Assembly (NCBI GenBank): GCA_045807285.1
Contig: JBJMHR010000029.1
Span: 81,020 to 145,019, forward strand
Direction of reading: 5' to 3'
Length of the DNA: 64,000 nucleotides
Source of the DNA: Actinomycetes bacterium
Lineage (GTDB): Bacteria; Actinomycetota; Actinomycetes; JAWWOW01
A program made the position numbers and the translations under genes. The notes beneath the pieces were generated by a model. It saw only the letters and a list, made by a program, of their open reading frames with translations, did no database searches and was not told where the DNA came from. Below, piece after piece: positions 1 to 64,000 of this stretch (its first letter is position 1; the number at the start of each line of letters is the position of its first letter).

Positions 1-179
1 CGGTACCTCGGTACGAGGTGCAACCGGCTCGCGATGTGGTCGGTGAACTCCTCGATCGTGGGCGGCGGTCCTTCGAGAATCGCCAGACCACCGATGTGCA
101 TGTGCGCGTCGGTGCCGTCCTCGGCGTGCAGGAACCCTGCGTCGACCGAGCTCAAGCGGTCGAGGTGTTTCTGAACCAT
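1..179 (-). CDS. Wax ester synthase/diacylglycerol acyltransferase (WS/DGAT) family protein, N-terminal fragment; gene runs off the window start
   Basis: Not in the ORF track because it is open at the edge. Minus-strand ATG at 177-179 is preceded by GAGGGG. The translation MVQKHLDRLSSVDAGFLHAEDGTDAHMHIGGLAILEGPPPTIEEFTDHIASRLHLVPRY resembles the conserved WS/DGAT N-terminus (LxxxDxxFLxxE...MHxG). Confidence 0.5.
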   Translation of the reverse strand, partial: MVQKHLDRLSSVDAGFLHAEDGTDAHMHIGGLAILEGPPPTIEEFTDHIASRLHLVPRY

Positions 180-188
180 CGGCACCCC

Positions 189-1406
189 TCAGGCAGAGGT
201 CGCGGAGTCTAGATTGTCCAGGGCCTGTACGGCGTCCGCGATGAGGTCGGCCGCGTCCTCCAAGCCGATCGAGAAGCGGACTGCGCCCGGGTCGATGTCG
301 GCCGCAGTGAGCTCTGCGTCGTCGAGCTGGCGGTGGGTGGTCGAGGCGGCGTGGCTGACGATCGTGTGGTGGCCGCCGAGCGACGGAGCGATCCGGGCCA
401 GCCGCAACCGATCGCACAGGACCATGCCTGCCTCGCGGCCGCCCTCCGGCGTGACCGTGACGCACGCGCCGTAGCGACCGGCATCGAACAGCCGGCCCGC
501 GCGCTCGTGGTCGGGGTGGTCGGCGAGCCCGGGATACAGCAGTTTCTCCACGCGGGGGTGCTTGGCGATGGTCTCGGCGAACTCCCGCGCCGTGGCGCAC
601 TGCCGTGCCACCCGCAACGGCAGCGTCGCGAGACCGCGGTGCAGGAGGAACGCGTCATCCGGGGCAAGGATGGCGCCGGTCTCCATCCGCACGGCGCGCA
701 CCTTCGCAAGCACGTCAGGCTTACCGACGACCACGCCTCCGGTCGCGTCACTGTGACCACCGATGTATTTCGTCGCCGCGTGCACGACGACGTCGGCACC
801 GTGCTCGAGTGGTCGGCACACTGCCGGGCTCGCGAACGTCGAGTCGACCACGAATACGGCGCCCACACCGCGTGCGATGTCGGCGAGCGCGGGCAGGTCA
901 GCGACGGCGAGGGTGGGGTTTGCGATCGTCTCCGCCCAGACGAGCGCCGTATCCGGGCGACAAGCGGCGCCGAAGTCCGCCGCGTCATTCCCCGGCACGA
1001 ACGTCGTCTCGACCCCGAACCGCGACAGCACACCCCGCAGCAGGCTGAACGTGCCGCCGTAGCACGCGGCGGGTGCGACGACGTGCGCGCCCGCATGCGT
1101 GAGAGACATCAACACCGCGGTGATCGCAGCCATCCCCGACCCGAACGCCTCGGCGGCGATGTCGCCGTCGCAACGGGCACCTTCGAGCGATGCGACAGCG
1201 CTGGCGAAAGCCGCGGCCGTCGGGTTGTCGATGCGGGTGTAGCTGAAACCGGGTTGTCGACCGCCGAGCACATCGGCGTACTCCTGCGCACTCTCGAACG
1301 CGAACGTCGAGGACCGGATGACCGGAAGCGCGAGCGCTTCGGAGTCGAGCGCGGGCGGCGGCGGCAGATGTACGGCGCGCGTGTTCTCGCCGTAGTCGTC
1401 AGTCAA
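189..1406 (-). CDS. Cys/Met-metabolism PLP-dependent enzyme (cystathionine gamma-synthase / O-acylhomoserine sulfhydrylase / gamma-lyase family)
   Basis: 405-aa ORF with family motifs: [15 protein letters not shown], and the PLP-lysine context [12 protein letters not shown]. Subfamily cannot be resolved by eye. Confidence 0.8.
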
Positions 1407-2406
1407 TGGGGCGCTCGGCCTTCGCGTCCCGCGACATGAGGCTGCGCACCATCTCTTTCGGGCTCATGCCGTCATGGACCACCCCGACGACATGCTCAGC
1501 GATCGGCATGTCCACGTCGTACTTGCGGGCGAGGTCGAGCACCGGCTGGCAGGACTTCACGCCCTCGGCGATCTCGGTCGTGGTGGTCGTGATCTCGTCG
1601 ATCGACTCGCCCCGACCGAGTCGCTCGCCGAAGGTCCGGTTCCGCGACAGCGGAGACGTGCAGGTAGCGACGAGGTCACCAAGACCGGCGAGCCCGGAGA
1701 ACGTCATGGGGTCGGCGCCGAGCGCGGCGCCGAGTCGCGCCGTCTCTGCAAGACCGCGGGTGATGAGGGATGCCTTCGCGTTGTCCCCGAAGCCCATACC
1801 GGCCGCCATGCCGACGGCAAGGGCGATGACGTTCTTGACGGTGCCGCCGAGCTCGCAGCCGACGACGTCGGTGTTCGTGTACGGGCGGAAGTACTTCGTT
1901 AGACAGGCTTGTTGCAGCCGCTCGGCCACCGCCTCGTCGACGCTGGCGACGACACTCGCGGCGGGCTGGCGCGCCGCTATCTCCTTCGCGAGGTTCGGGC
2001 CGGAGACCACGGCAACGCGGTCGGCAGGGACGTCCGCCACCTCGCAGATGACCTCGCTCATGCGCTGGCTCGTGCGCAGCTCGATGCCCTTCATCAAGCT
2101 GACGAGCATGCAGTCGGCCGGCAACAGGTCGACCCAGCGGCCGAGGTTCTCACGCAAGGTCTGCGACGGAACCGCGAGCACGACGAGGTCGGCAGCGTCG
2201 AGCGCGACGCTTGCATCCGGCGTCGCGCGGAGCTGCGCGGGCAGCGTGATGCCGGGCAGGTAGTCGGGATTCGCGTTGCGGTCGTTGACGGACGTCGCGA
2301 GCTCGGGACGACGCGACCACAGCGTCACGTCGCATCCGGCGTCGACGAGGACGGCGGCAAACGCCGTACCCCACGACCCGGCGCCGAGCACGGCCACTCG
2401 CGTCAT
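1399..2406 (-). CDS. gpsA: NAD(P)H-dependent glycerol-3-phosphate dehydrogenase
   Basis: 335 aa. N-terminal Rossmann motif [14 protein letters not shown]. Typical GpsA blocks are present ([19 protein letters not shown]). The 3' end overlaps the downstream PLP gene by 8 nt. Confidence 0.9.
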
Positions 2407-3149
2407 GCGGTACGCCGTTCGTCACGTGCCGTGTGCGCGTCGGCGAGCTTGGCCGTCTTGGGATCGAAGGCAACGTCCGGTGGTGTTTCGCCGCGGAGCT
2501 CACCCAGGAGGCGGCGTACCTCGGTCATGATCGTGTCGGTCGCCGCGCGAAGGACGTCGGCCGACAGCGGCTGCCCGGCATAAGCCGACAGGTCAACCGG
2601 TGGCCCGGCACTCACGTGCACGGTCTTTCGCGGCAACAGGTGGAACTTGCGCTCCTGACCGAAGATGTCCTGAACTCCCCATTGCGCCATCGGGATGACC
2701 GGAGCGCCGGTCGTCAACGCGAGCCGCGCCACTCCCGTCTTCGGGACCATGGGCCAGTACGTCGGGTCCTTGGTCGTCGTTCCTTCCGGGTAAACGACGA
2801 GGCACTCGCCCCGCTCGATGGCGGCAACCGCGTCTTTCAACGCCAATGCAGCGTCCGACGTACGCCGGTGCACGGGGATCTGACCAGCGCCGGCCAGCAC
2901 CCATTTCACGAACGGCACCGACCACAACTCGGACTTCGCGAGGTACCGCGGGAGCCGGTGCCCGCGGTAGAGGAAGTGGGCGAGCGTGAACGGGTCGAGG
3001 TGCGAGATGTGGTTGATAGCGATGATCAGTCCGCCTTCGCGCGGAAGGTTCTGCCGACCGTGCCAGTCACGCTTGGTGAACATGAGCAAGAGTGGCTGCA
3101 CGACCAGAATCGCCAGGCGGTACCAGAAACCCATCCGTCCACGTCGCAC
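2403..3149 (-). CDS. 1-acyl-sn-glycerol-3-phosphate (lysophospholipid) acyltransferase
   Basis: 248 aa with the HX4D acyltransferase motif (NHISHLDP) and a YPEGTT block. It overlaps the gpsA start by 4 nt. The true start may be the internal Met (MGFWY, 3134). Confidence 0.8.
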
Positions 3150-3240
3150 GTGTCGAGTCTCCCGTGCCCGTCAGCGACTGTCGAGGCGACCCTCTCGGGC
3201 GCCCCGTCGCGGGCGAGTAGGGAATGTCAGGATCGGGCGG

Positions 3241-3909
3241 GTGCAGGACCGAACCGACGTAGCGGGCTTCTGGTCGGTGGTCGTCCCGGTCAAGCAGCTC
3301 CGCACCGCGAAGTCGCGACTGGTCGCACCCGATGTCGCACGGATCGCGCTGGCACAGGCCATGGCTCTCGACACGGTGGAGGCAGCCCTCCTGTGCGGCC
3401 GGGTTGGCGAGGTTGTTGTCGTCACTGACGAACCGGAGATCGCCGCGGAGGTGCGCGCGATCGGCGCGGTCGCGGTGCCGGACGAGCCGGCGGCCGGGCT
3501 CAACGCAGCACTCGAACATGGGGCGGGGGTCGCGCTGACGCGCCGCCCCGGCAGCGGGGTCACGGCGCTGGCCGCGGACCTCCCGGCGCTGCGTCCGAGT
3601 GAGCTCGCGCGCGCACTCGACGCAGCTGCGCAGGTTGACCGCGCGATGGTGCCGGACGCGAGTGGAGCCGGCACGGTGCTGCTGACGGCGCGCAATGGAG
3701 TGTCGTTGTCACCGGAGTTCGGCGACGGGTCGCTCGCCCGCCATCAGCGGGACGGCGTCGTGGTGCTTGACGTCGACGTGCCCGGCTTGCGCCGGGACGT
3801 CGACACCCTGGCGGATCTGCGTGCGGCTTTGCAGTTGGGCTGTGGCCCACGTACGACGGCTGCGGCCGGTAGCGCACTGGCCCCGGCCGAGCCGCCGTCG
3901 AGCAGCTAG
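3241..3909 (+). CDS. fbiD: 2-phospho-L-lactate / phosphoenolpyruvate guanylyltransferase (coenzyme F420 biosynthesis, CofC/FbiD)
   Basis: The C-terminal ~220 aa of the 2986..3909 ORF has a CofC-like N-terminus (VVPVKQLRTAKSRL) and a GLNAAL block. GTG at 3241 was chosen as start because the upstream part of the ORF is antisense to plsC. Same position as Rv2983 relative to gpsA/hupB. Confidence 0.7.
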   Translation: MQDRTDVAGFWSVVVPVKQLRTAKSRLVAPDVARIALAQAMALDTVEAALLCGRVGEVVVVTDEPEIAAEVRAIGAVAVPDEPAAGLNAALEHGAGVALTRRPGSGVTALAADLPALRPSELARALDAAAQVDRAMVPDASGAGTVLLTARNGVSLSPEFGDGSLARHQRDGVVVLDVDVPGLRRDVDTLADLRAALQLGCGPRTTAAAGSALAPAEPPSSS

Positions 3910-4400
3910 CGCCGAGCAGCCTTCTTCGCGGTGCTCTTCTTCGCCGTGCTCTTCTTCGCGGTTCCCCGCTTTGCGGTGCTCGTCTTCGCCGGCGACTTCT
4001 TCGCCGCGGTCTTCGTGGTCTTCCGGGCGCCGCCGGTCGCCTTCTTGGCGGCAGCGCGACCGCTCGACGCGGCACCGGCAGCTGCAGCTGCAGTGACGAG
4101 TGGCGTCGCCTTCGCGAGCTTCTTCGCGCCGGAGACAACTTCCTTGAACGTGCTCGCCGGCCGGAACTTCGGCACCGATGTGGCCTTGATCTTCACGACA
4201 GCACCGGTCTGCGGGTTGCGGCCGGTGCGCGCCTTGCGCACCTGCTTCTCGAACACCCCGAAGCCCGTGATCGCGACCTTCTCCCCGGCCGCGACGGCAC
4301 GGGTGATGGTGTCGAGGACTGCCTCGACCGCGTTGTTCGCTGCTCGCTTGTCGGCACCGAGCCGATCAGCGATCTGGTCGATGAGTTCAGCCTTGTTCAC
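3906..4400 (-). CDS. hupB: HU-family nucleoid protein with lysine/alanine-rich histone-H1-like C-terminal tail (HupB/MDP1 type)
   Basis: MNKAELIDQIADRLG...GFGVFEKQVRKARTGRNPQTG is the HU fold. The C-terminal AKKSTAKKSTAKKAARR repeats are encoded by 15-nt direct DNA repeats at about 3915-3960. Confidence 0.9.
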   Translation of the reverse strand: MNKAELIDQIADRLGADKRAANNAVEAVLDTITRAVAAGEKVAITGFGVFEKQVRKARTGRNPQTGAVVKIKATSVPKFRPASTFKEVVSGAKKLAKATPLVTAAAAAGAASSGRAAAKKATGGARKTTKTAAKKSPAKTSTAKRGTAKKSTAKKSTAKKAARR

Positions 4401-4518
4401 GTGCGTCCTCCGGTTGCAGAGAGAGCGGGATGAGGCAAGAAAATGCCTTCGTCAGCGCGCAAACTTAGGGGCACACGCGTCGTACGACAACAACTATCGC
4501 AAGGTTTTCCTAGTAATT

Positions 4519-5106
4519 TCAGGCGATCCGGGGCAACCACCCGGGTCTCGACGACTCAAATGACGTGATGTCGGCGTCATGACGCAGGGTCAACGCGATG
4601 TCGTCGAGCCCTTCCATCAGTCGCCAACGGGTGTGTTCGTCGAGGTCGAAAGCGGCTAGCAGCGAACCTGCACGGACCTGGCGCGCAGCCAAGTCAACGG
4701 TGACCTCAAGGGCGGGATCGGCCTCGACGGCGGTCATCAGGGACTCGACGTCGTCGGCGGACAGCGCGACCGGGAGAAGACCGTTTTTCAGCGCGTTGCC
4801 ACGGAATATGTCGGCGAACCGCGGCGAGATCACCGCTCGAAAGCCGTGCTCCTGCAGCGCCCACACGGCATGTTCACGTGACGAACCGGTGCCGAAGTCC
4901 GGGCCGGCAACGAGAATCGTCGCGCCGTGGTACGCCGGGTCGTCGAGGACGAAGCCCGGGCTCGACCGCCACGCCGCGAACAAGCCGTCGCCGAAGCCGG
5001 TCCGTGTCACTCGTTTGAGGTAGTCACTCGGGATGATCTGGTCGGTGTCGACGTTGCTGCGACGCAACGGCACCGCGCGACCGGTATGCGTCGTGAACGG
5101 CTGCAT
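4519..5106 (-). CDS. leuD: 3-isopropylmalate dehydratase small subunit
   Basis: 195 aa with LeuD blocks ([26 protein letters not shown]). Located immediately downstream of leuC. Confidence 0.95.
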
Positions 5107-5109
5107 CGA

Positions 5110-6519
5110 TCAGGCCCCCAGATCGGCTGGTGCGGCGAGATGACCGGCAACGGCAGTCGCCGCCGCGACTTGTGGCGACACAAGGTGCGTACGCCCGCCC
5201 GGGCCCTGCCGTCCTTCGAAGTTGCGGTTGGACGTCGACGCAGCGCGCTGACCGGGTTGCAGGATGTCCGGGTTCATCCCCAGGCACATCGAACAACCCG
5301 CGCTTCGCCATTCGGCACCGGCGGACTCGAAGACCCGGTCGAGCCCCTCTTGTTCGGCGGCCACCTTGACCGCCATCGAGCCGGGCACGACGAGCATCCG
5401 TACGCCGCCCGCCACTTTGCGTCCCTCGAGGACAGCGGCGGCGGCGCGCAGGTCCTCGATGCGGCCGTTCGTGCACGAGCCGATGAAGACGACGTCGATG
5501 TTGACATCGCGCAACGCCGTTCCTGACGTGAGCGCCATGTACTCGAGCGCGCGTTCGGCGGCCGTGCGGTCGTTGCCGTCGTACGACGAAGGGTCGGGGA
5601 CGTGTGACGAGAGGGGCGCGCCCTGCCCCGGGTTGGTCCCCCAGGTGACGTACGGCGCGAGCTTCGTCGCATCGATCGTGACCTCGTTGTCGAACGTCGC
5701 GTCGTCGTCAGTGCGAAGCGAGCGCCAATAATCGAGTGCGGTCGTCCAGTCGCTGCCCTTCGGGGCGTGCTGGCGGCCGTCCAGGTAGGCGAAGGTTGTG
5801 TCGTCGGGCGCGATCATCCCGGCCCGGGCGCCCGCCTCGATGGACATGTTGCACACGGTCATACGGCCTTCCATCGATAGCTGCTCTATAGCGCGGCCGC
5901 GGTACTCGATGACGTAGCCCTGTCCCCCGCCGGTGCCGATCGTCGCGATGACCGCGAGGACGAGGTCCTTTGCGGTAACGCCGGCGGGCAGGTCACCGCT
6001 GACGGTGACCGCCATCGTCTTGGGACGCTGCACCGCCAGCGTCTGTGTGGCGAGGACGTGCTCGACCTCGCTCGTGCCGATGCCGAACGCGAGCGCACCG
6101 AAGGCACCGTGCGTGCTCGTATGCGAGTCGCCGCAGACGATGGTCATGCCGGGTTGGGTCAGCCCGAGCTGTGGGCTGATGACGTGGACGATCCCCTGCC
6201 CGGGGTCGCCCATCGGCAGCAGTTGGACGCCGAACTCGGCGCAGTTGCGGCGAAGCGTCTCGACCTGCTCGCGCGACACCGGGTCTTTGATGTTGTGCGC
6301 TGCACCGTCGGTGATGTCGGTCGGGACGTTGTGGTCTTCGGTGGCCAGTGTCAGGTCGGGTCGTCGCACGCCTCGCTCGGACAGGCGCAGACCGTCGAAG
6401 GCCTGCGGACTGGTCACCTCGTGCACGAGGTGCAGGTCGACGTACAAAACATCCGGTTCACCAGCGGCACGGCGCACGACGTGCGCGTCCCAGACTTTCT
6501 CGGCGAGCGTTGCTGGCAT
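5110..6519 (-). CDS. leuC: 3-isopropylmalate dehydratase large subunit
   Basis: Aconitase-family blocks are present ([39 protein letters not shown]). Start set at the internal ATG 6517-6519 ([13 protein letters not shown]). The 92-codon upstream extension in the track runs antisense into the IclR gene. Confidence 0.95.
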
Positions 6520-6567
6520 TGGGGCGCCTCGCTTGCATCTCGGTATTTGAGATAGCAGTATCGCTAC
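6520..6567. promoter_or_regulatory. 48-bp divergent control region between leuC and the IclR regulator gene
   Basis: The only non-coding DNA between the two divergent start codons. It is locally AT-richer (GGTATTTGAGATAGCAGTATCG) with a short inverted repeat ATCTC-N7-GAGAT (6537-6553). The operator assignment is inference from the LtbR-leuCD arrangement known in Corynebacterium. Confidence 0.3.
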
Positions 6568-7278
6568 GTGGACAAGAGTAGCGGCGTCGGCGTGATTGAC
6601 AAGTCCGTGGCGGTGCTCACGGCGCTGGCTGCCCATCCGTCGTCGCTCGCGGAGCTTGTCACCGCGACCGGACTGTCGCGGCCGACCGCGCATCGACTGG
6701 CCTTGGCGCTCGAGCAGCACGGCTTCGTCGCCCGCGATGGGGCCGGGCGGTTCGTCATCGGGCCGGGTCTGCGGGCGTTGGCCGCCGGTGAGCAATCCGA
6801 GCAGCTGTTGGCCTTTGCGGAGCCGGTGCTGGCGGAGTTACGCGCCACGACCGGCGAAAGCGCCCAGTTGTATCGCCGGCGCGGCGACGCGCGGGTCTGC
6901 ATCGCAGCAGCCGAACGCGAGAGCGGTCTTCGCGACACCGTCCCGGTGGGCAGCGTTCTGCCCATGACTGCTGGGTCCGCGGCGCAGGTGCTGCTCGCCT
7001 ACGCCGACGACGCGGATCGGTTTCTCGGTATGGCGGTCTTCGCCACGTCCGCTCTCGCCGGCGTACGGCGTCGGGGGTGGGCGGCGAGCGTCGCCGAACG
7101 CGAGGCTGGGGTGGCCTCGGTATCGGCTCCGGTGCTCGACGGTGACGGGTCTGTCGTCGCGGCGGTCTCCGTGTCGGGCCCGATCGAGCGCCTCACCCGT
7201 ACGCCGGGGCGCAGGCATGGCGCGGCCGTCGTCGCGGCGGCGCGCGAGCTGAGTAGGGCCATGGCCGGGTCTGCCTAG
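6568..7278 (+). CDS. IclR-family transcriptional regulator (LtbR-like, divergent from leuCD)
   Basis: 236 aa. N-terminal wHTH ([42 protein letters not shown]) plus an IclR effector domain. GTG start. Same position as Rv2989. Confidence 0.85.
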
Positions 7279-7579
7279 TCAGGTCGGATCAGGCGAAACC
7301 GTCACACCGGGCGATAGCGGCAGATCGGACAAGTGCCGATGCTGGAGGCATGGCGCGAGCGAACCTACGGCTGGTCGTGGACAACGAGGAGCCGGAATCG
7401 GCGACGAAGTTCGTGCCGATCCGGCTCCTACTCGCGTTATCCGGTCGGTGTGACTGCACCGACTGTTGCGCGGTCGAGCTCGCGCGACGCGCTGGACGAC
7501 CGTGGGTGCATCCCGACGTACGGGAACGCCGGCCATGGATCCAGGCCGTTCGGTAGACGTGCCCTTCTGCTGCTAGCCG

Positions 7580-7978
7580 TCAGGCCCAGAACGAGTCGTC
7601 GACCTCACCGTTCAGCGGTACGTCGTCCAAGTCGATGGCCTTGCCGTCGACAAGCTGGAAGACGAGCGAGTACTTCTGGTTGATGGTCTTGCCGTTGCGC
7701 TTCGCCTTCGCGGTGTAGAGCGCGACCGCGCCGTGGTCGCTGGCATACACGTCGGTGAGCACGGCCTGCATCGTGCCGTTCGTCAGCTCGCCCATCTCGC
7801 CGTACATCGCAAGGATGTTGTCGACGCCTTTGTGGTCACCGCTGAAGCGGTTGTTGCCGCCCATGTGCTGGATGCAGTCGTTGGAGAGGATGCTGCTGAG
7901 TGTCTTCACGTCGCCTTTGTTGAAGGCTTCGAACCCGCGCTTGATCAGCTTGACGTTGTCCTGTGCTTTCTTCGTCAT
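7580..7978 (-). CDS. SnoaL-like / NTF2-fold small protein
   Basis: Start set at ATG 7976-7978 (MTKKAQDNVKLIKRGFEAFNKGD), preceded by AAGGAGG. About 132 aa with the typical NTF2-like N-terminal pattern (FEAFNKGDxxxL). Host-like GC3. Confidence 0.6.
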   Translation of the reverse strand: MTKKAQDNVKLIKRGFEAFNKGDVKTLSSILSNDCIQHMGGNNRFSGDHKGVDNILAMYGEMGELTNGTMQAVLTDVYASDHGAVALYTAKAKRNGKTINQKYSLVFQLVDGKAIDLDDVPLNGEVDDSFWA

Positions 7979-8132
7979 TACGCCTCCTTGCGAATGAGTG
8001 GAGGTACCACCATCGTCGCGATCGACGCACACATTCCATAGCCCGCTCTGACTGTTCACAGTCGGTCATTCGATGTGCCCGAAATGTCAGACCTCCCCGG
8101 GATGATCAACCCAATCCCAGGAGGCGGTCGTC

Positions 8133-8309
8133 ATGGCCGATCGGCTTTGCCATGTGTCCGGTTGCGACAACCCGGTGTACGCAAAGGACCTTTGCAAACG
8201 CACTACAAACGCAAACGACGAACCGGTGACGTGCAAGCCCACAGACCGATCGGCGACTGTGAGGAGCCGCGCGAATGAGCGCGCAACTAACCTCGATATT
8301 CTGGAGTAA
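8133..8309 (+). pseudogene. Frameshifted/truncated fragment of an HNH-endonuclease-associated zinc-ribbon protein
   Basis: ATG at 8133, 8 nt after AGGAGG. Frame 1 gives MADRLCHVSGCDNPVYAKDLCKR, then loses similarity. The -1 frame from 8201 continues HYKRKRRTGDVQAHRPIGDCEEPRE (stop at 8278). Joined, this gives the canonical CxVxGC...LCxxHYxRxRRxGD motif. No HNH domain follows. Confidence 0.45.
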
Positions 8310-8323
8310 GTTGATATGTGTAG

Positions 8324-8396
8324 TAGCCTCGACGGGATTTGAACCCGCGCTACCGCCTTGAGAGGGCGGCGTCCTGGGCCGCTAGACGACGAGGCC
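8324..8396 (-). tRNA. tRNA-Glu (anticodon CUC)
   Basis: The reverse complement GGCCTCGTCGTCTAGCGGCCCAGGACGCCGCCCTCTCAAGGCGGTAGCGCGGGTTCAAATCCCGTCGAGGCTA folds as a cloverleaf. Anticodon stem CCGCC/GGCGG, loop CTCTCAA, T-loop TTCAAAT. CCA is not encoded. Confidence 0.9.
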
Positions 8397-8420
8397 TTGA
8401 CGTGCAGTGAGTCAGTTTCG

Positions 8421-8492
8421 CTGGGGTACCAGGACTCGAACCTAGACTAGCTGAACCAGAATCAGCCGGGCTGCCAATTACCCCATACCCCA
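8421..8492 (-). tRNA. tRNA-Gln (anticodon CUG)
   Basis: The reverse complement TGGGGTATGGGGTAATTGGCAGCCCGGCTGATTCTGGTTCAGCTAGTCTAGGTTCGAGTCCTGGTACCCCAG folds as a cloverleaf. Anticodon stem GCTGA/TCAGC, loop TTCTGGT, T-loop TTCGAGT. CCA is not encoded. Confidence 0.9.
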
Positions 8493-8513
8493 TCGGTGGG
8501 ACAACGCAGAATT

Positions 8514-9956
8514 TTAGCGCAGCGCCGCCTCCAGTCGCGCCACCGAACGCTCCTTCCCGAGCAGCTCGAGCGACTCGAACAACGGCGGTGACACGGTCCT
8601 TCCCGTAACAGCGACCCGGACGGGCCCGAACGCGTTCTTGGGCTTCAGCCCGAGCCCGTCTACCAGCGTGGCCCGGAGCGCCGCCTCGATCACCTCGGTG
8701 CGCCAGTCCCCCACGTCCGTGAGCGCTTTCCGCGCCGCATCGACCACCGGCAGCTGATCCGGACCGAGTTGCTTCGCGGCCGCGTCGGGATCGAGGTCGA
8801 CCGAGTCGCCGAACAGGAACGCCATCATCCCGACTGCTTCCGAGAGCAATCCGATCCGCTCCTGCACGAGTGGCGTCGCTCGATGCACCATCGACCGGTC
8901 TTCGTCGGTCACCGGTTCCGGTACGACGTCGGCCAAAACCAAGTACGGCAGGATCCGCTCCGCGATCTCCTCCGTTGGCATCTCGCGGATGTAGTGACCG
9001 TTCAACCAGTGCAACTTGTCGAGGTCGAACACCGGCCCGACAGTGTTCACCCGCGTCCAGTCGAAGGTGGACACCATCTCGTCGAACGAGAACACCTCCT
9101 GCCCGTCCGGCATCGAGTAACCCATCAACGCGAGGAAGTTGCGCAAGGCCTCCGGCAGATACCCCTCTTCGCGAAACCACGTCAGACGCGCCGCCGGGTT
9201 CTTTCGCTTCGAGATCTTCGACTTGTCGACGTTGCGCAGCAGCGGCATGTGCGCGAACGCCGGCCGCTCCCACCCGAGCCAGTCATAGAGCAGCAGATGC
9301 TTCGGTGTGGACGAGATCCACTCCTCGCCACGCACGACGTGCGTGATGGCCATCTCGTGGTCATCGACCACGACCGCCAAGTGGTACGTCGGAAAGCCGT
9401 CCGCCTTCATGATCACCTGGTCGTCGGGCCTCGGCGCGTGCACCTCGCCGCGGATCACGTCCACAAACGCCAGCGGCGGATCAGCAGGAATCAGCATCCG
9501 CACCACAGGCGTTTCCGAAAACCCCGGCAACGCCGAGCGCTCCTCGCTCGTCTTGCCATAACACAACCGGTCGTAACCCGTCGGCTGCTTCGCCTTCTGT
9601 TGCGCGGCGCGCATCTCCGCCAAGCGCTCCGGCGTACACCAGCAGTGGTAGGCATGACCGTCGTCGAGCAGTCGCTGTGCCACCGGTTGGTAGGTGCCTA
9701 ACCGCTCGGACTGCCGGTACGGCGCATAGGGACCACCGCGATCCGGCCCCTCGTCCCAGTCGAGTCCCAACCAGAGCAACGTGTCGTAGACCTGCTGCTC
9801 GCTGTCCGCGACGTAGCGCGCCCGGTCGGTGTCCTCCACGCGCAGAACGAATTCGCCACCTTGCTGCCGCACGAAGGCAAGGTTGAAGAGCGACATGTAC
9901 GCCGTACCCACGTGGGGGTCGCCCGTCGGAGACGGCGCGACGCGGAGCCGGACCAC
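8514..9956 (-). CDS. gltX: Glutamyl-tRNA synthetase
   Basis: 480 aa with the HIGH motif (PSPTGDPHVGTAY) and the KMSKS variant (SKISKRKN). GTG start overlaps the stop of the upstream FAH gene by 1 nt. Confidence 0.95.
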   Translation of the reverse strand: MVRLRVAPSPTGDPHVGTAYMSLFNLAFVRQQGGEFVLRVEDTDRARYVADSEQQVYDTLLWLGLDWDEGPDRGGPYAPYRQSERLGTYQPVAQRLLDDGHAYHCWCTPERLAEMRAAQQKAKQPTGYDRLCYGKTSEERSALPGFSETPVVRMLIPADPPLAFVDVIRGEVHAPRPDDQVIMKADGFPTYHLAVVVDDHEMAITHVVRGEEWISSTPKHLLLYDWLGWERPAFAHMPLLRNVDKSKISKRKNPAARLTWFREEGYLPEALRNFLALMGYSMPDGQEVFSFDEMVSTFDWTRVNTVGPVFDLDKLHWLNGHYIREMPTEEIAERILPYLVLADVVPEPVTDEDRSMVHRATPLVQERIGLLSEAVGMMAFLFGDSVDLDPDAAAKQLGPDQLPVVDAARKALTDVGDWRTEVIEAALRATLVDGLGLKPKNAFGPVRVAVTGRTVSPPLFESLELLGKERSVARLEAALR

Positions 9957-10717
9957 TACGCGCGCTCGCGCACGACGTTCGTGAGCGATCCGATGCCGGA
10001 GATCGCGACGGTCACCTCGTCGCCGACGTCGATCGGCCCGACGCCCGCCGGCGTACCCGTCATCAACACGTCACCGGGCAACAACGTCATGACCGCAGTG
10101 ATGTGCGCGATCACTTTCGGGATGTCGTGAATCAGCTGCGACGTACGCGCCGACTGCTTCACCTCACCGTTGACGGTGGTTGTCAACTCGAGATCCGACG
10201 GGTCCAGCTCGGTCTCGATCCACGGGCCGAGAGGGCAGAACGTGTCATAACCCTTCGCCCGCGACCACTGCCCGTCGGCCCGCTGCTGCTCGCGCGCCGT
10301 CACGTCGTTGCCGCACGTGTAACCCAGCACGACGTCGTACGCCCGCTCTGGCGGCACGTCCCGACACACCTTGCCGATAACGACCACGAGCTCACCCTCG
10401 AAGTCGACGCGGCCGACCGATCCCGGCCGAGCGATCGGGTCACCGGGGCCGATTACCGCACTCGACGGCTTCAGGAAGATCAGCGGCTCGGCCGGCGCCT
10501 CGCCGCCCATTTCCGCAGCGTGCTCGGCGTAGTTTTTGCCGATCGCGACGATCTTCGTCGGCAGGATCGGTGCAAGCAGCCGTACGTCGGCGAGTGCATG
10601 ACGCACACCCGTCAATGTGAATGCGCCGATCGGGTGGCCGTCTATCTGCGTGATCACATCGCCGTCGACAACGCCGTACGCCGGGTCGGCCCCGGCCGTG
10701 AACCTTGCAATCCGCAT
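9956..10717 (-). CDS. Fumarylacetoacetate hydrolase (FAH) family protein
   Basis: Start set at the internal ATG (MRIARFTAGADPAYGVV, 10715-10717). FAH-family blocks are present (IVAIGKNYAEHA, DFEGELVVVIGK, GDVLMTGTPAGVG). Same position as Rv2993c. Confidence 0.85.
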   Translation of the reverse strand: MRIARFTAGADPAYGVVDGDVITQIDGHPIGAFTLTGVRHALADVRLLAPILPTKIVAIGKNYAEHAAEMGGEAPAEPLIFLKPSSAVIGPGDPIARPGSVGRVDFEGELVVVIGKVCRDVPPERAYDVVLGYTCGNDVTAREQQRADGQWSRAKGYDTFCPLGPWIETELDPSDLELTTTVNGEVKQSARTSQLIHDIPKVIAHITAVMTLLPGDVLMTGTPAGVGPIDVGDEVTVAISGIGSLTNVVRERA

Positions 10718-10808
10718 CGGTTCCGAGCGTATCGGTAGGGTTCGCCGCGTGACCGAAGCATCTGACGTCCCCACTCCGGAGCCGGCGCCTGTCGACGAAG
10801 AAAACGCG

Positions 10809-10994
10809 ATGAAGCTCCAACATCTCGTCGAGGACTCGATCCTCAAGGCGCATCCGTACGGCGAAGAGCACTGCCGCAACTGCCTGTACTACCTCGACAT
10901 CGACAGCGATTTCTCCTATTGCTGGCACCCGAAGGTGCGCATCCTGGTGGACCAGAACTGGTGGTGCCAGTGGTGGGAGGAGCAGGACAGCTAG
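10809..10994 (+). CDS. Small HiPIP-like 4-cysteine protein, putative [4Fe-4S], no signal peptide
   Basis: MKLQHLVEDSILKAHPYGEEHCRNCLYYLDIDSDFSYCWHPKVRILVDQNWWCQWWEEQDS. The Cys pattern EEHCxNCxxY...YCxxxP...WWCxxW parallels the high-potential iron-sulfur protein signature (e.g. EEQHCANCQF...GCQLFPGK...GWCASW). An alternative GTG start lies at 10749. Confidence 0.5.
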   Translation: MKLQHLVEDSILKAHPYGEEHCRNCLYYLDIDSDFSYCWHPKVRILVDQNWWCQWWEEQDS

Positions 10995-11012
10995 CGCCGT
11001 ACCCTCGCCTCC

Positions 11013-11423
11013 GTGGCGACGTGGCGAGATGTGCAACGACTAGCCGCGGCGCTGCCGGAGACGAGCGAGCGCGTCCGTGACGACGGTCAGCACCAGTGGC
11101 GCGTCAAAGACAACATGTTCGCCTGGGAACGACCGCTAGGCCGAAGCGACCTCGACGCCCTGGGCGACGGCGCCCCGCGTGGAGCGATCCTCGCGGTCCG
11201 GGTCACCGACCTGGACGCGAAGGACGCCATCCTCGCCGAACAACCTGAGGTCTACTTCACGACGCCGCACTTCAACGGCTACGCCGCAGTGCTGGTCCGG
11301 CTCGGCAAGATCAAGATTGCCGACCTGCGCGAACTGCTCACCGACGCGTGGCTAGCCCGAGCTCCGAAGCGGCTTGTCACGGAGCACGTCGCTGACCTTC
11401 GTCCGAAGCAAGGTCACGGGTAG
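11013..11423 (+). CDS. MmcQ/YjbR-family protein
   Basis: 136 aa, GTG start. The pattern WRDVQRLAAALPETSE...WRVKDNMFAW is typical of the YjbR/MmcQ fold family. Call rests on recalled family consensus only. Confidence 0.5.
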   Translation: MATWRDVQRLAAALPETSERVRDDGQHQWRVKDNMFAWERPLGRSDLDALGDGAPRGAILAVRVTDLDAKDAILAEQPEVYFTTPHFNGYAAVLVRLGKIKIADLRELLTDAWLARAPKRLVTEHVADLRPKQGHG

Positions 11424-12016
11424 GGGCGGTAGTCGCAGCTGAACATGGCCGGCTTGTTCAGCGTGACGCTGCCGTTCTCCCACGCGTATGCGCCTGCAAG
11501 TGGTTTCCAGTTCGTGCCGTCCTTGCTTGCCTCGAACTGGAAGCCGACAGCCGAGCCGAGTCCGTACATCGTGTTCCCGTCGATCTCCGTCTCGCCATCT
11601 CCGATGAGGTCCGCGACCACCTTGTCCGGGTTCCATACAGAGTTCGACGGCCCGATGCCGTGCCGCTGGTAGACGAGGTGGTCGATCTGCCACTTGCCGG
11701 TGCTCGGGTTGTACGAGCCGGTCTCCTCGAAGTGGCGTAGCAGGTAGTTCAGCCGCACGTACTTCCACGCCGTCTGGCCGTTCTCGACCACCTTGAAGTC
11801 CCACATCGGCGAGAACCAGGCGTCCGGTCCGGTGTCGTCGTTGATGTCGGTGACGTTGACACAGCCGAATGTGTAAGACAGCGTCAAGCCGCTGATCGTG
11901 ATCGTGCCACCGCGCGTGTGATTGACCGTGGACGTGCCTGCGCGCGCCGACGAGGCGAGCAGCAACCCCCCGATGGTTGTGATGGCGACCGACGCGAGTG
12001 CGATTCTCCGCTTCAT
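11414..12016 (-). CDS. Secreted protein of unknown function
   Basis: Start set at MKRRIALASVAITTIGGLLLASSARA (signal peptide with an A-x-A site). The mature part is about 175 aa, has two Cys, and resembles no family I recognise. Its 3' end overlaps the convergent yjbR-like gene by 10 nt. Confidence 0.55.
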   Translation of the reverse strand: MKRRIALASVAITTIGGLLLASSARAGTSTVNHTRGGTITISGLTLSYTFGCVNVTDINDDTGPDAWFSPMWDFKVVENGQTAWKYVRLNYLLRHFEETGSYNPSTGKWQIDHLVYQRHGIGPSNSVWNPDKVVADLIGDGETEIDGNTMYGLGSAVGFQFEASKDGTNWKPLAGAYAWENGSVTLNKPAMFSCDYRPYP

Positions 12017-12110
12017 GACACGGACCCCCATCTCGGCAGCGAACGGTGGCTCCGTAACGAGACCACAAGAAAGCCGACATGTGCCTACTGAAAATGTCGT
12101 AGGACGAGCG

Positions 12111-13679
12111 CTACGAACGGGCCAGACCGTAGGTCACCGCGTCGACGAGGGCGTCCCACGACGCAGCGATGACGTTCTCGTTCACACCGACGGTCGACCA
12201 TTCGCGCTCGCCATCACTGGTCTCGACGAGCACCCGGGTGACGGCGCCGGTGCCGTGCGCACCCTCAAGGATCCGCACCTTGTAGTCGACGAGCTCCAGC
12301 GTGGCGAGCTCGGGGTAGAGCCGCTCGAGCGCTTGCCGCAACGCGCGGTCGAGCGCGTTGACCGGTCCATTTCCTTCGCCGGTCTCGACGATGCGCTTGT
12401 CCCGCGCGTGCAGCTTGACCGTCGCTTCACAGGCGTGGCTGCCATCGCCGCGCTGCTCGACGATTACTCGCCACGACTCGACGTCGAAAAACGTCGTCTT
12501 CTCCCCCGCGACCTCGTCGCGCAACAACAGCTCGAAGGACGCGTCTGCGGCCTCGAAGCTGTACCCGCGCGCTTCCAGATCCTTCACCCGGTCGACGACC
12601 CGACCGAGCAGCGCATTGTCGCCGGACAGGTCGAGTCCGAGCTCGCGACCCTTGAGCTCGATGCTCGCCCGCCCGGCCATCTCGCTGACCAGCGTGCGCA
12701 TGTCGTTGCCGACCGCACCGGGATCGATGTGCTGATAGAGATCGGGATCGACCCGCACCCCGGACGCGTGCAGTCCGGCCTTGTGCGCGAACGCGCTCGC
12801 GCCGACGTAGGGCTGATGCGGATCCGGGTTGATGTTCGCGACCTCCGCGACGGCGTGCGCGACGCGGCCGAGCTCACTCAGCCGGCCGTCCGGCAGCACC
12901 GAGCGGCCGAGCTTCTGCTCGAGGTTGGCGACGACGGCGAAGAGGTCGGCGTTGCCGCATCGCTCGCCGTACCCGTTCGCCGTGCCTTGCACATGTGTGA
13001 CGCCTGCGCCCACGGCAGCGAGGGTGTTGGCCACCGCACACGCCGCATCGTTGTGGCAGTGGATGCCGAGCCGGGCTCTGGTGCCGGTCAGCACGTCGTT
13101 CACGACGCCCGCGAGCTGCCCGGGCAGCATGCCGCCGTTGGTGTCGCACAGCACCACGACATCGGCACCGGACTCGGCCGCGACAGTGACGAACTCCCTT
13201 GCGTACGCCGGGTCAGCGGCGTAACCGTCGAAGAAGTGCTCGGCGTCGACGAAGACGCGCTGCCCCTCCGCACGCAGATGCGTGATCGTGTCCCGGAGCA
13301 TGTCGAGGTTCTCCTCGAGCGTCGTACGCAGAGCCCGCACCACATGGTCGACATGTGACTTCGCCACGAGGCACACGACGGGGGCACCCGACTCGCGGAG
13401 CGCAGCAACGAGCGGGTCATCCGCAGCCCGTGACCCCGGTCGCCTGGTCGCACCGAAGGCCGCGAGCTGCGCCGTCTGCAGGCTGAGCTCGGTCTGCGCA
13501 CGCCGGAAGAACTCGGTGTCCTTCGGGTTGGCACCCGGCCAACCACCCTCGATGAAACCGACGCCGAGTTCGTCGAGGTGGCGCGCGATCAGCAGCTTGT
13601 CCAGGACGGACAGCGAAAGACCCTCCCGCTGCGCGCCGTCACGCAGCGTCGTGTCGTAGACGTGGAACTGGTCGTTCAT
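12111..13679 (-). CDS. cimA: (R)-citramalate synthase (LeuA-family, CimA type)
   Basis: Start at ATG 13677-13679 ([20 protein letters not shown]), preceded by GGTGAGG. HMGL-like domain motifs are present ([20 protein letters not shown]) plus a LeuA-dimer regulatory domain. It is distinct from the bona fide leuA at 26634. An Ile-codon leader lies upstream (see findings). Confidence 0.75.
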
Positions 13680-13691
13680 CCTCACCCCAAC

Positions 13692-13721
13692 AAAAAACCC
13701 CTCGTGCCAGGCACGGAGGGG
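13692..13721 (-). terminator. Intrinsic terminator/attenuator hairpin in the cimA 5' leader
   Basis: RNA strand: CCCCUCCGUGCCUGGCACGAGGGG followed by UUUUUU. Stems are 6 bp plus 4 bp with one bulged C. It ends 12 nt before the cimA start codon. Confidence 0.7.
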
Positions 13722-13751
13722 TGGGGCGCGGGCCGCAGCAGCGGAACGCGC

Positions 13752-13778
13752 CTATCCGATGATGATCTCCTTGATCAC
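13752..13778 (-). promoter_or_regulatory. Isoleucine-codon leader peptide ORF of the cimA attenuator
   Basis: GTG ATC AAG GAG ATC ATC ATC GGA TAG encodes (M)IKEIIIG. In-frame upstream starts also exist (TTG 13814, GTG 13823, ATG 13868), giving up to ...VTVVHVIKEIIIG. The stop lies 30 nt upstream of the terminator stem. Confidence 0.55.
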
Positions 13779-13866
13779 GTGTACGACGGTGACATCCAGT
13801 CCCGCCGGTGTCAACCTCGCCACCCGCTGGTAGACAATCCGGGCACCACTGCTGCGGAGGCCATCC

Positions 13867-15855
13867 ATGACGTACTTCGTGACCGGGGCTACCGGGTTCA
13901 TCGGCCGCCATCTCGTTGAGCGCCTGCTCGAGCGCGACGGGGACGTGCACGTCCTCGTACGCGAGACCTCGCGGCAGCGTCTCAACGACCTGATCGAACG
14001 CTGGGGCGCAGCGGCCCGGGTGCAGCCCGTCGTCGGTGATCTCGACAAGCCGTTGCTGGGCCTGACCGAGGCCGACGTCGCGCGGCTACGCGGGCAAGTG
14101 CGGCACTTCTTCCATCTGGCCGCGATCTACGACATGACCGCAGACGACGAGCGCAACCGGGTGCTCAACGTCGAGGGCACCCGGCATGCCGTCGATCTCG
14201 CCAACGCGCTCGACGTCGGTTGCCTACATCACGTGTCTTCCATCGCAGCTGCCGGCGAGTACAAGGGCCTGTTCCGCGAGGACATGTTCGACGAAGGGCA
14301 GAAGCTGCCGTCGCCCTACCACCGGACAAAGTTCGAGTCCGAGCGTCTGGTCCGCGACCGGGCGACGGTGCCCTGGCGGGTCTACCGTCCAGCCGTCGTG
14401 GTTGGGCATTCGCAGAGCGGCGAGATGGACAAGGTCGACGGGCCCTACTACTTCTTCAAGGCGATCCAGCGCGCCCGTCACTACCTGCCGGAGTGGTTCC
14501 CGCTCGTCGGTCCCGAGATGGGCTGGACGAACATCGTCCCGGTCGACTACGTCGCCGCTGCGATGGACCACATCGCGCACAGCGACGGCCTCGACCGACA
14601 GGCCTTCCATCTGACCGCGCCGAAATCGCAACGGTCCGGCGACGTGATCAACGCGTTCGCCCGCGCCGCGCACGCACCGCAGCTGCAGATGCGGATCGAC
14701 AAGAAGCTGACCGACGCTCTGCCCAAGGGTGTCGTGTCGATGTTGATGCAGCTGCCCGCGCTGAAGGACATCCGCAAGCAGTTTCTCGCCGACCTCGGCA
14801 TACCGGAAGAGGTCATCCGGCACATCGCACTGATCCCGCAGTTCGACACTCGCGACACCGAGCGCGCCCTCAAGGGTTCCGGCATCGAGGTACCGCCCCT
14901 CGACGACTACTCGCACCGGTTGTGGGACTACTGGGAGCGCAACCTCGACCCCGACCTGTTCAAGGACCGCTCACTCGGCGCCGCGTTGCGCGGCAAGACC
15001 GTGGTCATCACGGGCGCGTCGTCCGGTATCGGGCGTGCGGTGGCCCTGAAGGTCGCCGTGGCCGGCGGCGTGCCGCTGCTCGTCGCACGTGGCGCGGACA
15101 AGCTGGAAGAGCTGCGGCAGGAGATCGCCGACCTCGGCGGTACGGCATACGTCTATCCGACCGACCTGACCGACATGGACGCGATCGGCGCGCTCGTCGA
15201 CAAGCTGCTCGCCGACCATCCGGCGGTCGACTTTCTCGTGAATAACGCGGGACGGTCGATCCGGCGATCGGTCAAGTTGTCCTACGACCGGTTCCACGAC
15301 TTCGAGCGCACCATGCAGCTCAACTATTTCGGCGCCATCCGCCTGATCCTCGGACTGCTGCCACATATGTCGGAGAAGAAGGGCGGACACGTCGTCAACG
15401 TGTCCTCCATCGGCGTACAGACGAACCCGCCACGGTTCTCGGCCTACGTCGCGAGCAAGGCGGCGCTCGACGCGTTCACGCGCATCGTCGCGACCGAGAC
15501 GGTGGGCGACAACGTGACGTTCACGACCGTGCACATGCCGTTGGTGCGCACCCCGATGATTGCGCCGACGAAGATCTATGACTCGTTCCCGACGATCACG
15601 CCGGACGAGGCCGCCGACATGATCACCGACGCGCTGCGGACGAAGCCAAAGCATGTCGGAACCCGGCTCGGCACTTTCGGTGAAGTCGCCTACGCACTCG
15701 CACCCAAAGCGGTCGACCAGGTGCTGCACATGGCCTACAAGGTCTTCCCGGACTCCTCAGCGGCCAAGGGCGACAAGTCTGCAGCGACCGAGGACGAGAA
15801 GGCCTCCGGCGAAGCCGTCGCGTTGGCGCACCTCATGAGAGGCGTGCATTGGTGA
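13867..15855 (+). CDS. Two-domain fatty acyl-CoA/ACP reductase (N-terminal NAD-binding 'male sterility' reductase domain plus C-terminal classical SDR domain)
   Basis: 662 aa. N-terminal VTGATGFIGRHL. Second Rossmann motif ITGASSGIGRAVA, NNAG, and catalytic YVASKAAL. Same architecture and length as the alcohol-forming FARs Maqu_2507 and Rv3391 (recalled). Confidence 0.85.
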   Translation: MTYFVTGATGFIGRHLVERLLERDGDVHVLVRETSRQRLNDLIERWGAAARVQPVVGDLDKPLLGLTEADVARLRGQVRHFFHLAAIYDMTADDERNRVLNVEGTRHAVDLANALDVGCLHHVSSIAAAGEYKGLFREDMFDEGQKLPSPYHRTKFESERLVRDRATVPWRVYRPAVVVGHSQSGEMDKVDGPYYFFKAIQRARHYLPEWFPLVGPEMGWTNIVPVDYVAAAMDHIAHSDGLDRQAFHLTAPKSQRSGDVINAFARAAHAPQLQMRIDKKLTDALPKGVVSMLMQLPALKDIRKQFLADLGIPEEVIRHIALIPQFDTRDTERALKGSGIEVPPLDDYSHRLWDYWERNLDPDLFKDRSLGAALRGKTVVITGASSGIGRAVALKVAVAGGVPLLVARGADKLEELRQEIADLGGTAYVYPTDLTDMDAIGALVDKLLADHPAVDFLVNNAGRSIRRSVKLSYDRFHDFERTMQLNYFGAIRLILGLLPHMSEKKGGHVVNVSSIGVQTNPPRFSAYVASKAALDAFTRIVATETVGDNVTFTTVHMPLVRTPMIAPTKIYDSFPTITPDEAADMITDALRTKPKHVGTRLGTFGEVAYALAPKAVDQVLHMAYKVFPDSSAAKGDKSAATEDEKASGEAVALAHLMRGVHW

Positions 15856-15859
15856 TTGA

Positions 15860-16741
15860 TTGCGCGACGAAGCGGTGACCGGGCCTCGGCTGCCGACGTT
15901 CCTCATCATTGGCGCACAGAAGGCCGCGACCACGAGCCTCTGGTCAGCGATCCGTCGGCACGAGCAGGTCTACTGCCCACCGAACAAGGAGCCGCGGTTC
16001 TTCTCGCCGGGCGCACCGATGGATCGCGGCAAGGAGTGGTACGCAAGCCTGTTCGCGGCCGCCGGCGACGCAGTGGCGATCGGCGAGGCATCCACGACGT
16101 ACACCTGGTACCCGCTGCACGGACATGTCCCCGAGCGCATCCTCGCGATGCTGCCGGACGCGCGGTTCGTCTACGTGCTCCGCGACCCGGTCGAGCGGAT
16201 GCGATCGGCGTACCTGCATGCAGTCTCGCTCGGAGTCGAAACGTTCCACATCGGACGTGCCCTGCTCTGGCAGAGCCAGTACCTCTACCCGAGCATGTAC
16301 GCGATGCAGATCGAGCAATATCTCCAGTACGTCGATCGCTCGCGGCTGCTGCTCGTCAGCACCAGGGACTTTCGCAAGAACCGCGACGAGACGTTACGCC
16401 GGGTGTTCACGTTCATCGGTGTCCATCCGGAGCTGCCGCTTGCACCGGGCTCGGAGCAGGACGTGAACGTCGGATCGGACCGGCGAGCGCCGCGTGCCGG
16501 GTCATTGTGGGCAACCCGAATGATGCGCGAAGGTCCGCTGCGCCGCGTCGTACCGCCACGCTGGCAGTTCCAAGCACGACAGCATCCGTTGCTGACCAAA
16601 CCGATCCCCGAGCACGACACGAAGGTGCATCCGGAAACGCGGGCCCGGCTTCTCGACGTGCTCCGCCCCGACATCGCGCGCTTGCGCGAGCAGGCGGCCG
16701 GTGAGATCTCGGCCGCCGAGCTCGACGAGTGGGAGACCTAG
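15860..16741 (+). CDS. PAPS-dependent sulfotransferase family protein
   Basis: 293 aa. 5'-PSB loop FLIIGAQKAATTSL, KEPRFF, and 3'-PB motif VLRDPVERMRSAY. Starts (TTG 15860 or GTG 15875) 4-19 nt after the FAR stop. Confidence 0.85.
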   Translation: MRDEAVTGPRLPTFLIIGAQKAATTSLWSAIRRHEQVYCPPNKEPRFFSPGAPMDRGKEWYASLFAAAGDAVAIGEASTTYTWYPLHGHVPERILAMLPDARFVYVLRDPVERMRSAYLHAVSLGVETFHIGRALLWQSQYLYPSMYAMQIEQYLQYVDRSRLLLVSTRDFRKNRDETLRRVFTFIGVHPELPLAPGSEQDVNVGSDRRAPRAGSLWATRMMREGPLRRVVPPRWQFQARQHPLLTKPIPEHDTKVHPETRARLLDVLRPDIARLREQAAGEISAAELDEWET

Positions 16742-16769
16742 CACCGCGGAGGCAGACCTGCTGACACGA

Positions 16770-17357
16770 ATGGCAATGCAGAGCGCGCTCGACGAGTTCG
16801 TGCGCCTGGAACTGTCGCGACCGGAGCTGCGTGCTGCTGCGGTTGCGATCTGCGTTGTCATGGCCGCGGATGAGCCCGCCTTCCTGCTGACCCGACGCTC
16901 GACCAAGCTACGAGCGCACCGAGGTCAGTGGGCGCTACCCGGCGGAAGTCTCGACGCCGGCGAGACTGCAGCCGATGCCGCGCTGCGTGAGCTGCGCGAA
17001 GAAGTCGGGCTGGACCTCGATGCCTCCGCTGTGCTGGGGCTGCTCGATGACTACGCGACCCGGTCGGGCTTCGTGATCACGCCGGTGGTCGTGTGGGCAG
17101 GCGTTCTGGAGGGCGAGCTCACGCCGCACGCGCCGGAAGTTGCCGAGCTCTACGTCGTACCGCTTGCCGAGATTGACGTCGAGCCGCGGTTTCACGCGAT
17201 TCCGGAGTCCGACGCTCCGGTCATCCAGCTACCACTGTTCGGGCGGTTCGTGCACGCGCCAACGGCCGCCGTGCTCCACCAGTTCCGCGAGCTGGCCTTG
17301 CGCGGCCGTACGACGCGGGTCGCGCACTTCGAGCAGCCGGTGTTCGCGTGGCGCTGA
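16770..17357 (+). CDS. Nudix hydrolase, CoA pyrophosphatase subtype
   Basis: Start set at ATG 16770 (MAMQSALDEF). Nudix box GSLDAGETAADAALRELREEVGL, preceded by the CoA-type NuCoA motif LLTRRSTKLRAHRGQWALPGG (LLTxR[SA]x3Rx3Gx3[FL]PGG). Confidence 0.8.
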   Translation: MAMQSALDEFVRLELSRPELRAAAVAICVVMAADEPAFLLTRRSTKLRAHRGQWALPGGSLDAGETAADAALRELREEVGLDLDASAVLGLLDDYATRSGFVITPVVVWAGVLEGELTPHAPEVAELYVVPLAEIDVEPRFHAIPESDAPVIQLPLFGRFVHAPTAAVLHQFRELALRGRTTRVAHFEQPVFAWR

Positions 17358-17373
17358 ATGCGCCGTCATTCCG

Positions 17374-18300
17374 CTAGTCGCGGACGTATTCGTTCCAGCT
17401 GTTGTACTTGGCGATCTGGCCAGTGGTCGCCTTGCCGAAGATGTCAAGCAGGTGACGCGTCACGGAGCCGGGCTTGCCTTCGCCGACCCGACGGTCGTCG
17501 ACCTCGACGATCGGCACCACCTCGGCCGCCGTGCCGGTGAGGAACGCCTCGTCGGCGAGGTAGAGGTCGGAGCGCACCATCGTCGCCTCGACGACCTGGT
17601 ACCCCTCGTCCTCCGCGATCGTCATGATCGACTGCCGGGTGAGGCCGGCCAGCACACCGTCGACGAGCGGCGGTGTCACAAGCTTCTTGCCGAAGACACA
17701 GAAGACGTTCTCGCCGGAGCCTTCGGCCACGTTGCCGCCGGGCGTCAGCATGATGCACTCGTCGTAGCCCGCCTTCATAGCGGCGACCTTCGCGAGTGAC
17801 GAGTTGATGTACTGCCCGGTGGCCTTGCCTGCGGGCGGGATGGTGTTCTGGCCGATCCGTTCCCACGACGAGACATGCACGCGTACGCCGGTCTCGGCGG
17901 CGTCGTCACCGAGGTAGGCGCCCCACGGCCAGCACGCGATCGCAGCGCGCGTCTTCGACGGCAGCGGGTTGAGGCCCATCTCGCCATACCCGAGGTAGAA
18001 CAACGGCCGGATGTAGCAGGACTCGACGTCGTTGACGCGCACCGTCAACTTGGTGGCATCGACGACCTGCTCGACCGTGAACTCCGGCTCCATCATGTAG
18101 ATGTGCGCCGAGCGGAACAGCCGCTCGATGTGCTCGGTCAGCCGGAAGACCGCCGGCCCGCGATCGGTCGCGTAGGCACGGATGCCCTCGAAGACACCCC
18201 AGCCGTAGTGCAGCGTCGGTGTGAGCACGTGCACGTTGGCGTCGTCCCACGCGACCAGCTCGCCGTCCATCCAGATCTGCCGCGTGGGCGTGATGGGCAT
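17374..18300 (-). CDS. ilvE: Branched-chain amino acid aminotransferase (fold-type IV)
   Basis: 308 aa with typical IlvE blocks: IWMDGELVAWDDANVHVLTPTLHYGWGVFEGIRAY and the EGSGENVF motif. Confidence 0.9.
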   Translation of the reverse strand: MPITPTRQIWMDGELVAWDDANVHVLTPTLHYGWGVFEGIRAYATDRGPAVFRLTEHIERLFRSAHIYMMEPEFTVEQVVDATKLTVRVNDVESCYIRPLFYLGYGEMGLNPLPSKTRAAIACWPWGAYLGDDAAETGVRVHVSSWERIGQNTIPPAGKATGQYINSSLAKVAAMKAGYDECIMLTPGGNVAEGSGENVFCVFGKKLVTPPLVDGVLAGLTRQSIMTIAEDEGYQVVEATMVRSDLYLADEAFLTGTAAEVVPIVEVDDRRVGEGKPGSVTRHLLDIFGKATTGQIAKYNSWNEYVRD

Positions 18301-18398
18301 TCGTTACTCCTCGTCGAGTGTCCTCGACCGAGTATCGCAGACCGATGCCCGTGACCGAGGCCACAGAGTTGCGGCCGGGTCCGTGCCACGATGCGGCC

Positions 18399-19142
18399 AT
18401 GACCCGTGTTGGCGCACTCGACCTCGGTACGGCATACGCCGAAATCCAGGACCGCATGCTCGCGGCCGCACAGCCGGACAGACTCGGCACGCCGATCCCG
18501 GCCTGCCCGGCGTGGACCGCCCGCGACGTCGTCGGCCATGTCGCCGGGCTCGCCAAAGATGCCGTCGACGGCTCCCTGCCCTCGTTCAACCTGCTCGACC
18601 AATGGCGGGATGAGTCCATCGCGCGGCAGCGTGACGAAATGACAGACGCACATGTCGTCCGTAGCCGCGCGATGCCTTTCGACGACGTCGTCGACGAATG
18701 GCGACGCACGACGAAAACCCTCCTGCCGATGTTGCGCGGCAACGAGCCCTTCCCGGGCACACCGCCGTTCGGCATGGACGCGATCCTCGTCACGGACCTG
18801 TGGGTGCATGACAGCGACATCGGCAGCGCGCTCGGCCGCCCACGACCGGCCGACGACGCGGCGACCTCGATCGCGCTCGCGGCCTACTCTTTCGGAATCG
18901 CTCCTCGACTGGACGCGCTCGGTCTTGCGCCGTTGGGTCTGCGGTACGGCGAGAAGGTGCGCGTCATCGGCGCCGGCGAGCCGGCCGCAACTGTGACCGC
19001 CGACCGGTACGAACTCGTGCGGATGCTGGCCGGTCGCCGCAGCCGGCGCCAGATCGCGGCGATGGACTGGGAGGGTGACCCGACGCCGTACCTCGCGATC
19101 ATCCCGGCGTACGGCGAACGCGCGGACGACCTGGCCGGCTGA
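18399..19142 (+). CDS. Maleylpyruvate-isomerase-N/DinB-like (mycothiol-dependent enzyme family) protein
   Basis: Start set at ATG 18399 (MTRVGALDLGTAY). Signature ACPAWTARDVVGHVAG is typical of the actinobacterial TIGR03083-type family (recalled). Confidence 0.6.
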   Translation: MTRVGALDLGTAYAEIQDRMLAAAQPDRLGTPIPACPAWTARDVVGHVAGLAKDAVDGSLPSFNLLDQWRDESIARQRDEMTDAHVVRSRAMPFDDVVDEWRRTTKTLLPMLRGNEPFPGTPPFGMDAILVTDLWVHDSDIGSALGRPRPADDAATSIALAAYSFGIAPRLDALGLAPLGLRYGEKVRVIGAGEPAATVTADRYELVRMLAGRRSRRQIAAMDWEGDPTPYLAIIPAYGERADDLAG

Positions 19143-19147
19143 CGCGG

Positions 19148-19636
19148 TTGGACGTCGAGGAACGCGCCCGCCGGCGTCGCCGCGAGGCATCCGAGCGTTA
19201 CCGCCCGGCGCGGATCGGCACGCTGCTCGTGGCCGAAGCCCCGCCCACGGCACTCGACCGGTTCTTCTACTTCGAGGACGTGCAGACGCAGGACTCGCTG
19301 TTCCGCCACGTCGCCGAAGCAGTCCTGAGCGAGAAGCCGTCCCGCGACAAGGCGCCCTACCTCGACGAACTGAAAGAACGCGGCTGGTTCCTCATCCATG
19401 TCGCGGAGGACCCGATCGGGTCACGTCGTGAGCAGATCCCGCCGTTGGTGCCGGATCTGATCCAACGCTGCCGTGAGCTGGCACCGGACCGCATCGTCAT
19501 CATCGGCGCGCCGATCTACGACCTCGTGTTCACAGCGATGAGGGATGCACTGCTGCCGGTCGTCGACGCCCGCATTGCCTATCCCGGCTCCGGGCAGCAG
19601 AACAGGTTCAAGGACCTGTTCTCGGAGATCGTCTAA
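19148..19636 (+). CDS. Hypothetical protein (possible uracil-DNA-glycosylase-superfamily fold)
   Basis: 162 aa, TTG start, high GC3. Motif order LLVAEAPP ... [11 protein letters not shown] ... [11 protein letters not shown] ... IAYPGSGQQ is reminiscent of UDG-superfamily motif A / core strands / motif B. Weak, by eye only. Confidence 0.45.
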
Positions 19637-20676
19637 CTGACGGCGTTGGCGAGGGCATCGCCAATCTCGCGCGTCGAGCGTTGCGCCGACCCGCGGGCGG
19701 CGAGATCATCGGCCACTGCGCGTTCGACCTTCTGCGCCGCCTCGGTGAGGCCGAGATGGTCGAGCAACATCGCGACCGACAGCACGGTCGCGGTCGGGTC
19801 AGCCTTGCCCTGGCCGGCGATGTCCGGAGCGCTGCCGTGCACCGGCTCGAACATCGACGGATTCGTCCGCGACACATCGAGGTTGCCACTCGCTGCGAGT
19901 CCGATACCACCCGCGATCGCAGCGCCGAGGTCGGTGAGGATGTCGCCGAACAAGTTGTCTGTGACGATCACGTCGTACCGCTTCGGATCGGTCACCAGAA
20001 ACATCGCCGCGGCGTCGACGTGGGTGTAGTCGATGGTCACGTCGGCGAAGTCGCGCTTGACAATGTCGACCATGCGCAGCCACAGCGAGCCGGCGTGCAC
20101 GAGCACGTTGGTCTTATGTACCAGCGTGAGATGCCCGCGCCGCGCCGCTGCGCGCGCGAACGCGTCACGGACGACCCGCTCGACGCCGTATGCAGTGTTG
20201 AGGCTCTCCTCGGTAGCGATCTCGTGCGGCGTACCGCCGCGAAGCACACCACCGGCTCCGGCGTACGGACCTTCGGTGCCTTCGCGTACGACGACGATGT
20301 CGATGTCATCCGGGGTCACGCCGGCCAACGGTGTGCGGACACCGGGGTAGAGCCGCACCGGGCGAAGGTTGACGTGGTGGTCGAGTGCGAACCGGAGCTT
20401 CAACAGCAGTCCGCGTTCGAGCACTCCGCTGGGAACGGTCGGATCGCCGACGGCGCCGAGCAGGACCGCGTCGTGCCCGCGGATCTCCGCCAGCACAGTG
20501 CCGGGCAACGTCTCTTGCGTGGCATGCCACCGCCGCGCCCCGAGGTCGTACTCCGTCGGCACCACCTTCGCGTCGTACGACGAGGCGACAGCGTCGAGCA
20601 CGCGCAGACCCTCGGCGACGACCTCGGGACCGATGCCGTCCCCGGGGATCACCGCGAGCTTGATGTCCTGTGTCAC
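19633..20676 (-). CDS. leuB: 3-isopropylmalate dehydrogenase
   Basis: 347 aa with [11 protein letters not shown] and the [25 protein letters not shown] signature. Confidence 0.95.
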
Positions 20677-20773
20677 AGGTGCAGGCTACGGAACAGTGGA
20701 GAACCGGACAGGAGGGGTTGCGGAGGAGCAGTGGGTTCCATGGGCGCACCGGCGCCTTTGCGACGATTCCTGC

Positions 20774-21241
20774 GTGAGCCGTTACGTCACCGCGGTCGAC
20801 GACCCGCTTCGCGACGACGTGCGTGCATTGCTGCGGGCCCACCTAGAGTTCGCGCACAGCCAGAGTCCGCCGGAGGACGTTTACGCACTGGACGCGGACG
20901 GACTGACCGCCGATACCGTCACGTTCTTCAGCGTTCGGGAGGACGGCCACCTGCGTACGGTCGGCGCATTGCGGCAACTTGACGCGACACATGCAGAGAT
21001 CAAGTCAATGCACACGGTGGCCGGTGCGCGTGGTCGCGGGCTCGGTACGACGATGCTGGAACACCTCTTGCACGTCGCACGGGAGCGCGGCTGCACGCAG
21101 GTAAGCCTGGAAACGGGAACGATGGACGCCTTCGAGCCGGCCCGGCGAATCTACGAATCCGCGGGCTTCACGCCATGCGAGCCTTTCGCGGACTACCGGC
21201 CGAGCCCTTACAGCGTGTGCATGACGCTCGAACTGAGCTAG
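20774..21241 (+). CDS. GNAT-family N-acetyltransferase
   Basis: GTG start at 20774 (VSRYVTAVDD). Acetyl-CoA motif A VAGARGRGLGTTMLEHLL and C-terminal RRIYESAGF. The upstream part of the track ORF is antisense to leuB. Confidence 0.75.
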   Translation: MSRYVTAVDDPLRDDVRALLRAHLEFAHSQSPPEDVYALDADGLTADTVTFFSVREDGHLRTVGALRQLDATHAEIKSMHTVAGARGRGLGTTMLEHLLHVARERGCTQVSLETGTMDAFEPARRIYESAGFTPCEPFADYRPSPYSVCMTLELS

Positions 21242-22422
21242 GGCACGAGCCAGACCCGCCACATAGCCGCGGGGTCGGATAACGGGTCGCCGTGCACGAG
21301 GACGAAGTCAGCTGGTCCGGCCTCGTGGACGACCCCGGCCTCCGGCTCCCCGAGCAAGGAGCCACCGTTGCGCGTGACAGCGGCGATCGCCTGCCAGGGT
21401 TCGAGCCCAGCGCTCACGAGCGTCTCGACCTCCCACGCCAGCTGGTTCGCGCGCAACGACCCGCCACCGAAGTCGGTGCCCGCCGCGATCAGTACTCCGG
21501 CGCGAGCAGCAAGCCGGATGCTCTCGTGCGCCCACTCACGACGCGCCGCGATCTTCGCGCGGCCTTCGGGTGCGGCGAACCGCGGCAGACTCGTCGTACT
21601 GCCAAACGTTCGCCACGACTCGAGCACCGCGAGGGTTGACACCAGCGCGACGTTGTTGGCGGCCATCGTGGTGGCCACGTCGTCGTCGAGCTCGAAGCCG
21701 TGTTCGAGAGAGTCGACGGCAGCCTGCGCACCGACGCGGGCCCCCGGCAGCACACCGGAGTGTGCGGTCACTTTGGCGCCGCGGGCGTGTGCGGCCGTGA
21801 CCACCGCACTCACTTCGGCAACGGTGAACGGCGAGGTGTCCCGGTCAGGGCCGTCGAGGTAGAGCTTCACGAAGTCCGCACCGTCGTCGAGCTGTTGCAT
21901 CGCCGCAGCGAGCAGGCCGTCGCCGTCGTTGACCTCGACGCCGAGACCGGCCGGCAGGCCGCCGGTGCGCGCAACCCAGGACCCAGCGGCCCGGACGTAG
22001 GGGTAGTCACGGTTGCCGGCCCACCGGTCGCGGATGCCGAGGTTGAGTCCGCGGGTGCGTCCGTCCTTCGGATCGGTCTTGACCGGAGCACCGACGTCGC
22101 GCGCCCAGCGCACGCCTGCGCTGCGCAGCAGCCGAGCGTTGTGTTCGGCGACCGTAAGCAGCTCGGCGGCGTCGTCGTACCCCCGGTCGATCCAGTGCGC
22201 GCCCCCGGGCAACGCCAGATGGCTGTGGCTGTCCACCATTCCGGGCACCAGCGTGGCTCCGGACGCGTCGACGACGCGTACGCCACTACCGAGGTCCGGC
22301 TCCGCATCCGCGGGCTTGATCCACTCGATGACGTCGTCCGCGACCAGGACGCTCATGCTCAGCTGCAGAGCGGGGCCGGTCCCGTCAGCGATCGCCAGGT
22401 CGCGGTACACCGTGCGCGGCAC
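21238..22422 (-). CDS. Amidohydrolase-superfamily metallo-hydrolase
   Basis: 394 aa with the HxH metal motif (GMVDSHSHL) and TIM-barrel amidohydrolase blocks (VTAHS, GTDFGG). Substrate unknown. Confidence 0.8.
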   Translation of the reverse strand: MPRTVYRDLAIADGTGPALQLSMSVLVADDVIEWIKPADAEPDLGSGVRVVDASGATLVPGMVDSHSHLALPGGAHWIDRGYDDAAELLTVAEHNARLLRSAGVRWARDVGAPVKTDPKDGRTRGLNLGIRDRWAGNRDYPYVRAAGSWVARTGGLPAGLGVEVNDGDGLLAAAMQQLDDGADFVKLYLDGPDRDTSPFTVAEVSAVVTAAHARGAKVTAHSGVLPGARVGAQAAVDSLEHGFELDDDVATTMAANNVALVSTLAVLESWRTFGSTTSLPRFAAPEGRAKIAARREWAHESIRLAARAGVLIAAGTDFGGGSLRANQLAWEVETLVSAGLEPWQAIAAVTRNGGSLLGEPEAGVVHEAGPADFVLVHGDPLSDPAAMWRVWLVP

Positions 22423-22550
22423 CGGACAACTCTGTCATGCAGCGCGAACAGTGACGCGCAAAAGGGGCAGAGCGGAACAATTCACGAGCATGTCTGACGA
22501 GCCTCGCCAAACACCGGAGCGGACGCCGGTGGCTGATCTACCGTCCCGGT

Positions 22551-25500
22551 ATGGAATGCCCTGGCTGCGGCGCCGAGGTCTCGTCTGCGGCGAAGTTCTG
22601 TGCCGAGTGCGGCCGTCCACAGCAGGCCGTGTGCTCGTCCTGCGCGACACCGGTGGCGGCCGGCGCCAAGTTCTGCAGCGAATGCGGCACGCCGGTTGGC
22701 TCCGCGCCCCCGGCAGCGGTGACGCTGGACGTGACAGCGGCTCCGGTCGCCGAACGGCGCGTCTGTTCCGTCCTGTTCTGCGACCTCGTCGGCTTCACGC
22801 CGCTGTCGGAGTCGCGTGATCCGGAGGAGGTCCGCGAACTCCTGTCGCGGTACTTCGAGACCGCTCGCACGGTGATCGGCCGGTACGGCGGTGTCGTCGA
22901 GAAGTTCATCGGCGACGCGGTCATGGCGGTGTGGGGGGCGCCGGTCGCGGCCGAAGGCGATGCCGAGCGCGCCGTACGCGCCGGACTCGAGGTCATCGAC
23001 GCAGTTTTCGAACTCGGACGGCAAGCGCGTGTCGACGGGCTCGCGGCGCGTGCGGGCGTCGTGACCGGCGAGATGGCCGTGACCATCGGCGCCACCGGCG
23101 AGGGGATGGTCGCCGGGGACGCGGTCAACACGGCATCGCGCGTGCAGGCCGCCGCGGAAGCGGGCGCCGTTCTTGTCGACGAAGGCACCTGGCGAGTTGC
23201 CCGCGGTGCCGTCGCGTTCACGGACGCCGGCGAGCACATCCTCAAAGGCAAGGTCGAGGCCGCGCCGCTCTGGCGCGCCGAACGCGTCCTGTCCGGCGTA
23301 GGCGGCGCACAGCGCGTCGACGGGCTCGAGGCCCCCCTCGTCGGCCGCGATGCAGAGCTGCGGCTGATCAAGGAGCTCTTCCACGCCTGCGTCGACCGCC
23401 GGTCGCCGCGTCTGGTCTCCGTGACCGGACCTGCCGGCGTCGGAAAATCGCGACTCGGTTGGGAGTTCTTCAAGTACATCGACGGGCTGGCCAACACGGT
23501 TTGGTGGCACCGTGGCCGCTGCCTGTCGTACGGCGAGGGTGTCGCGTTCTGGGCCCTCGCCGAGATGGTCCGTCAACGTCTGGGGATCGCCGAAGACGAG
23601 ACCTCTTCGGTTATCGCAGAGAAGCTGGCAACTGGCCTTGCCGAGCAGATCCCCGACGCCACGACGCGCGCGTTCGTCGGGCCCACGCTCGAACGGTTGC
23701 TCGGAGTCGAAACCGAAGGCGCCGGTCTCGCACGTGACGAGTTGTTCGCCGGCTGGCGAGTTTTCTTCGAGATCCTCGCCGGGACCTCTCCGGTTGTGTT
23801 GTTGCTCGAAGACCTGCACTACGCCGACGAAGGTCTGTTGGACTTCGTCGAGCACCTGCTCGACTGGTCGCGGGACGTACCGATCCTGGTCGTGACGCTC
23901 GCTCGATCAGAGCTCGGTGATCGCCGCGCGTCCTGGGGCATCGGACGAAACAGCACGGTGCTCGGTCTCGAGCCGCTCGATGACGCGTCGATGCGGGACA
24001 TGCTCGAAGGCCTCGTGCCCGGTATGCCCGACGCCGCCGCGACAGCGATCGCACGCCAGGCGCAGGGCATACCGCTGTACGCCGTGGAGACGGTGCGCAT
24101 GCTCGTCGACCGCGACGTCGTACAACCGATCGACGGGATTTACCGGCTTGTTGGCGACGTCGGGGAGCTCGCTGTCCCGGACACCCTTCAGTCGCTGCTC
24201 GCTGCACGGCTGGACGCTCTGGAACCCGCTGCCCGCCGCCTCATCGCGGACGCCGCCGTACTCGGCGGCAGCTTCCCGGCCGAGGCACTCGTCGCCGTCA
24301 GCGAGCTGACGATGGACGAGGTCCAAGCGCTGCTCGCCGAGCTTGTCCGCCGCGAAGTGCTCGCCGTACGCGCCGATCCGCTGTCACCCGATCGCGGTCA
24401 ATACGGGTTCGTGCAGAACATGTTCCGACAGGTTGCCTACGACACGCTGTCGCGGCGGGAACGGAAGGCGCGGCACCTGCAAGTTGCCGACCATCTCGCG
24501 CGGGCGTTCGCCGACGATGGCGAGGAGGTCAGCGAGGTCATCGCTCAGCACCTGCTCGACGCGCTCGGCGCCGTACCGGACGACCCTGACATTCCCGGGC
24601 TGCGGGAGCGGGCTGTCGACGGGCTGGTCCGCGCCGCTGACCGGGCTGAGCGGACCGCCGCCTTCGCAACTGCCTCGTCTGCGTTCCTGCGAGCCGCGGC
24701 CTTGTGCGAGGACATGCAGACGCTGCCTGGTGACCTTCGCGCCGCCGAGCTTTATCAACGGGCTGGTGTCGCAGCCGGTATCGAAGGCGACCAGCAGGCA
24801 TCGGGTGACTACAGCGAACGCGCCGTTGCCCTCTACGACCGGCATGAGCAGCGACGGCTGGCGGCCCAAGCCCGTACGACGGTCGGCTCTGCGTTGCGAC
24901 GTCAGGGCCGTCTCGAGGAAGCACGCACCATCGTCCGCAGGGCGCTGGACGACCTCATGGCCGAAGGGCGAGACGGAGAGGACATCGTCCTCGCGCTTGC
25001 CGAGACCGCTCAAGTCGAGCTGCAGTCCGGGACCGATGAGGCATTGACCATCGCGCACGACGCGTTGCGGCGCGCTGAGGCCCTCGGTCTCGAAGGGGCG
25101 ACGTTGGTGCGCTTGCTTGTCGTCGTGGGGATGGCGGCACGAATGCGCAACGCGCGCAGCGAAGCAACGGCCTTTCTGCGCGAAGCCCTCAGGCTCTCGG
25201 ACGCCGTCGGTAACACTCCAGGCAAGTCTGCGGCTGGCCTCAACCTCGCCGACGTTCTCGTCGAGACGGACGCCGCGGCAGCCGTCGAGGTCGCTCAGCA
25301 GTCGGTGGTGGACGCCCGTCGAACCGGGAACCGCTTCTTGCTTCCCACCACCATCGCAAACCTCGTCTTGGCGCTGCTTCTCACCGGTGACTGGGACCGG
25401 GCCGAAGAGGAGTGCAACCGGGAAGTCGAACCAGGCCGGGTCCCACCCATGGTGGCCTACGTGCTCGCATTCATTCATGCACTGCGCGGCCGTCTCGACG

Positions 25501-26108
25501 GTCTCGACGAGCTCGTGGCCGTGGTGGTCGAGTCAGCGCCCGCCGAAGACGCTCAAGAACAGGCCGGCGCCGCTTGCACACAGGCACTGGCTTCATTCGC
25601 TCGAGGCGATCACGCGGAGACGATCGCGCACACGATGAGAGCCCTGGAAGTGGCCGCTGGGCTCGGCCCCTCACACGAGACGGTCCGCTGGTCCTGGCCG
25701 GTCGGCGTTGAGGCAGCGCTCGCACTCGGCGACCTTGCACGCGCCGAACAACTTCTCACCTGGGTAGATGCTCACCCGATCGGGCACCTGGCCAAAGTGC
25801 AACTCGTCGACCGGCATCGTCTGGGAGCGAAGCTGTTGGCGACTACCGGGGATTCCAACGCAGCCGAGCAGACCAAGTCCGCCGTTGCAGCGGCCCGTGC
25901 CTTCGGGTCGCCGTACCACTTGGCGCTCGCTCTGCTCGACCAGGCGGAGTTACTGCTGCGGGACCGCGAGCTCGATGCCGCGAGCGCGGCCGCGGCCGAG
26001 GCGCGGACGATCGGTCAACGCCTCCGCTGTCAGCCGGTGCTCGATCGGGCCGCCGCCATCGTCCGCGACGAGGTCGCAGTCGCCACCGAAGCGGCCAACC
26101 TCGTCTAG
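22551..26108 (+). CDS. Multidomain signalling protein: double zinc ribbon, class III adenylate/guanylate cyclase, STAND/AAA ATPase and TPR-like helical repeats
   Basis: 1185 aa. N-terminus CPGCG...FCAECG...CSSC...FCSECG. Cyclase blocks VLFCDLVGFT and KFIGDAVMAVWG. Walker A VTGPAGVGKSRLG. Long alpha-helical repeat C-terminus. No LuxR/HTH at the C-terminus. Confidence 0.85.
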   Translation: MECPGCGAEVSSAAKFCAECGRPQQAVCSSCATPVAAGAKFCSECGTPVGSAPPAAVTLDVTAAPVAERRVCSVLFCDLVGFTPLSESRDPEEVRELLSRYFETARTVIGRYGGVVEKFIGDAVMAVWGAPVAAEGDAERAVRAGLEVIDAVFELGRQARVDGLAARAGVVTGEMAVTIGATGEGMVAGDAVNTASRVQAAAEAGAVLVDEGTWRVARGAVAFTDAGEHILKGKVEAAPLWRAERVLSGVGGAQRVDGLEAPLVGRDAELRLIKELFHACVDRRSPRLVSVTGPAGVGKSRLGWEFFKYIDGLANTVWWHRGRCLSYGEGVAFWALAEMVRQRLGIAEDETSSVIAEKLATGLAEQIPDATTRAFVGPTLERLLGVETEGAGLARDELFAGWRVFFEILAGTSPVVLLLEDLHYADEGLLDFVEHLLDWSRDVPILVVTLARSELGDRRASWGIGRNSTVLGLEPLDDASMRDMLEGLVPGMPDAAATAIARQAQGIPLYAVETVRMLVDRDVVQPIDGIYRLVGDVGELAVPDTLQSLLAARLDALEPAARRLIADAAVLGGSFPAEALVAVSELTMDEVQALLAELVRREVLAVRADPLSPDRGQYGFVQNMFRQVAYDTLSRRERKARHLQVADHLARAFADDGEEVSEVIAQHLLDALGAVPDDPDIPGLRERAVDGLVRAADRAERTAAFATASSAFLRAAALCEDMQTLPGDLRAAELYQRAGVAAGIEGDQQASGDYSERAVALYDRHEQRRLAAQARTTVGSALRRQGRLEEARTIVRRALDDLMAEGRDGEDIVLALAETAQVELQSGTDEALTIAHDALRRAEALGLEGATLVRLLVVVGMAARMRNARSEATAFLREALRLSDAVGNTPGKSAAGLNLADVLVETDAAAAVEVAQQSVVDARRTGNRFLLPTTIANLVLALLLTGDWDRAEEECNREVEPGRVPPMVAYVLAFIHALRGRLDGLDELVAVVVESAPAEDAQEQAGAACTQALASFARGDHAETIAHTMRALEVAAGLGPSHETVRWSWPVGVEAALALGDLARAEQLLTWVDAHPIGHLAKVQLVDRHRLGAKLLATTGDSNAAEQTKSAVAAARAFGSPYHLALALLDQAELLLRDRELDAASAAAAEARTIGQRLRCQPVLDRAAAIVRDEVAVATEAANLV

Positions 26109-26622
26109 TCCGTGCGGACCGCGAGCGACTTGCGGTAACGGACTTCCGGCACTGTGACATCGAGCACTTCCGCCGTACGCTCCGCGCCGTCCACTGACCA
26201 GCCGGCGCGGTCGTAGAAGCGGCGTGCACGCGCGTGCCCGGGATCACCCAGAGAACGGCGACATCGTGCACGCACGCAAGTCGCTCCTCCGCTGCCTCGA
26301 GCAGCGCACGCCCCGCGCCGGTCCCCCAGTGGTCGGGGTCGACGTTGATCGAGTACAGCTCGCCGGCGCCTTCCGGGTCATCGGTCGGTCCACACGCGGC
26401 GTGGCCGACCACGACACCGTCGGGCTCGGCGACAAACGGCGGGTTGTCCGGTCGCCTTGCCATGCCGTCGCGCCACATCCGCGCGCGGTCAACCGGATCA
26501 AGCCCGTCGAGATACTCATCCGGCATCGCACCGCGGTACGCCGCCTGCCACGCGCGCACGTGGAGCGCTCCCATGGCCTCGGCGTCGTCCGGTTTCGCCG
26601 CCCGGACGACGAGGTCGCCCAC
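26105..26622 (-). pseudogene. GNAT-family acetyltransferase with an apparent 1-nt frameshift (or assembly error)
   Basis: Frame 1 reads MGDLVVRAAKPDDAEAMGALHVRAW...VAVLWVIPG, then degenerates into an Arg/Ser-rich run overlapping the cyclase gene. The +1 frame from about 26236 reads HARARRFYDRAGWSVDGAERTAEVLDVTVPEVRYRKSLAVRTD-stop, the canonical GNAT C-terminus. 518 nt equals 173 codons minus 1 nt. Confidence 0.65.
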
Positions 26623-26633
26623 GACGCCGGCGT

Positions 26634-28205
26634 TTACGGCTTGTCGGTGCGGTGTGGAACAGCCGTCCCGGATACGACCTTGTTGATCGCGTGCAAGAAG
26701 GCACGGGCACTCGCTTCGACGACATCGGTCGAGACCCCGCGTGCGGTCACGCGTTGACCGCCGACTTCCACCGTCACGCTCACATCACCCACTGCATCCG
26801 AACCCGGCGTCACCGCAGCGACTTGGAATGCGAGCAACGATGCATCGACCTCCGTGGCTTTCGCAACCGCATTACACGCAGCGTCGATCATGCCGTCACC
26901 GGTCGCGTCTGCTTCGACCTCGTCGTCGCCTTGCCGCAACCGCACGGTCGCACGGGGCGCAGTATCCGTGCCGCCTGCGACCGCAAGCCAGTCGAAGACC
27001 CAGACCTTGTCGACCGCAGCCGCCTCTGGTGACTCCTCGGTCGCCAGCGCGACAAGGTCACTTTCGGTCAGGTTGACCTTGCGGTCGGCCAGATCCTTGA
27101 ACCGCCTGAAGGCTCGGCCGAGCGCCTCGTCGTCGAGATGCAGGCCAAGCTGAGCCAGTGCGTCGACGAAGGCGTGCCGTCCCGAATGCTTGCCCAGCAC
27201 GATGCGGTTGCCGGACAGCCCGATGTCCTCCGGGTTCATGATCTCGTACGTCGTACGTTCCATCAGTACGCCGTGCTGGTGGATGCCGCTCTCGTGGCTG
27301 AACGCGTTGGCGCCAATGACAGCCTTGTTGGGCTGCACCGAGTAACCAGACAACATCGACACGAGCCGTGACGTCCGGGCGATCTCACGCGTCTCGACAC
27401 CGGTCGTCAAGCCCAGCGTCGGATGATGAGTCCGCAACGCCATCACGATCTCTTCGAGTGCGGTGTTGCCGGCCCGCTCACCGATGCCGTTGACGCACAC
27501 CTCGACTTGGCGCGCGCCCGCACGGATCGCGGACAGTGAGTTCGCCGTGGCAAGCCCCAGGTCGTTATGGCAGTGCACGGACCACACGACACCGTCGGCG
27601 CCGGGAACTCGTGCCCGCAATGCGTCCAGGATGTCGACGAACTCCGCTGGCATCGCAAATCCGACGGTGTCCGGGACGTTGATCGTCGTCGCGCCGTTCT
27701 CCACTGCAGCTGTGAACACGTCGACGAGGAAGTCGAGCTCGGTCCGCGTGGCGTCCTCGGCGGAGAACTCGACCTCGGCGCACAGCGACCGTGCCTGCGC
27801 GACAGCTCGTGCCGTCTCGCTGAGCACCTGCTCCTTCGACATGCGCAGTTTCTTGTCGCGGTGGATCGGCGACGTCGATATGAACGTATGGATGCGCGGC
27901 GTCGACGACGGCTTGATCGCTTCCCAGGCCCGCTCGATGTCCTCCGCCCGAGTGCGGCAGAGAGCCGCGATAGACGAGCTCTTGACGGTTTCCGCAATCG
28001 CCTGCACGCCTTCGAAGTCACCCTGGCTGGCGGCCGGGAAGCCGGCTTCGATCACGTCGACACCGAGCCGGGCGAGCTGCTCGGCGATCTCGACCTTCTC
28101 GTGCACCGAAAGCGCGATGCCCGGCGCTTGCTCGCCGTCGCGCAGCGTGGTGTCGAAGACGACGACGTGGTTGTCGTTCGCTGTTTGGCTGGAAGGAGTG
28201 CTCAC
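26634..28205 (-). CDS. leuA: 2-isopropylmalate synthase
   Basis: 523 aa, GTG start. Motifs [11 protein letters not shown] and [13 protein letters not shown], plus a C-terminal LeuA allosteric domain. Confidence 0.9.
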
Positions 28206-28310
28206 TGCTCCTGCTCCCTGTCGGCTTGTGGGTAGCCAGCGCGACCCGCGACGGGGAGCCGGCCTGGACTAGGCCCCGCCGCGGCGGATAAGGAGGAGGG
28301 TGCGCCGCAC
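28206..28310 (-). promoter_or_regulatory. leuA leader: Leu-codon leader peptide (28269..28310) plus alternative helices that can sequester the leuA Shine-Dalgarno
   Basis: GUG CGG CGC ACC CUC CUC CUU AUC CGC CGC GGC GGG GCC UAG encodes (M)RRTLLLIRRGGA. CCGCGGCGGGG (28274-28284) can pair with CCCCGUCGCGG (28246-28256). Alternatively GCUCCCCGUCG (28249-28259) can pair with CGACAGGGAGC (28213-28223), which contains the SD. There is no U-run. Confidence 0.6.
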
Positions 28311-28323
28311 GGAATCGACGCTA

Positions 28324-29922
28324 TCAGGCGAGATCGACGCTGCGGCCGGAATGCGCACCGATCGCGTGCACGATCTCGTCGAGCACCGCAGGGGGAATCG
28401 CGGAGTCGACGGTCAGGGCGACAAGCGCGTCGCCGCCCTGCTCGCGCCTACCCACCTGCATGCCGGCGATGTTCACCTGCGCAGCACCGAGAATCTGTCC
28501 GATCGTGCCGACCATGCCGGGGCGATCGTCGTACCGCAAGAAAGCCATGTGGTCAGTCGGGGTGATGTCGATGTCGAACCCGTCGACCTCGGTCAGCTTC
28601 TCGACTTGCCGCACACCGGACAGCGTCCCGGACACCGACACCTGCTCGCCGGAGGCGAGTGTGCCGCGCAACGACAGCAGGTTGCGGTAGTCGGGGCTGT
28701 CCTCGCTCGTCGTCAGACGCACCTCGAGCCCGCGCTCCTCTGCGAACAACGGCGCGTTGACGTAGGAGACCTGCTCCTCGACGACGTCAGCGAACACACC
28801 TTTGAGCGCGGCTAGTTTCACGACGCCTACGTCGTAGGCCGCAATCTCACCCGTCACCTCAACATCGAGACGTGACGCCAGCCGACCGGCAAGTGCCGTA
28901 AAGATGCGGCCGAGCTTCTCGGCCAGCGGCAACGCAGGACGCAGCTCTTCGGCAACGTGCCCGCCTTGGACGTTGACCGCGTCCGGGACGAGCTCGCCGG
29001 CAAGAGCGAGCCGCACCGAACGCGCGACCGCCGTACCGGCCTTCTCCTGCGCCTCGTGCGTCGATGCGCCCAGGTGCGGCGTCACCACGACGTTCTCGAA
29101 TGCGAACAGCGGGCTGTCCGTGCACGGCTCGGCGGCGAACACGTCGAGCCCTGCACCGCCGACCCGGCCCTCCTTGAGGGCAACGGCAAGCGCGTCCTCG
29201 TCGACGAGGCCGCCCCGCGCAGCGTTGACGATGATGACGCCTGGCTTCACGGTCGCCAGCTGTTCGTGCCCGACCAGGCCTAGCGTCTCCGGCGTCTTGG
29301 GGAGATGGATCGTGATGAAGTCGCTCTCGCGGAGCAGCTCGTCGAGCGGCACGAGCCGTACGCCGATCTGCGCAGCGCGCGCGGGCTGAACGTACGGGTC
29401 GAATGCAATGAGCCGTACGCCGAAGGCGGACAACCGCTGCGCGACCAAGACGCCGATCCGGCCCAGGCCCACGACGCCGACCACCTTGTCGGTGAGCTCG
29501 ACACCGGTGTACTTCGACCGCTTCCACTCCCCCGCCTTGAGCGCGGCGTTGGCGGGCGCGATGTTGCGCGCACATGCGAGCAACAAGCCAACCGCGTGCT
29601 CGGCAGCGCTCACAATGTTGGACTGCGGTGCGTTGACGACAAGGACGCCCGCTTTGGTGGCTGCCGCTACGTCGACGTTGTCGAGACCGATGCCAGCACG
29701 TGCGACGACGCGAAGCTTGGATGCGGCTGACAACGCCTCGGTGTCGATCTTCGTCGCGCTGCGCACGATCACCGCATCAACCTCGGCGAGCGCCGGCAGC
29801 AACGCAGCGCGGTCGGCGCCGTCGACGTGACGAATCTCGACCTCGTCGCCCAGCGCGGAGATGCCGGCCGGCGAAAGCTCTTCAGCGACAAGCACAACGG
29901 GGCGAGGCGCGGTTGAGGTCAC
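28324..29922 (-). CDS. serA: D-3-phosphoglycerate dehydrogenase (long form with ASB and ACT domains)
   Basis: 532 aa. 2-hydroxyacid dehydrogenase NAD motif VGVVGLGRIG, catalytic-block context, and a C-terminal ACT-like region. Same position as Rv2996c. Confidence 0.95.
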   Translation of the reverse strand: MTSTAPRPVVLVAEELSPAGISALGDEVEIRHVDGADRAALLPALAEVDAVIVRSATKIDTEALSAASKLRVVARAGIGLDNVDVAAATKAGVLVVNAPQSNIVSAAEHAVGLLLACARNIAPANAALKAGEWKRSKYTGVELTDKVVGVVGLGRIGVLVAQRLSAFGVRLIAFDPYVQPARAAQIGVRLVPLDELLRESDFITIHLPKTPETLGLVGHEQLATVKPGVIIVNAARGGLVDEDALAVALKEGRVGGAGLDVFAAEPCTDSPLFAFENVVVTPHLGASTHEAQEKAGTAVARSVRLALAGELVPDAVNVQGGHVAEELRPALPLAEKLGRIFTALAGRLASRLDVEVTGEIAAYDVGVVKLAALKGVFADVVEEQVSYVNAPLFAEERGLEVRLTTSEDSPDYRNLLSLRGTLASGEQVSVSGTLSGVRQVEKLTEVDGFDIDITPTDHMAFLRYDDRPGMVGTIGQILGAAQVNIAGMQVGRREQGGDALVALTVDSAIPPAVLDEIVHAIGAHSGRSVDLA

Positions 29923-30024
29923 GACGCACGAGTCTAACGGCGGACGGCGGGCCGTCCTTATGACGTGAGGCCGACCCGCCGTCGTACGCCGTCGTCAGAT
30001 GCGCGTCAGGTCAGGTGTCTGCGA

Positions 30025-31224
30025 TCAGCCCGTCGGTGTCACACGAACGAGCTGACCAGCACCTGGGAACAGCGAGTATGTCGTCACGTAGATCGCACCG
30101 TCCGGTCCGATGCCGAGGCCGCCGGGAAGCGCCAACTGTCCCTTTGCCAACTCGACCCGGTTCCCGTTGGGCCGGATCCGGATGAGCGCGCCCGCGAAGT
30201 CGCCCTGGCCCGCTTGGCCGAAGCCGTGCTTGACGAGCTCGGTGACGTAGAGATTGCCCTGCGGATCGAAGGCGATCCCGTCGATCGCGGTGAACCCGGT
30301 GTAGAGCTGCGTCGCTGACCCACCAGGAGTCACGCGCCAGATGCTCGCCTTGCGCACCTTGCCGTTGCCGCCGAGCTCACCGACGTAGAAGTTGCCGTCC
30401 GGACCCTGGGTGACGCATGTCGGTACCGGATCCAAGCTCTGCGTCCGCCCATGGTTGTCGGTGTAGGTGATCTGCGGGAGCACCGCAAGCAGCGAGACGT
30501 CGCCGCCCTGCACCTTGAGCAGGTCGTTACCCGCTGCATCCGCGACGACCTGGTAGGCACCGGCGTCGGCCACGCCGTAAGGATCGGAGTCGGGACCCTG
30601 TCCGTCGGGGTCGTGGTCGAACTCGAACTGCTGGATGTTGCCGAGCTCCGTGTAATGGTGGTGGCGCGGCCGGTACCAGAGCCGGCCGAACTGCGCGTCG
30701 GCCTTCGCTATTCCGGTCGGCATGTTGGCGGATGTCTCGACGAAGTCCGCGCCGCCGTGGGGGTTGGCAGCAACACCGTCGATGCCCGTCGCGAACGAGC
30801 CGTCCGGGCCGGCAATGGAGACGAAGTTGCGGACGAACGGCCGCAACGTGCTCTCACCCGGCAGCAGTCGCTCGACCATGGACGTGTAACCGCCGCACTC
30901 CTTCTGCCCAGGGCTGCCGAAGCAGGCCTGACGGCCGCCCCGCCCCGCGATGGCCACGTATACGGTGCCGTCCTGCGCCACCGCGACGCCCCGCGGGTTG
31001 TTCAGACCGGACGCAAGCACCGTGACGTCGGCCGGACGTTGTGGCATGTCCGGCGTGACCGAACCGTGGAAATGGCTGATGGCTGCGCGCATCTCGGCGA
31101 CCGCCTGCGACCACCCGGCAGATGTGCCGGCGGTCGCCGCGTTCGCACCGGTCGTACCGACGAGGGCGAAACCGGCGGCCGCGGCGACAGTCGTGGCGAC
31201 GATCAAGCGCATCTGGACTCTCAT
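30025..31224 (-). CDS. Secreted beta-propeller protein (ScyD/ScyE-like, NHL-type repeats)
   Basis: 399 aa with a signal peptide (MRLIVATTVAAAAGFALVGTTGANA). Recurrent blocks LNNPRGVAV..DGTVYVA, GNFYVGELGG and GNLYVTE are typical of this family (recalled). Confidence 0.6.
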   Translation of the reverse strand: MRVQMRLIVATTVAAAAGFALVGTTGANAATAGTSAGWSQAVAEMRAAISHFHGSVTPDMPQRPADVTVLASGLNNPRGVAVAQDGTVYVAIAGRGGRQACFGSPGQKECGGYTSMVERLLPGESTLRPFVRNFVSIAGPDGSFATGIDGVAANPHGGADFVETSANMPTGIAKADAQFGRLWYRPRHHHYTELGNIQQFEFDHDPDGQGPDSDPYGVADAGAYQVVADAAGNDLLKVQGGDVSLLAVLPQITYTDNHGRTQSLDPVPTCVTQGPDGNFYVGELGGNGKVRKASIWRVTPGGSATQLYTGFTAIDGIAFDPQGNLYVTELVKHGFGQAGQGDFAGALIRIRPNGNRVELAKGQLALPGGLGIGPDGAIYVTTYSLFPGAGQLVRVTPTG

Positions 31225-31320
31225 GGCTCTCCCGCGAAAGGCGAGGGGCCCCCCTATGGACCCGTATGCCCGGAGTCTTGCAGATTCAGCTCATGTCGAC
31301 ACGTCTCGTGCTGCATGGGA

Positions 31321-32343
31321 CTATTCGTCGTCGATCCAGGCCATCAACGGGCGGAGCCGCGCCCCGACCTTCTCGATCGGATGTTCCTTGCCCTCTTCGG
31401 CGTACTTCGTGAACTGCGGCCGGCCGGCGTCATCCTCTGCGACCCACTCGCGCGCGAACGAGCCGTCGCGGATCTCGCCCAAGATGCGCTTCATCTCTGC
31501 CTTCGTCGCGTCAGTGACGATGCGCGGACCACGCGAGTAGTCGCCGTATTCCGCGGTGTCGGAGATCGACCAGCGCATCTTCGACAGTCCGCCTTCATAC
31601 ATCAGGTCGACGATCAGTTTCAGCTCGTGCAAGCACTCGAAATACGCGACCTCTGGTTGGTAGCCCGCCTCGACCAGCGTCTCGAAGCCAGCTTGCACGA
31701 GAGCGGACGCGCCGCCGCACAACACGGCCTGCTCACCGAACAGGTCGGTCTCGGTCTCCTCGGCGAATGTCGTCCGCAACGCGCCGGCTTTCGTGCCGCC
31801 GATGCCCTTGGCGTAGGACAGCGCGAGCGGTAGCGCCTGCCCGCTCGCGTCCTGCTCGATCGCTACGAGGACGGGTACGCCGCGCCCGTCGACGAACTGC
31901 CGGCGTACGAGATGACCCGGACCCTTCGGAGCGACCATCGCGACATCAACCGACGGCGGCGGCGAAATCAGGCCGAAGCGGATGTTGAACCCGTGTCCGA
32001 AGAACAGCGCGTCACCTTCGCCCAGGTTCGGCGCGATGTCGCTCGCATAGATGTGACGCTGTGCAGTGTCCGGCGCGAGGACCATCACGAGGTCGGCCTC
32101 GGCGGCTGCCACATCAGGTGTGACTACGCGCAGGCCCTCTTCCTCCGCCTTTGCCCGGCTCTTCGACGCTGCCGGCAGCCCGACGCGCACGTCGACACCG
32201 GAGTCGCGCAGGGAGAGTGCGTGCGCGTGTCCCTGGCTGCCGTAGCCGATGACCGCGACCTTGCGGCCCTGCACGATGCCGAGGTCGGCGTCGTCGTCGT
32301 AGTAGATCTCGGGGCCGGTCCCGGCATGGGTCGTCGTCATCAT
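31321..32343 (-). CDS. ilvC: Ketol-acid reductoisomerase
   Basis: 340 aa with [21 protein letters not shown] and other IlvC blocks. The start overlaps the ilvN stop by 4 nt. Confidence 0.95.
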
Positions 32344-32864
32344 GCGGTCCTTTCGACGGTACGTAGTGATCGGTCGGTTATCGAACGGGTGCCGCGGGCG
32401 ACCGCGACCATGCCGGACTGGACGAGCTCCTTGATGCCGAACGGCTCGAGCACGCGGATGAGTGCTTCGAGCTTGTCCGCCGTGCCGGTGGCCTCCACCG
32501 TCACCGCGTCGGTTGCGACGTCGACGACCTTCGCGCGGAACAGCTGAACGGTCTCGAGCACCTGGGACCGCGACGTCAGGTCGGCCTTGACCTTGATGAG
32601 GACGAGCTCACGCTGCACGGACGCGCTCGGATCGAGCTCGACGATCTTGATGACGTTGATGAGCTTGTTGAGCTGCTTCGTCACCTGTTCGAGCGGGAGG
32701 TCCTCGACGTTCACGACGATCGTCATCCGCGACACGTCGTCGTGCTCCGTCGGACCGACGGCCAGCGAGTCGATGTTGAACCCACGCCGGGAAAACAGGC
32801 TCGCAACTCGCGCGAGCACACCGGGCTTGTTCTCGACCAGGACCGACAAGGTGTGTCTAGACAT
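32340..32864 (-). CDS. ilvN: Acetolactate synthase small (regulatory) subunit
   Basis: Start set at ATG 32862-32864 ([20 protein letters not shown]), 6 nt after GGGAGG. ACT domain. The track's GTG at 32870 is a less likely start. Confidence 0.95.
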
Positions 32865-32886
32865 CGGCACCCTCCCCCCATTCGTC

Positions 32887-32975
32887 GTGATCTAGGGATT
32901 GCGGCCCTCCAGAGGCGCTTTCCAGGGCCACAATCCCTAGATCACCGCGAAAGGGCCCTGGATCACCGCGAAAGG
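32887..32975. repeat. Structured repeat element in the ilvB-ilvN spacer: 22-bp inverted repeat plus 15-nt tandem direct repeat
   Basis: Arm GTGATCTAGGGATTGCGGCCCT (32887-32908) pairs with arm AGGGCCACAATCCCTAGATCAC (32924-32945). 21 of 22 positions are complementary, and the single mismatch is a G-U pair on the transcribed (minus) strand. The loop is 15 nt. GATCACCGCGAAAGG occurs at 32940-32954 and again at 32961-32975. Confidence 0.8.
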
Positions 32976-32992
32976 CACGGCGCGTGGTGGGC

Positions 32993-34756
32993 CTAGACAT
33001 CGTCGTGGTCCCAGGTCGGGGCGACGTCGCGCGCGACCTTGATGTCGTCGTTGCTCGCGCCCGCGGCGACCATCGGCCAGACCATGGCGTCGTTGTGTAC
33101 GACGAAGTCGACCACGACAGGTGTGTCGTCGATTGCCATCGCACGCTCGATCGTCGAGTCGACGTCCTCGGCCTTCTCGCAGCGGAGTCCGACGCAACCC
33201 ATTGCGTCCGCGAGCTTCACGAAATCGGGCAACGGCCGGCCCCGCTTGAGGTCGGTGTTCGAGTAACGCTCGTTGTAGAACAGCGTCTGCCACTGGCGGA
33301 CCATGCCGAGGGCGCCGTTGTTGATGACGGCCACCTTGATCGGGATGCCTTCCATCGCGCAGGTGACCAGTTCCTGGTTGGTCATCTGGAAGCAGCCGTC
33401 ACCGTCGATCGCCCACACCGTCGACCCGGGCTTGCCGACCTTCGCCCCCATCGCCGCGGGCACGGCGTACCCCATCGTGCCGAGGCCGCCCGAGTTGAGC
33501 CAGGTGTACGGGTTCTCGTAACGGATGAACTGGCTGGCCCACATCTGGTGCTGCCCGACACCGGCAACGTAGATACCGTGCGGGCCGACGATCTCACCGA
33601 GCCGCTGGATCGCGTACTGCGGCGAGAGCGACCCATCAGCCGGCTCGTCGTACCCGAGCGGGTAGACCTGTCGCCAGCCGTCCAGCTGACGCCACCATGC
33701 GGTGAGGTCAGCACGGTTGCCCGCGTCGTACTCACTCTTGATGGCGACGACGAGGTCGGCGATCGTTTCGCGGCAGTCGCCGACGATCGGCACGTCGGCG
33801 GCGCGGTTCTTGCCGATCTCAGCCGGGTCGATGTCGGCGTGCACGATCGCGGCGCCCGGTGCGAACGTCGACAGCTTGCCGGTAACCCGGTCATCGAAGC
33901 GTGCGCCGAGCGCGATGATCAGGTCGGCTTTCTGCAACGCCGTGACGGCGGCGACCGAGCCGTGCATACCTGGCATGCCGAGGTGCTGCTGATGGCTGTC
34001 CGGGAAGGCGCCCCGTGCCATCAGCGTCGTCAGCACCGGGATGCCGGTCAGCTCCGCCAGGACGCGTAGCTCGGCAACGGCGCGCGCCTTGAGGACGCCG
34101 CCGCCGACGTACAGCACAGGCCGTGACGCCGAGGCGATGAGTCGCGCTGCCTCGCGCACCTGGCCGGCGTGCGGCTTGCCCGGCGGGCGGTAACCGGGCA
34201 GGTCCAGCTGCGGCGGCCAGTGAAAACTCGTCTCGGCCTGGAGCACATCCTTCGGTACGTCGACCAGGACCGGCCCCGGCCGACCAGTGGCCGCGAGATG
34301 GAACGCCTCAGCGATGGTCTGCGCGATCTCGGCCGCGTCATTGACGAGGAAGTTGTGCTTGGTCACCGGCATCGTGATCCCGCGGATGTCGGCTTCTTGG
34401 AACGCATCGGTGCCGATCGCACCGCTCGGTACCTGACCGGTCACGGCGACGATCGGAACGGAGTCCATGTACGCGTCCGCGATCGGCGTGACGAGGTTGG
34501 TGGCGCCGGGGCCGGACGTCGCCATGCAGACGCCGACTTCTCCCGTCGCCTGCGCGTAACCCTCCGCGGCATGGCCGGCGCCCTGCTCGTGCCGGACGAG
34601 GATGTGCCTCAGCCGCGTCGAGTCGAACAGCGGGTCGTACGCCGGAAGGATCGCTCCGCCGGGTATACCGAACACGACCCGCGCGCCGACCTCTTCGAGC
34701 GCCCGCACGAGAGCTTGCGCTCCCGTGAGCCGTTCCGCTTCGGTCATGTGCTGCAT
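32993..34756 (-). CDS. ilvB: Acetolactate synthase large (catalytic) subunit
   Basis: Start set at ATG 34754-34756 ([17 protein letters not shown]), preceded by GAAAGG. ThDP motif IDGDGCFQM...[14 protein letters not shown]. Confidence 0.95.
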
Positions 34757-34792
34757 CCTTTCGGTTGACCGGTCCGATCTCGTCGCACGCAC

Positions 34793-34825
34793 GAAAAAAC
34801 CCCCCGTGCCGAGGCACCGAGGGGT
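34793..34825 (-). terminator. Intrinsic terminator/attenuator hairpin in the ilvB 5' leader
   Basis: RNA strand: CCCCUCGGUGCCUCGGCACGGGGGG followed by UUUUUU. Located about 37 nt upstream of the ilvB start codon. Confidence 0.7.
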
Positions 34826-34844
34826 CGCGCGCGGGCTGATGCGG

Positions 34845-34886
34845 CTAGCCGGCGCGCGTTCTGATTACTACGAGAGTCTTCGGCAC
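34845..34886 (-). promoter_or_regulatory. Leu/Val/Ile-codon leader peptide ORF of the ilvBNC attenuator
   Basis: GUG CCG AAG ACU CUC GUA GUA AUC AGA ACG CGC GCC GGC UAG encodes (M)[12 protein letters not shown], 13 aa. GGGGA lies 10 nt upstream of the GTG. The stop is about 20 nt upstream of the terminator stem. Confidence 0.65.
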
Positions 34887-34929
34887 GGAAGAACAGTCCC
34901 CGATCGGCAGAGCGAAGTCAAGTTGCCGA

Positions 34930-36918
34930 TCATGCACGCATTCGCAGGATCTGCGCGGATGGGCCCATTTGTGGCACCGGCAACGTGAGGCCTTGCGTGT
35001 TCAGCAGCCGCACCATCTCGTCCGCGGGCAACGGCTCGGCGAAGAGGAAGCCCTGCCCGTACTCACACCCCATCGCCACGAGCTCGTGGGCCTGGGCGGG
35101 GTCTTCGATGCCCTCGGCAACGACCATCAGTCCGAGGTCGCGGCCAAGACGCACGATCGAGCTGGTAAGCGACGTGGACTGGGTCCGCGCTCCGACCCCG
35201 GACACATAAGAACGGTCGATCTTCAGTGTGTCCACCGGCAACCGTTGCAGATACGACAACGACGAGTACCCGGTACCGAAATCGTCGATCGCCAGCCGTA
35301 CGCCAAGCTCACGCAACAGGACGAGTTTGGCGAGTGTGCGGTCCTCCGTGTCGACGATGACGTTCTCGGTGATCTCGAGCGTCAAGGCGGGAGCCGGTAT
35401 GCCGGTGCTGCGCAGCACCGCCGCAACCGAGTCGACGAAGCCAGGCGTTGTGAGTTGGCACGCCGACACGTTGACAGCGAGCTCGATCTCGTAGCCCGCA
35501 CTACGCCATCGGGCGACCTGCCGACACGCCTCTTCGAGAATCCATCGGCCCAACGGAACGATCAGGCCCGACTCCTCGGCGACGGGGATGACCTCGTTCG
35601 GCGACACCCATCCACGACGTGGGTGGTGCCAACGCAACAACGCCTCGACCCCGACGACCTCGCCGGTCGCAAGGCGTAGGACTGGCTGGTAGTCGAGGCT
35701 GAACTCACCCGCCGTCAGTGCCTGCCGGATCTCAGCCTCGAGCTCCACCCGGCGTATCGCTTCGACGTGCATCTCAGGCGAGAACAAGGCCATGCGGCCC
35801 CGACCGGAGCGCTTCGCAGCGCGCAAGGCGAGCTCCGCGTCTACGAGCAGTTCGTCAGCTGCGGCGCCGGGATGTGCGAGGGCACCGCCGATGCTCGCGC
35901 CGACAACGTGCTCACGTCCGTCGACGACGTACGGCGCGGAAAGTACGTCGAGCAGGCGCCGAGAGATTTCCTGTACGCCGGTCGCGTCGTGGCCGTCTTC
36001 GAGCAGGATCGCAAACGAGTCGCCGTCCAGCCGCGCAACGGTGTCGCCGCCGCGGACGAATGTGCGCAGCCGACGCCCACACTGCACGAGTAGTGCGTCG
36101 CCGGCGGCGTGACCGGCGGCCTCGTTGACGAGCTTGAAGCCGTCGAGATCGAACACCAGCACCGTCGCAGGGCGCTCACGGCTGCGACGTGCCTCGAGCA
36201 AGTGCTGGAGGCGGTCGCGGAACAGCAGTCGGTTCGGTAGGTCGGTCAGCGGGTCGTGGTGCACGAGATGACTGAGCCGTCCTTCGAGCTCGGCCCGGTC
36301 ACTGACGTCTCGCGTGTTGAAGACAAGCCCGCGAATGGTGGGATGGTCGCGGTGGTCGGTGACCATCGACTCGGTCTTGAGCCACGTTCCACGGCCGTCC
36401 CGCACCCGGCACTTGAGACGCACCGGCCCGTCGTTGTCGCCTGACAAGAGCGCACGAATGCGGCGGTGAACGTCGCGGACGTCGTCGGGATGTACCACGT
36501 CGGTGAGCCGTCTGCCCAACAGCTCGTCCGGGTCGTAGGCGAAGACACCCTGCACCGCAGAACTGCAGTAGGTGATGACGTCCTCGTCGTTGCAGACGGT
36601 GATGGCGTCACTCGATGCCTGGACGAGGGAGCGAAAGCGTTCTTCTCGCTCGGCGACCGCTTCACTGAGCCGGATGCGATCCCGCATCAGCCGCGCGTGG
36701 TGCGCGAACAGTGCGACCGCCGTACCAACGGCGACGGCGAGGCCGACTCCGCCGGGGCGGTAGACCTGCGAGACGCACAGGCCGTAGGTCAGGGCGGCGA
36801 AGATCGCGCCGAGTGTCGTTGGCCAGCCGAAGGAGGACATCGCGCCTACGAGCGCGCGCCGATGTGGGAAGCGCCCAGGCCTCGTGAGCCGGGGTGCCCC
36901 CGCCTCCTGGTGGGCCAC
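34930..36918 (-). CDS. Membrane-anchored PAS / degenerate GGDEF / EAL protein (likely c-di-GMP phosphodiesterase)
   Basis: 662 aa with N-terminal hydrophobic segments and a PAS region. The GGDEF site reads RLDGDSF (degenerate) with an RGGD I-site five residues upstream. EAL motifs are intact (VEALLRW, EITEN, DDFGTGYSS, KIDRSY, EGIE, GQGF). Confidence 0.85.
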   Translation of the reverse strand: MAHQEAGAPRLTRPGRFPHRRALVGAMSSFGWPTTLGAIFAALTYGLCVSQVYRPGGVGLAVAVGTAVALFAHHARLMRDRIRLSEAVAEREERFRSLVQASSDAITVCNDEDVITYCSSAVQGVFAYDPDELLGRRLTDVVHPDDVRDVHRRIRALLSGDNDGPVRLKCRVRDGRGTWLKTESMVTDHRDHPTIRGLVFNTRDVSDRAELEGRLSHLVHHDPLTDLPNRLLFRDRLQHLLEARRSRERPATVLVFDLDGFKLVNEAAGHAAGDALLVQCGRRLRTFVRGGDTVARLDGDSFAILLEDGHDATGVQEISRRLLDVLSAPYVVDGREHVVGASIGGALAHPGAAADELLVDAELALRAAKRSGRGRMALFSPEMHVEAIRRVELEAEIRQALTAGEFSLDYQPVLRLATGEVVGVEALLRWHHPRRGWVSPNEVIPVAEESGLIVPLGRWILEEACRQVARWRSAGYEIELAVNVSACQLTTPGFVDSVAAVLRSTGIPAPALTLEITENVIVDTEDRTLAKLVLLRELGVRLAIDDFGTGYSSLSYLQRLPVDTLKIDRSYVSGVGARTQSTSLTSSIVRLGRDLGLMVVAEGIEDPAQAHELVAMGCEYGQGFLFAEPLPADEMVRLLNTQGLTLPVPQMGPSAQILRMRA

Positions 36919-37071
36919 GTCCCGTTTATCGGGCCGAACTAGTCCTTCGGAGTTCGCCCATTCGGCTCAAAGGCCGGGCTATCAGTGGTGGGCTGGGCGG
37001 GATGGATCTTCCGCAAGGTCGTTTTGCGGCGGTTTCTGTCCGTGGGCTGGGACCCGGGTGTGCCCAAGTCC

Positions 37072-37989
37072 TCACCGGCGAAAGCGGATGACCGTCTTTC
37101 CCTTGCGTCGCTCGGTCGGGTGTAGTGCGGCGATGGCGTGGTCGACGGTCTCGACGTCGCCGATGTTCGTGCGCAGCCGTCCGTCCCGCACACGCTGGAC
37201 GATCTCGCTCAGTTGGCCGCGATCGGACTCGACAACGAAGTCGATCGCCACACCGTCAACGGGCCGCGCTTGGGGCGGCCCGACGACGGTCACCAATGTT
37301 CCGCCGGCTCGAATCAGGGCTGCGGACCGCTTCTGGATATCGCCGCCGATGACGTCGAGAACTAGATCGACTTCGCCGACGTCTTCCAGGGCGTCGTTCT
37401 CAAGGTCGATGAAATCGGCCGCGCCGAAGTCCAGCGCCGTCTGGCGGTCGGCAGCGCGGCCGGTACCGATGACGTACGCACCAGCCGCACGCGCGAGTTG
37501 GGTCACCATCGCGCCGACAGCGCCGGCTGCGCCGTGCGCGAGGACGCTTTGTCCCACCTGAAGGCGGCCGTGATCGAACAGTCCCTGCCACGCGGTCAGG
37601 CCCGAGATCGGCAGGCTCGCGCCCACCGTGAAGTCGACGTCGCCCGGAAGTGGGGCGAGGTTGCGCGCCTCCACGGCCGCGTACTCCGCGAGGGTGCCGT
37701 CGCGATACCAATCGGTGAGGCCGACGACCCGCTGTCCCACCGACAGCCCCGTCGTGCCGTAGCCGAGGGCGCTGACCACACCGGCCAGCTCGTGCCCGGG
37801 GATCGACGGCGTCCGGTCACGGCCGACGCGATCGGTCCAGGTCGAGGGCCACTCCAGCTCAGTCGGGACGAATCCCGAGGCATGAACCTCAACGATGACG
37901 TCGTTGATCGCCGCCGGCGGCTCGGGCCGCTCCACCAACGTCAGTCCGGCCGCTCCCGCGGCCTGATCCGTCACCACAACCGCCTTCAT
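37072..37989 (-). CDS. Medium-chain dehydrogenase/reductase, NADPH:quinone oxidoreductase-like
   Basis: 305 aa. MKAVVV...VEVHASG has GroES-like N-terminal features. Rossmann motif AHGAAGAVGAMVTQLA. Confidence 0.8.
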   Translation of the reverse strand: MKAVVVTDQAAGAAGLTLVERPEPPAAINDVIVEVHASGFVPTELEWPSTWTDRVGRDRTPSIPGHELAGVVSALGYGTTGLSVGQRVVGLTDWYRDGTLAEYAAVEARNLAPLPGDVDFTVGASLPISGLTAWQGLFDHGRLQVGQSVLAHGAAGAVGAMVTQLARAAGAYVIGTGRAADRQTALDFGAADFIDLENDALEDVGEVDLVLDVIGGDIQKRSAALIRAGGTLVTVVGPPQARPVDGVAIDFVVESDRGQLSEIVQRVRDGRLRTNIGDVETVDHAIAALHPTERRKGKTVIRFRR

Positions 37990-38020
37990 CCGGCACCTCC
38001 CCAGATCCCTGCACCAGTGT

Positions 38021-38962
38021 TTGCCTAAGCGGCATCACGGTCTAGTCGCTGGCTCCGGCTGGGATGATCGGCTTGTGGCGCACTTCGAGTTCGTGAGCGG
38101 CGACGGGACGCGCATCCGAGGCTGGCGAAACCGCGACGACCGGCAAGGCGTGCCTGTCGTCATCAGCAACGGTCTCGGTACGCCGCCGACCGCGTGGCCC
38201 GCCCTCGTTCGCGCCAACAGCGGCTTTCGCGCGGTGACGTGGTACTACCGCGGCACCGGTGGCTCAGAGCGTCCTGCTGACGAAACGCGGATTCGCGTCG
38301 AGGACCACATGGCTGACCTCATGGCTTTGATGGACCACGAGGAAATCGACAAGGCGCTGCTCGTCTGCTGGTCGCTCGGCGTCAACATTGCTTTCGAGTT
38401 TGCCGAGGAGTTCCCGGATCGCGTGGCCGGGCTGCTCGGCGTCGCTGGCGTGCCCGGTGGCACGTTCCACGCGATGGGTGGCTTGCTGCGGGTGCCGCGG
38501 CGGCTCCGACACCCGATGTTCGTCGCCGGTGCTCGACTGTTGTCGGCGGCCGGTCCGGCACTGACCTGGGGTGCGAACAAGCTGCCGATGAACCCACTCA
38601 CCGTAGGCATGATCACGCGCAGCGGGGTCATGTCGCGGGCGGCGCGGGCCGAGGTCGTGATCCCTGCGCTCGAAGAGTTCCGCCGGCACGACTTCCGGTG
38701 GTACTTCGGGCTGGCGGTCGCTGCGGCCGAACACGAACCGATGGACCTCGCGTTCGTGCAGTGCCCGACGATCATCGTGGCTGGCAAGTGGGACGTCATC
38801 ACGTACCGCCGCGACCTGGAGCGCGCTGCGGCACGCATCCCGCACGCGCAACTACACGTCTTGCCTGGCACACATTTCCTGCCGCTGGAGTTCCCGGACG
38901 AACTGGGCGAGCTCCTGCATGAGCTGGCCTGGCGCGCGGACCTCGAGCAGACGAGGGTTTAG
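38021..38962 (+). CDS. Alpha/beta-fold hydrolase
   Basis: 313 aa (TTG 38021; alternative GTG 38075 = VAHFEF). Nucleophile-elbow-like VCWSLGVN, and C-terminal GTHFLPLE with the catalytic His context. Confidence 0.7.
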   Translation: MPKRHHGLVAGSGWDDRLVAHFEFVSGDGTRIRGWRNRDDRQGVPVVISNGLGTPPTAWPALVRANSGFRAVTWYYRGTGGSERPADETRIRVEDHMADLMALMDHEEIDKALLVCWSLGVNIAFEFAEEFPDRVAGLLGVAGVPGGTFHAMGGLLRVPRRLRHPMFVAGARLLSAAGPALTWGANKLPMNPLTVGMITRSGVMSRAARAEVVIPALEEFRRHDFRWYFGLAVAAAEHEPMDLAFVQCPTIIVAGKWDVITYRRDLERAAARIPHAQLHVLPGTHFLPLEFPDELGELLHELAWRADLEQTRV

Positions 38963-39420
38963 CCCGTCGCTTCGGCGGTGTCCTTCAGCCGGCGCAACGT
39001 CGTGCGCATGTTGACGCGGTTCTGCTCCGCACGGTCTTTGATGCCCATGACGTAGGGATAGATCGCACGCAGCCAGCCGGGGCGCTGGTCCACCGCGCTC
39101 TCGGTCACGACGCAGCCGTCAGCAGTGGGCTCGATCTGATAGCACCACTTGGCGCTCGTGTAGGGGCCGAAGTGCACCTCGAACGCGAACTGCCGACCGC
39201 GTTCGGCAGCGGTGACCAGACACTTCGCCGTCCAGCGGCGTCCCTGATGCTGGTTGCGGCCCTTGAACCACGCACCGACGGCCGGGCCGCTCGCACCGCG
39301 AATCCACTCGCCGCCACGGTTTTCCGGGCTCCACTCGCCCATCCGCGTGAGGTCGCTGATCAGGTCGTAGACGGCGTCCGGAGCAGCGGCGATGTGTTCA
39401 GTGACGTCGACGTCGGCCAC
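38959..39420 (-). CDS. SRPBCC (START/polyketide cyclase-like) family protein
   Basis: 153 aa. IAAAPDAVYDLISDLTRMGEWSPE is the typical SRPBCC N-terminal beta-alpha pattern. Confidence 0.7.
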   Translation of the reverse strand: MADVDVTEHIAAAPDAVYDLISDLTRMGEWSPENRGGEWIRGASGPAVGAWFKGRNQHQGRRWTAKCLVTAAERGRQFAFEVHFGPYTSAKWCYQIEPTADGCVVTESAVDQRPGWLRAIYPYVMGIKDRAEQNRVNMRTTLRRLKDTAEATG

Positions 39421-39426
39421 CGTCGG

Positions 39427-41814
39427 CTAGCCGATCGCGCGGCGACGCCGGCGGAGGATCACCGCGGCAAGCGTGAACGCCAAGGCGACAGCGCCGAACG
39501 CGACGCCGGGACCACCGGTCGTCGCGAGATTGCCGCCCTTCTTGTTCACGGTGACGCCGGGGAACTGCTCGGTCGACTGGGGTAGCGACGACACGCTGAC
39601 GTCGTACGCCGGGGTCGCGTCAATCACCGAAGGCACATTGCCGAGGTGGTTGGTCGCGGTGTCGAACGGAGGCAGACCGTTGTCCGTAGCCGTCCATGCG
39701 GTCACCGCCTCGAGCACCGCGTTGCTACTCGGCGATCCGACGTCGGCGTTCGGCACATGTATGACGATCGACGAACCCGTGTGCTTGCCCTGCACCGCGG
39801 TGCCGCCGCGATAGTCGACGAGTGTCGGGATCGTGTAGTACGCGATGCCGGGGCGGTCGTAGGCGCCGGGAGCACCGGCGTGATAGGTCAACTCGCCACC
39901 GTTGTCGGACTCGGCGCGGGCGAACCAAATCCGCCCGCTCGAGTCGACCCAGGTGACGAGATACCAGAGATGGGACTGGCTACTGGACGGGCTGTTCGTG
40001 TGAGCGAGGTTCGCCACGTTGATCGTGACGTCGAGTGCGCCGTTCGCCCGGGCGAACGACACCGCCCGAAGGTCAGCCTGCGTCCGGTTGGTGCCGAACG
40101 GCACGGGGAACAGCGCGTCGCCCAGCGCGTCAAGGGGAGCGACATGCGTCGGCTTTGTGGAGAACCGCGAATCGGAGACTTCGCCGCTGCCGATGAGGCG
40201 TGGGCCGGACAGCTGGTGCACGGTCATCGTCACCGGGATGCCCGGCACGAGATCGGTGGGTAGTGGCGCGATCAGGTTGGAGTCGGCGGCGTACGTCGCA
40301 GTCATCGCGCCGTCCGGCCCGATGTCGACACTGATGAAGTCCGCCATGTTGCGGTTGCCCGGCGGCAACGTCGCCGCGCACGTCGTTCCTTGCAGGCAGA
40401 TGTCGCCGATGTGCATCGGTGCACGCCCTGCGCGTGCTTCGTGGAACTTCGGGCTGGCCGTGTCGGCGTCGGTCACGGCAGACATGAAGAGATGCCATTT
40501 CTTCGCCGGGTTCTTCTTCGTCGGCTGCTCACGGAGATCCGTGCCGAGCCAGACAAACCCGATCTTTCCCTTGTCGCCTGCGGTCATCCAACCGAACGCG
40601 TTCGTCTTGCTCATGGAGGGCAGGTCGACGCGGCGTACCGGCGCCCACTGCTTGTGCTCGGGCCGATCCTTTGAGTACGTGTAATAGACGTGCCACTCCT
40701 GCGGGTCGGGCGTCGAGTTGGCCGGGTCGTTGACCCCGTCGCCCTCGATCCACTCCTCGTAGAGCGTGCCGGCCTTGTCCATTGCGAGCACGGGGAAGAG
40801 GCTGCCGTTCTTGTGGATCGGTTGACCATCGACCGTGTTGGCCGCGGTCTGATACGTCATGGACGCGAACTGCCCGACGTTCGTCGGATCCGCGCGGTCG
40901 GCAGGGGCTGCCGCGGGCTTCCCGACCGCGACCCCGAACTCGTTCTTGCCCGAGACGACCGGACACGAAGTAGTGCTGCACGAGATCGCTGTGTAGACGT
41001 AGCCGTACTTCGGGTCGGCGACCGTAGGTCCGTGGAACACGTACGAGGAAATCGCCGGTGATTCGAAGAACTGAGCTGTCAAAGGGTTGTTCGCCGGTAC
41101 GCCGGGGTCTGCGGCGTTCCAGGTCACGCCGTCGGTTGACCATGCGAACGCGAGGCCGCCTCCGGATGAGACGGGGTTGCCGCCGAGACACGCTGTGCAC
41201 TGCCAGGACAGGTAAACCATGGGCTTGTGCCCGCCCTGCGTCCACTGTGGCGGCGCGTCGGTGCCGGTCGGGTGCAGGACACCTTGGAACGGCCGGTCGG
41301 CCGTCAACGCAGGGTCGCTGAAGCACTTGTGCGCGGCCAGCGTGTGGTTGCTGACGTCGTAGCGGCCGGACGCGACGTCGACCAGGGCCTGCTGGTCCAT
41401 CAGGTACATCTGGTTCGCGACCTTGTCGTAGGCGAGCGAACTGTCTCCGCCGCCGGTGCTGTCGCACACCCAGTGGCCCGTGGACGGGCCCAGGTTTTGG
41501 TAGGTCAGCCCGTGGTCACGGCTCGTCCAGTACCAGCTGGTCTGCACTGATGTGCCGCCGGGCGCCGAGACGAACGGTTGGTTATCGCGGTCGACCGCGA
41601 TGTACGGTTCGGCGCCGCCCCGGATCGGGTCGACAACCGTCGGTACGCCGAGCGTCAGCCCGGAGCTCGCGCCTTGCGCGCGCAGCGCCGGCAACGTGAG
41701 CAGGCTGATTCCGGCGAGAGCGGCAGCACTAGCCGCAATGAGTCTCCGTCGACCCATGAGTGGTGCTCCTTGAAGTTGACCCGTGGCGGAGGCCAATTTT
41801 CGCATAAGGGGCAA
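39427..41814 (-). CDS. Cell-wall-anchored surface protein with Asp-box (BNR) repeats and an LAxTG sortase signal
   Basis: 795 aa. The likely start is the internal Met at 41757 (MGRRRLIAASAAALAG..., signal peptide, possibly Tat-type). Asp-boxes SRDHGLTY and STDGVTW. The C-terminus LATTG plus hydrophobic helix plus RRRRRA is a class-E-sortase-type sorting signal. Confidence 0.7.
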   Translation of the reverse strand: MPLMRKLASATGQLQGAPLMGRRRLIAASAAALAGISLLTLPALRAQGASSGLTLGVPTVVDPIRGGAEPYIAVDRDNQPFVSAPGGTSVQTSWYWTSRDHGLTYQNLGPSTGHWVCDSTGGGDSSLAYDKVANQMYLMDQQALVDVASGRYDVSNHTLAAHKCFSDPALTADRPFQGVLHPTGTDAPPQWTQGGHKPMVYLSWQCTACLGGNPVSSGGGLAFAWSTDGVTWNAADPGVPANNPLTAQFFESPAISSYVFHGPTVADPKYGYVYTAISCSTTSCPVVSGKNEFGVAVGKPAAAPADRADPTNVGQFASMTYQTAANTVDGQPIHKNGSLFPVLAMDKAGTLYEEWIEGDGVNDPANSTPDPQEWHVYYTYSKDRPEHKQWAPVRRVDLPSMSKTNAFGWMTAGDKGKIGFVWLGTDLREQPTKKNPAKKWHLFMSAVTDADTASPKFHEARAGRAPMHIGDICLQGTTCAATLPPGNRNMADFISVDIGPDGAMTATYAADSNLIAPLPTDLVPGIPVTMTVHQLSGPRLIGSGEVSDSRFSTKPTHVAPLDALGDALFPVPFGTNRTQADLRAVSFARANGALDVTINVANLAHTNSPSSSQSHLWYLVTWVDSSGRIWFARAESDNGGELTYHAGAPGAYDRPGIAYYTIPTLVDYRGGTAVQGKHTGSSIVIHVPNADVGSPSSNAVLEAVTAWTATDNGLPPFDTATNHLGNVPSVIDATPAYDVSVSSLPQSTEQFPGVTVNKKGGNLATTGGPGVAFGAVALAFTLAAVILRRRRRAIG

Positions 41815-41832
41815 AGGCGGCGCGCCGTACGT

Positions 41833-43329
41833 TCAGCCGCTGACGCCCAGCCGCTGCACGATCAGCGCGCGTGCTTGCGCCGCGTCGGCCTGGCCGCCGG
41901 TCGCCTTCATGACCGCCCCGACGAGCGGCCCGACCGCCTTCACGTTGCCCGCGCGGATCTTCTCGGCGACATCCGGGTGCGCCGCGATCGCGTCGTCAAC
42001 CGCGGTCAGCACGGCGCTTTCATCGGCGACCCGCCAACCGTGCGCAGCGATGACGGCGTCCGGGTCGCCGTCGCCCGCGATGACGGCGTCGACAACCTGC
42101 CGCGCGAGCTTGTTCGTCAACGCTCCTTCGTCTTCCAACGCGATGACTCGTGCGAGCTGCTCGGCACTGATCGCGAGGTCGGCGGCGTCGACACCGAGCT
42201 CCCCCGCCTTACCGAGCAGGTAACCGAGCCACCATCCGCGCACCGCGGCGGGCTTCGCGCCGGCAGCGATCGCCGTCGCGACGTGGTCGAGCACGCCCGC
42301 GTTCGTCAGCTGTGACATGTCGAGCGCGCTGAAGCCGTGCTCGGTCGCAAAACGCTGCCTGCGGGCGGCGGGCAACTCCGGCAGATCGGAGCGCAACCGC
42401 TCGACCCAGTCGCGGTCGGGGGCAACAGGCACGAGATCCGGCTCGGGGAAGTAGCGATAGTCCTGGGCTTCTTCCTTGCTGCGTCCCGGTGACGTCGTCC
42501 CGCTGTCTTCATGAAAGTGCCTGGTCTCTTGTACGACGGGTTCGCCCGCGTCGAGCACGCCCGCCTGCCGTTCCACCTCGAAGCGCACCGCGCGTTCGAC
42601 CGACCTGAACGAGTTCACGTTCTTGGTCTCGGTACGCGTTCCCCACGGAGCTCCGGGTGGAGCGAGCGAGACGTTGACGTCACAGCGCAGGCTGCCCTGC
42701 TCCATTCGCGCATCCGACGCGCCGAGCGCACGGACGAGGTTCCGCAGTTCCGTGACGTAGGCCCGCGCGACCGAGCCGACGTGCACACCGGTGCCGGGGA
42801 TCGGCTTGGTCACGACCTCCACCAGTGGGATCCCGGCGCGGTTGTAGTCGACGAGTGAGTGGTCCGCGCCGTGGATGCGCCCTGTTGCACCGCCGACGTG
42901 CGTGGTCTTGCCGGTGTCCTCCTCGAGGTGCACACGCTCGATCTCGACCCGGTAGGTCTCGCCTCCGACGTCGATGTCGATCGCACCATCGATGCACAGC
43001 GGCTCGTCGTACTGCGAGATCTGGAAGTCCTTCGGCATGTCCGGGTAGAAGTAGTTCTTGCGCGCGAACCGGCACCACTCGGCGATGCGACAGCCGAGGG
43101 CAAGGCCGATACGCATCGTGTGCTCGATGGCCATGCGGTTGGTCACCGGCAGCGAGCCGGGCAGCCCGAGGCACGTCGGGCAGATCTGTGTGTTCGGTTC
43201 CGCACCGAACTCCGTGGCACATCCGCAGAACATCTTCGACCTGGTCGACAGCTCGACATGGGTTTCGAGACCGAGCACGGGCTCGTAACGCGCCAACGCC
43301 TCGTCGTACGCAACCAAGGCAGTCGTCAT
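41833..43329 (-). CDS. gatB: Asp-tRNA(Asn)/Glu-tRNA(Gln) amidotransferase subunit B
   Basis: Start set at ATG 43327-43329 ([27 protein letters not shown]), an ATGA overlap with the gatA stop. Confidence 0.95.
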
Positions 43330-44819
43330 AGTGCCGGCGCCTCGTCGAGCAAGGGATGCCCCCATTGTGTGACCAACGCGCTTTCCAACGCACCGCCGAC
43401 GCGGTAGAGCCGATCATCGGCCAGCGCCGGCGCCATGACCTGGAAGCCGACCGGCAGACCGTCGTCGGGGGAAAGCCCGCACGGCAGCGAGAGCGCGGCG
43501 TTGCCGGCGAGGTTGGACGGGATCGTTGCAAGGTCAGCGAGGTACATCGCGAGCGGGTCATCGACGCGTTCCCCGATCGGGAACGCCGTCGTCGGTGTGG
43601 TCGGCGACACCAGCACGTCCGCCTGCTCGAATGCCGCGGTGAAGTCGCGCGCGATCAGTGTGCGCACCTTCTGCGCCTGCCCGTAGTACGCGTCGTAGTA
43701 GCCGCTCGACAGTGCATAGGTCCCGAGGATGATCCGGCGCTTCACCTCAGCGCCGAAGCCGGCCGCCCGCGTGAGCGCCATGACTTCTTCGGCGGAGTTC
43801 ACGCCGTCGTCACCGATCCGCAAGCCGTAACGCATGGCGTCGAAGCGTGCGAGGTTGCTCGAGCACTCGCTCGGAGCGATCAGGTAGTACGCCGCAAGCG
43901 CATAGTCGAAGTGCGGGCAGGACACCTCGACGATCTCGGCGCCGAGTCCGGAGAGCACATCGACTGCTTCGCGGAAGCGCTGTTCAACCCCTGGTTGGTA
44001 ACCCTCGCCAGACAGCTCCCGTACGACGCCGATCCGCATCCCCTTGACGTCGGCGCTTCGGGCCGCCTCGACGACAGGTGGCACTGGCGCATCAATCGAC
44101 GTCGAGTCGAGTGGGTCGTGGCCGGCAATCGTTGCGTGCAGCAGCGCCGCGTCGAGAACCGTACGCGCGAACGGTCCGGGAGTGTCCAAGGACGACGAGA
44201 ACGCGACGAGCCCGTAGCGCGAGGAGCCGCCGTACGTCGGCTTCACACCGACGAGGCCACACACGGCTGCGGGTTGCCGGATCGAGCCACCCGTGTCCGT
44301 GCCCACACCGAGGGCAGCCTCGAACCCCGTCACCGCCGCGCTCGAACCGCCCGACGAACCACCGGGCACGCGCGTCAGGTCCCACGGGTTGTGCGAGGGC
44401 CCGAACGCAGAGTTCTCGGTCGACGAGCCCATCGCGAACTCGTCCATGTTTGTCTTGCCGAGGATGACGACACCGGCATCCCGAAGCCGTGACACGACGG
44501 TGGCGTCGTACGGCGGTTTCCAGCCGTCGAGAATGCGCGACCCACAGGTGGTCGGCAGGCCACGCGTCGCGAACACATCTTTGACGGCAAGAGGCACCCC
44601 GGCGAGTGGGCCCAACGACCGGCCGTTGTCACGCTGCTCGTCCACGCGTCGTGCCGTGGCGAGCGCGCCGTCGGTGTCAACGTGCAGGAACGCGCGCACC
44701 CGGTCGTCCACGTCGTTGATGCGATCGAGGTGTGCCTGCGTGACGTCCACCGCGGACACGTCTCCGGCACCAACCAGTCGGCCGAGCTCGCTCGCCGTGA
44801 GCCGCGTGAGGTCGGCCAT
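43326..44819 (-). CDS. gatA: Glu-tRNA(Gln) amidotransferase subunit A
   Basis: 497 aa with the amidase signature [11 protein letters not shown] and [12 protein letters not shown]. Confidence 0.95.
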
Positions 44820-45118
44820 CAGGCCTCGTCGTCCAAGATGCGCGGCACCCGGAACCGGCCGTCCTCGGCGGCCGGCGCGGCTGCCAGTACGTCGTCGCGT
44901 GTCAACGACGGTGCCAACTCGTCTTCGCGGAACACGTTCGTGAGTGGCACGGCGTGTGACGTGGGGGGAATGTCGTCAGCAGCGACTTCGCCGACGCGCG
45001 CGACAGCGCCGAGGATGACGTCGAGCTGGCCGGCGAAGTTGTCCAGATCGTCATCGCTCAGCGCGAGGCGAGCGAGCCGGCCGAGATGGGCGACGTCGTC
45101 ACGCGTGATTCCCGGCAT
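44819..45118 (-). CDS. gatC: Glu-tRNA(Gln) amidotransferase subunit C
   Basis: 99 aa ([22 protein letters not shown]...). Directly upstream of gatA with a 1-nt overlap. Confidence 0.9.
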
Positions 45119-45127
45119 GTCGTGAGC

Positions 45128-46447
45128 CTAGGAGACACGCGCTTCGGCCTCGGCGCGCGCGGCGGCGATGGACCGACTCGTCACGGCACGCGTCATCAGC
45201 AACCCGCACACGGCCAAGGTCACGGTTGCGAAAAGGAACGGCGCACGAAGGCCCCATACATGAGCGAGCACGCCGCCCAGCAGCGCGCCGATCGGGATCG
45301 ATCCCCAGCCGACGAACCGGTACGCGCTGTTGACCCGGCCGAGCAGCCGGGGCGGGATGATCTCCTGCCGTAGCGAGACAGTCAGGACGTTCCAGACGAT
45401 CGAGCCGAAACCGATCAGCGCGAACGCCGCGCCGCCCACGAATCCGTTGTGCGTCAGGAACGCGATGAGCTCGGCGACGATCGACATGACGATCGATGCA
45501 TAGACCGTGGGGCCGTCGCCGAGCCACTTCGTGAATCGTTCCGCGAACAGGCTGCCGGCAAGGCTTCCGGCGGCTGCGCCGAGCCCCAGGAAGCCGAACC
45601 CGCGCGCGTCGAGGTGCAGCACTTCGAGCGCCCACAGCACGAGGATCGCCTCGGTGGCGTTGAAGGTCAGGTTCCAGATCCCGAGCATCGAGCAGAACGC
45701 ACGCAGGACTCGTTGCCGCCATAGCCACTTGACCCCTTCGCCGATCTCCGCGAACAACTTCGTCGGCGGCGCGTCCGCATCACGTGGCTCCCGGAACCGA
45801 CCGCGCACGGACAGCACGAGCAAGGACGCGATGAGGAATGACGTCGCATCGACGCCGAAAGGTGCCCAGACGAGCGCTGCGAACAGCACGCCGCCGAGCG
45901 GCGGCCCGGCGAACTGCATGCCGATGATCTGTCCGGCGTACAACCGGCTGTTCGCACGGGCCAGCCGGTCCTTGCTGACGATGGCCGGGAGGATCGTCTG
46001 CGACGCGTTGTCGAACATCGTCTCGGCCATCCCGAGCGCGAACGCCGCCACGACGATGACCGGGATGCTCGCGTATCCGAACGCGACGATCGCCGTGAAC
46101 CCACCCATGACGACCGTCCGGAACAGGTCCGACATCCACATCACTCGTCGGCGGTCCCACCGGTCAACGAGCGCACCCGCGATGAGGCTGAACAACAACC
46201 AGGGCGCAAAGCCTGCGACCGAGACGAGCGAAACGGCGATCGGGTTGTGCGTGACCGACGCGGCTACGAGGGGCATCGCGATGAAGCGCACGCCGTCGCC
46301 GAGGACGCTGATGGACGAGGCGACCCAGATCCGCCAGTACGCCGAGCCGAGGCCAGCAGTGGGCGTTGCGTCGTCAGGACGGCTGGCGACGTCGGTGAGC
46401 GGCTCGGCCACCCGGCCACGGTCGCGCACAGGACCCCGGAAGTCCAA
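45128..46447 (-). CDS. MFS transporter
   Basis: 439 aa with about 12 predicted hydrophobic helices and an MFS loop motif (GALVDRWDRRRVM). Confidence 0.8.
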   Translation of the reverse strand: MDFRGPVRDRGRVAEPLTDVASRPDDATPTAGLGSAYWRIWVASSISVLGDGVRFIAMPLVAASVTHNPIAVSLVSVAGFAPWLLFSLIAGALVDRWDRRRVMWMSDLFRTVVMGGFTAIVAFGYASIPVIVVAAFALGMAETMFDNASQTILPAIVSKDRLARANSRLYAGQIIGMQFAGPPLGGVLFAALVWAPFGVDATSFLIASLLVLSVRGRFREPRDADAPPTKLFAEIGEGVKWLWRQRVLRAFCSMLGIWNLTFNATEAILVLWALEVLHLDARGFGFLGLGAAAGSLAGSLFAERFTKWLGDGPTVYASIVMSIVAELIAFLTHNGFVGGAAFALIGFGSIVWNVLTVSLRQEIIPPRLLGRVNSAYRFVGWGSIPIGALLGGVLAHVWGLRAPFLFATVTLAVCGLLMTRAVTSRSIAAARAEAEARVS

Positions 46448-46463
46448 CCAAATTGAGGACTTG

Positions 46464-48587
46464 TCAGGCAGAAGGGTGAACGACAGTCAGCGTGGTGCGG
46501 TGGCGGTGCGATTCCTCCAGCCACGCCGTCGCCTCAGGGGCCGGCATTGCTCGCGACAGGAACCACCCCTGCGCCGCATCGCAGCCCATGCTCACCAGCG
46601 CGTCCCATGCCGACGCCGTCTCGACACCCTCGGCGACGACCCGTAGCCCGAGCGCTTCACCCAGGTCGATGATCGAGCGCACGATTGTCGCGTCGTCGTC
46701 TTCTTCGTCCATGCGCTGCACGAACGAGCGGTCGATCTTGATCTCGCTGACCGGCAGGCGCTTGAGATGCACTAGTGACGAGTAACCGGTACCGAAGTCG
46801 TCCAACGAGAGCGCGACGCCGAGCTCGTCCAGCCCGTGCAACGTTCCGGCGACGCCGTTCGGGTCGGCCATGAGGACGTTCTCGGTGATCTCCAGCAACA
46901 GTGCAGCGGCCGGTACGTCGTAGGCCTGCAATCGACGGCGCAAGAACGGCACCAGCTCCGGGTCGTGCAGGTCGCGCATGGAGATGTTGACCGCGACTTG
47001 CACGTCGAGGCCACGAGCTCGCCAGGAAGCCACTTGCGCGAGCGCGCAGTCGACGACGTAGCGCGTCAGCGGTTGCATCACGCCGGACTGTTCGGCAGCG
47101 GGGATGAAGTCGTCGGGTGGCACCATGCCGCGGGCCGGGTGCCGCCACCGCAGCAACGCCTCGACCCCCATCACCATGCCGTCCGGGAGATGGGCTTTGG
47201 GCTGGTAATGGAGCTCGAGCTCGCCCTCTTCGATCGCCCGGCGCAGGTCTCCGAGCAGCGAGAGCCGCGCGGTCGAGTTCGAGTCTTTATCCGGGTCGTA
47301 GACCTCGATGCCCGTACGCCGTTCCTTCGCGACGTACATCGCGACGTCGGCGCGCTGCAGCAATGTCGGTGCGTCGTCGGCATGGTCGGGCCACAACGCC
47401 AGGCCGACGCTGGCTTCGAGTTCGAGCGCCAGACCGTCGAGCACGAACGGTTTGGTCAGAGCGACGCGCGTGCGGCCGGCGATGTCCATCGCCGTGTCTC
47501 GGTCTGTGACGTCGGTCAGCAACACGGCGAACTCGTCACCACCGAGCCGGGCAACGAGGTCCTCCGGCCGCATCGTTGTCTCGAGTCGTTTGCCGACGAG
47601 CTTCAGCAGCCGGTCGCCGAGGTCGTGGCCGAGCGTGTCGTTGATCTCCTTGAACCGGTCGAGGTCGAGGAGGAACAACGCGACGCGACTGCCATCACGC
47701 GTCGCCTGGGCGATGGCCGTGGCCAGCTCGCCGAGCAACTGCTTGCGGTTGGGCATCCCCGTCAAGCTGTCGTGCAGTGAGCGGTACTCCCGATCCCGCG
47801 CCGCATGCGCGCTCCAGTAGACCGCGCCCAACGGCGGCGCGAACAACGGCAACAGCCAAGGACTGCTGTCGAGCGCGGCAACGACGAGCGGTGACATAGC
47901 CAGCAGCGCACCCGTTGTTATTGCCTGGTAGCTGAGGTCTTCGAAAAGCGTTCCCACCAACGGCGCCCGGCGGAGCAGCGCAAGGGCTTCCGTGACGAGG
48001 CCGTCGTTGACCAGGAAGTACGCCACCCCGGCGAGGCCGATCGCCCAGAGATCGCTACCGACCAACGCGTGCGGGTGTGACGGCGTACCAAGTCGTCCGG
48101 TCGCGAACAGCACGCCGGCGGCAGCGGCCCATGACAGCGTGAACTGCGCGACATTGAACGACGTGCGCCACCAGGCTTTGCCTTTCAGCGTGTCAGCGAC
48201 AAGAGCAGAGCCGGCCTGCAGCAGCACCGCCGCGGCGAAGCCCCAGTGCAGGAGCACTGCGAACACAAATGGCGTTGAGGTGGCGATGCCTTCGGAGTCA
48301 AGAGCGTTCGACGTGACCAGCGGCCGTAGTTCGGCGACGACGATGATGCCCGCGATGATCCAGAATCCGAGGCCGACGGCGCCGACGTCGTGTCGGTGCA
48401 GCGTCGCGACCGCAGCGGCAAGGACGCCGAAGCCGGCCAAGCCGACCACGGTCAGGTAGACCCAGAACGGCGACAACATGCGTGCATGCACGTCCTCGCG
48501 GTTCTCCCGCCGCGCCGCCAACGTCGAACCTCCCCGAGTGCCTCCGGGGGTGGATGGGGCGGGCCCCCGTGCGAGGAAGATCGGCAA
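46464..48587 (-). CDS. Integral-membrane GGDEF-EAL protein (diguanylate cyclase/phosphodiesterase)
   Basis: 707 aa. Start possibly the internal Met at 48479 (MLSPFWVYLTVVG). Multi-helix N-terminal sensor. Intact RLGGDEF with an RPED I-site. EAL motifs VEALLRW, EITEN, DDFGTGYSS. Confidence 0.85.
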   Translation of the reverse strand: MPIFLARGPAPSTPGGTRGGSTLAARRENREDVHARMLSPFWVYLTVVGLAGFGVLAAAVATLHRHDVGAVGLGFWIIAGIIVVAELRPLVTSNALDSEGIATSTPFVFAVLLHWGFAAAVLLQAGSALVADTLKGKAWWRTSFNVAQFTLSWAAAAGVLFATGRLGTPSHPHALVGSDLWAIGLAGVAYFLVNDGLVTEALALLRRAPLVGTLFEDLSYQAITTGALLAMSPLVVAALDSSPWLLPLFAPPLGAVYWSAHAARDREYRSLHDSLTGMPNRKQLLGELATAIAQATRDGSRVALFLLDLDRFKEINDTLGHDLGDRLLKLVGKRLETTMRPEDLVARLGGDEFAVLLTDVTDRDTAMDIAGRTRVALTKPFVLDGLALELEASVGLALWPDHADDAPTLLQRADVAMYVAKERRTGIEVYDPDKDSNSTARLSLLGDLRRAIEEGELELHYQPKAHLPDGMVMGVEALLRWRHPARGMVPPDDFIPAAEQSGVMQPLTRYVVDCALAQVASWRARGLDVQVAVNISMRDLHDPELVPFLRRRLQAYDVPAAALLLEITENVLMADPNGVAGTLHGLDELGVALSLDDFGTGYSSLVHLKRLPVSEIKIDRSFVQRMDEEDDDATIVRSIIDLGEALGLRVVAEGVETASAWDALVSMGCDAAQGWFLSRAMPAPEATAWLEESHRHRTTLTVVHPSA

Positions 48588-48691
48588 GGCCGCTTCGATC
48601 TTGAGCCGCGCTCGAATTGGTCATGGTCAAAACCGGTGCAAATCGGCCGGAACATCCGCGCGCCAGCGCGGCCAAGGTGTGGACAGGATGG

Positions 48692-51806
<3,115 letters not shown>

Positions 51807-51810
<4 letters not shown>

Positions 51811-52160
51811 CTGCGGCGGGTGCCGCCGCGTGCCGCCCCGGACCGTGCGGTCGACTTCTTCTTCGCGGCAGCCTTCTTCGCCGGCGCGCGGGCAGTTGTC
51901 GCCTTGCGCGCTGCCGGCGCACGCGCAGTCGTCGTGCGCGGTGCCGGCGCATCAGTGCTGCGCTCCGCGGGTCGACGGCGGCCTTCCAGCCAGTCGAGGT
52001 CGGCACGGAGCGCCGCGACGACGTCTGAACGCTCGGCGCTCGCACCGCGCACCGCCAGGCTCCATCGTTGGATGACCTCGAGGTCGGTCAGCTCCACCCG
52101 GTCACCGGACGGCGGGGCGGGCGTCGTACCGATGAACTCACCGGAGCTGTCAGTAACCAT
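51807..52160 (-). CDS. Small protein with a basic Ala/Lys/Arg/Thr-rich (histone-tail-like) C-terminus
   Basis: 117 aa. About 65 aa of acidic/neutral N-terminal domain, then APRTTTARAPAARKATTARAPAKKAAAKKKSTARSGAARGGTRRR. Its stop overlaps the GTG start of the downstream gene (GTGA). Confidence 0.5.
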
Positions 52161-52171
52161 GGGACGGCAGC

Positions 52172-53623
52172 CTAACGAGCAAGTCCGTCATCAACCGCCG
52201 TCAGCACGCGGGCCCAGTCGGTCAGCTGCCGGTCCGGCAGGAAGTGCGTGCGCACCTGCTCGCGAGCTGCGTCGCCGCATTGTGCGGCGCCGGCCGGATC
52301 GGACAGCAGCTGCACCAACGCTGCACCGAAGGCCGCCAGGTCTGCCGGGTCGCTCAGCAGTACGCCGTGCTCGCCGTCGACAACTTGATCCTGGATGCCG
52401 CCGACCGCACTGGCCACTACCGGGCGCGCCTTCCACATGGCTTCCGCGACGGTCAGACCGAACCCCTCCGCGAGGCTCTTCTGTACGACGACCGTTGCGT
52501 GTCGCTGCACCGCGTTGACCATCGCGGCGTTTTCCTCGACGTCGTCCATCGGTAGACAGACCAGGTTGATGCGCCGACGCGCATCCGCAGCCAAGGACGC
52601 GAAGGTCGCCTTGCACTCGTCCCAGACTTCGAGCCCCTCGGGATCGTCGCTGACGCCTTCGACGGACGGTCCGACCAGCATCAGCCGGGCATTGCCGGCA
52701 CCCGCGTCGACGCCGTCGGCACCGACGACGTGGTCGGCGAATCCCTGCATGACGCCGTTCATGTCCTTCAACCGGTCCCAGCGGGACACCTGGACCACGA
52801 CGCGGTCCGCAGCCGTCGGCAACGGACCCTCGCCCACGACGCTGGCCTGCCGGGAGACCTTGCCGGTGGACCCGTCACCTCGCAGAAACGCGGCCGGGAC
52901 ATTCGGTCCAGGACCGTCGAGGAGGCCGGCTGCGGCCAGGATCGCCGCCGTCGTCTCATCGTCGAGGTCGGCGTTCTTCGTCGAGAACGGGTCGATCGCG
53001 GGAGCGACGATGGTCGCCGGATGCCCGCGGACGACCTCCGGAACGTATTCGGACCGGCTGAACACCACGTGGTGGACGGCGTCGAGATACGGCTGCAGGA
53101 ACGACCACGCTTGTTCGGTCTCGTCGTTGTTCTTGTCCGAGCCAATGTGACAACGCCACACGACTCCGCAGCCGCGTTGTGCCAACGCGGGGGCCATGCC
53201 CGCCGTTTGCGGATCATGTAACACGACGAGATCATGCTCGCCCGCCTGAGCGAGCAGCTCATCCGCAGCGCGCGACGTCGTCGCTTCGTACGCCGTCCGC
53301 TCGTCGGCACCGAGCGGACCGCCGTCACCGGCCTGTCCGTGCAAGCGGTTGTGCAGCCGCTTTGTCACTTCGAAGAACGTCGGGTCACCCTCAATGACGG
53401 CCCATCGCGTGTCGACACCCGCACCGAGGCCGTAGCCGACAAGCTGCGCGAGCATCTCAGCGACACCGCCACCGCTCGCGGTCGAGTTGACGTTCCAGAC
53501 GCTGCGACCGCCGAGGCGTGACTGCAGCTCCGCTCCGGTGTCGAGCAACGCCGTCATGCGGCTGGCCCCGATGTAGCCCTCGAGGCGTCCAGGGTCGACC
53601 GTTGGGACGTGTACTTGGTGCAC
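52172..53623 (-). CDS. GT4-family glycosyltransferase, trehalose synthase (TreT)-like
   Basis: 483 aa. N-terminal NVNSTASGGGVAEML matches the TreT-type motif (recalled). C-terminal GT-B block QKSLAEGFGLTVAEAMWK (E-x7-E). Confidence 0.55.
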   Translation of the reverse strand: MHQVHVPTVDPGRLEGYIGASRMTALLDTGAELQSRLGGRSVWNVNSTASGGGVAEMLAQLVGYGLGAGVDTRWAVIEGDPTFFEVTKRLHNRLHGQAGDGGPLGADERTAYEATTSRAADELLAQAGEHDLVVLHDPQTAGMAPALAQRGCGVVWRCHIGSDKNNDETEQAWSFLQPYLDAVHHVVFSRSEYVPEVVRGHPATIVAPAIDPFSTKNADLDDETTAAILAAAGLLDGPGPNVPAAFLRGDGSTGKVSRQASVVGEGPLPTAADRVVVQVSRWDRLKDMNGVMQGFADHVVGADGVDAGAGNARLMLVGPSVEGVSDDPEGLEVWDECKATFASLAADARRRINLVCLPMDDVEENAAMVNAVQRHATVVVQKSLAEGFGLTVAEAMWKARPVVASAVGGIQDQVVDGEHGVLLSDPADLAAFGAALVQLLSDPAGAAQCGDAAREQVRTHFLPDRQLTDWARVLTAVDDGLAR

Positions 53624-53629
53624 GGACCC

Positions 53630-54739
53630 TTAATCCCCAAAAACCGACGAGGAAACGCGGCGGCGCTCTGCGGAGGCCATCGACGTCTGGTCGATGGTGG
53701 CCGATCCGAGCACGCGTGCGCCGTCGTACAAGACGACCGCTTGCCCCGGCGCGACGCCGCGCACCGGCACGTCCAGCACAACCGTCAACTCGTTGCTGGT
53801 GAGGTACGCCGTGGCGGGCACCGCCTTCCCGTGTGCACGCACCTGCGCGCTGCACGCGAACGGTGACTCGGGCTCGGGACCGCACCACCGCGCCCGCGTG
53901 CCCGTGATGACGGCGACGTCGAGTGCTTCCGCCGGTCCGACCGTGACGGTGCCGGTGGTGGGCTCGAGCGCAAGGACGTAACGCGGCTTGCCGTCCGCGG
54001 CGGGATGTCCGATCCGCAGTCCCTTGCGTTGGCCGATCGTGAAGCCGTGTGTGCCGTCGTGGCCGCCCACCACTGACGTCGTCTCGGCGTCGACGATCGA
54101 CCCGGGTGCGGCGCCGAGTCGCTCGGTCAGGAAGCCGGCAGTGTCACCGCTTGGGATGAAACAGATGTCGTGGCTGTCCGGCTTGTCCGCGACGAGTAGC
54201 CCTCGCTGCCGTGCCTCGGTGCGAACCTGCTGCTTCGTCGAGTCGCCGAGCGGAAACATCGCGTTCGACAGCTGTCCTTCGGTCAGCACGCCGAGCACGT
54301 ACGACTGGTCCTTGGCGGGGTCGACGCTTCTGTGCAACCGCCCGTCGACAAGACGCGCGTGATGACCGGTGCACACCGCGTCGAAGCCGAGCGCCAGCGC
54401 GCGGTCGAGCACAGCCGTGAACTTGATGTGCTCGTTGCATCGCAGACACGGATTGGGCGTGCGCCCGACGGCGTACTCCGCGACGAAGTCGTCGACGACG
54501 TCGCGCTGGAACCGCTGAGCGAGGTCCCACACGTAGAACGGAATGCCGATCGTGTCGGCCGCGCGCCGCGCATCGCGCGCGTCTTCGAGCGTGCAGCAGC
54601 CGCGTGCCCCTTCGCGGAGGGCAGCAGGTTTCGGTGACAGCGCGAGGTGCACCCCGGTGACGTCGTGACCGGCGTCGACAGCGCGCGCAGCAGCAACGGC
54701 GGAGTCGACCCCGCCGGACATTGCCGCGAGGACCTTCAT
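53630..54739 (-). CDS. mnmA: tRNA 2-thiouridine(34) synthase
   Basis: 369 aa. PP-loop [13 protein letters not shown], catalytic Cys context (NPCLRCN), and typical MnmA C-terminal barrel. Confidence 0.9.
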
Positions 54740-54742
54740 CAG

Positions 54743-55918
54743 CTAACCGATCCCGGCACGTCGGGCACGTTCGACGACCGGACCGATCGCGTCGACGAGC
54801 GCGTCGACGTCGCTCTGTGCACTTGTGTGGCCGAGGCTGAACCGAAGCGAGCTGCGGGCGCGCTCCTCGTCCTGGCCCATCGACAGAAGCACATGACTCG
54901 GTCGCGCGACCCCCGCTGAACAGGCCGACCCGGTGGAACACTCGATGCCACGTGCGTCGAGCAACAGAAGCAACGAGTCGCCCTCGCAACCAGGGAAGGA
55001 GAAATGCGCGTTGCCGGGCAGGCGGGCCGAGACCGAGAAGTCGGGGTCGCCGTTCAGCAGCGCGTCCGGGACCTCGGCCTGCAAACGGGTGACGAGATCG
55101 GCGCGCAACTCGGCGAAGTAGTCCGCATGCTCCGGCTGTCGCTTCGCGGCGAGCTCGGCGGCGACCGCAAGGCCGGCGATCGATGGCACGGCGAACGTGC
55201 CGGACCGGACGTCGCGCTCCTGACCCCCACCGTGCAAGACCGGCGTCACGTCGACGCCGCGGCCGAGCAGCAGTGCACCAACACCTAACGGTCCACCGAA
55301 CTTGTGGCCCGAGATCGACAAGGCGTCCGCGCCGCTTGCGGCGAAGTCCACGGGCACCTGACCGACCGCCTGCACGGCATCGGTGTGGAACGGCACGGCG
55401 TACTCATGCGAGGCATCCGCGAGCTCGGCGACGGGTTGGACCGTGCCGACCTCGTTGTTCGCCCACATGACCGAAACGAGTGCGACGTCGTCCGGGTTGG
55501 TCGCGATCGCATCGGCCAGCACGGACGGATGGACGCGGCCGACGTCGTCCACGGGAAGCCAGGTGACCAGGGCGCCTTCGTGCTCGACCAACCACAGCAC
55601 ACTGTCGAGCACTGCGTGGTGCTCCACGGCGCTTGCGAGGATGCGCCGTCGTCGCGGGTCAGCGGCAGTGCGTGACCAGTAGAGGCCCTTGACTGCGAGG
55701 TTGTCCGCCTCCGTACCGCCACCCGTCAGCACGATTTCGCTGGGTCGCGCGCCGAGTGACTGCGCCAACGACTCGCGCGCTTCTTCGACCACGCGGCGGG
55801 CGCCCCGGCCGGCGGCGTGCAAGGACGAGGCATTACCGACGCGTTCGAGCTGCGCCGCAAGAGCCTCGGCTGCTTCGGGCAGCATCGGCGTCGACGCCGC
55901 GTGATCGAGGTAGACCAT
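54743..55918 (-). CDS. Cysteine desulfurase (IscS/NifS class)
   Basis: 391 aa. [13 protein letters not shown]-lysine context [13 protein letters not shown], and active-site Cys GSACSAG. Confidence 0.9.
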
Positions 55919-55948
55919 TGCCTCAGAGCCTAATGCGGGCCCGGCCGG

Positions 55949-57388
55949 TCAGGTGCGGACAGAGATCCGCGGGGTGAGCCAGCCCATCCCATTTGCGGAG
56001 ACATCGACACGGGCGAGCTCGCCGGGCACGACCGCGACGATCTGGCTGGGCAGCACGCCGGCCACCGTCCGCAAGTCGCGCGCGGTGGCAACGGCAACCT
56101 CCGCAACGTCCGCACCGGCCGTGGGGGCGATGTAGGCCAGCAGCTCGTCGGTCCCGGTCCGAGCGTTACGGCGCAGAAGCGTCCGCCAGTCGGACACGTC
56201 GGCGCGGCCGACCAGCGCGCCGGCCAGGCCGCGGAAGTCGACATGCCTCGTGGTCCCGTTCGCCGCTTGGTACGACGCCACCAGCGCACGTCGGCGGAGC
56301 GCGGCCGGAACCCGCGGCACGACCCGGCTACAGGCCGGACAGGCGCCCGTCAGGAGGTCCTCGTCGACCAGGTCGGCCGTGCGCCAGCGCAGCAACGCAC
56401 TGCCACGGAACCCGAGCTGGGTGAGCACCAGCTCACCGCCGGCCGACTTCGGCGCTTCACCGCTCTCCGGGTCGATGAGCTGTACGACGTCGAGGTCCGG
56501 ATAGGTGTGGTAGCCGCCGGACATCCCGCCGGCCGACTCGCGGCACTCCCCCCAGAGGACACGTGCGCCCGACGGCGCGTGCGCACCGAGCACGACGACG
56601 TTGGCGAGACCTGCAGCGGCCAACGCCTCGTGTGCTGCGGCACGTTCGGCCGGCGTTGGCGCACCGACGAGGACAAGAGTCGACAGCGACGTGGTCGGTG
56701 CGCCGATGTCCGCCATCTCGTCGACCAGAGTTGCCGCCTCCGGCGACCGCACCGCGAGGACCGTCGCGGGTACCAGCCGCAGTGTCGCGGCGATCTCGTT
56801 CGGATCGTTTCCGGGGAACAACCCGGGCGCTCCGCTGCCGAGGGCGGCGTACTGCAACGCGACGTGCTCGGTGCGCGCCTCGACCGGTACGGCGCTGACG
56901 AGGACGTCGGCCGATGTCAGGCCGAGCACCTGCCACAACCGGGCACCCGCGCGGGCGACGACGTCGAGGTCCGACCGCGTGGACGCGATCGGGAAGCGGA
57001 ACGCCAGCCCGTCGTACACATATGTAGTTGCGCGACTGTCCGCCTCGACCTGCCGCCGGTACGCGTCGAAGTCGACGGTCCTGCGCAGCAGCGCCTTGCG
57101 CAGTGACGGACCCGGCGCATGAAGGGCGTAGCCGGTCTCCGACGCCTGGACAACGAGGCGCGCGGCTTGCGCGGGGTCGCCCCCGGGGCAGACGTCGCGT
57201 TCGCCGACCGGCGGGACCTTGTCGAGGTCACGGACGCGTGCGACGGCGGCCGGCTTCAGCCCGATCTGCGCGAGCCGCTCTTTCCAGTACGGCGAGAACG
57301 GCGCGACGACGTCGTGCACCTGCTCGCGCACCAAACGGTCGCGCAGCTTCGCCTGGGCGGACGGGCTCCGCCGGTCCCACGCTGGCAT
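55949..57388 (-). CDS. Possible adenylate-forming enzyme (phenylacetate-CoA ligase / F390 synthetase-like)
   Basis: 479 aa. The N-terminal pattern VVAPFSPYWKERLAQIGLKP..VRDLDKVPPVGERDV resembles the PaaK-family opening (PFYRxxx...DLxxLPxTxKxDL). The rest was not recognised in detail. Confidence 0.35.
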   Translation of the reverse strand: MPAWDRRSPSAQAKLRDRLVREQVHDVVAPFSPYWKERLAQIGLKPAAVARVRDLDKVPPVGERDVCPGGDPAQAARLVVQASETGYALHAPGPSLRKALLRRTVDFDAYRRQVEADSRATTYVYDGLAFRFPIASTRSDLDVVARAGARLWQVLGLTSADVLVSAVPVEARTEHVALQYAALGSGAPGLFPGNDPNEIAATLRLVPATVLAVRSPEAATLVDEMADIGAPTTSLSTLVLVGAPTPAERAAAHEALAAAGLANVVVLGAHAPSGARVLWGECRESAGGMSGGYHTYPDLDVVQLIDPESGEAPKSAGGELVLTQLGFRGSALLRWRTADLVDEDLLTGACPACSRVVPRVPAALRRRALVASYQAANGTTRHVDFRGLAGALVGRADVSDWRTLLRRNARTGTDELLAYIAPTAGADVAEVAVATARDLRTVAGVLPSQIVAVVPGELARVDVSANGMGWLTPRISVRT

Positions 57389-57442
57389 GGCGCGAGCCTA
57401 GTTGGCGCTCACCGCGTCGCCCGCCCCCGATTCAGCGTTTTG

Positions 57443-58396
57443 CTAGCCCTTGCGCTTTTCGACTTCTTCGGTCAGCTGCGGTACAACGTCGAACAGGTCA
57501 CCGACGACGCCGAAGTCGACGAGCTCGAAGATCGGCGCCTCGGAGTCCTTGTTGATGGCGACGATCGTCTTCGAGGTCTGCATACCGGCGCGGTGTTGGA
57601 TCGCGCCCGAAATGCCGGTCGCGATGTAGAGCTGCGGCGACACGGTCTTGCCGGTCTGGCCGACCTGGTTCTGGTGCGGGTACCACCCCGCATCGGTCGC
57701 GGCACGCGATGCGCCAACTGCCGCACCGAGCGAGTCGGCAAGCTTCTCGATGAGCGCGAAGTTCTCCGCCCCGCCCAAGCCCCGGCCGCCGGACACGACG
57801 ATCGACGCCTCGGTCAGCTCCGGCCGACCGCTCTTGGCCTCGACCACCCGGTCGACGACAGCAGCGAGCTTGTCGGCGTCAGTGAGCTCGACGCTGATCT
57901 GCTCCTCGGCTGCGTCACCTTGCGCGGCCTCGGGTGCCGTCGAGTTCGGGCGCATCGTGATGATCGGTACGCCGGTCGTCACCTTCGCGTGAACGATCGT
58001 CGCGCCGCCGAAGATCGACTGCTCGGCGACGAACTCGTTGGTCAGGTCGACAGCGTCGGTGAGCACACCGGAACCGGTGCGCACAGCGAGCCGACCGGCG
58101 ATCTCCTTGCCCTCGGGCCCGGACGCGATGAGGACGGCGGCCGGTGACTTCTCCTGCACGAGCTGCGCGAGCACCGCGACCTTGGGCGCGACGACGTACT
58201 TCGCAAGCTCGTCGTCGGCCGCGACGTAGACCTTGGCAGCACCGAACTCGGCAAGGCGCGCCTTCGCGTTGTCGAAACCGCCGCCGATGAACACCGCGCT
58301 CGGCTCGCCGAGCTGCCGCGCTTTGGTCAGCAGCTCGGTGGTGACCTTCTTGACGTTCCCGTCGAGGTGCTCGACGAGGACCAGGACCTCAGCCAT
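57443..58396 (-). CDS. etfA: Electron transfer flavoprotein alpha subunit
   Basis: 317 aa. [10 protein letters not shown]..., C-terminal FAD block [21 protein letters not shown]...IVAINKD. Confidence 0.9.
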
Positions 58397-58408
58397 TCGC
58401 CAGCCCTC

Positions 58409-59200
58409 TCAGATGAATTTCTTGGACGCGAGGAACTCGGCGAGCTTCCTGCCGCCGTCGCCCTCGTCTTTGATGATTTCCCCGGCTTGACGCGGTGGAG
58501 CTGCCTCGAAGTCCTCGACAGTGCTGGTGGCCGCACCGAGACCGACGTGCTGCGGGTCGATGCCGGCATCCGCGCATGACAACGTCGTGAGTGGCTTCTT
58601 CTTCGCAGCCATGATGCCTTTGAAGGACGGGTATCGCGGCTCGTTGATCTTCTCCACGACGCTCACGACGGCCGGCAGCTGCGCCTCGACCTTGTCGAAG
58701 CCGGTGTCGGTCAGCCGCTCGACACGCACGCTTTGCCCCTCGACCTCGACCTTGCGCGCGAACGTCACCTGCGCAACCCCGAGCTGCTCGGCGAGCATCG
58801 CCGGCAGGAGTGACGTCCGCGCGTCAGTGGACTCCGAGCCACAGATCACGAGATCCCATTCGATCGTGCCGAGCGCCATTGCCATCGCGTATGACGTGGC
58901 GACCGCGCACGACCCCTTCAACGCCGAGTCGGTCAGGTGCACGGCTTGGTCAGCGCCCATCGAGAGCGCCTTGCGGATCGTCTCGGTCGCCTTCTCCGGC
59001 CCCATCGTGAGCACGGTCACCGTCGTTGACTCAGGTCCCCCGGTCGCTTCCTGAATGCGCAGCGCTTCCTCGACGGCGTACTCGTCGAGCTCGTTCATGA
59101 CCGAGTCGACACCTTCGCGGTCGACGGTCTTGTCGTCAGCGGAGAGTCGCTTTTCCGCCCAGGTGTCCGGAACCTGTTTGACGCACACGACGATATTCAT
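58409..59200 (-). CDS. etfB: Electron transfer flavoprotein beta subunit
   Basis: 263 aa. MNIVVCVKQVPD... with typical EtfB blocks. Immediately upstream of etfA. Confidence 0.9.
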   Translation of the reverse strand: MNIVVCVKQVPDTWAEKRLSADDKTVDREGVDSVMNELDEYAVEEALRIQEATGGPESTTVTVLTMGPEKATETIRKALSMGADQAVHLTDSALKGSCAVATSYAMAMALGTIEWDLVICGSESTDARTSLLPAMLAEQLGVAQVTFARKVEVEGQSVRVERLTDTGFDKVEAQLPAVVSVVEKINEPRYPSFKGIMAAKKKPLTTLSCADAGIDPQHVGLGAATSTVEDFEAAPPRQAGEIIKDEGDGGRKLAEFLASKKFI

Positions 59201-59316
59201 GGAGGCGGCCTCCGGCTCTTGCCAAGAAATGGGGGTTGCGCGCGTAGGTTACCCGGCGGTCACACCGGCGCAAACTCCAGCAAGCGCCGGCCCGGTCGCC
59301 CCGCTACGTTGACGGT

Positions 59317-60075
59317 GTGCGCAGTGCGACGCAAGAGACCGCACTCGTCCTCACCGGTGAGCGAACGCTTCCGGCTATCCCCGATGAGAACTACTGGTTT
59401 CGCCGGCACGAGGCGGCGTACCGCGCGGTTGTGCCGTTCGTCACAGGTGCGGTGGCTCTCGATGCGGGTTGCGGCGAGGGGTACGGCGCAGAGCTGATGG
59501 CGCGCACCGCCGGCGATGTGCTTGCGCTCGACTATGACGCGCTCACGGCCGCGCACGTGCACGAGGCCTATCCCACTGTTGATGTGGTTCGCGGAGACCT
59601 GCAGCACCTTCCGCTCGGCGACGGATCCATCGACGTGGTCGTCTGCATGCAGGTCATCGAGCACTTGTGGGACCAGCCGGGGTTCGTCGCCGAATGTGCT
59701 CGCGTGCTGCGACCGGCGGGCACATTCATCGTCTCGACGCCAAACCGGCTGACGTTCTCGCCGAGCGGCCAAGTGCTCAATCCCTTCCACACACGTGAAC
59801 TGGCCGCGGATGAACTTGCGGAACTGTTGGCGCAACGGTTCGTGGTGACGCGGTTGTACGGCCTGCGCCACGGTCGTCGGCTCGCGCGCTTCGAGCGGCG
59901 CCGCGGCTCCCTCGTCGAGACGCAGACGGCGGGACCGCCGGACAGCTGGCCGGCACCGGTGCGCCGGCTCGTGCAGCGCGTTCGGGTCAAGGACTTTGTC
60001 GTGGACGAGAAGGACGTTGACGCGTCGCTCGACCTGATCGTGGTCGCGCGCAAGCGAACGGTCGCCGACACGTGA
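59317..60075 (+). CDS. Class I SAM-dependent methyltransferase
   Basis: 252 aa, GTG start. Motif I ALDAGCGEGYG, and motif post-I/II (VLALDYD, DVVVCMQVIEHL). Position and neighbours match Rv3030. Confidence 0.8.
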   Translation: MRSATQETALVLTGERTLPAIPDENYWFRRHEAAYRAVVPFVTGAVALDAGCGEGYGAELMARTAGDVLALDYDALTAAHVHEAYPTVDVVRGDLQHLPLGDGSIDVVVCMQVIEHLWDQPGFVAECARVLRPAGTFIVSTPNRLTFSPSGQVLNPFHTRELAADELAELLAQRFVVTRLYGLRHGRRLARFERRRGSLVETQTAGPPDSWPAPVRRLVQRVRVKDFVVDEKDVDASLDLIVVARKRTVADT

Positions 60076-61622
60076 ACGAGCAGCCTGTCGGCACGTGCTG
60101 CCTCGTGCTGCACACACATCTGCCATGGCTCGCACATCACGGCGCTTGGCCGGTCGGCGAGGAATGGCTGCATCAAGCCTGGAGCGCGTCGTACTTGCCC
60201 GTGATGGACGTGCTGCACCGATTGGCGAACGAAGGTCGCCGCGATCTCGTGAGCGTCGGCGTCACGCCGATCGTGGCTGCACAGCTCGATGACGCGTACT
60301 GCCTGCGCGAGTTCCACACGTGGCTCGGCTTCTGGCAGACGCGCGCGGCGGCCTTGGCGACCCGGCGCGAGGAACATCTGCGCCACCTCGCGGCGTACGA
60401 GTTCGGCCTGGCCACCCGCGCACTAGAGACATTCGAGACGACGTGGCGCCACGGCGGGTCGTCCGTTCTGCGCAAGCTTGCGGACGCCGGCGTCATCGAA
60501 CTGCTGGGCGGGCCGGCGACACACCCCTTCCTGCCCTTGACCGACGACCGGGTTGCCCGCGCGCAGCTCGACGTCGGGATGGAGGACGGGGCACGCCGCT
60601 TCGGCGGCCGGTTGCCGGGCATGTGGGCCCCGGAGTGCGGTTACCGGCCCGGGCTCGAAGACCTCTACTTCGAAGCGGGCGTTCGGCGTTTCCTCGTCGA
60701 CGGCCCGACGCTCATCGCCGGCAGCCACCATCGACCGCATGGGCACGACAACATCGCAACGGGCGACGCGTGGACCGTCGGCGCGAGCGACGTGATCGTG
60801 TTCGGTCGCGATCTCGATGTGACCTATCGGATCTGGTCACCGCGGCGCGGATATCCCGGCGGACGTGACTACCGCGACTTTCACACCTTCGACCACGCGT
60901 CGGGCATCCGACCGGCACGGGTGACATCGACGCACACGCCACCGGCCGACAAGGCGCCGTATGACCCAGCGCGCGGGCACGCCGCGATTGCCGCGGACGC
61001 AGCTGACTTCGTACGCGTCGTGCGTTCACGGCTGCTCGACCTAGCTGCTGCGCGGGGGCGGCCCGGCGTCGTCGTCGCGGCGTACGACACGGAGCTGTTC
61101 GGGCACTGGTGGCACGAAGGCCCGCTCTTCCTCGAACACGTCTTGCGGTCCTTGCCGGCGGCGGGTGTCCACGTGGCAACACTCGGGACCGCGATCGAGG
61201 AGGGTGCCGTTGCCGGGCGCATCGACCTGCCGACCGGCTCCTGGGGAGCGGGGAAGGACTGGCACGTCTGGTCCGGCGAGCAGGTCCGCGACATCACCGA
61301 TGCACAGGCCGCGGTGCGGGAACGGTTGCTGCGGGTCGTTGACAAGACCGATGGGAACGGGCCCCGTCGGCCCGATCTCGACCAGCTCGCGCGCGAGGCG
61401 TTTCTGACCACCAGCAGCGACTGGGCGTTCATGGTGACGCACGACTCTGCCGCGTCGTACGCACGCGAGCGCGCCCAGGAGCACGCGCGTCGGTTCCACG
61501 CCCTCGCCGACCGAATCGAGGCCGGTCGCGAGGCAACCAGGTTGACCTCCGAACTGCGCGCCGACGACGGACCTTTCGGACACCTGGACGCGCGGATCCT
61601 GCGTCGTACCTGTCCTGATTAG
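60072..61622 (+). CDS. GH57-family 1,4-alpha-glucan branching enzyme
   Basis: 516 aa. N-terminal LVLHTHLPW motif, ELFGHWW catalytic-region motif, and a DUF1957-like helical C-terminus. 4-nt overlap with the methyltransferase gene. Matches the Rv3031 position. Confidence 0.8.
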   Translation: MNEQPVGTCCLVLHTHLPWLAHHGAWPVGEEWLHQAWSASYLPVMDVLHRLANEGRRDLVSVGVTPIVAAQLDDAYCLREFHTWLGFWQTRAAALATRREEHLRHLAAYEFGLATRALETFETTWRHGGSSVLRKLADAGVIELLGGPATHPFLPLTDDRVARAQLDVGMEDGARRFGGRLPGMWAPECGYRPGLEDLYFEAGVRRFLVDGPTLIAGSHHRPHGHDNIATGDAWTVGASDVIVFGRDLDVTYRIWSPRRGYPGGRDYRDFHTFDHASGIRPARVTSTHTPPADKAPYDPARGHAAIAADAADFVRVVRSRLLDLAAARGRPGVVVAAYDTELFGHWWHEGPLFLEHVLRSLPAAGVHVATLGTAIEEGAVAGRIDLPTGSWGAGKDWHVWSGEQVRDITDAQAAVRERLLRVVDKTDGNGPRRPDLDQLAREAFLTTSSDWAFMVTHDSAASYARERAQEHARRFHALADRIEAGREATRLTSELRADDGPFGHLDARILRRTCPD

Positions 61623-61633
61623 GCTCGCCGACC

Positions 61634-62887
61634 GTGCGGGTGCTGATGCTGTCGTGGGAGTACCCACCCGTGATGTACGGCGGCCTCGGCCGACATGCGC
61701 ACGCGCTTGCCGAGTCGCTCGTCTGCGCCGGGCACGACGTCACAGTTGTCTCTCAGCACGCACCGGATGCCGCCTACGACGAAGTTGTGAACGGTGTGCG
61801 CGTCGTGCGCGCGCCGGCGGATCCGCCCATGATCCCCCGCGACGACCTGTTGGCGTGGGTGCTGTCGCTGAACCATTCGATCGGCCGCGTCGCTGTGCAC
61901 GTCGCGACGCAGGGAAAGTACGACGTCGTGCACGCGCACGACTGGGTGGTGGCGCATGCAGCGGCAACAGCGAAGTCCGCGGCCGGCCTGCCACTCGTCG
62001 CGACGATGCATGCGACCGAAGCCGGCCGGCACCAGGGTTGGCTGCCCGGAGCGCTGTCCCGCGCGATCCACACCACTGAATGGTGGTTGACCTACGAGGC
62101 GCGACGCGTCATCACGTGCTCGTCGCACATGCGATGGGAGGTCACCCGCCTGTTCGACCTGCCGCCGGCAAGCGTCGACGTGGTGCCCAACGGGATCGAC
62201 GCCGCCGCCTGGTCGGTCGCGGACGACGTCGTCAGCGAAGCGCGCAAGACATATGCAGCCGACGGGCCCCTGCTGGCGTACACAGGTCGGCTGGAGTACG
62301 AGAAGGGCGTGCACACGTTGTTGCGCGCGGTACCTCGTCTTCGCCGCCGGTTCGCTGGACTGCGCGTGGTTGTCGCAGGCACCGGCACGTACGAAGCCGA
62401 GCTGCGCGCACTCGCCCGCAAGCTGCGGCTCGGTCGCGCTGTGCGCTTCACCGGCTTCGTCGAACACGACCCACTCGCGGCACTCGCCGCGGCGGCCGAT
62501 GTCGCCGTCGTCCCGTCGATCTACGAACCGTTCGGCATGGTCGCGCTGGAGGCGACCGCGGCCGGCACACCGCTCGTAGTGTCCGACACCGGCGGCCTGC
62601 GCGAGCTCGTCGAGCACGGCGCGACCGGAGTTCTGTTCCGCGCTGAGGATGTCGCCGGGTTGGCCGACGCCGTCACCGATGTGCTGTCCGACGAGATCCG
62701 CGCCCGACGCCTCGTCCGGGACGCGCGACAAGCGCTCGCGGGCACGTTCACCTGGCCGGCAGCGGCACAGCGCACCGCCGACGTCTACCGCCGCGCCGTA
62801 CAGGAGGAACGCGCCCTGCAAGCCCGCCACGCCCGGCCTATGCGGGTGGTCGTCCGCGACGGCAACCTGCTCAGCGGAGCGCCCTGA
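61634..62887 (+). CDS. GT4-family alpha-1,4-glucosyltransferase (glycogen-synthase-like, Rv3032 type)
   Basis: 417 aa. MRVLMLSWEYPPVMYGGLGRH, and C-terminal E-x7-E block (PSIYEPFGMVALEATAAG). Confidence 0.85.
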   Translation: MRVLMLSWEYPPVMYGGLGRHAHALAESLVCAGHDVTVVSQHAPDAAYDEVVNGVRVVRAPADPPMIPRDDLLAWVLSLNHSIGRVAVHVATQGKYDVVHAHDWVVAHAAATAKSAAGLPLVATMHATEAGRHQGWLPGALSRAIHTTEWWLTYEARRVITCSSHMRWEVTRLFDLPPASVDVVPNGIDAAAWSVADDVVSEARKTYAADGPLLAYTGRLEYEKGVHTLLRAVPRLRRRFAGLRVVVAGTGTYEAELRALARKLRLGRAVRFTGFVEHDPLAALAAAADVAVVPSIYEPFGMVALEATAAGTPLVVSDTGGLRELVEHGATGVLFRAEDVAGLADAVTDVLSDEIRARRLVRDARQALAGTFTWPAAAQRTADVYRRAVQEERALQARHARPMRVVVRDGNLLSGAP

Positions 62888-62912
62888 GCCAGTCTGCTTG
62901 ACTCGACTGACC

Positions 62913-64000
62913 ATGAGACTGCGCGAGGCGTTGTCCGGCAAGCGAATTCTGCTGACCGGCGTGACCGGCTTCCTGGGTGAAGCGCTTCTCGAGCGTTTGT
63001 TGTCCGACGTACCCGACACGCAACTCGTCCTGCTCATCCGCAGCCGGCCGTCCCAGACCGCCGACGATCGCGTCACTGAACTCCTCACGCGTCCCGCATT
63101 CCGCGCGCTGCGCGAGGTGCATGGCGAGGACGGCGTGGCGCGGATGCGCGCTGAACGCGTGACCGTCCTCGACGGCAGCCTTGAACTCGTCCCGGCGTTG
63201 CCCGCGGACCTCGACGTTGTCGTCCACTGCGCCGGCGACGTGTCCTTCGACCCGCCGATCGACGTAGCGATGGCCACGAACCTGCTCGGGACGGTCCGGC
63301 TGCTCGAGGCCGTGCACGCGGCCGGCGGCAACGCGCATTTCGTCTACGTGTCGACGGCCTACGTCGCCGGGCTGCGCCGCGGACCGGTGCCCGAATCCCG
63401 GCTGTTGCTCAACGTGGACTGGCGGACCGAGGTCGACGCGGCGGAACGCTTGCGTCACGACATCGAAGCCGCGTCGCGCACACCGGACGTCCTACGCAAG
63501 CTCCGGCGCGAGGCAGAGGTCGAGCACCGCCGAGCCGGGCCCTCCACCGTCTCCGCCGATGTCGAGGTACGCCGCCGCGACTGGGTGCAACGCGAGCTCG
63601 TCGATGCCGGGCGCGAGCGGGCCAGGTCGCTCGGCTTCGCCGATGTCTACACGTTGTCGAAGGCACTCACGGAATGCGCGGTCGAAGAGGCGGCCGCTGA
63701 CCTGCCGCTCACCGTCGTTCGGCCCTCGATCATCGAGAGCGCGCTGCGCCGGCCCTACCCGGGCTGGATCGAGGGCTTCAAGATGGCCGAGCCGATCATC
63801 CTCGCCTACGGACGCGGCGAGCTCCCGGAGTTCCCGGCCGTGCCCGATGGTGTTCTCGACGTCATCCCTGTCGACCTCGTGGTCGGCGCGATCCTGGCGG
63901 TTAGCGCGCAGGAGAGGAAGGCCGGAGCACCGGAGTACTTCCACGTCTCGTCCGGCGCGCGCAACGCGCTCGGCTTCCACCGGCTCTACGAGCTCGTCCG
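62913..64000 (+). CDS. Fatty acyl-CoA reductase-like / thioester reductase (NAD_binding_4 'male sterility' domain), 3'-truncated by window end
   Basis: Not in the track because it is open at the edge. ATG 62913. Translation MRLREALSGKRILLTGVTGFLGEALLERLL..., STAYVAG, and catalytic YTLSKALTE. 25 nt downstream of the GT4 gene. Confidence 0.75.
   Translation, partial: MRLREALSGKRILLTGVTGFLGEALLERLLSDVPDTQLVLLIRSRPSQTADDRVTELLTRPAFRALREVHGEDGVARMRAERVTVLDGSLELVPALPADLDVVVHCAGDVSFDPPIDVAMATNLLGTVRLLEAVHAAGGNAHFVYVSTAYVAGLRRGPVPESRLLLNVDWRTEVDAAERLRHDIEAASRTPDVLRKLRREAEVEHRRAGPSTVSADVEVRRRDWVQRELVDAGRERARSLGFADVYTLSKALTECAVEEAAADLPLTVVRPSIIESALRRPYPGWIEGFKMAEPIILAYGRGELPEFPAVPDGVLDVIPVDLVVGAILAVSAQERKAGAPEYFHVSSGARNALGFHRLYELV

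Follow-up and report, generated by a model that had tools for sequence, protein, structure and literature searches.

Gene organisation between cimA and ilvE

The window, by which we mean the whole stretch of 64,000 nucleotides analysed from contig JBJMHR010000029.1 of an uncultured soil Actinomycetes bacterium (GCA_045807285.1), carries adjacent genes for a fatty acyl-CoA reductase (FAR), a sulfotransferase (ST-1) and a Nudix hydrolase. According to the ORF calls, all three are intact and co-directional, and they make up one unit bounded by cimA and ilvE on the opposite strand (Table 1). The ORFs are exactly those of the preliminary description, which had claimed a tight three-gene unit between cimA and ilvE with spacings of 4-19 nt and 28 nt. 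The FAR gene ends with a TGA at 15853-15855 and is followed by ST-1 after 4 nt if the TTG start is used, or after 19 nt if translation begins at the alternative GTG at 15875. The ST-1 stop codon (16739-16741) is separated by a 28-nt spacer from the ATG at 16770 of the Nudix gene, whose ORF is open from 16701, has CTG codons at 16758 and 16761 and ends with the stop codon at 17357. GGAGG sequences lie 7 nt ahead of the FAR ATG and, within the ST-Nudix spacer, at 16748-16752. No terminator-like sites were found between the FAR, ST and Nudix genes. The 4-nt and 28-nt spacers, the lack of an internal terminator-like site and the opposite-strand flanking genes suggest that the three genes form an operon-like unit.

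The intergenic region between cimA and FAR carries the cimA promoter and an Ile leader-peptide attenuator on its minus strand, and, on its plus strand, a conserved block upstream of FAR together with the GGAGG that serves as the FAR ribosome-binding site. It also contains a terminator-like hairpin at 13715-13703. The hairpin behind the Nudix gene is weak evidence for termination, as the number of terminator-like sites did not exceed the shuffle expectation. The cimA orthologues in three related loci (L166, L175 and L176) are 89-92% identical and contain HMGL-like, HCS_D2 and LeuA_dimer domains.

Elsewhere in the window, the second FAR-like gene noticed in the preliminary description was recovered at 62913-64000 by a match to NAD_binding_4 (2.2e-47). 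At the other end, positions 179-1 of the minus strand encode MVQKHLDRLSSVDAGFLHAEDG..., which presumably resembles the N-terminus of WS/DGAT. Among the 47 window genes annotated directly or through their L166 orthologues, there was no PAPS-synthesis gene, no sulfatase and no exporter.

Table 1. Features of the FAR-ST-Nudix locus (window coordinates)
Feature	Position	Strand	Basis and remarks
cimA, citramalate/2-isopropylmalate synthase family	12111..13685	-	ORF and orthologue domains; left boundary, divergent from FAR
Divergent intergenic region	13686..13866		aligned across 5 loci
Two-domain fatty acyl-CoA reductase (FAR), FCR1/Rv3391, FcrA, Maqu_2507 type	13867..15855	+	domain, NCBIfam and motif matches
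PAPS-type sulfotransferase ST-1, accessory gene	15860..16741	+	family and PDB matches, conserved residues, model, junction alignments
NuCoA-type Nudix hydrolase, putative CoA/acyl-CoA diphosphatase	16770..17357	+	domain, PDB and motif matches; start uncertain
Weak terminator-like hairpin, just 3' of the Nudix stop, within the 3' end of convergent ilvE	17370..17384	+	
ilvE, class IV branched-chain aminotransferase	17374..18300	-	ORF and orthologues with Aminotran_4; right boundary, convergent with Nudix

Characteristics of the encoded proteins

The 662-aa product of the first gene is a two-domain fatty acyl-CoA reductase, as had been claimed. Its N-terminal domain belongs to NAD_binding_4 (PF07993, residues 5-233, 1.3e-48), and its C-terminal domain is a classical SDR (adh_short, PF00106, residues 377-566, 1.7e-48). 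Rossmann motifs were present in the N-terminal domain (GATGFIG at residue 7, YHRTK at 151), as were the SDR motifs TGASSGIG at 382, NNAG at 459 and S513...Y527VASK at 513-531. Residues 1-662 align to positions 1-657 of the NCBIfam model NF005539 (PRK07201) with 1003 bits, the cut-off being 549 bits. We assume that the characterised enzymes of the FCR1, FcrA and Maqu_2507 type fall within this model. The orthologues in L166, L175 and L176 are 90-94% identical to the window FAR.

FCR1, FcrA and Maqu_2507 carry out NADPH-dependent reduction of acyl-CoA to alcohol (PMC3522743, PMC8401914). FCR1 of Mycobacterium tuberculosis (Rv3391, AcrA1), a two-domain protein of 650 aa, yields fatty aldehyde and alcohol (PMC3522743), and FcrA of Rhodococcus jostii (664 aa) and Maqu_2507 of Marinobacter make alcohols for wax esters (PMC8401914). 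The window FAR resembles these enzymes in length (662 versus 650-664 aa), in the order of its NAD_binding_4 and SDR domains and in its termini, which read MTYFVTG.../...GVHW* compared with MRYVVTG.../...GVHW* for Rv3391 (from the primers in PMC3522743). It differs from them in heading an operon with a CoA-type Nudix gene and, in some genomes, an ST gene; neither a Nudix nor a sulfotransferase gene has been reported beside the three known enzymes.

The Nudix hydrolase matches PF00293, and its top PDB match is the CoA pyrophosphatase of Deinococcus (1nqy, 8.7e-26); NUDT7 is matched as well. The CoA-specific NuCoA motif attributed to it earlier was found as LLTRRSTKLRAHRGQWALPGG, with L for the usual F of LLTxR[SA]x3Rx3Gx3FPGG, and is the same in all six syntenic loci compared below. 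The Nudix box (GX5EX7REUXEEXGU) is present as GSLDAGETAADAALRELREEVGL and is likewise intact in 6/6 loci. The protein shares both elements with D. radiodurans DR1184, E. coli NudL and mammalian NUDT7. Unlike these, it is encoded directly downstream of a FAR gene, a position specific to the clade. It also scores below the cut-off of the NudL equivalog model NF007980 (88 versus 134 bits), and NudL equivalog status was rejected on this score.

ST-1 is a soluble protein of 293 aa that matches Sulfotransfer_3 and Sulfotransfer_1. Its 5'-phosphosulfate-binding loop GAQKAATTSL spans residues 18-27; in an alignment of 37 sequences, G18 and T24 do not vary, and K21 is conserved to at least 90%. In the 3'-phosphate-binding motif (RxPxxRxxS), RDPVERMRS at residues 108-116, the alignment shows no variation at R108, P110 and R113 and at least 90% conservation at S116. 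E76, also invariant in the family, is aligned to the MEKTPSY Glu of 3-OST-3 (PDB 1t8t), a residue that we take to be the catalytic base in 3-OSTs. The structure predicted for ST-1 (pLDDT 92.4, pTM 0.90) has the sulfotransferase fold, with Foldseek E-values of 1.1e-13 to 3rnl and of 1e-11 to 1e-8 to NDST1 and the 3-OSTs. The best PDB matches by sequence were 3rnl (7.4e-21) and 3-OST-3 (1e-10), and no SULT enzyme was found in this search at E<=1. In the fold comparison, SULT2A1 and SULT1C2 come no higher than 37th (E ~3e-4 to 2e-3, query-normalised TM-scores 0.35-0.46).

The preliminary description had assigned the protein to the cytosolic PAPS sulfotransferases. The intact binding motifs and the solubility stand, but the cytosolic-SULT family was rejected, because in both sequence and fold ST-1 lies nearest to 3rnl, an uncharacterised protein of Alicyclobacillus, and to heparan-sulfate NDST and 3-OST. 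ST-1 has in common with these the Lys of the phosphosulfate-binding loop, the Arg and Ser of the 3'-phosphate-binding motif and a Glu that lines up with the one in EKTPSY of 3-OST-3, at an identity of only 16-22%, query-normalised TM-scores of 0.62-0.66 and Foldseek values of 1e-13 to 1e-8. NDST and 3-OST act on polysaccharides, and the match is not decisive about the acceptor of ST-1.

Occurrence of the genes within and outside the clade

The comparison covered six syntenic loci, all belonging to a single clade of uncultured actinomycetes: the window, L166, L167, L174, L175 and L176. In all five loci of which both ends are visible (all except L174), FAR is followed by the NuCoA-type Nudix gene, between cimA and ilvE and divergent from cimA. 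Three of the six loci (L166, L167 and L176) have FAR and Nudix without an ST gene or an ST remnant, so this core works without the ST, which is an accessory module outside the core of the unit. Junction alignments place ST-1 exactly in the spacer that parts FAR from Nudix in the ST-less relatives. Its GC3 of 0.83 is similar to that of the neighbouring genes (0.79-0.92).

The remaining three loci carry an ST gene in two arrangements, FAR-ST-Nudix in the window and FAR-Nudix-ST in L175, with L174 showing ST-Nudix. L174 is a 1.2-kb contig with the same ST-Nudix junction as the window; its ST is 66% identical to ST-1, and the Nudix gene that directly follows is 78% identical. Comparison of the two ST genes gave a dN/dS of 0.27 at dS ~1, and ST-1 is, to judge from this ratio, kept under purifying selection beside Nudix in a second organism. 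The ST of L175 (ST-2) is only 39-41% identical to ST-1, and a neighbour-joining tree puts it on a different branch of the family; it has close homologues at 87, 83, 71 and 61% identity. Apart from the ST, identity between L175 and the window is 78-94% along the locus. FAR (94%) and ilvE (93%) place the window with L175, and L166 and L176, both without an ST, form a second group. Judged from these alignments and the tree, one sub-lineage added an ST to the operon in two ways, with ST-1 between FAR and Nudix (window, L174) and ST-2 after Nudix (L175). A second, divergent ST at another operon position in the closest relative of the window seems poorly explained by chance insertion.

Outside the clade, neither an ST nor a CoA-Nudix homologue was observed within +/-10 kb of FAR in the 80 closest FAR loci of species-representative genomes (64-74% identity). 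Neither FAR nor Nudix was observed near the ST homologues at 85 loci (27-49% identity), many of them on short contigs; one paralogue cluster among these reduces the number of independent places to ~82. ST relatives with a readable context are located in glycan-type clusters (GT4, GH113, DegT, PglD-like, sugar epimerase) or among tandem paralogues, and would indicate sugar acceptors as much as alcohols. Distant plasmid matches of the ST (<=32% identity) are mostly from Sinorhizobium and Phaeobacter. The Nudix gene is a widespread, housekeeping-type gene, and its homologue in Pseudonocardia thermophila sits apart from any ST. Co-conservation of the trio in other genomes, which had been suggested as a check on the proposed pathway, gives a mixed picture: the ST-Nudix junction recurs in L174 and a divergent ST is found in the L175 operon, but half of the clade loci lack an ST, and in the loci surveyed beyond the clade there is no FAR-ST-Nudix association.

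Possible roles of the sulfotransferase

We consider the best reading to be that an accessory ST O-sulfates the alcohol derived from FAR, or a close derivative of it, beside a core FAR-Nudix operon, and we give it a probability of roughly 0.45. With NADPH as reductant, FAR would turn long-chain acyl-CoA into a primary fatty alcohol and release free CoA. In loci that have an ST, this enzyme would move sulfate from PAPS onto the fatty alcohol or a close derivative, so that PAP and an alkyl sulfate would be formed. The Nudix hydrolase would cut CoA or acyl-CoA to 3',5'-ADP and (acyl-)4'-phosphopantetheine, which may trim the CoA-thioester pool that feeds FAR. This chemistry from acyl-CoA through alcohol to alkyl sulfate is purely what we infer from the genes. 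No support was obtained for the role proposed for the shared product PAP. Counting against the reading are the ST-less clade loci, the surveys beyond the clade, the glycan context of the ST relatives, the carbohydrate sulfotransferases as nearest solved structures and the absence of PAPS-synthesis, sulfatase and exporter genes from the 47 annotated window genes.

The ST might instead be functionally unrelated to FAR, sulfating a carbohydrate, a glycolipid or another acceptor, and be lodged in a permissive, well-expressed operon within a variable stretch of the chromosome. The glycan clusters around its relatives, the closest folds (heparan-sulfate NDST and 3-OST) and the distant plasmid matches all fit such a role, as does the fact that half of the clade and every FAR locus surveyed elsewhere lack the ST. 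The neighbourhood is moreover flexible, since the stretch from the FAH-family gene (9956-10720) to cimA varies between relatives. However, two ST lineages at two positions of one 3-kb operon shared by sister genomes would be an improbable coincidence given the small share of genes that encode STs, and ST-1 has been retained beside Nudix over a dS of ~1 under purifying selection. On balance, an ST unconnected with FAR seems less likely than sulfation of the FAR-derived alcohol.

CoA and PAPS have a common 3'-phosphoadenosine 5'-phosphate core. The partner of the ST could accordingly be Nudix and not FAR, with Nudix acting on PAPS or a related 3'-phospho-ADP compound and tuning sulfation, or with the pair balancing the PAP and CoA pools. 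Both proteins handle 3'-phosphoadenosine nucleotides, and the ST directly adjoins Nudix in all three ST-bearing loci. This adjacency carries little information, however, because the operon is so small that any inserted gene must touch Nudix or FAR. The NuCoA motif and the top PDB match indicate CoA as the substrate, PAP lacks a pyrophosphate bond for Nudix to cleave, and a widespread housekeeping-type gene found apart from any ST in P. thermophila is not an obvious partner; we regard this pairing as highly improbable. Even less credible is sulfation as an activation step, in which the alkyl sulfate would be an intermediate whose sulfate leaves during a later elimination or alkyl transfer. A similar step is known from the curacin/olefin synthases, whose ST domain sulfates a hydroxyl ahead of decarboxylative elimination, and the structural search with the ST-1 model did recover the ST domains of CurM and the olefin synthase (4gbm 2.1e-06, 4gox 8e-05). 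These matches are much weaker than those to 3rnl, NDST and 3-OST, and the operon encodes neither a thioesterase nor an alkyltransferase nor any other enzyme for a subsequent step, although an activation step would agree with the finding that no exporter for a detergent-like product is among the annotated window genes.

For sulfation of a FAR-derived alcohol, the nearest biosynthetic parallel is eukaryotic. In Entamoeba histolytica, fatty acids give rise to long-chain fatty alcohols, which PAPS-dependent STs (EhSULT) then sulfate (PMC6801973), and this was the only system in the literature searched in which PAPS-dependent STs sulfate fatty-acid-derived long-chain alcohols. Its products are disulfates of omega-hydroxylated alcohols, no FAR is encoded and the genes are unclustered (PMC6801973). 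Among bacteria, BT_0416 of Bacteroides thetaiotaomicron resembles the role proposed here as a PAPS-dependent cholesterol sulfotransferase that O-sulfates a lipid alcohol (PMC9417993). Its acceptor is a host sterol, whereas that of the ST would be a self-made fatty alcohol; it adjoins the PAPS-synthesis genes BT_0411-0415 (PMC9417993), of which the window has no counterpart; and it was chosen by similarity to human SULT2 (PMC9417993), unlike ST-1 with its 3rnl, NDST and 3-OST relatives. The preliminary description knew of no bacterial FAR-coupled alkyl-sulfate pathway, and the literature searched yielded no bacterial precedent for sulfated fatty alcohol synthesis. The recruitment of two STs at two positions of one operon points to such synthesis in bacteria, and does not prove it.

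Anatomy of the operon and its three enzymes

The three genes encode a two-domain fatty acyl-CoA reductase (FAR), a sulfotransferase (ST) and a NuCoA-type Nudix hydrolase, and their ORF coordinates, stops and starts confirm the positions and spacing given in the preliminary description. The TTG start of the ST gene is located 4 nt downstream of the TGA stop of FAR (15853-15855). Between the ST stop (16739-16741) and the Nudix ATG there is a GGAGG at 16748-16752. No terminator-like site was found between FAR, ST and Nudix, and a weak one is located 3′ of the Nudix stop. As had also been described, the trio is placed between cimA and ilvE; since both flanking genes are on the opposite strand, the three genes form a self-contained co-directional unit.

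Features of the window and of related loci (window positions unless a locus is named)
Feature	Position	Strand	Remarks
Partial gene, left end	179-1	-	first 59 codons
tRNA genes	8324-8396, 8421-8492	-	downstream of gltX; Rfam 60.9 and 55.6 bits
FAH-to-cimA stretch, window	10900-12100		YjbR-like gene; 205-aa protein without Pfam match, hydrophobic N-terminus (signal peptide possible, by eye)
FAH-to-cimA stretch, relatives	L166:1576-5874		1333-aa PKD/fn3 protein
FAH-to-cimA stretch, relatives	L167:4367-6000, L175:2320-2900		small ORFs
cimA	12111-13685	-	left flank of trio
cimA 5′ leader region	13778-13686	-
Leader ORF	13778 to 13752	-	GTG ATC AAG GAG ATC ATC ATC GGA TAG
Terminator hairpin	13715-13703	-	with T run
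TTGACA	13814-13809	-	cimA side
Conserved block	13822-13845	+	24 nt
FAR	13867-15855	+	662 aa ORF
ST	15860-16741	+	293 aa ORF, TTG start; in-frame GTG 19 nt past FAR stop
Nudix	ORF open from 16701, ATG 16770, stop 17357	+	ORF
ilvE	17374-18300	-	right flank of trio
Second NAD_binding_4 gene	62913-64000	+	runs off right end
Split FAR orthologue	L167:7930-9920		two ORFs (249 and 388 aa), frameshift
Three-ST glycan cluster and separate lasso-peptide-like contig	L170:955-7864, L172:284-7840		lasso-peptide-like contig: PqqD, Asn_synthase, NTP_transf_5

The assignment of the first gene as a two-domain FAR was borne out. An NAD_binding_4 domain covers residues 5-233 (1.3e-48) and an adh_short domain residues 377-566 (1.7e-48), the protein matches NCBIfam PRK07201 end to end (1003 bits; cut-off 549), and the cofactor and catalytic motifs of domain 1 (GATGFIG, YHRTK) and domain 2 (TGASSGIG, NNAG, S...YVASK) are complete. 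The same architecture is found in FCR1/Rv3391 of M. tuberculosis (650 aa; PMC3522743) and in FcrA of Rhodococcus (664 aa; PMC8401914). Acyl-CoA is converted to aldehyde and alcohol by FCR1/Rv3391, which shares 40% identity with Marinobacter Maqu_2507 (PMC3522743). The cloning primers of Rv3391 encode MRYVVTG... and ...GVHW-stop (PMC3522743), compared to MTYFVTG... and ...GVHW-stop in the window FAR. The second FAR-like gene claimed for the right end of the window was recovered as an NAD_binding_4 gene (2.2e-47), either FAR or thioester-reductase-like. The partial gene at the left end has the N-terminus MVQKHLDRLSSVDAGFLHAEDG..., which we take to resemble WS/DGAT wax synthases.

In the Nudix hydrolase, the Nudix box is complete and the NuCoA motif that had been claimed is indeed present, with Leu replacing Phe. 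In the PDB, the protein matched the Deinococcus CoA pyrophosphatase 1nqy best (8.7e-26), and against the NudL equivalog model it scored 88 bits, below the cut-off of 134.

The ST matches Sulfotransfer_3 and Sulfotransfer_1 and retains the conserved family residues, namely the PSB-loop Lys (K21), E76, R108 and S116, of which E76 was aligned to the Glu of the EKTPSY segment of 3-OST-3. An AlphaFold model (37 homologues) reached a pLDDT of 92.4. By sequence as well as by fold, the closest solved structures are the uncharacterised Alicyclobacillus ST 3rnl and then the heparan-sulfate enzymes NDST1 and 3-OST. Cytosolic SULTs rank far lower, so the earlier label of a cytosolic PAPS sulfotransferase has to be corrected to a soluble protein of the 3-OST/NDST-like branch. 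Close relatives are nearly absent. Among 5.8 billion protein clusters, one fragment with 66% identity was found and the remainder showed at most 48%. An exact-sequence look-up returned no record, and a plasmid collection gave distant, uninformative matches only (≤32% identity). Judged from a dN/dS of 0.27 at a dS of ~1 between the ST genes of the window and of L174, a syntenic contig, and from a GC3 of 0.83 (GC 0.664) in line with the adjacent genes, the ST gene is old, ameliorated and under purifying selection. On the same data, a recent foreign insertion was rejected. A pseudogene was rejected as well, as the conserved residues are all present, the model is of high confidence and selection is purifying.

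Distribution of the trio within and outside the clade

Numerous close relatives of the window Nudix were found, and their contigs exposed a clade of syntenic loci from uncultured actinomycetes (L166, L167, L174, L175 and L176). Identities to the window are 89-92% for cimA, 90-94% for FAR and 83-93% for ilvE, and the common layout is cimA(-) / FAR(+) ... / ilvE(-). L166, L176 and L167 carry FAR-Nudix without ST, the Nudix start lying ~8-50 nt past the FAR stop. The order is FAR-ST-Nudix in the window and FAR-Nudix-ST in L175. On the 1.2-kb contig L174, which is truncated at its 5′ end with FAR out of view, an ST 66% identical to that of the window is directly followed by a Nudix gene (78% identical). 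FAR-Nudix is the constant core of the operon and the ST is accessory. The frameshift that splits the L167 FAR orthologue could be an assembly error or mark a pseudogene.

L175 is the closest relative of the window by FAR (94%) and ilvE (93%). The 271-aa ST of L175 has intact motifs and is just 39-41% identical to the window ST. In a neighbour-joining tree of the ST family, the STs of the window and L174 (ST-1) were paired and the ST of L175 (ST-2) was found on a different branch; close homologues of ST-2 were observed at 87, 83, 71 and 61% identity. Relocation of a single ST within the operon was rejected, because ST-1 and ST-2 share 39% and each has nearer relatives elsewhere in the family (45-48%). 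L166 and L176, both without ST, form one group (ilvE 92.5%) and the ST-bearing window and L175 another, indicating that one sub-lineage bears an ST in the operon while paralogue and slot differ.

Outside the clade, the best 80 FAR loci of the GTDB species-representative genomes were searched by tblastn, the queries being the ST of L175 and 14 proteins of the window; the genomes scanned included no member of the window's own clade. All 80 loci are from Solirubrobacterales or other Thermoleophilia-type MAGs (64-74% identity). Homologues of ST, Nudix, cimA, ilvE and leuB were found within ±10 kb in none of them, and up to E≤10 only FAR itself was matched. The trio is thus not general to two-domain FARs. 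In the converse survey, neither FAR nor CoA-Nudix was found beside ST homologues (27-49% identity) at any of 85 loci (80 metagenome loci and five contigs), although about half of the contigs are shorter than 4 kb, which makes the absence a weak test for those. Where legible, the context of the ST relatives is glycan-like or paralogue-rich. One homologue (P0007) adjoins GH113 and GT4 genes; at another (P0021), three STs occur with DegT aminotransferases, PglD-like acetyltransferases, GT4 genes and a sugar epimerase. P0020 has GT2 and GT4 genes, methyltransferases and lasso-peptide-like genes nearby, and at P0003 two tandem STs adjoin an Iso_dh gene. Co-conservation, proposed as a check on the trio, was therefore not seen outside the clade but was found in part within it.

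Putative control region and wider neighbourhood

In the eight-codon leader ORF 5′ of cimA, the three Ile codons, the Gly codon and the stop do not vary among the five syntenic loci. A GC-rich segment comes next, and then the terminator hairpin just before the cimA start. Such a layout suggests that citramalate synthase is under an isoleucine leader-peptide attenuator; Rfam gave no match there. The TTGACA on the cimA side is conserved. Between the cimA promoter and the ribosome-binding site of FAR, ~20-45 nt ahead of the start codon of FAR, there is the block CCGCTGGTAGACAATCCGGGCACC, which is nearly invariant in five loci and could serve as an operator or as the promoter of FAR. A sigma-70 promoter scan gave no matches, the scan being uninformative in this high-GC DNA.

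Close relatives differ in what lies between the FAH-family gene and cimA, which makes the operon neighbourhood a flexible region. Rfam found only the two tRNAs in the whole window. From 8500 to 63000, the genes run in the order gltX, FAH-like, leuB, serA, ilvC, ilvN, ilvB, gatB, gatA, ligA, mnmA, iscS, etfB, etfA, methyltransferase, GH57 and GT4. This order mirrors the Rv2992c-Rv3032 region of M. tuberculosis and points to the class Actinomycetes. Despite this, the nearest FARs among GTDB genomes are from Solirubrobacterales, and the lineage of the window seems to be absent from the species-representative set. The 47 window genes annotated directly or via L166 orthologues are an ordinary core (gltX, leuB through iscS as listed, etfAB, leuCD-like aconitase-family and glycogen/MGLP-type genes), and neither PAPS-synthesis genes nor a sulfatase or an exporter turned up among them.

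Possible fatty-alcohol sulfation and alternative readings

The simplest chemical link between the enzymes would be that the primary alcohol formed by FAR is the acceptor of the ST and is converted to an alkyl sulfate, to which we assign a probability of roughly 0.45. A little more tentatively, this uncultured soil lineage might make long-chain alkyl sulfates (SDS-like surfactants or envelope lipids) by a dedicated FAR and ST module, built up on at least two occasions as different STs were recruited into the FAR/CoA-Nudix operon. The alkyl-sulfate interpretation of the preliminary description is partly supported: operon anatomy and the recurrence of STs within the clade speak in its favour, whereas the accessory nature of the ST and the lack of association outside the clade speak against it.

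The main alternative is that the ST acts on an unrelated, probably carbohydrate, acceptor and is a mere passenger in the operon. The glycan-type contexts of the ST family, the fold neighbours of the ST and the half of the clade without ST are in line with this reading, which we consider less likely than sulfation of the FAR alcohol. Chance insertion accounts poorly for the pattern, since it requires that two different STs of a modest-sized family entered the same 3-kb operon of sister genomes and that one of them was retained over a dS of ~1. Repeated ST recruitment, or an ancestral FAR-ST1-Nudix-ST2 operon with differential loss, fits better, and either history implies selection for an ST expressed together with the FAR-Nudix operon. 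A nucleotide partnership between ST and Nudix seems improbable, and sulfation as leaving-group activation is the least probable of these readings. PAP, as had been pointed out, is chemically a product of both enzymes, but no sign of a functional role was found.

In agreement with the preliminary description, full-text literature searches revealed no bacterial FAR-coupled alkyl-sulfate pathway. To our knowledge, the bacterial sulfolipids described so far have trehalose, glycopeptidolipid, menaquinone or sterol as acceptors. Sulfated fatty alcohols occur in Entamoeba and marine invertebrates, where the alcohol-forming step is unidentified (PMC6801973). Among the closest systems are the fatty alcohol disulfates of Entamoeba, made by EhSULTs (PMC6801973), and the Bacteroides cholesterol sulfotransferase BT_0416, which adjoins PAPS-synthesis genes (PMC9417993).

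All three enzymes are of known families, and the novelty lies in their combination and the evolutionary pattern, the alkyl-sulfate product being putative. As read from the genes, the FAR-Nudix operon, confined to one clade and supplied twice with an accessory ST, is a credible candidate for bacterial fatty-alcohol sulfation. If true, it would be the first such pathway in bacteria and the first genetic linkage of alcohol-forming and sulfating enzymes. The FAR-ST module, if real, would connect acyl-CoA to alkyl sulfate by a simple route of two enzymes, relevant to actinomycete envelope biology and to bio-based surfactants. If the ST acts on a sugar, the finding would come down to an accessory gene of an ordinary kind inside a lipid operon. 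The comparative pattern, a constant core with an accessory enzyme from two different paralogues, is useful in itself, and the clade supplies natural plus-ST and minus-ST variants for comparison.
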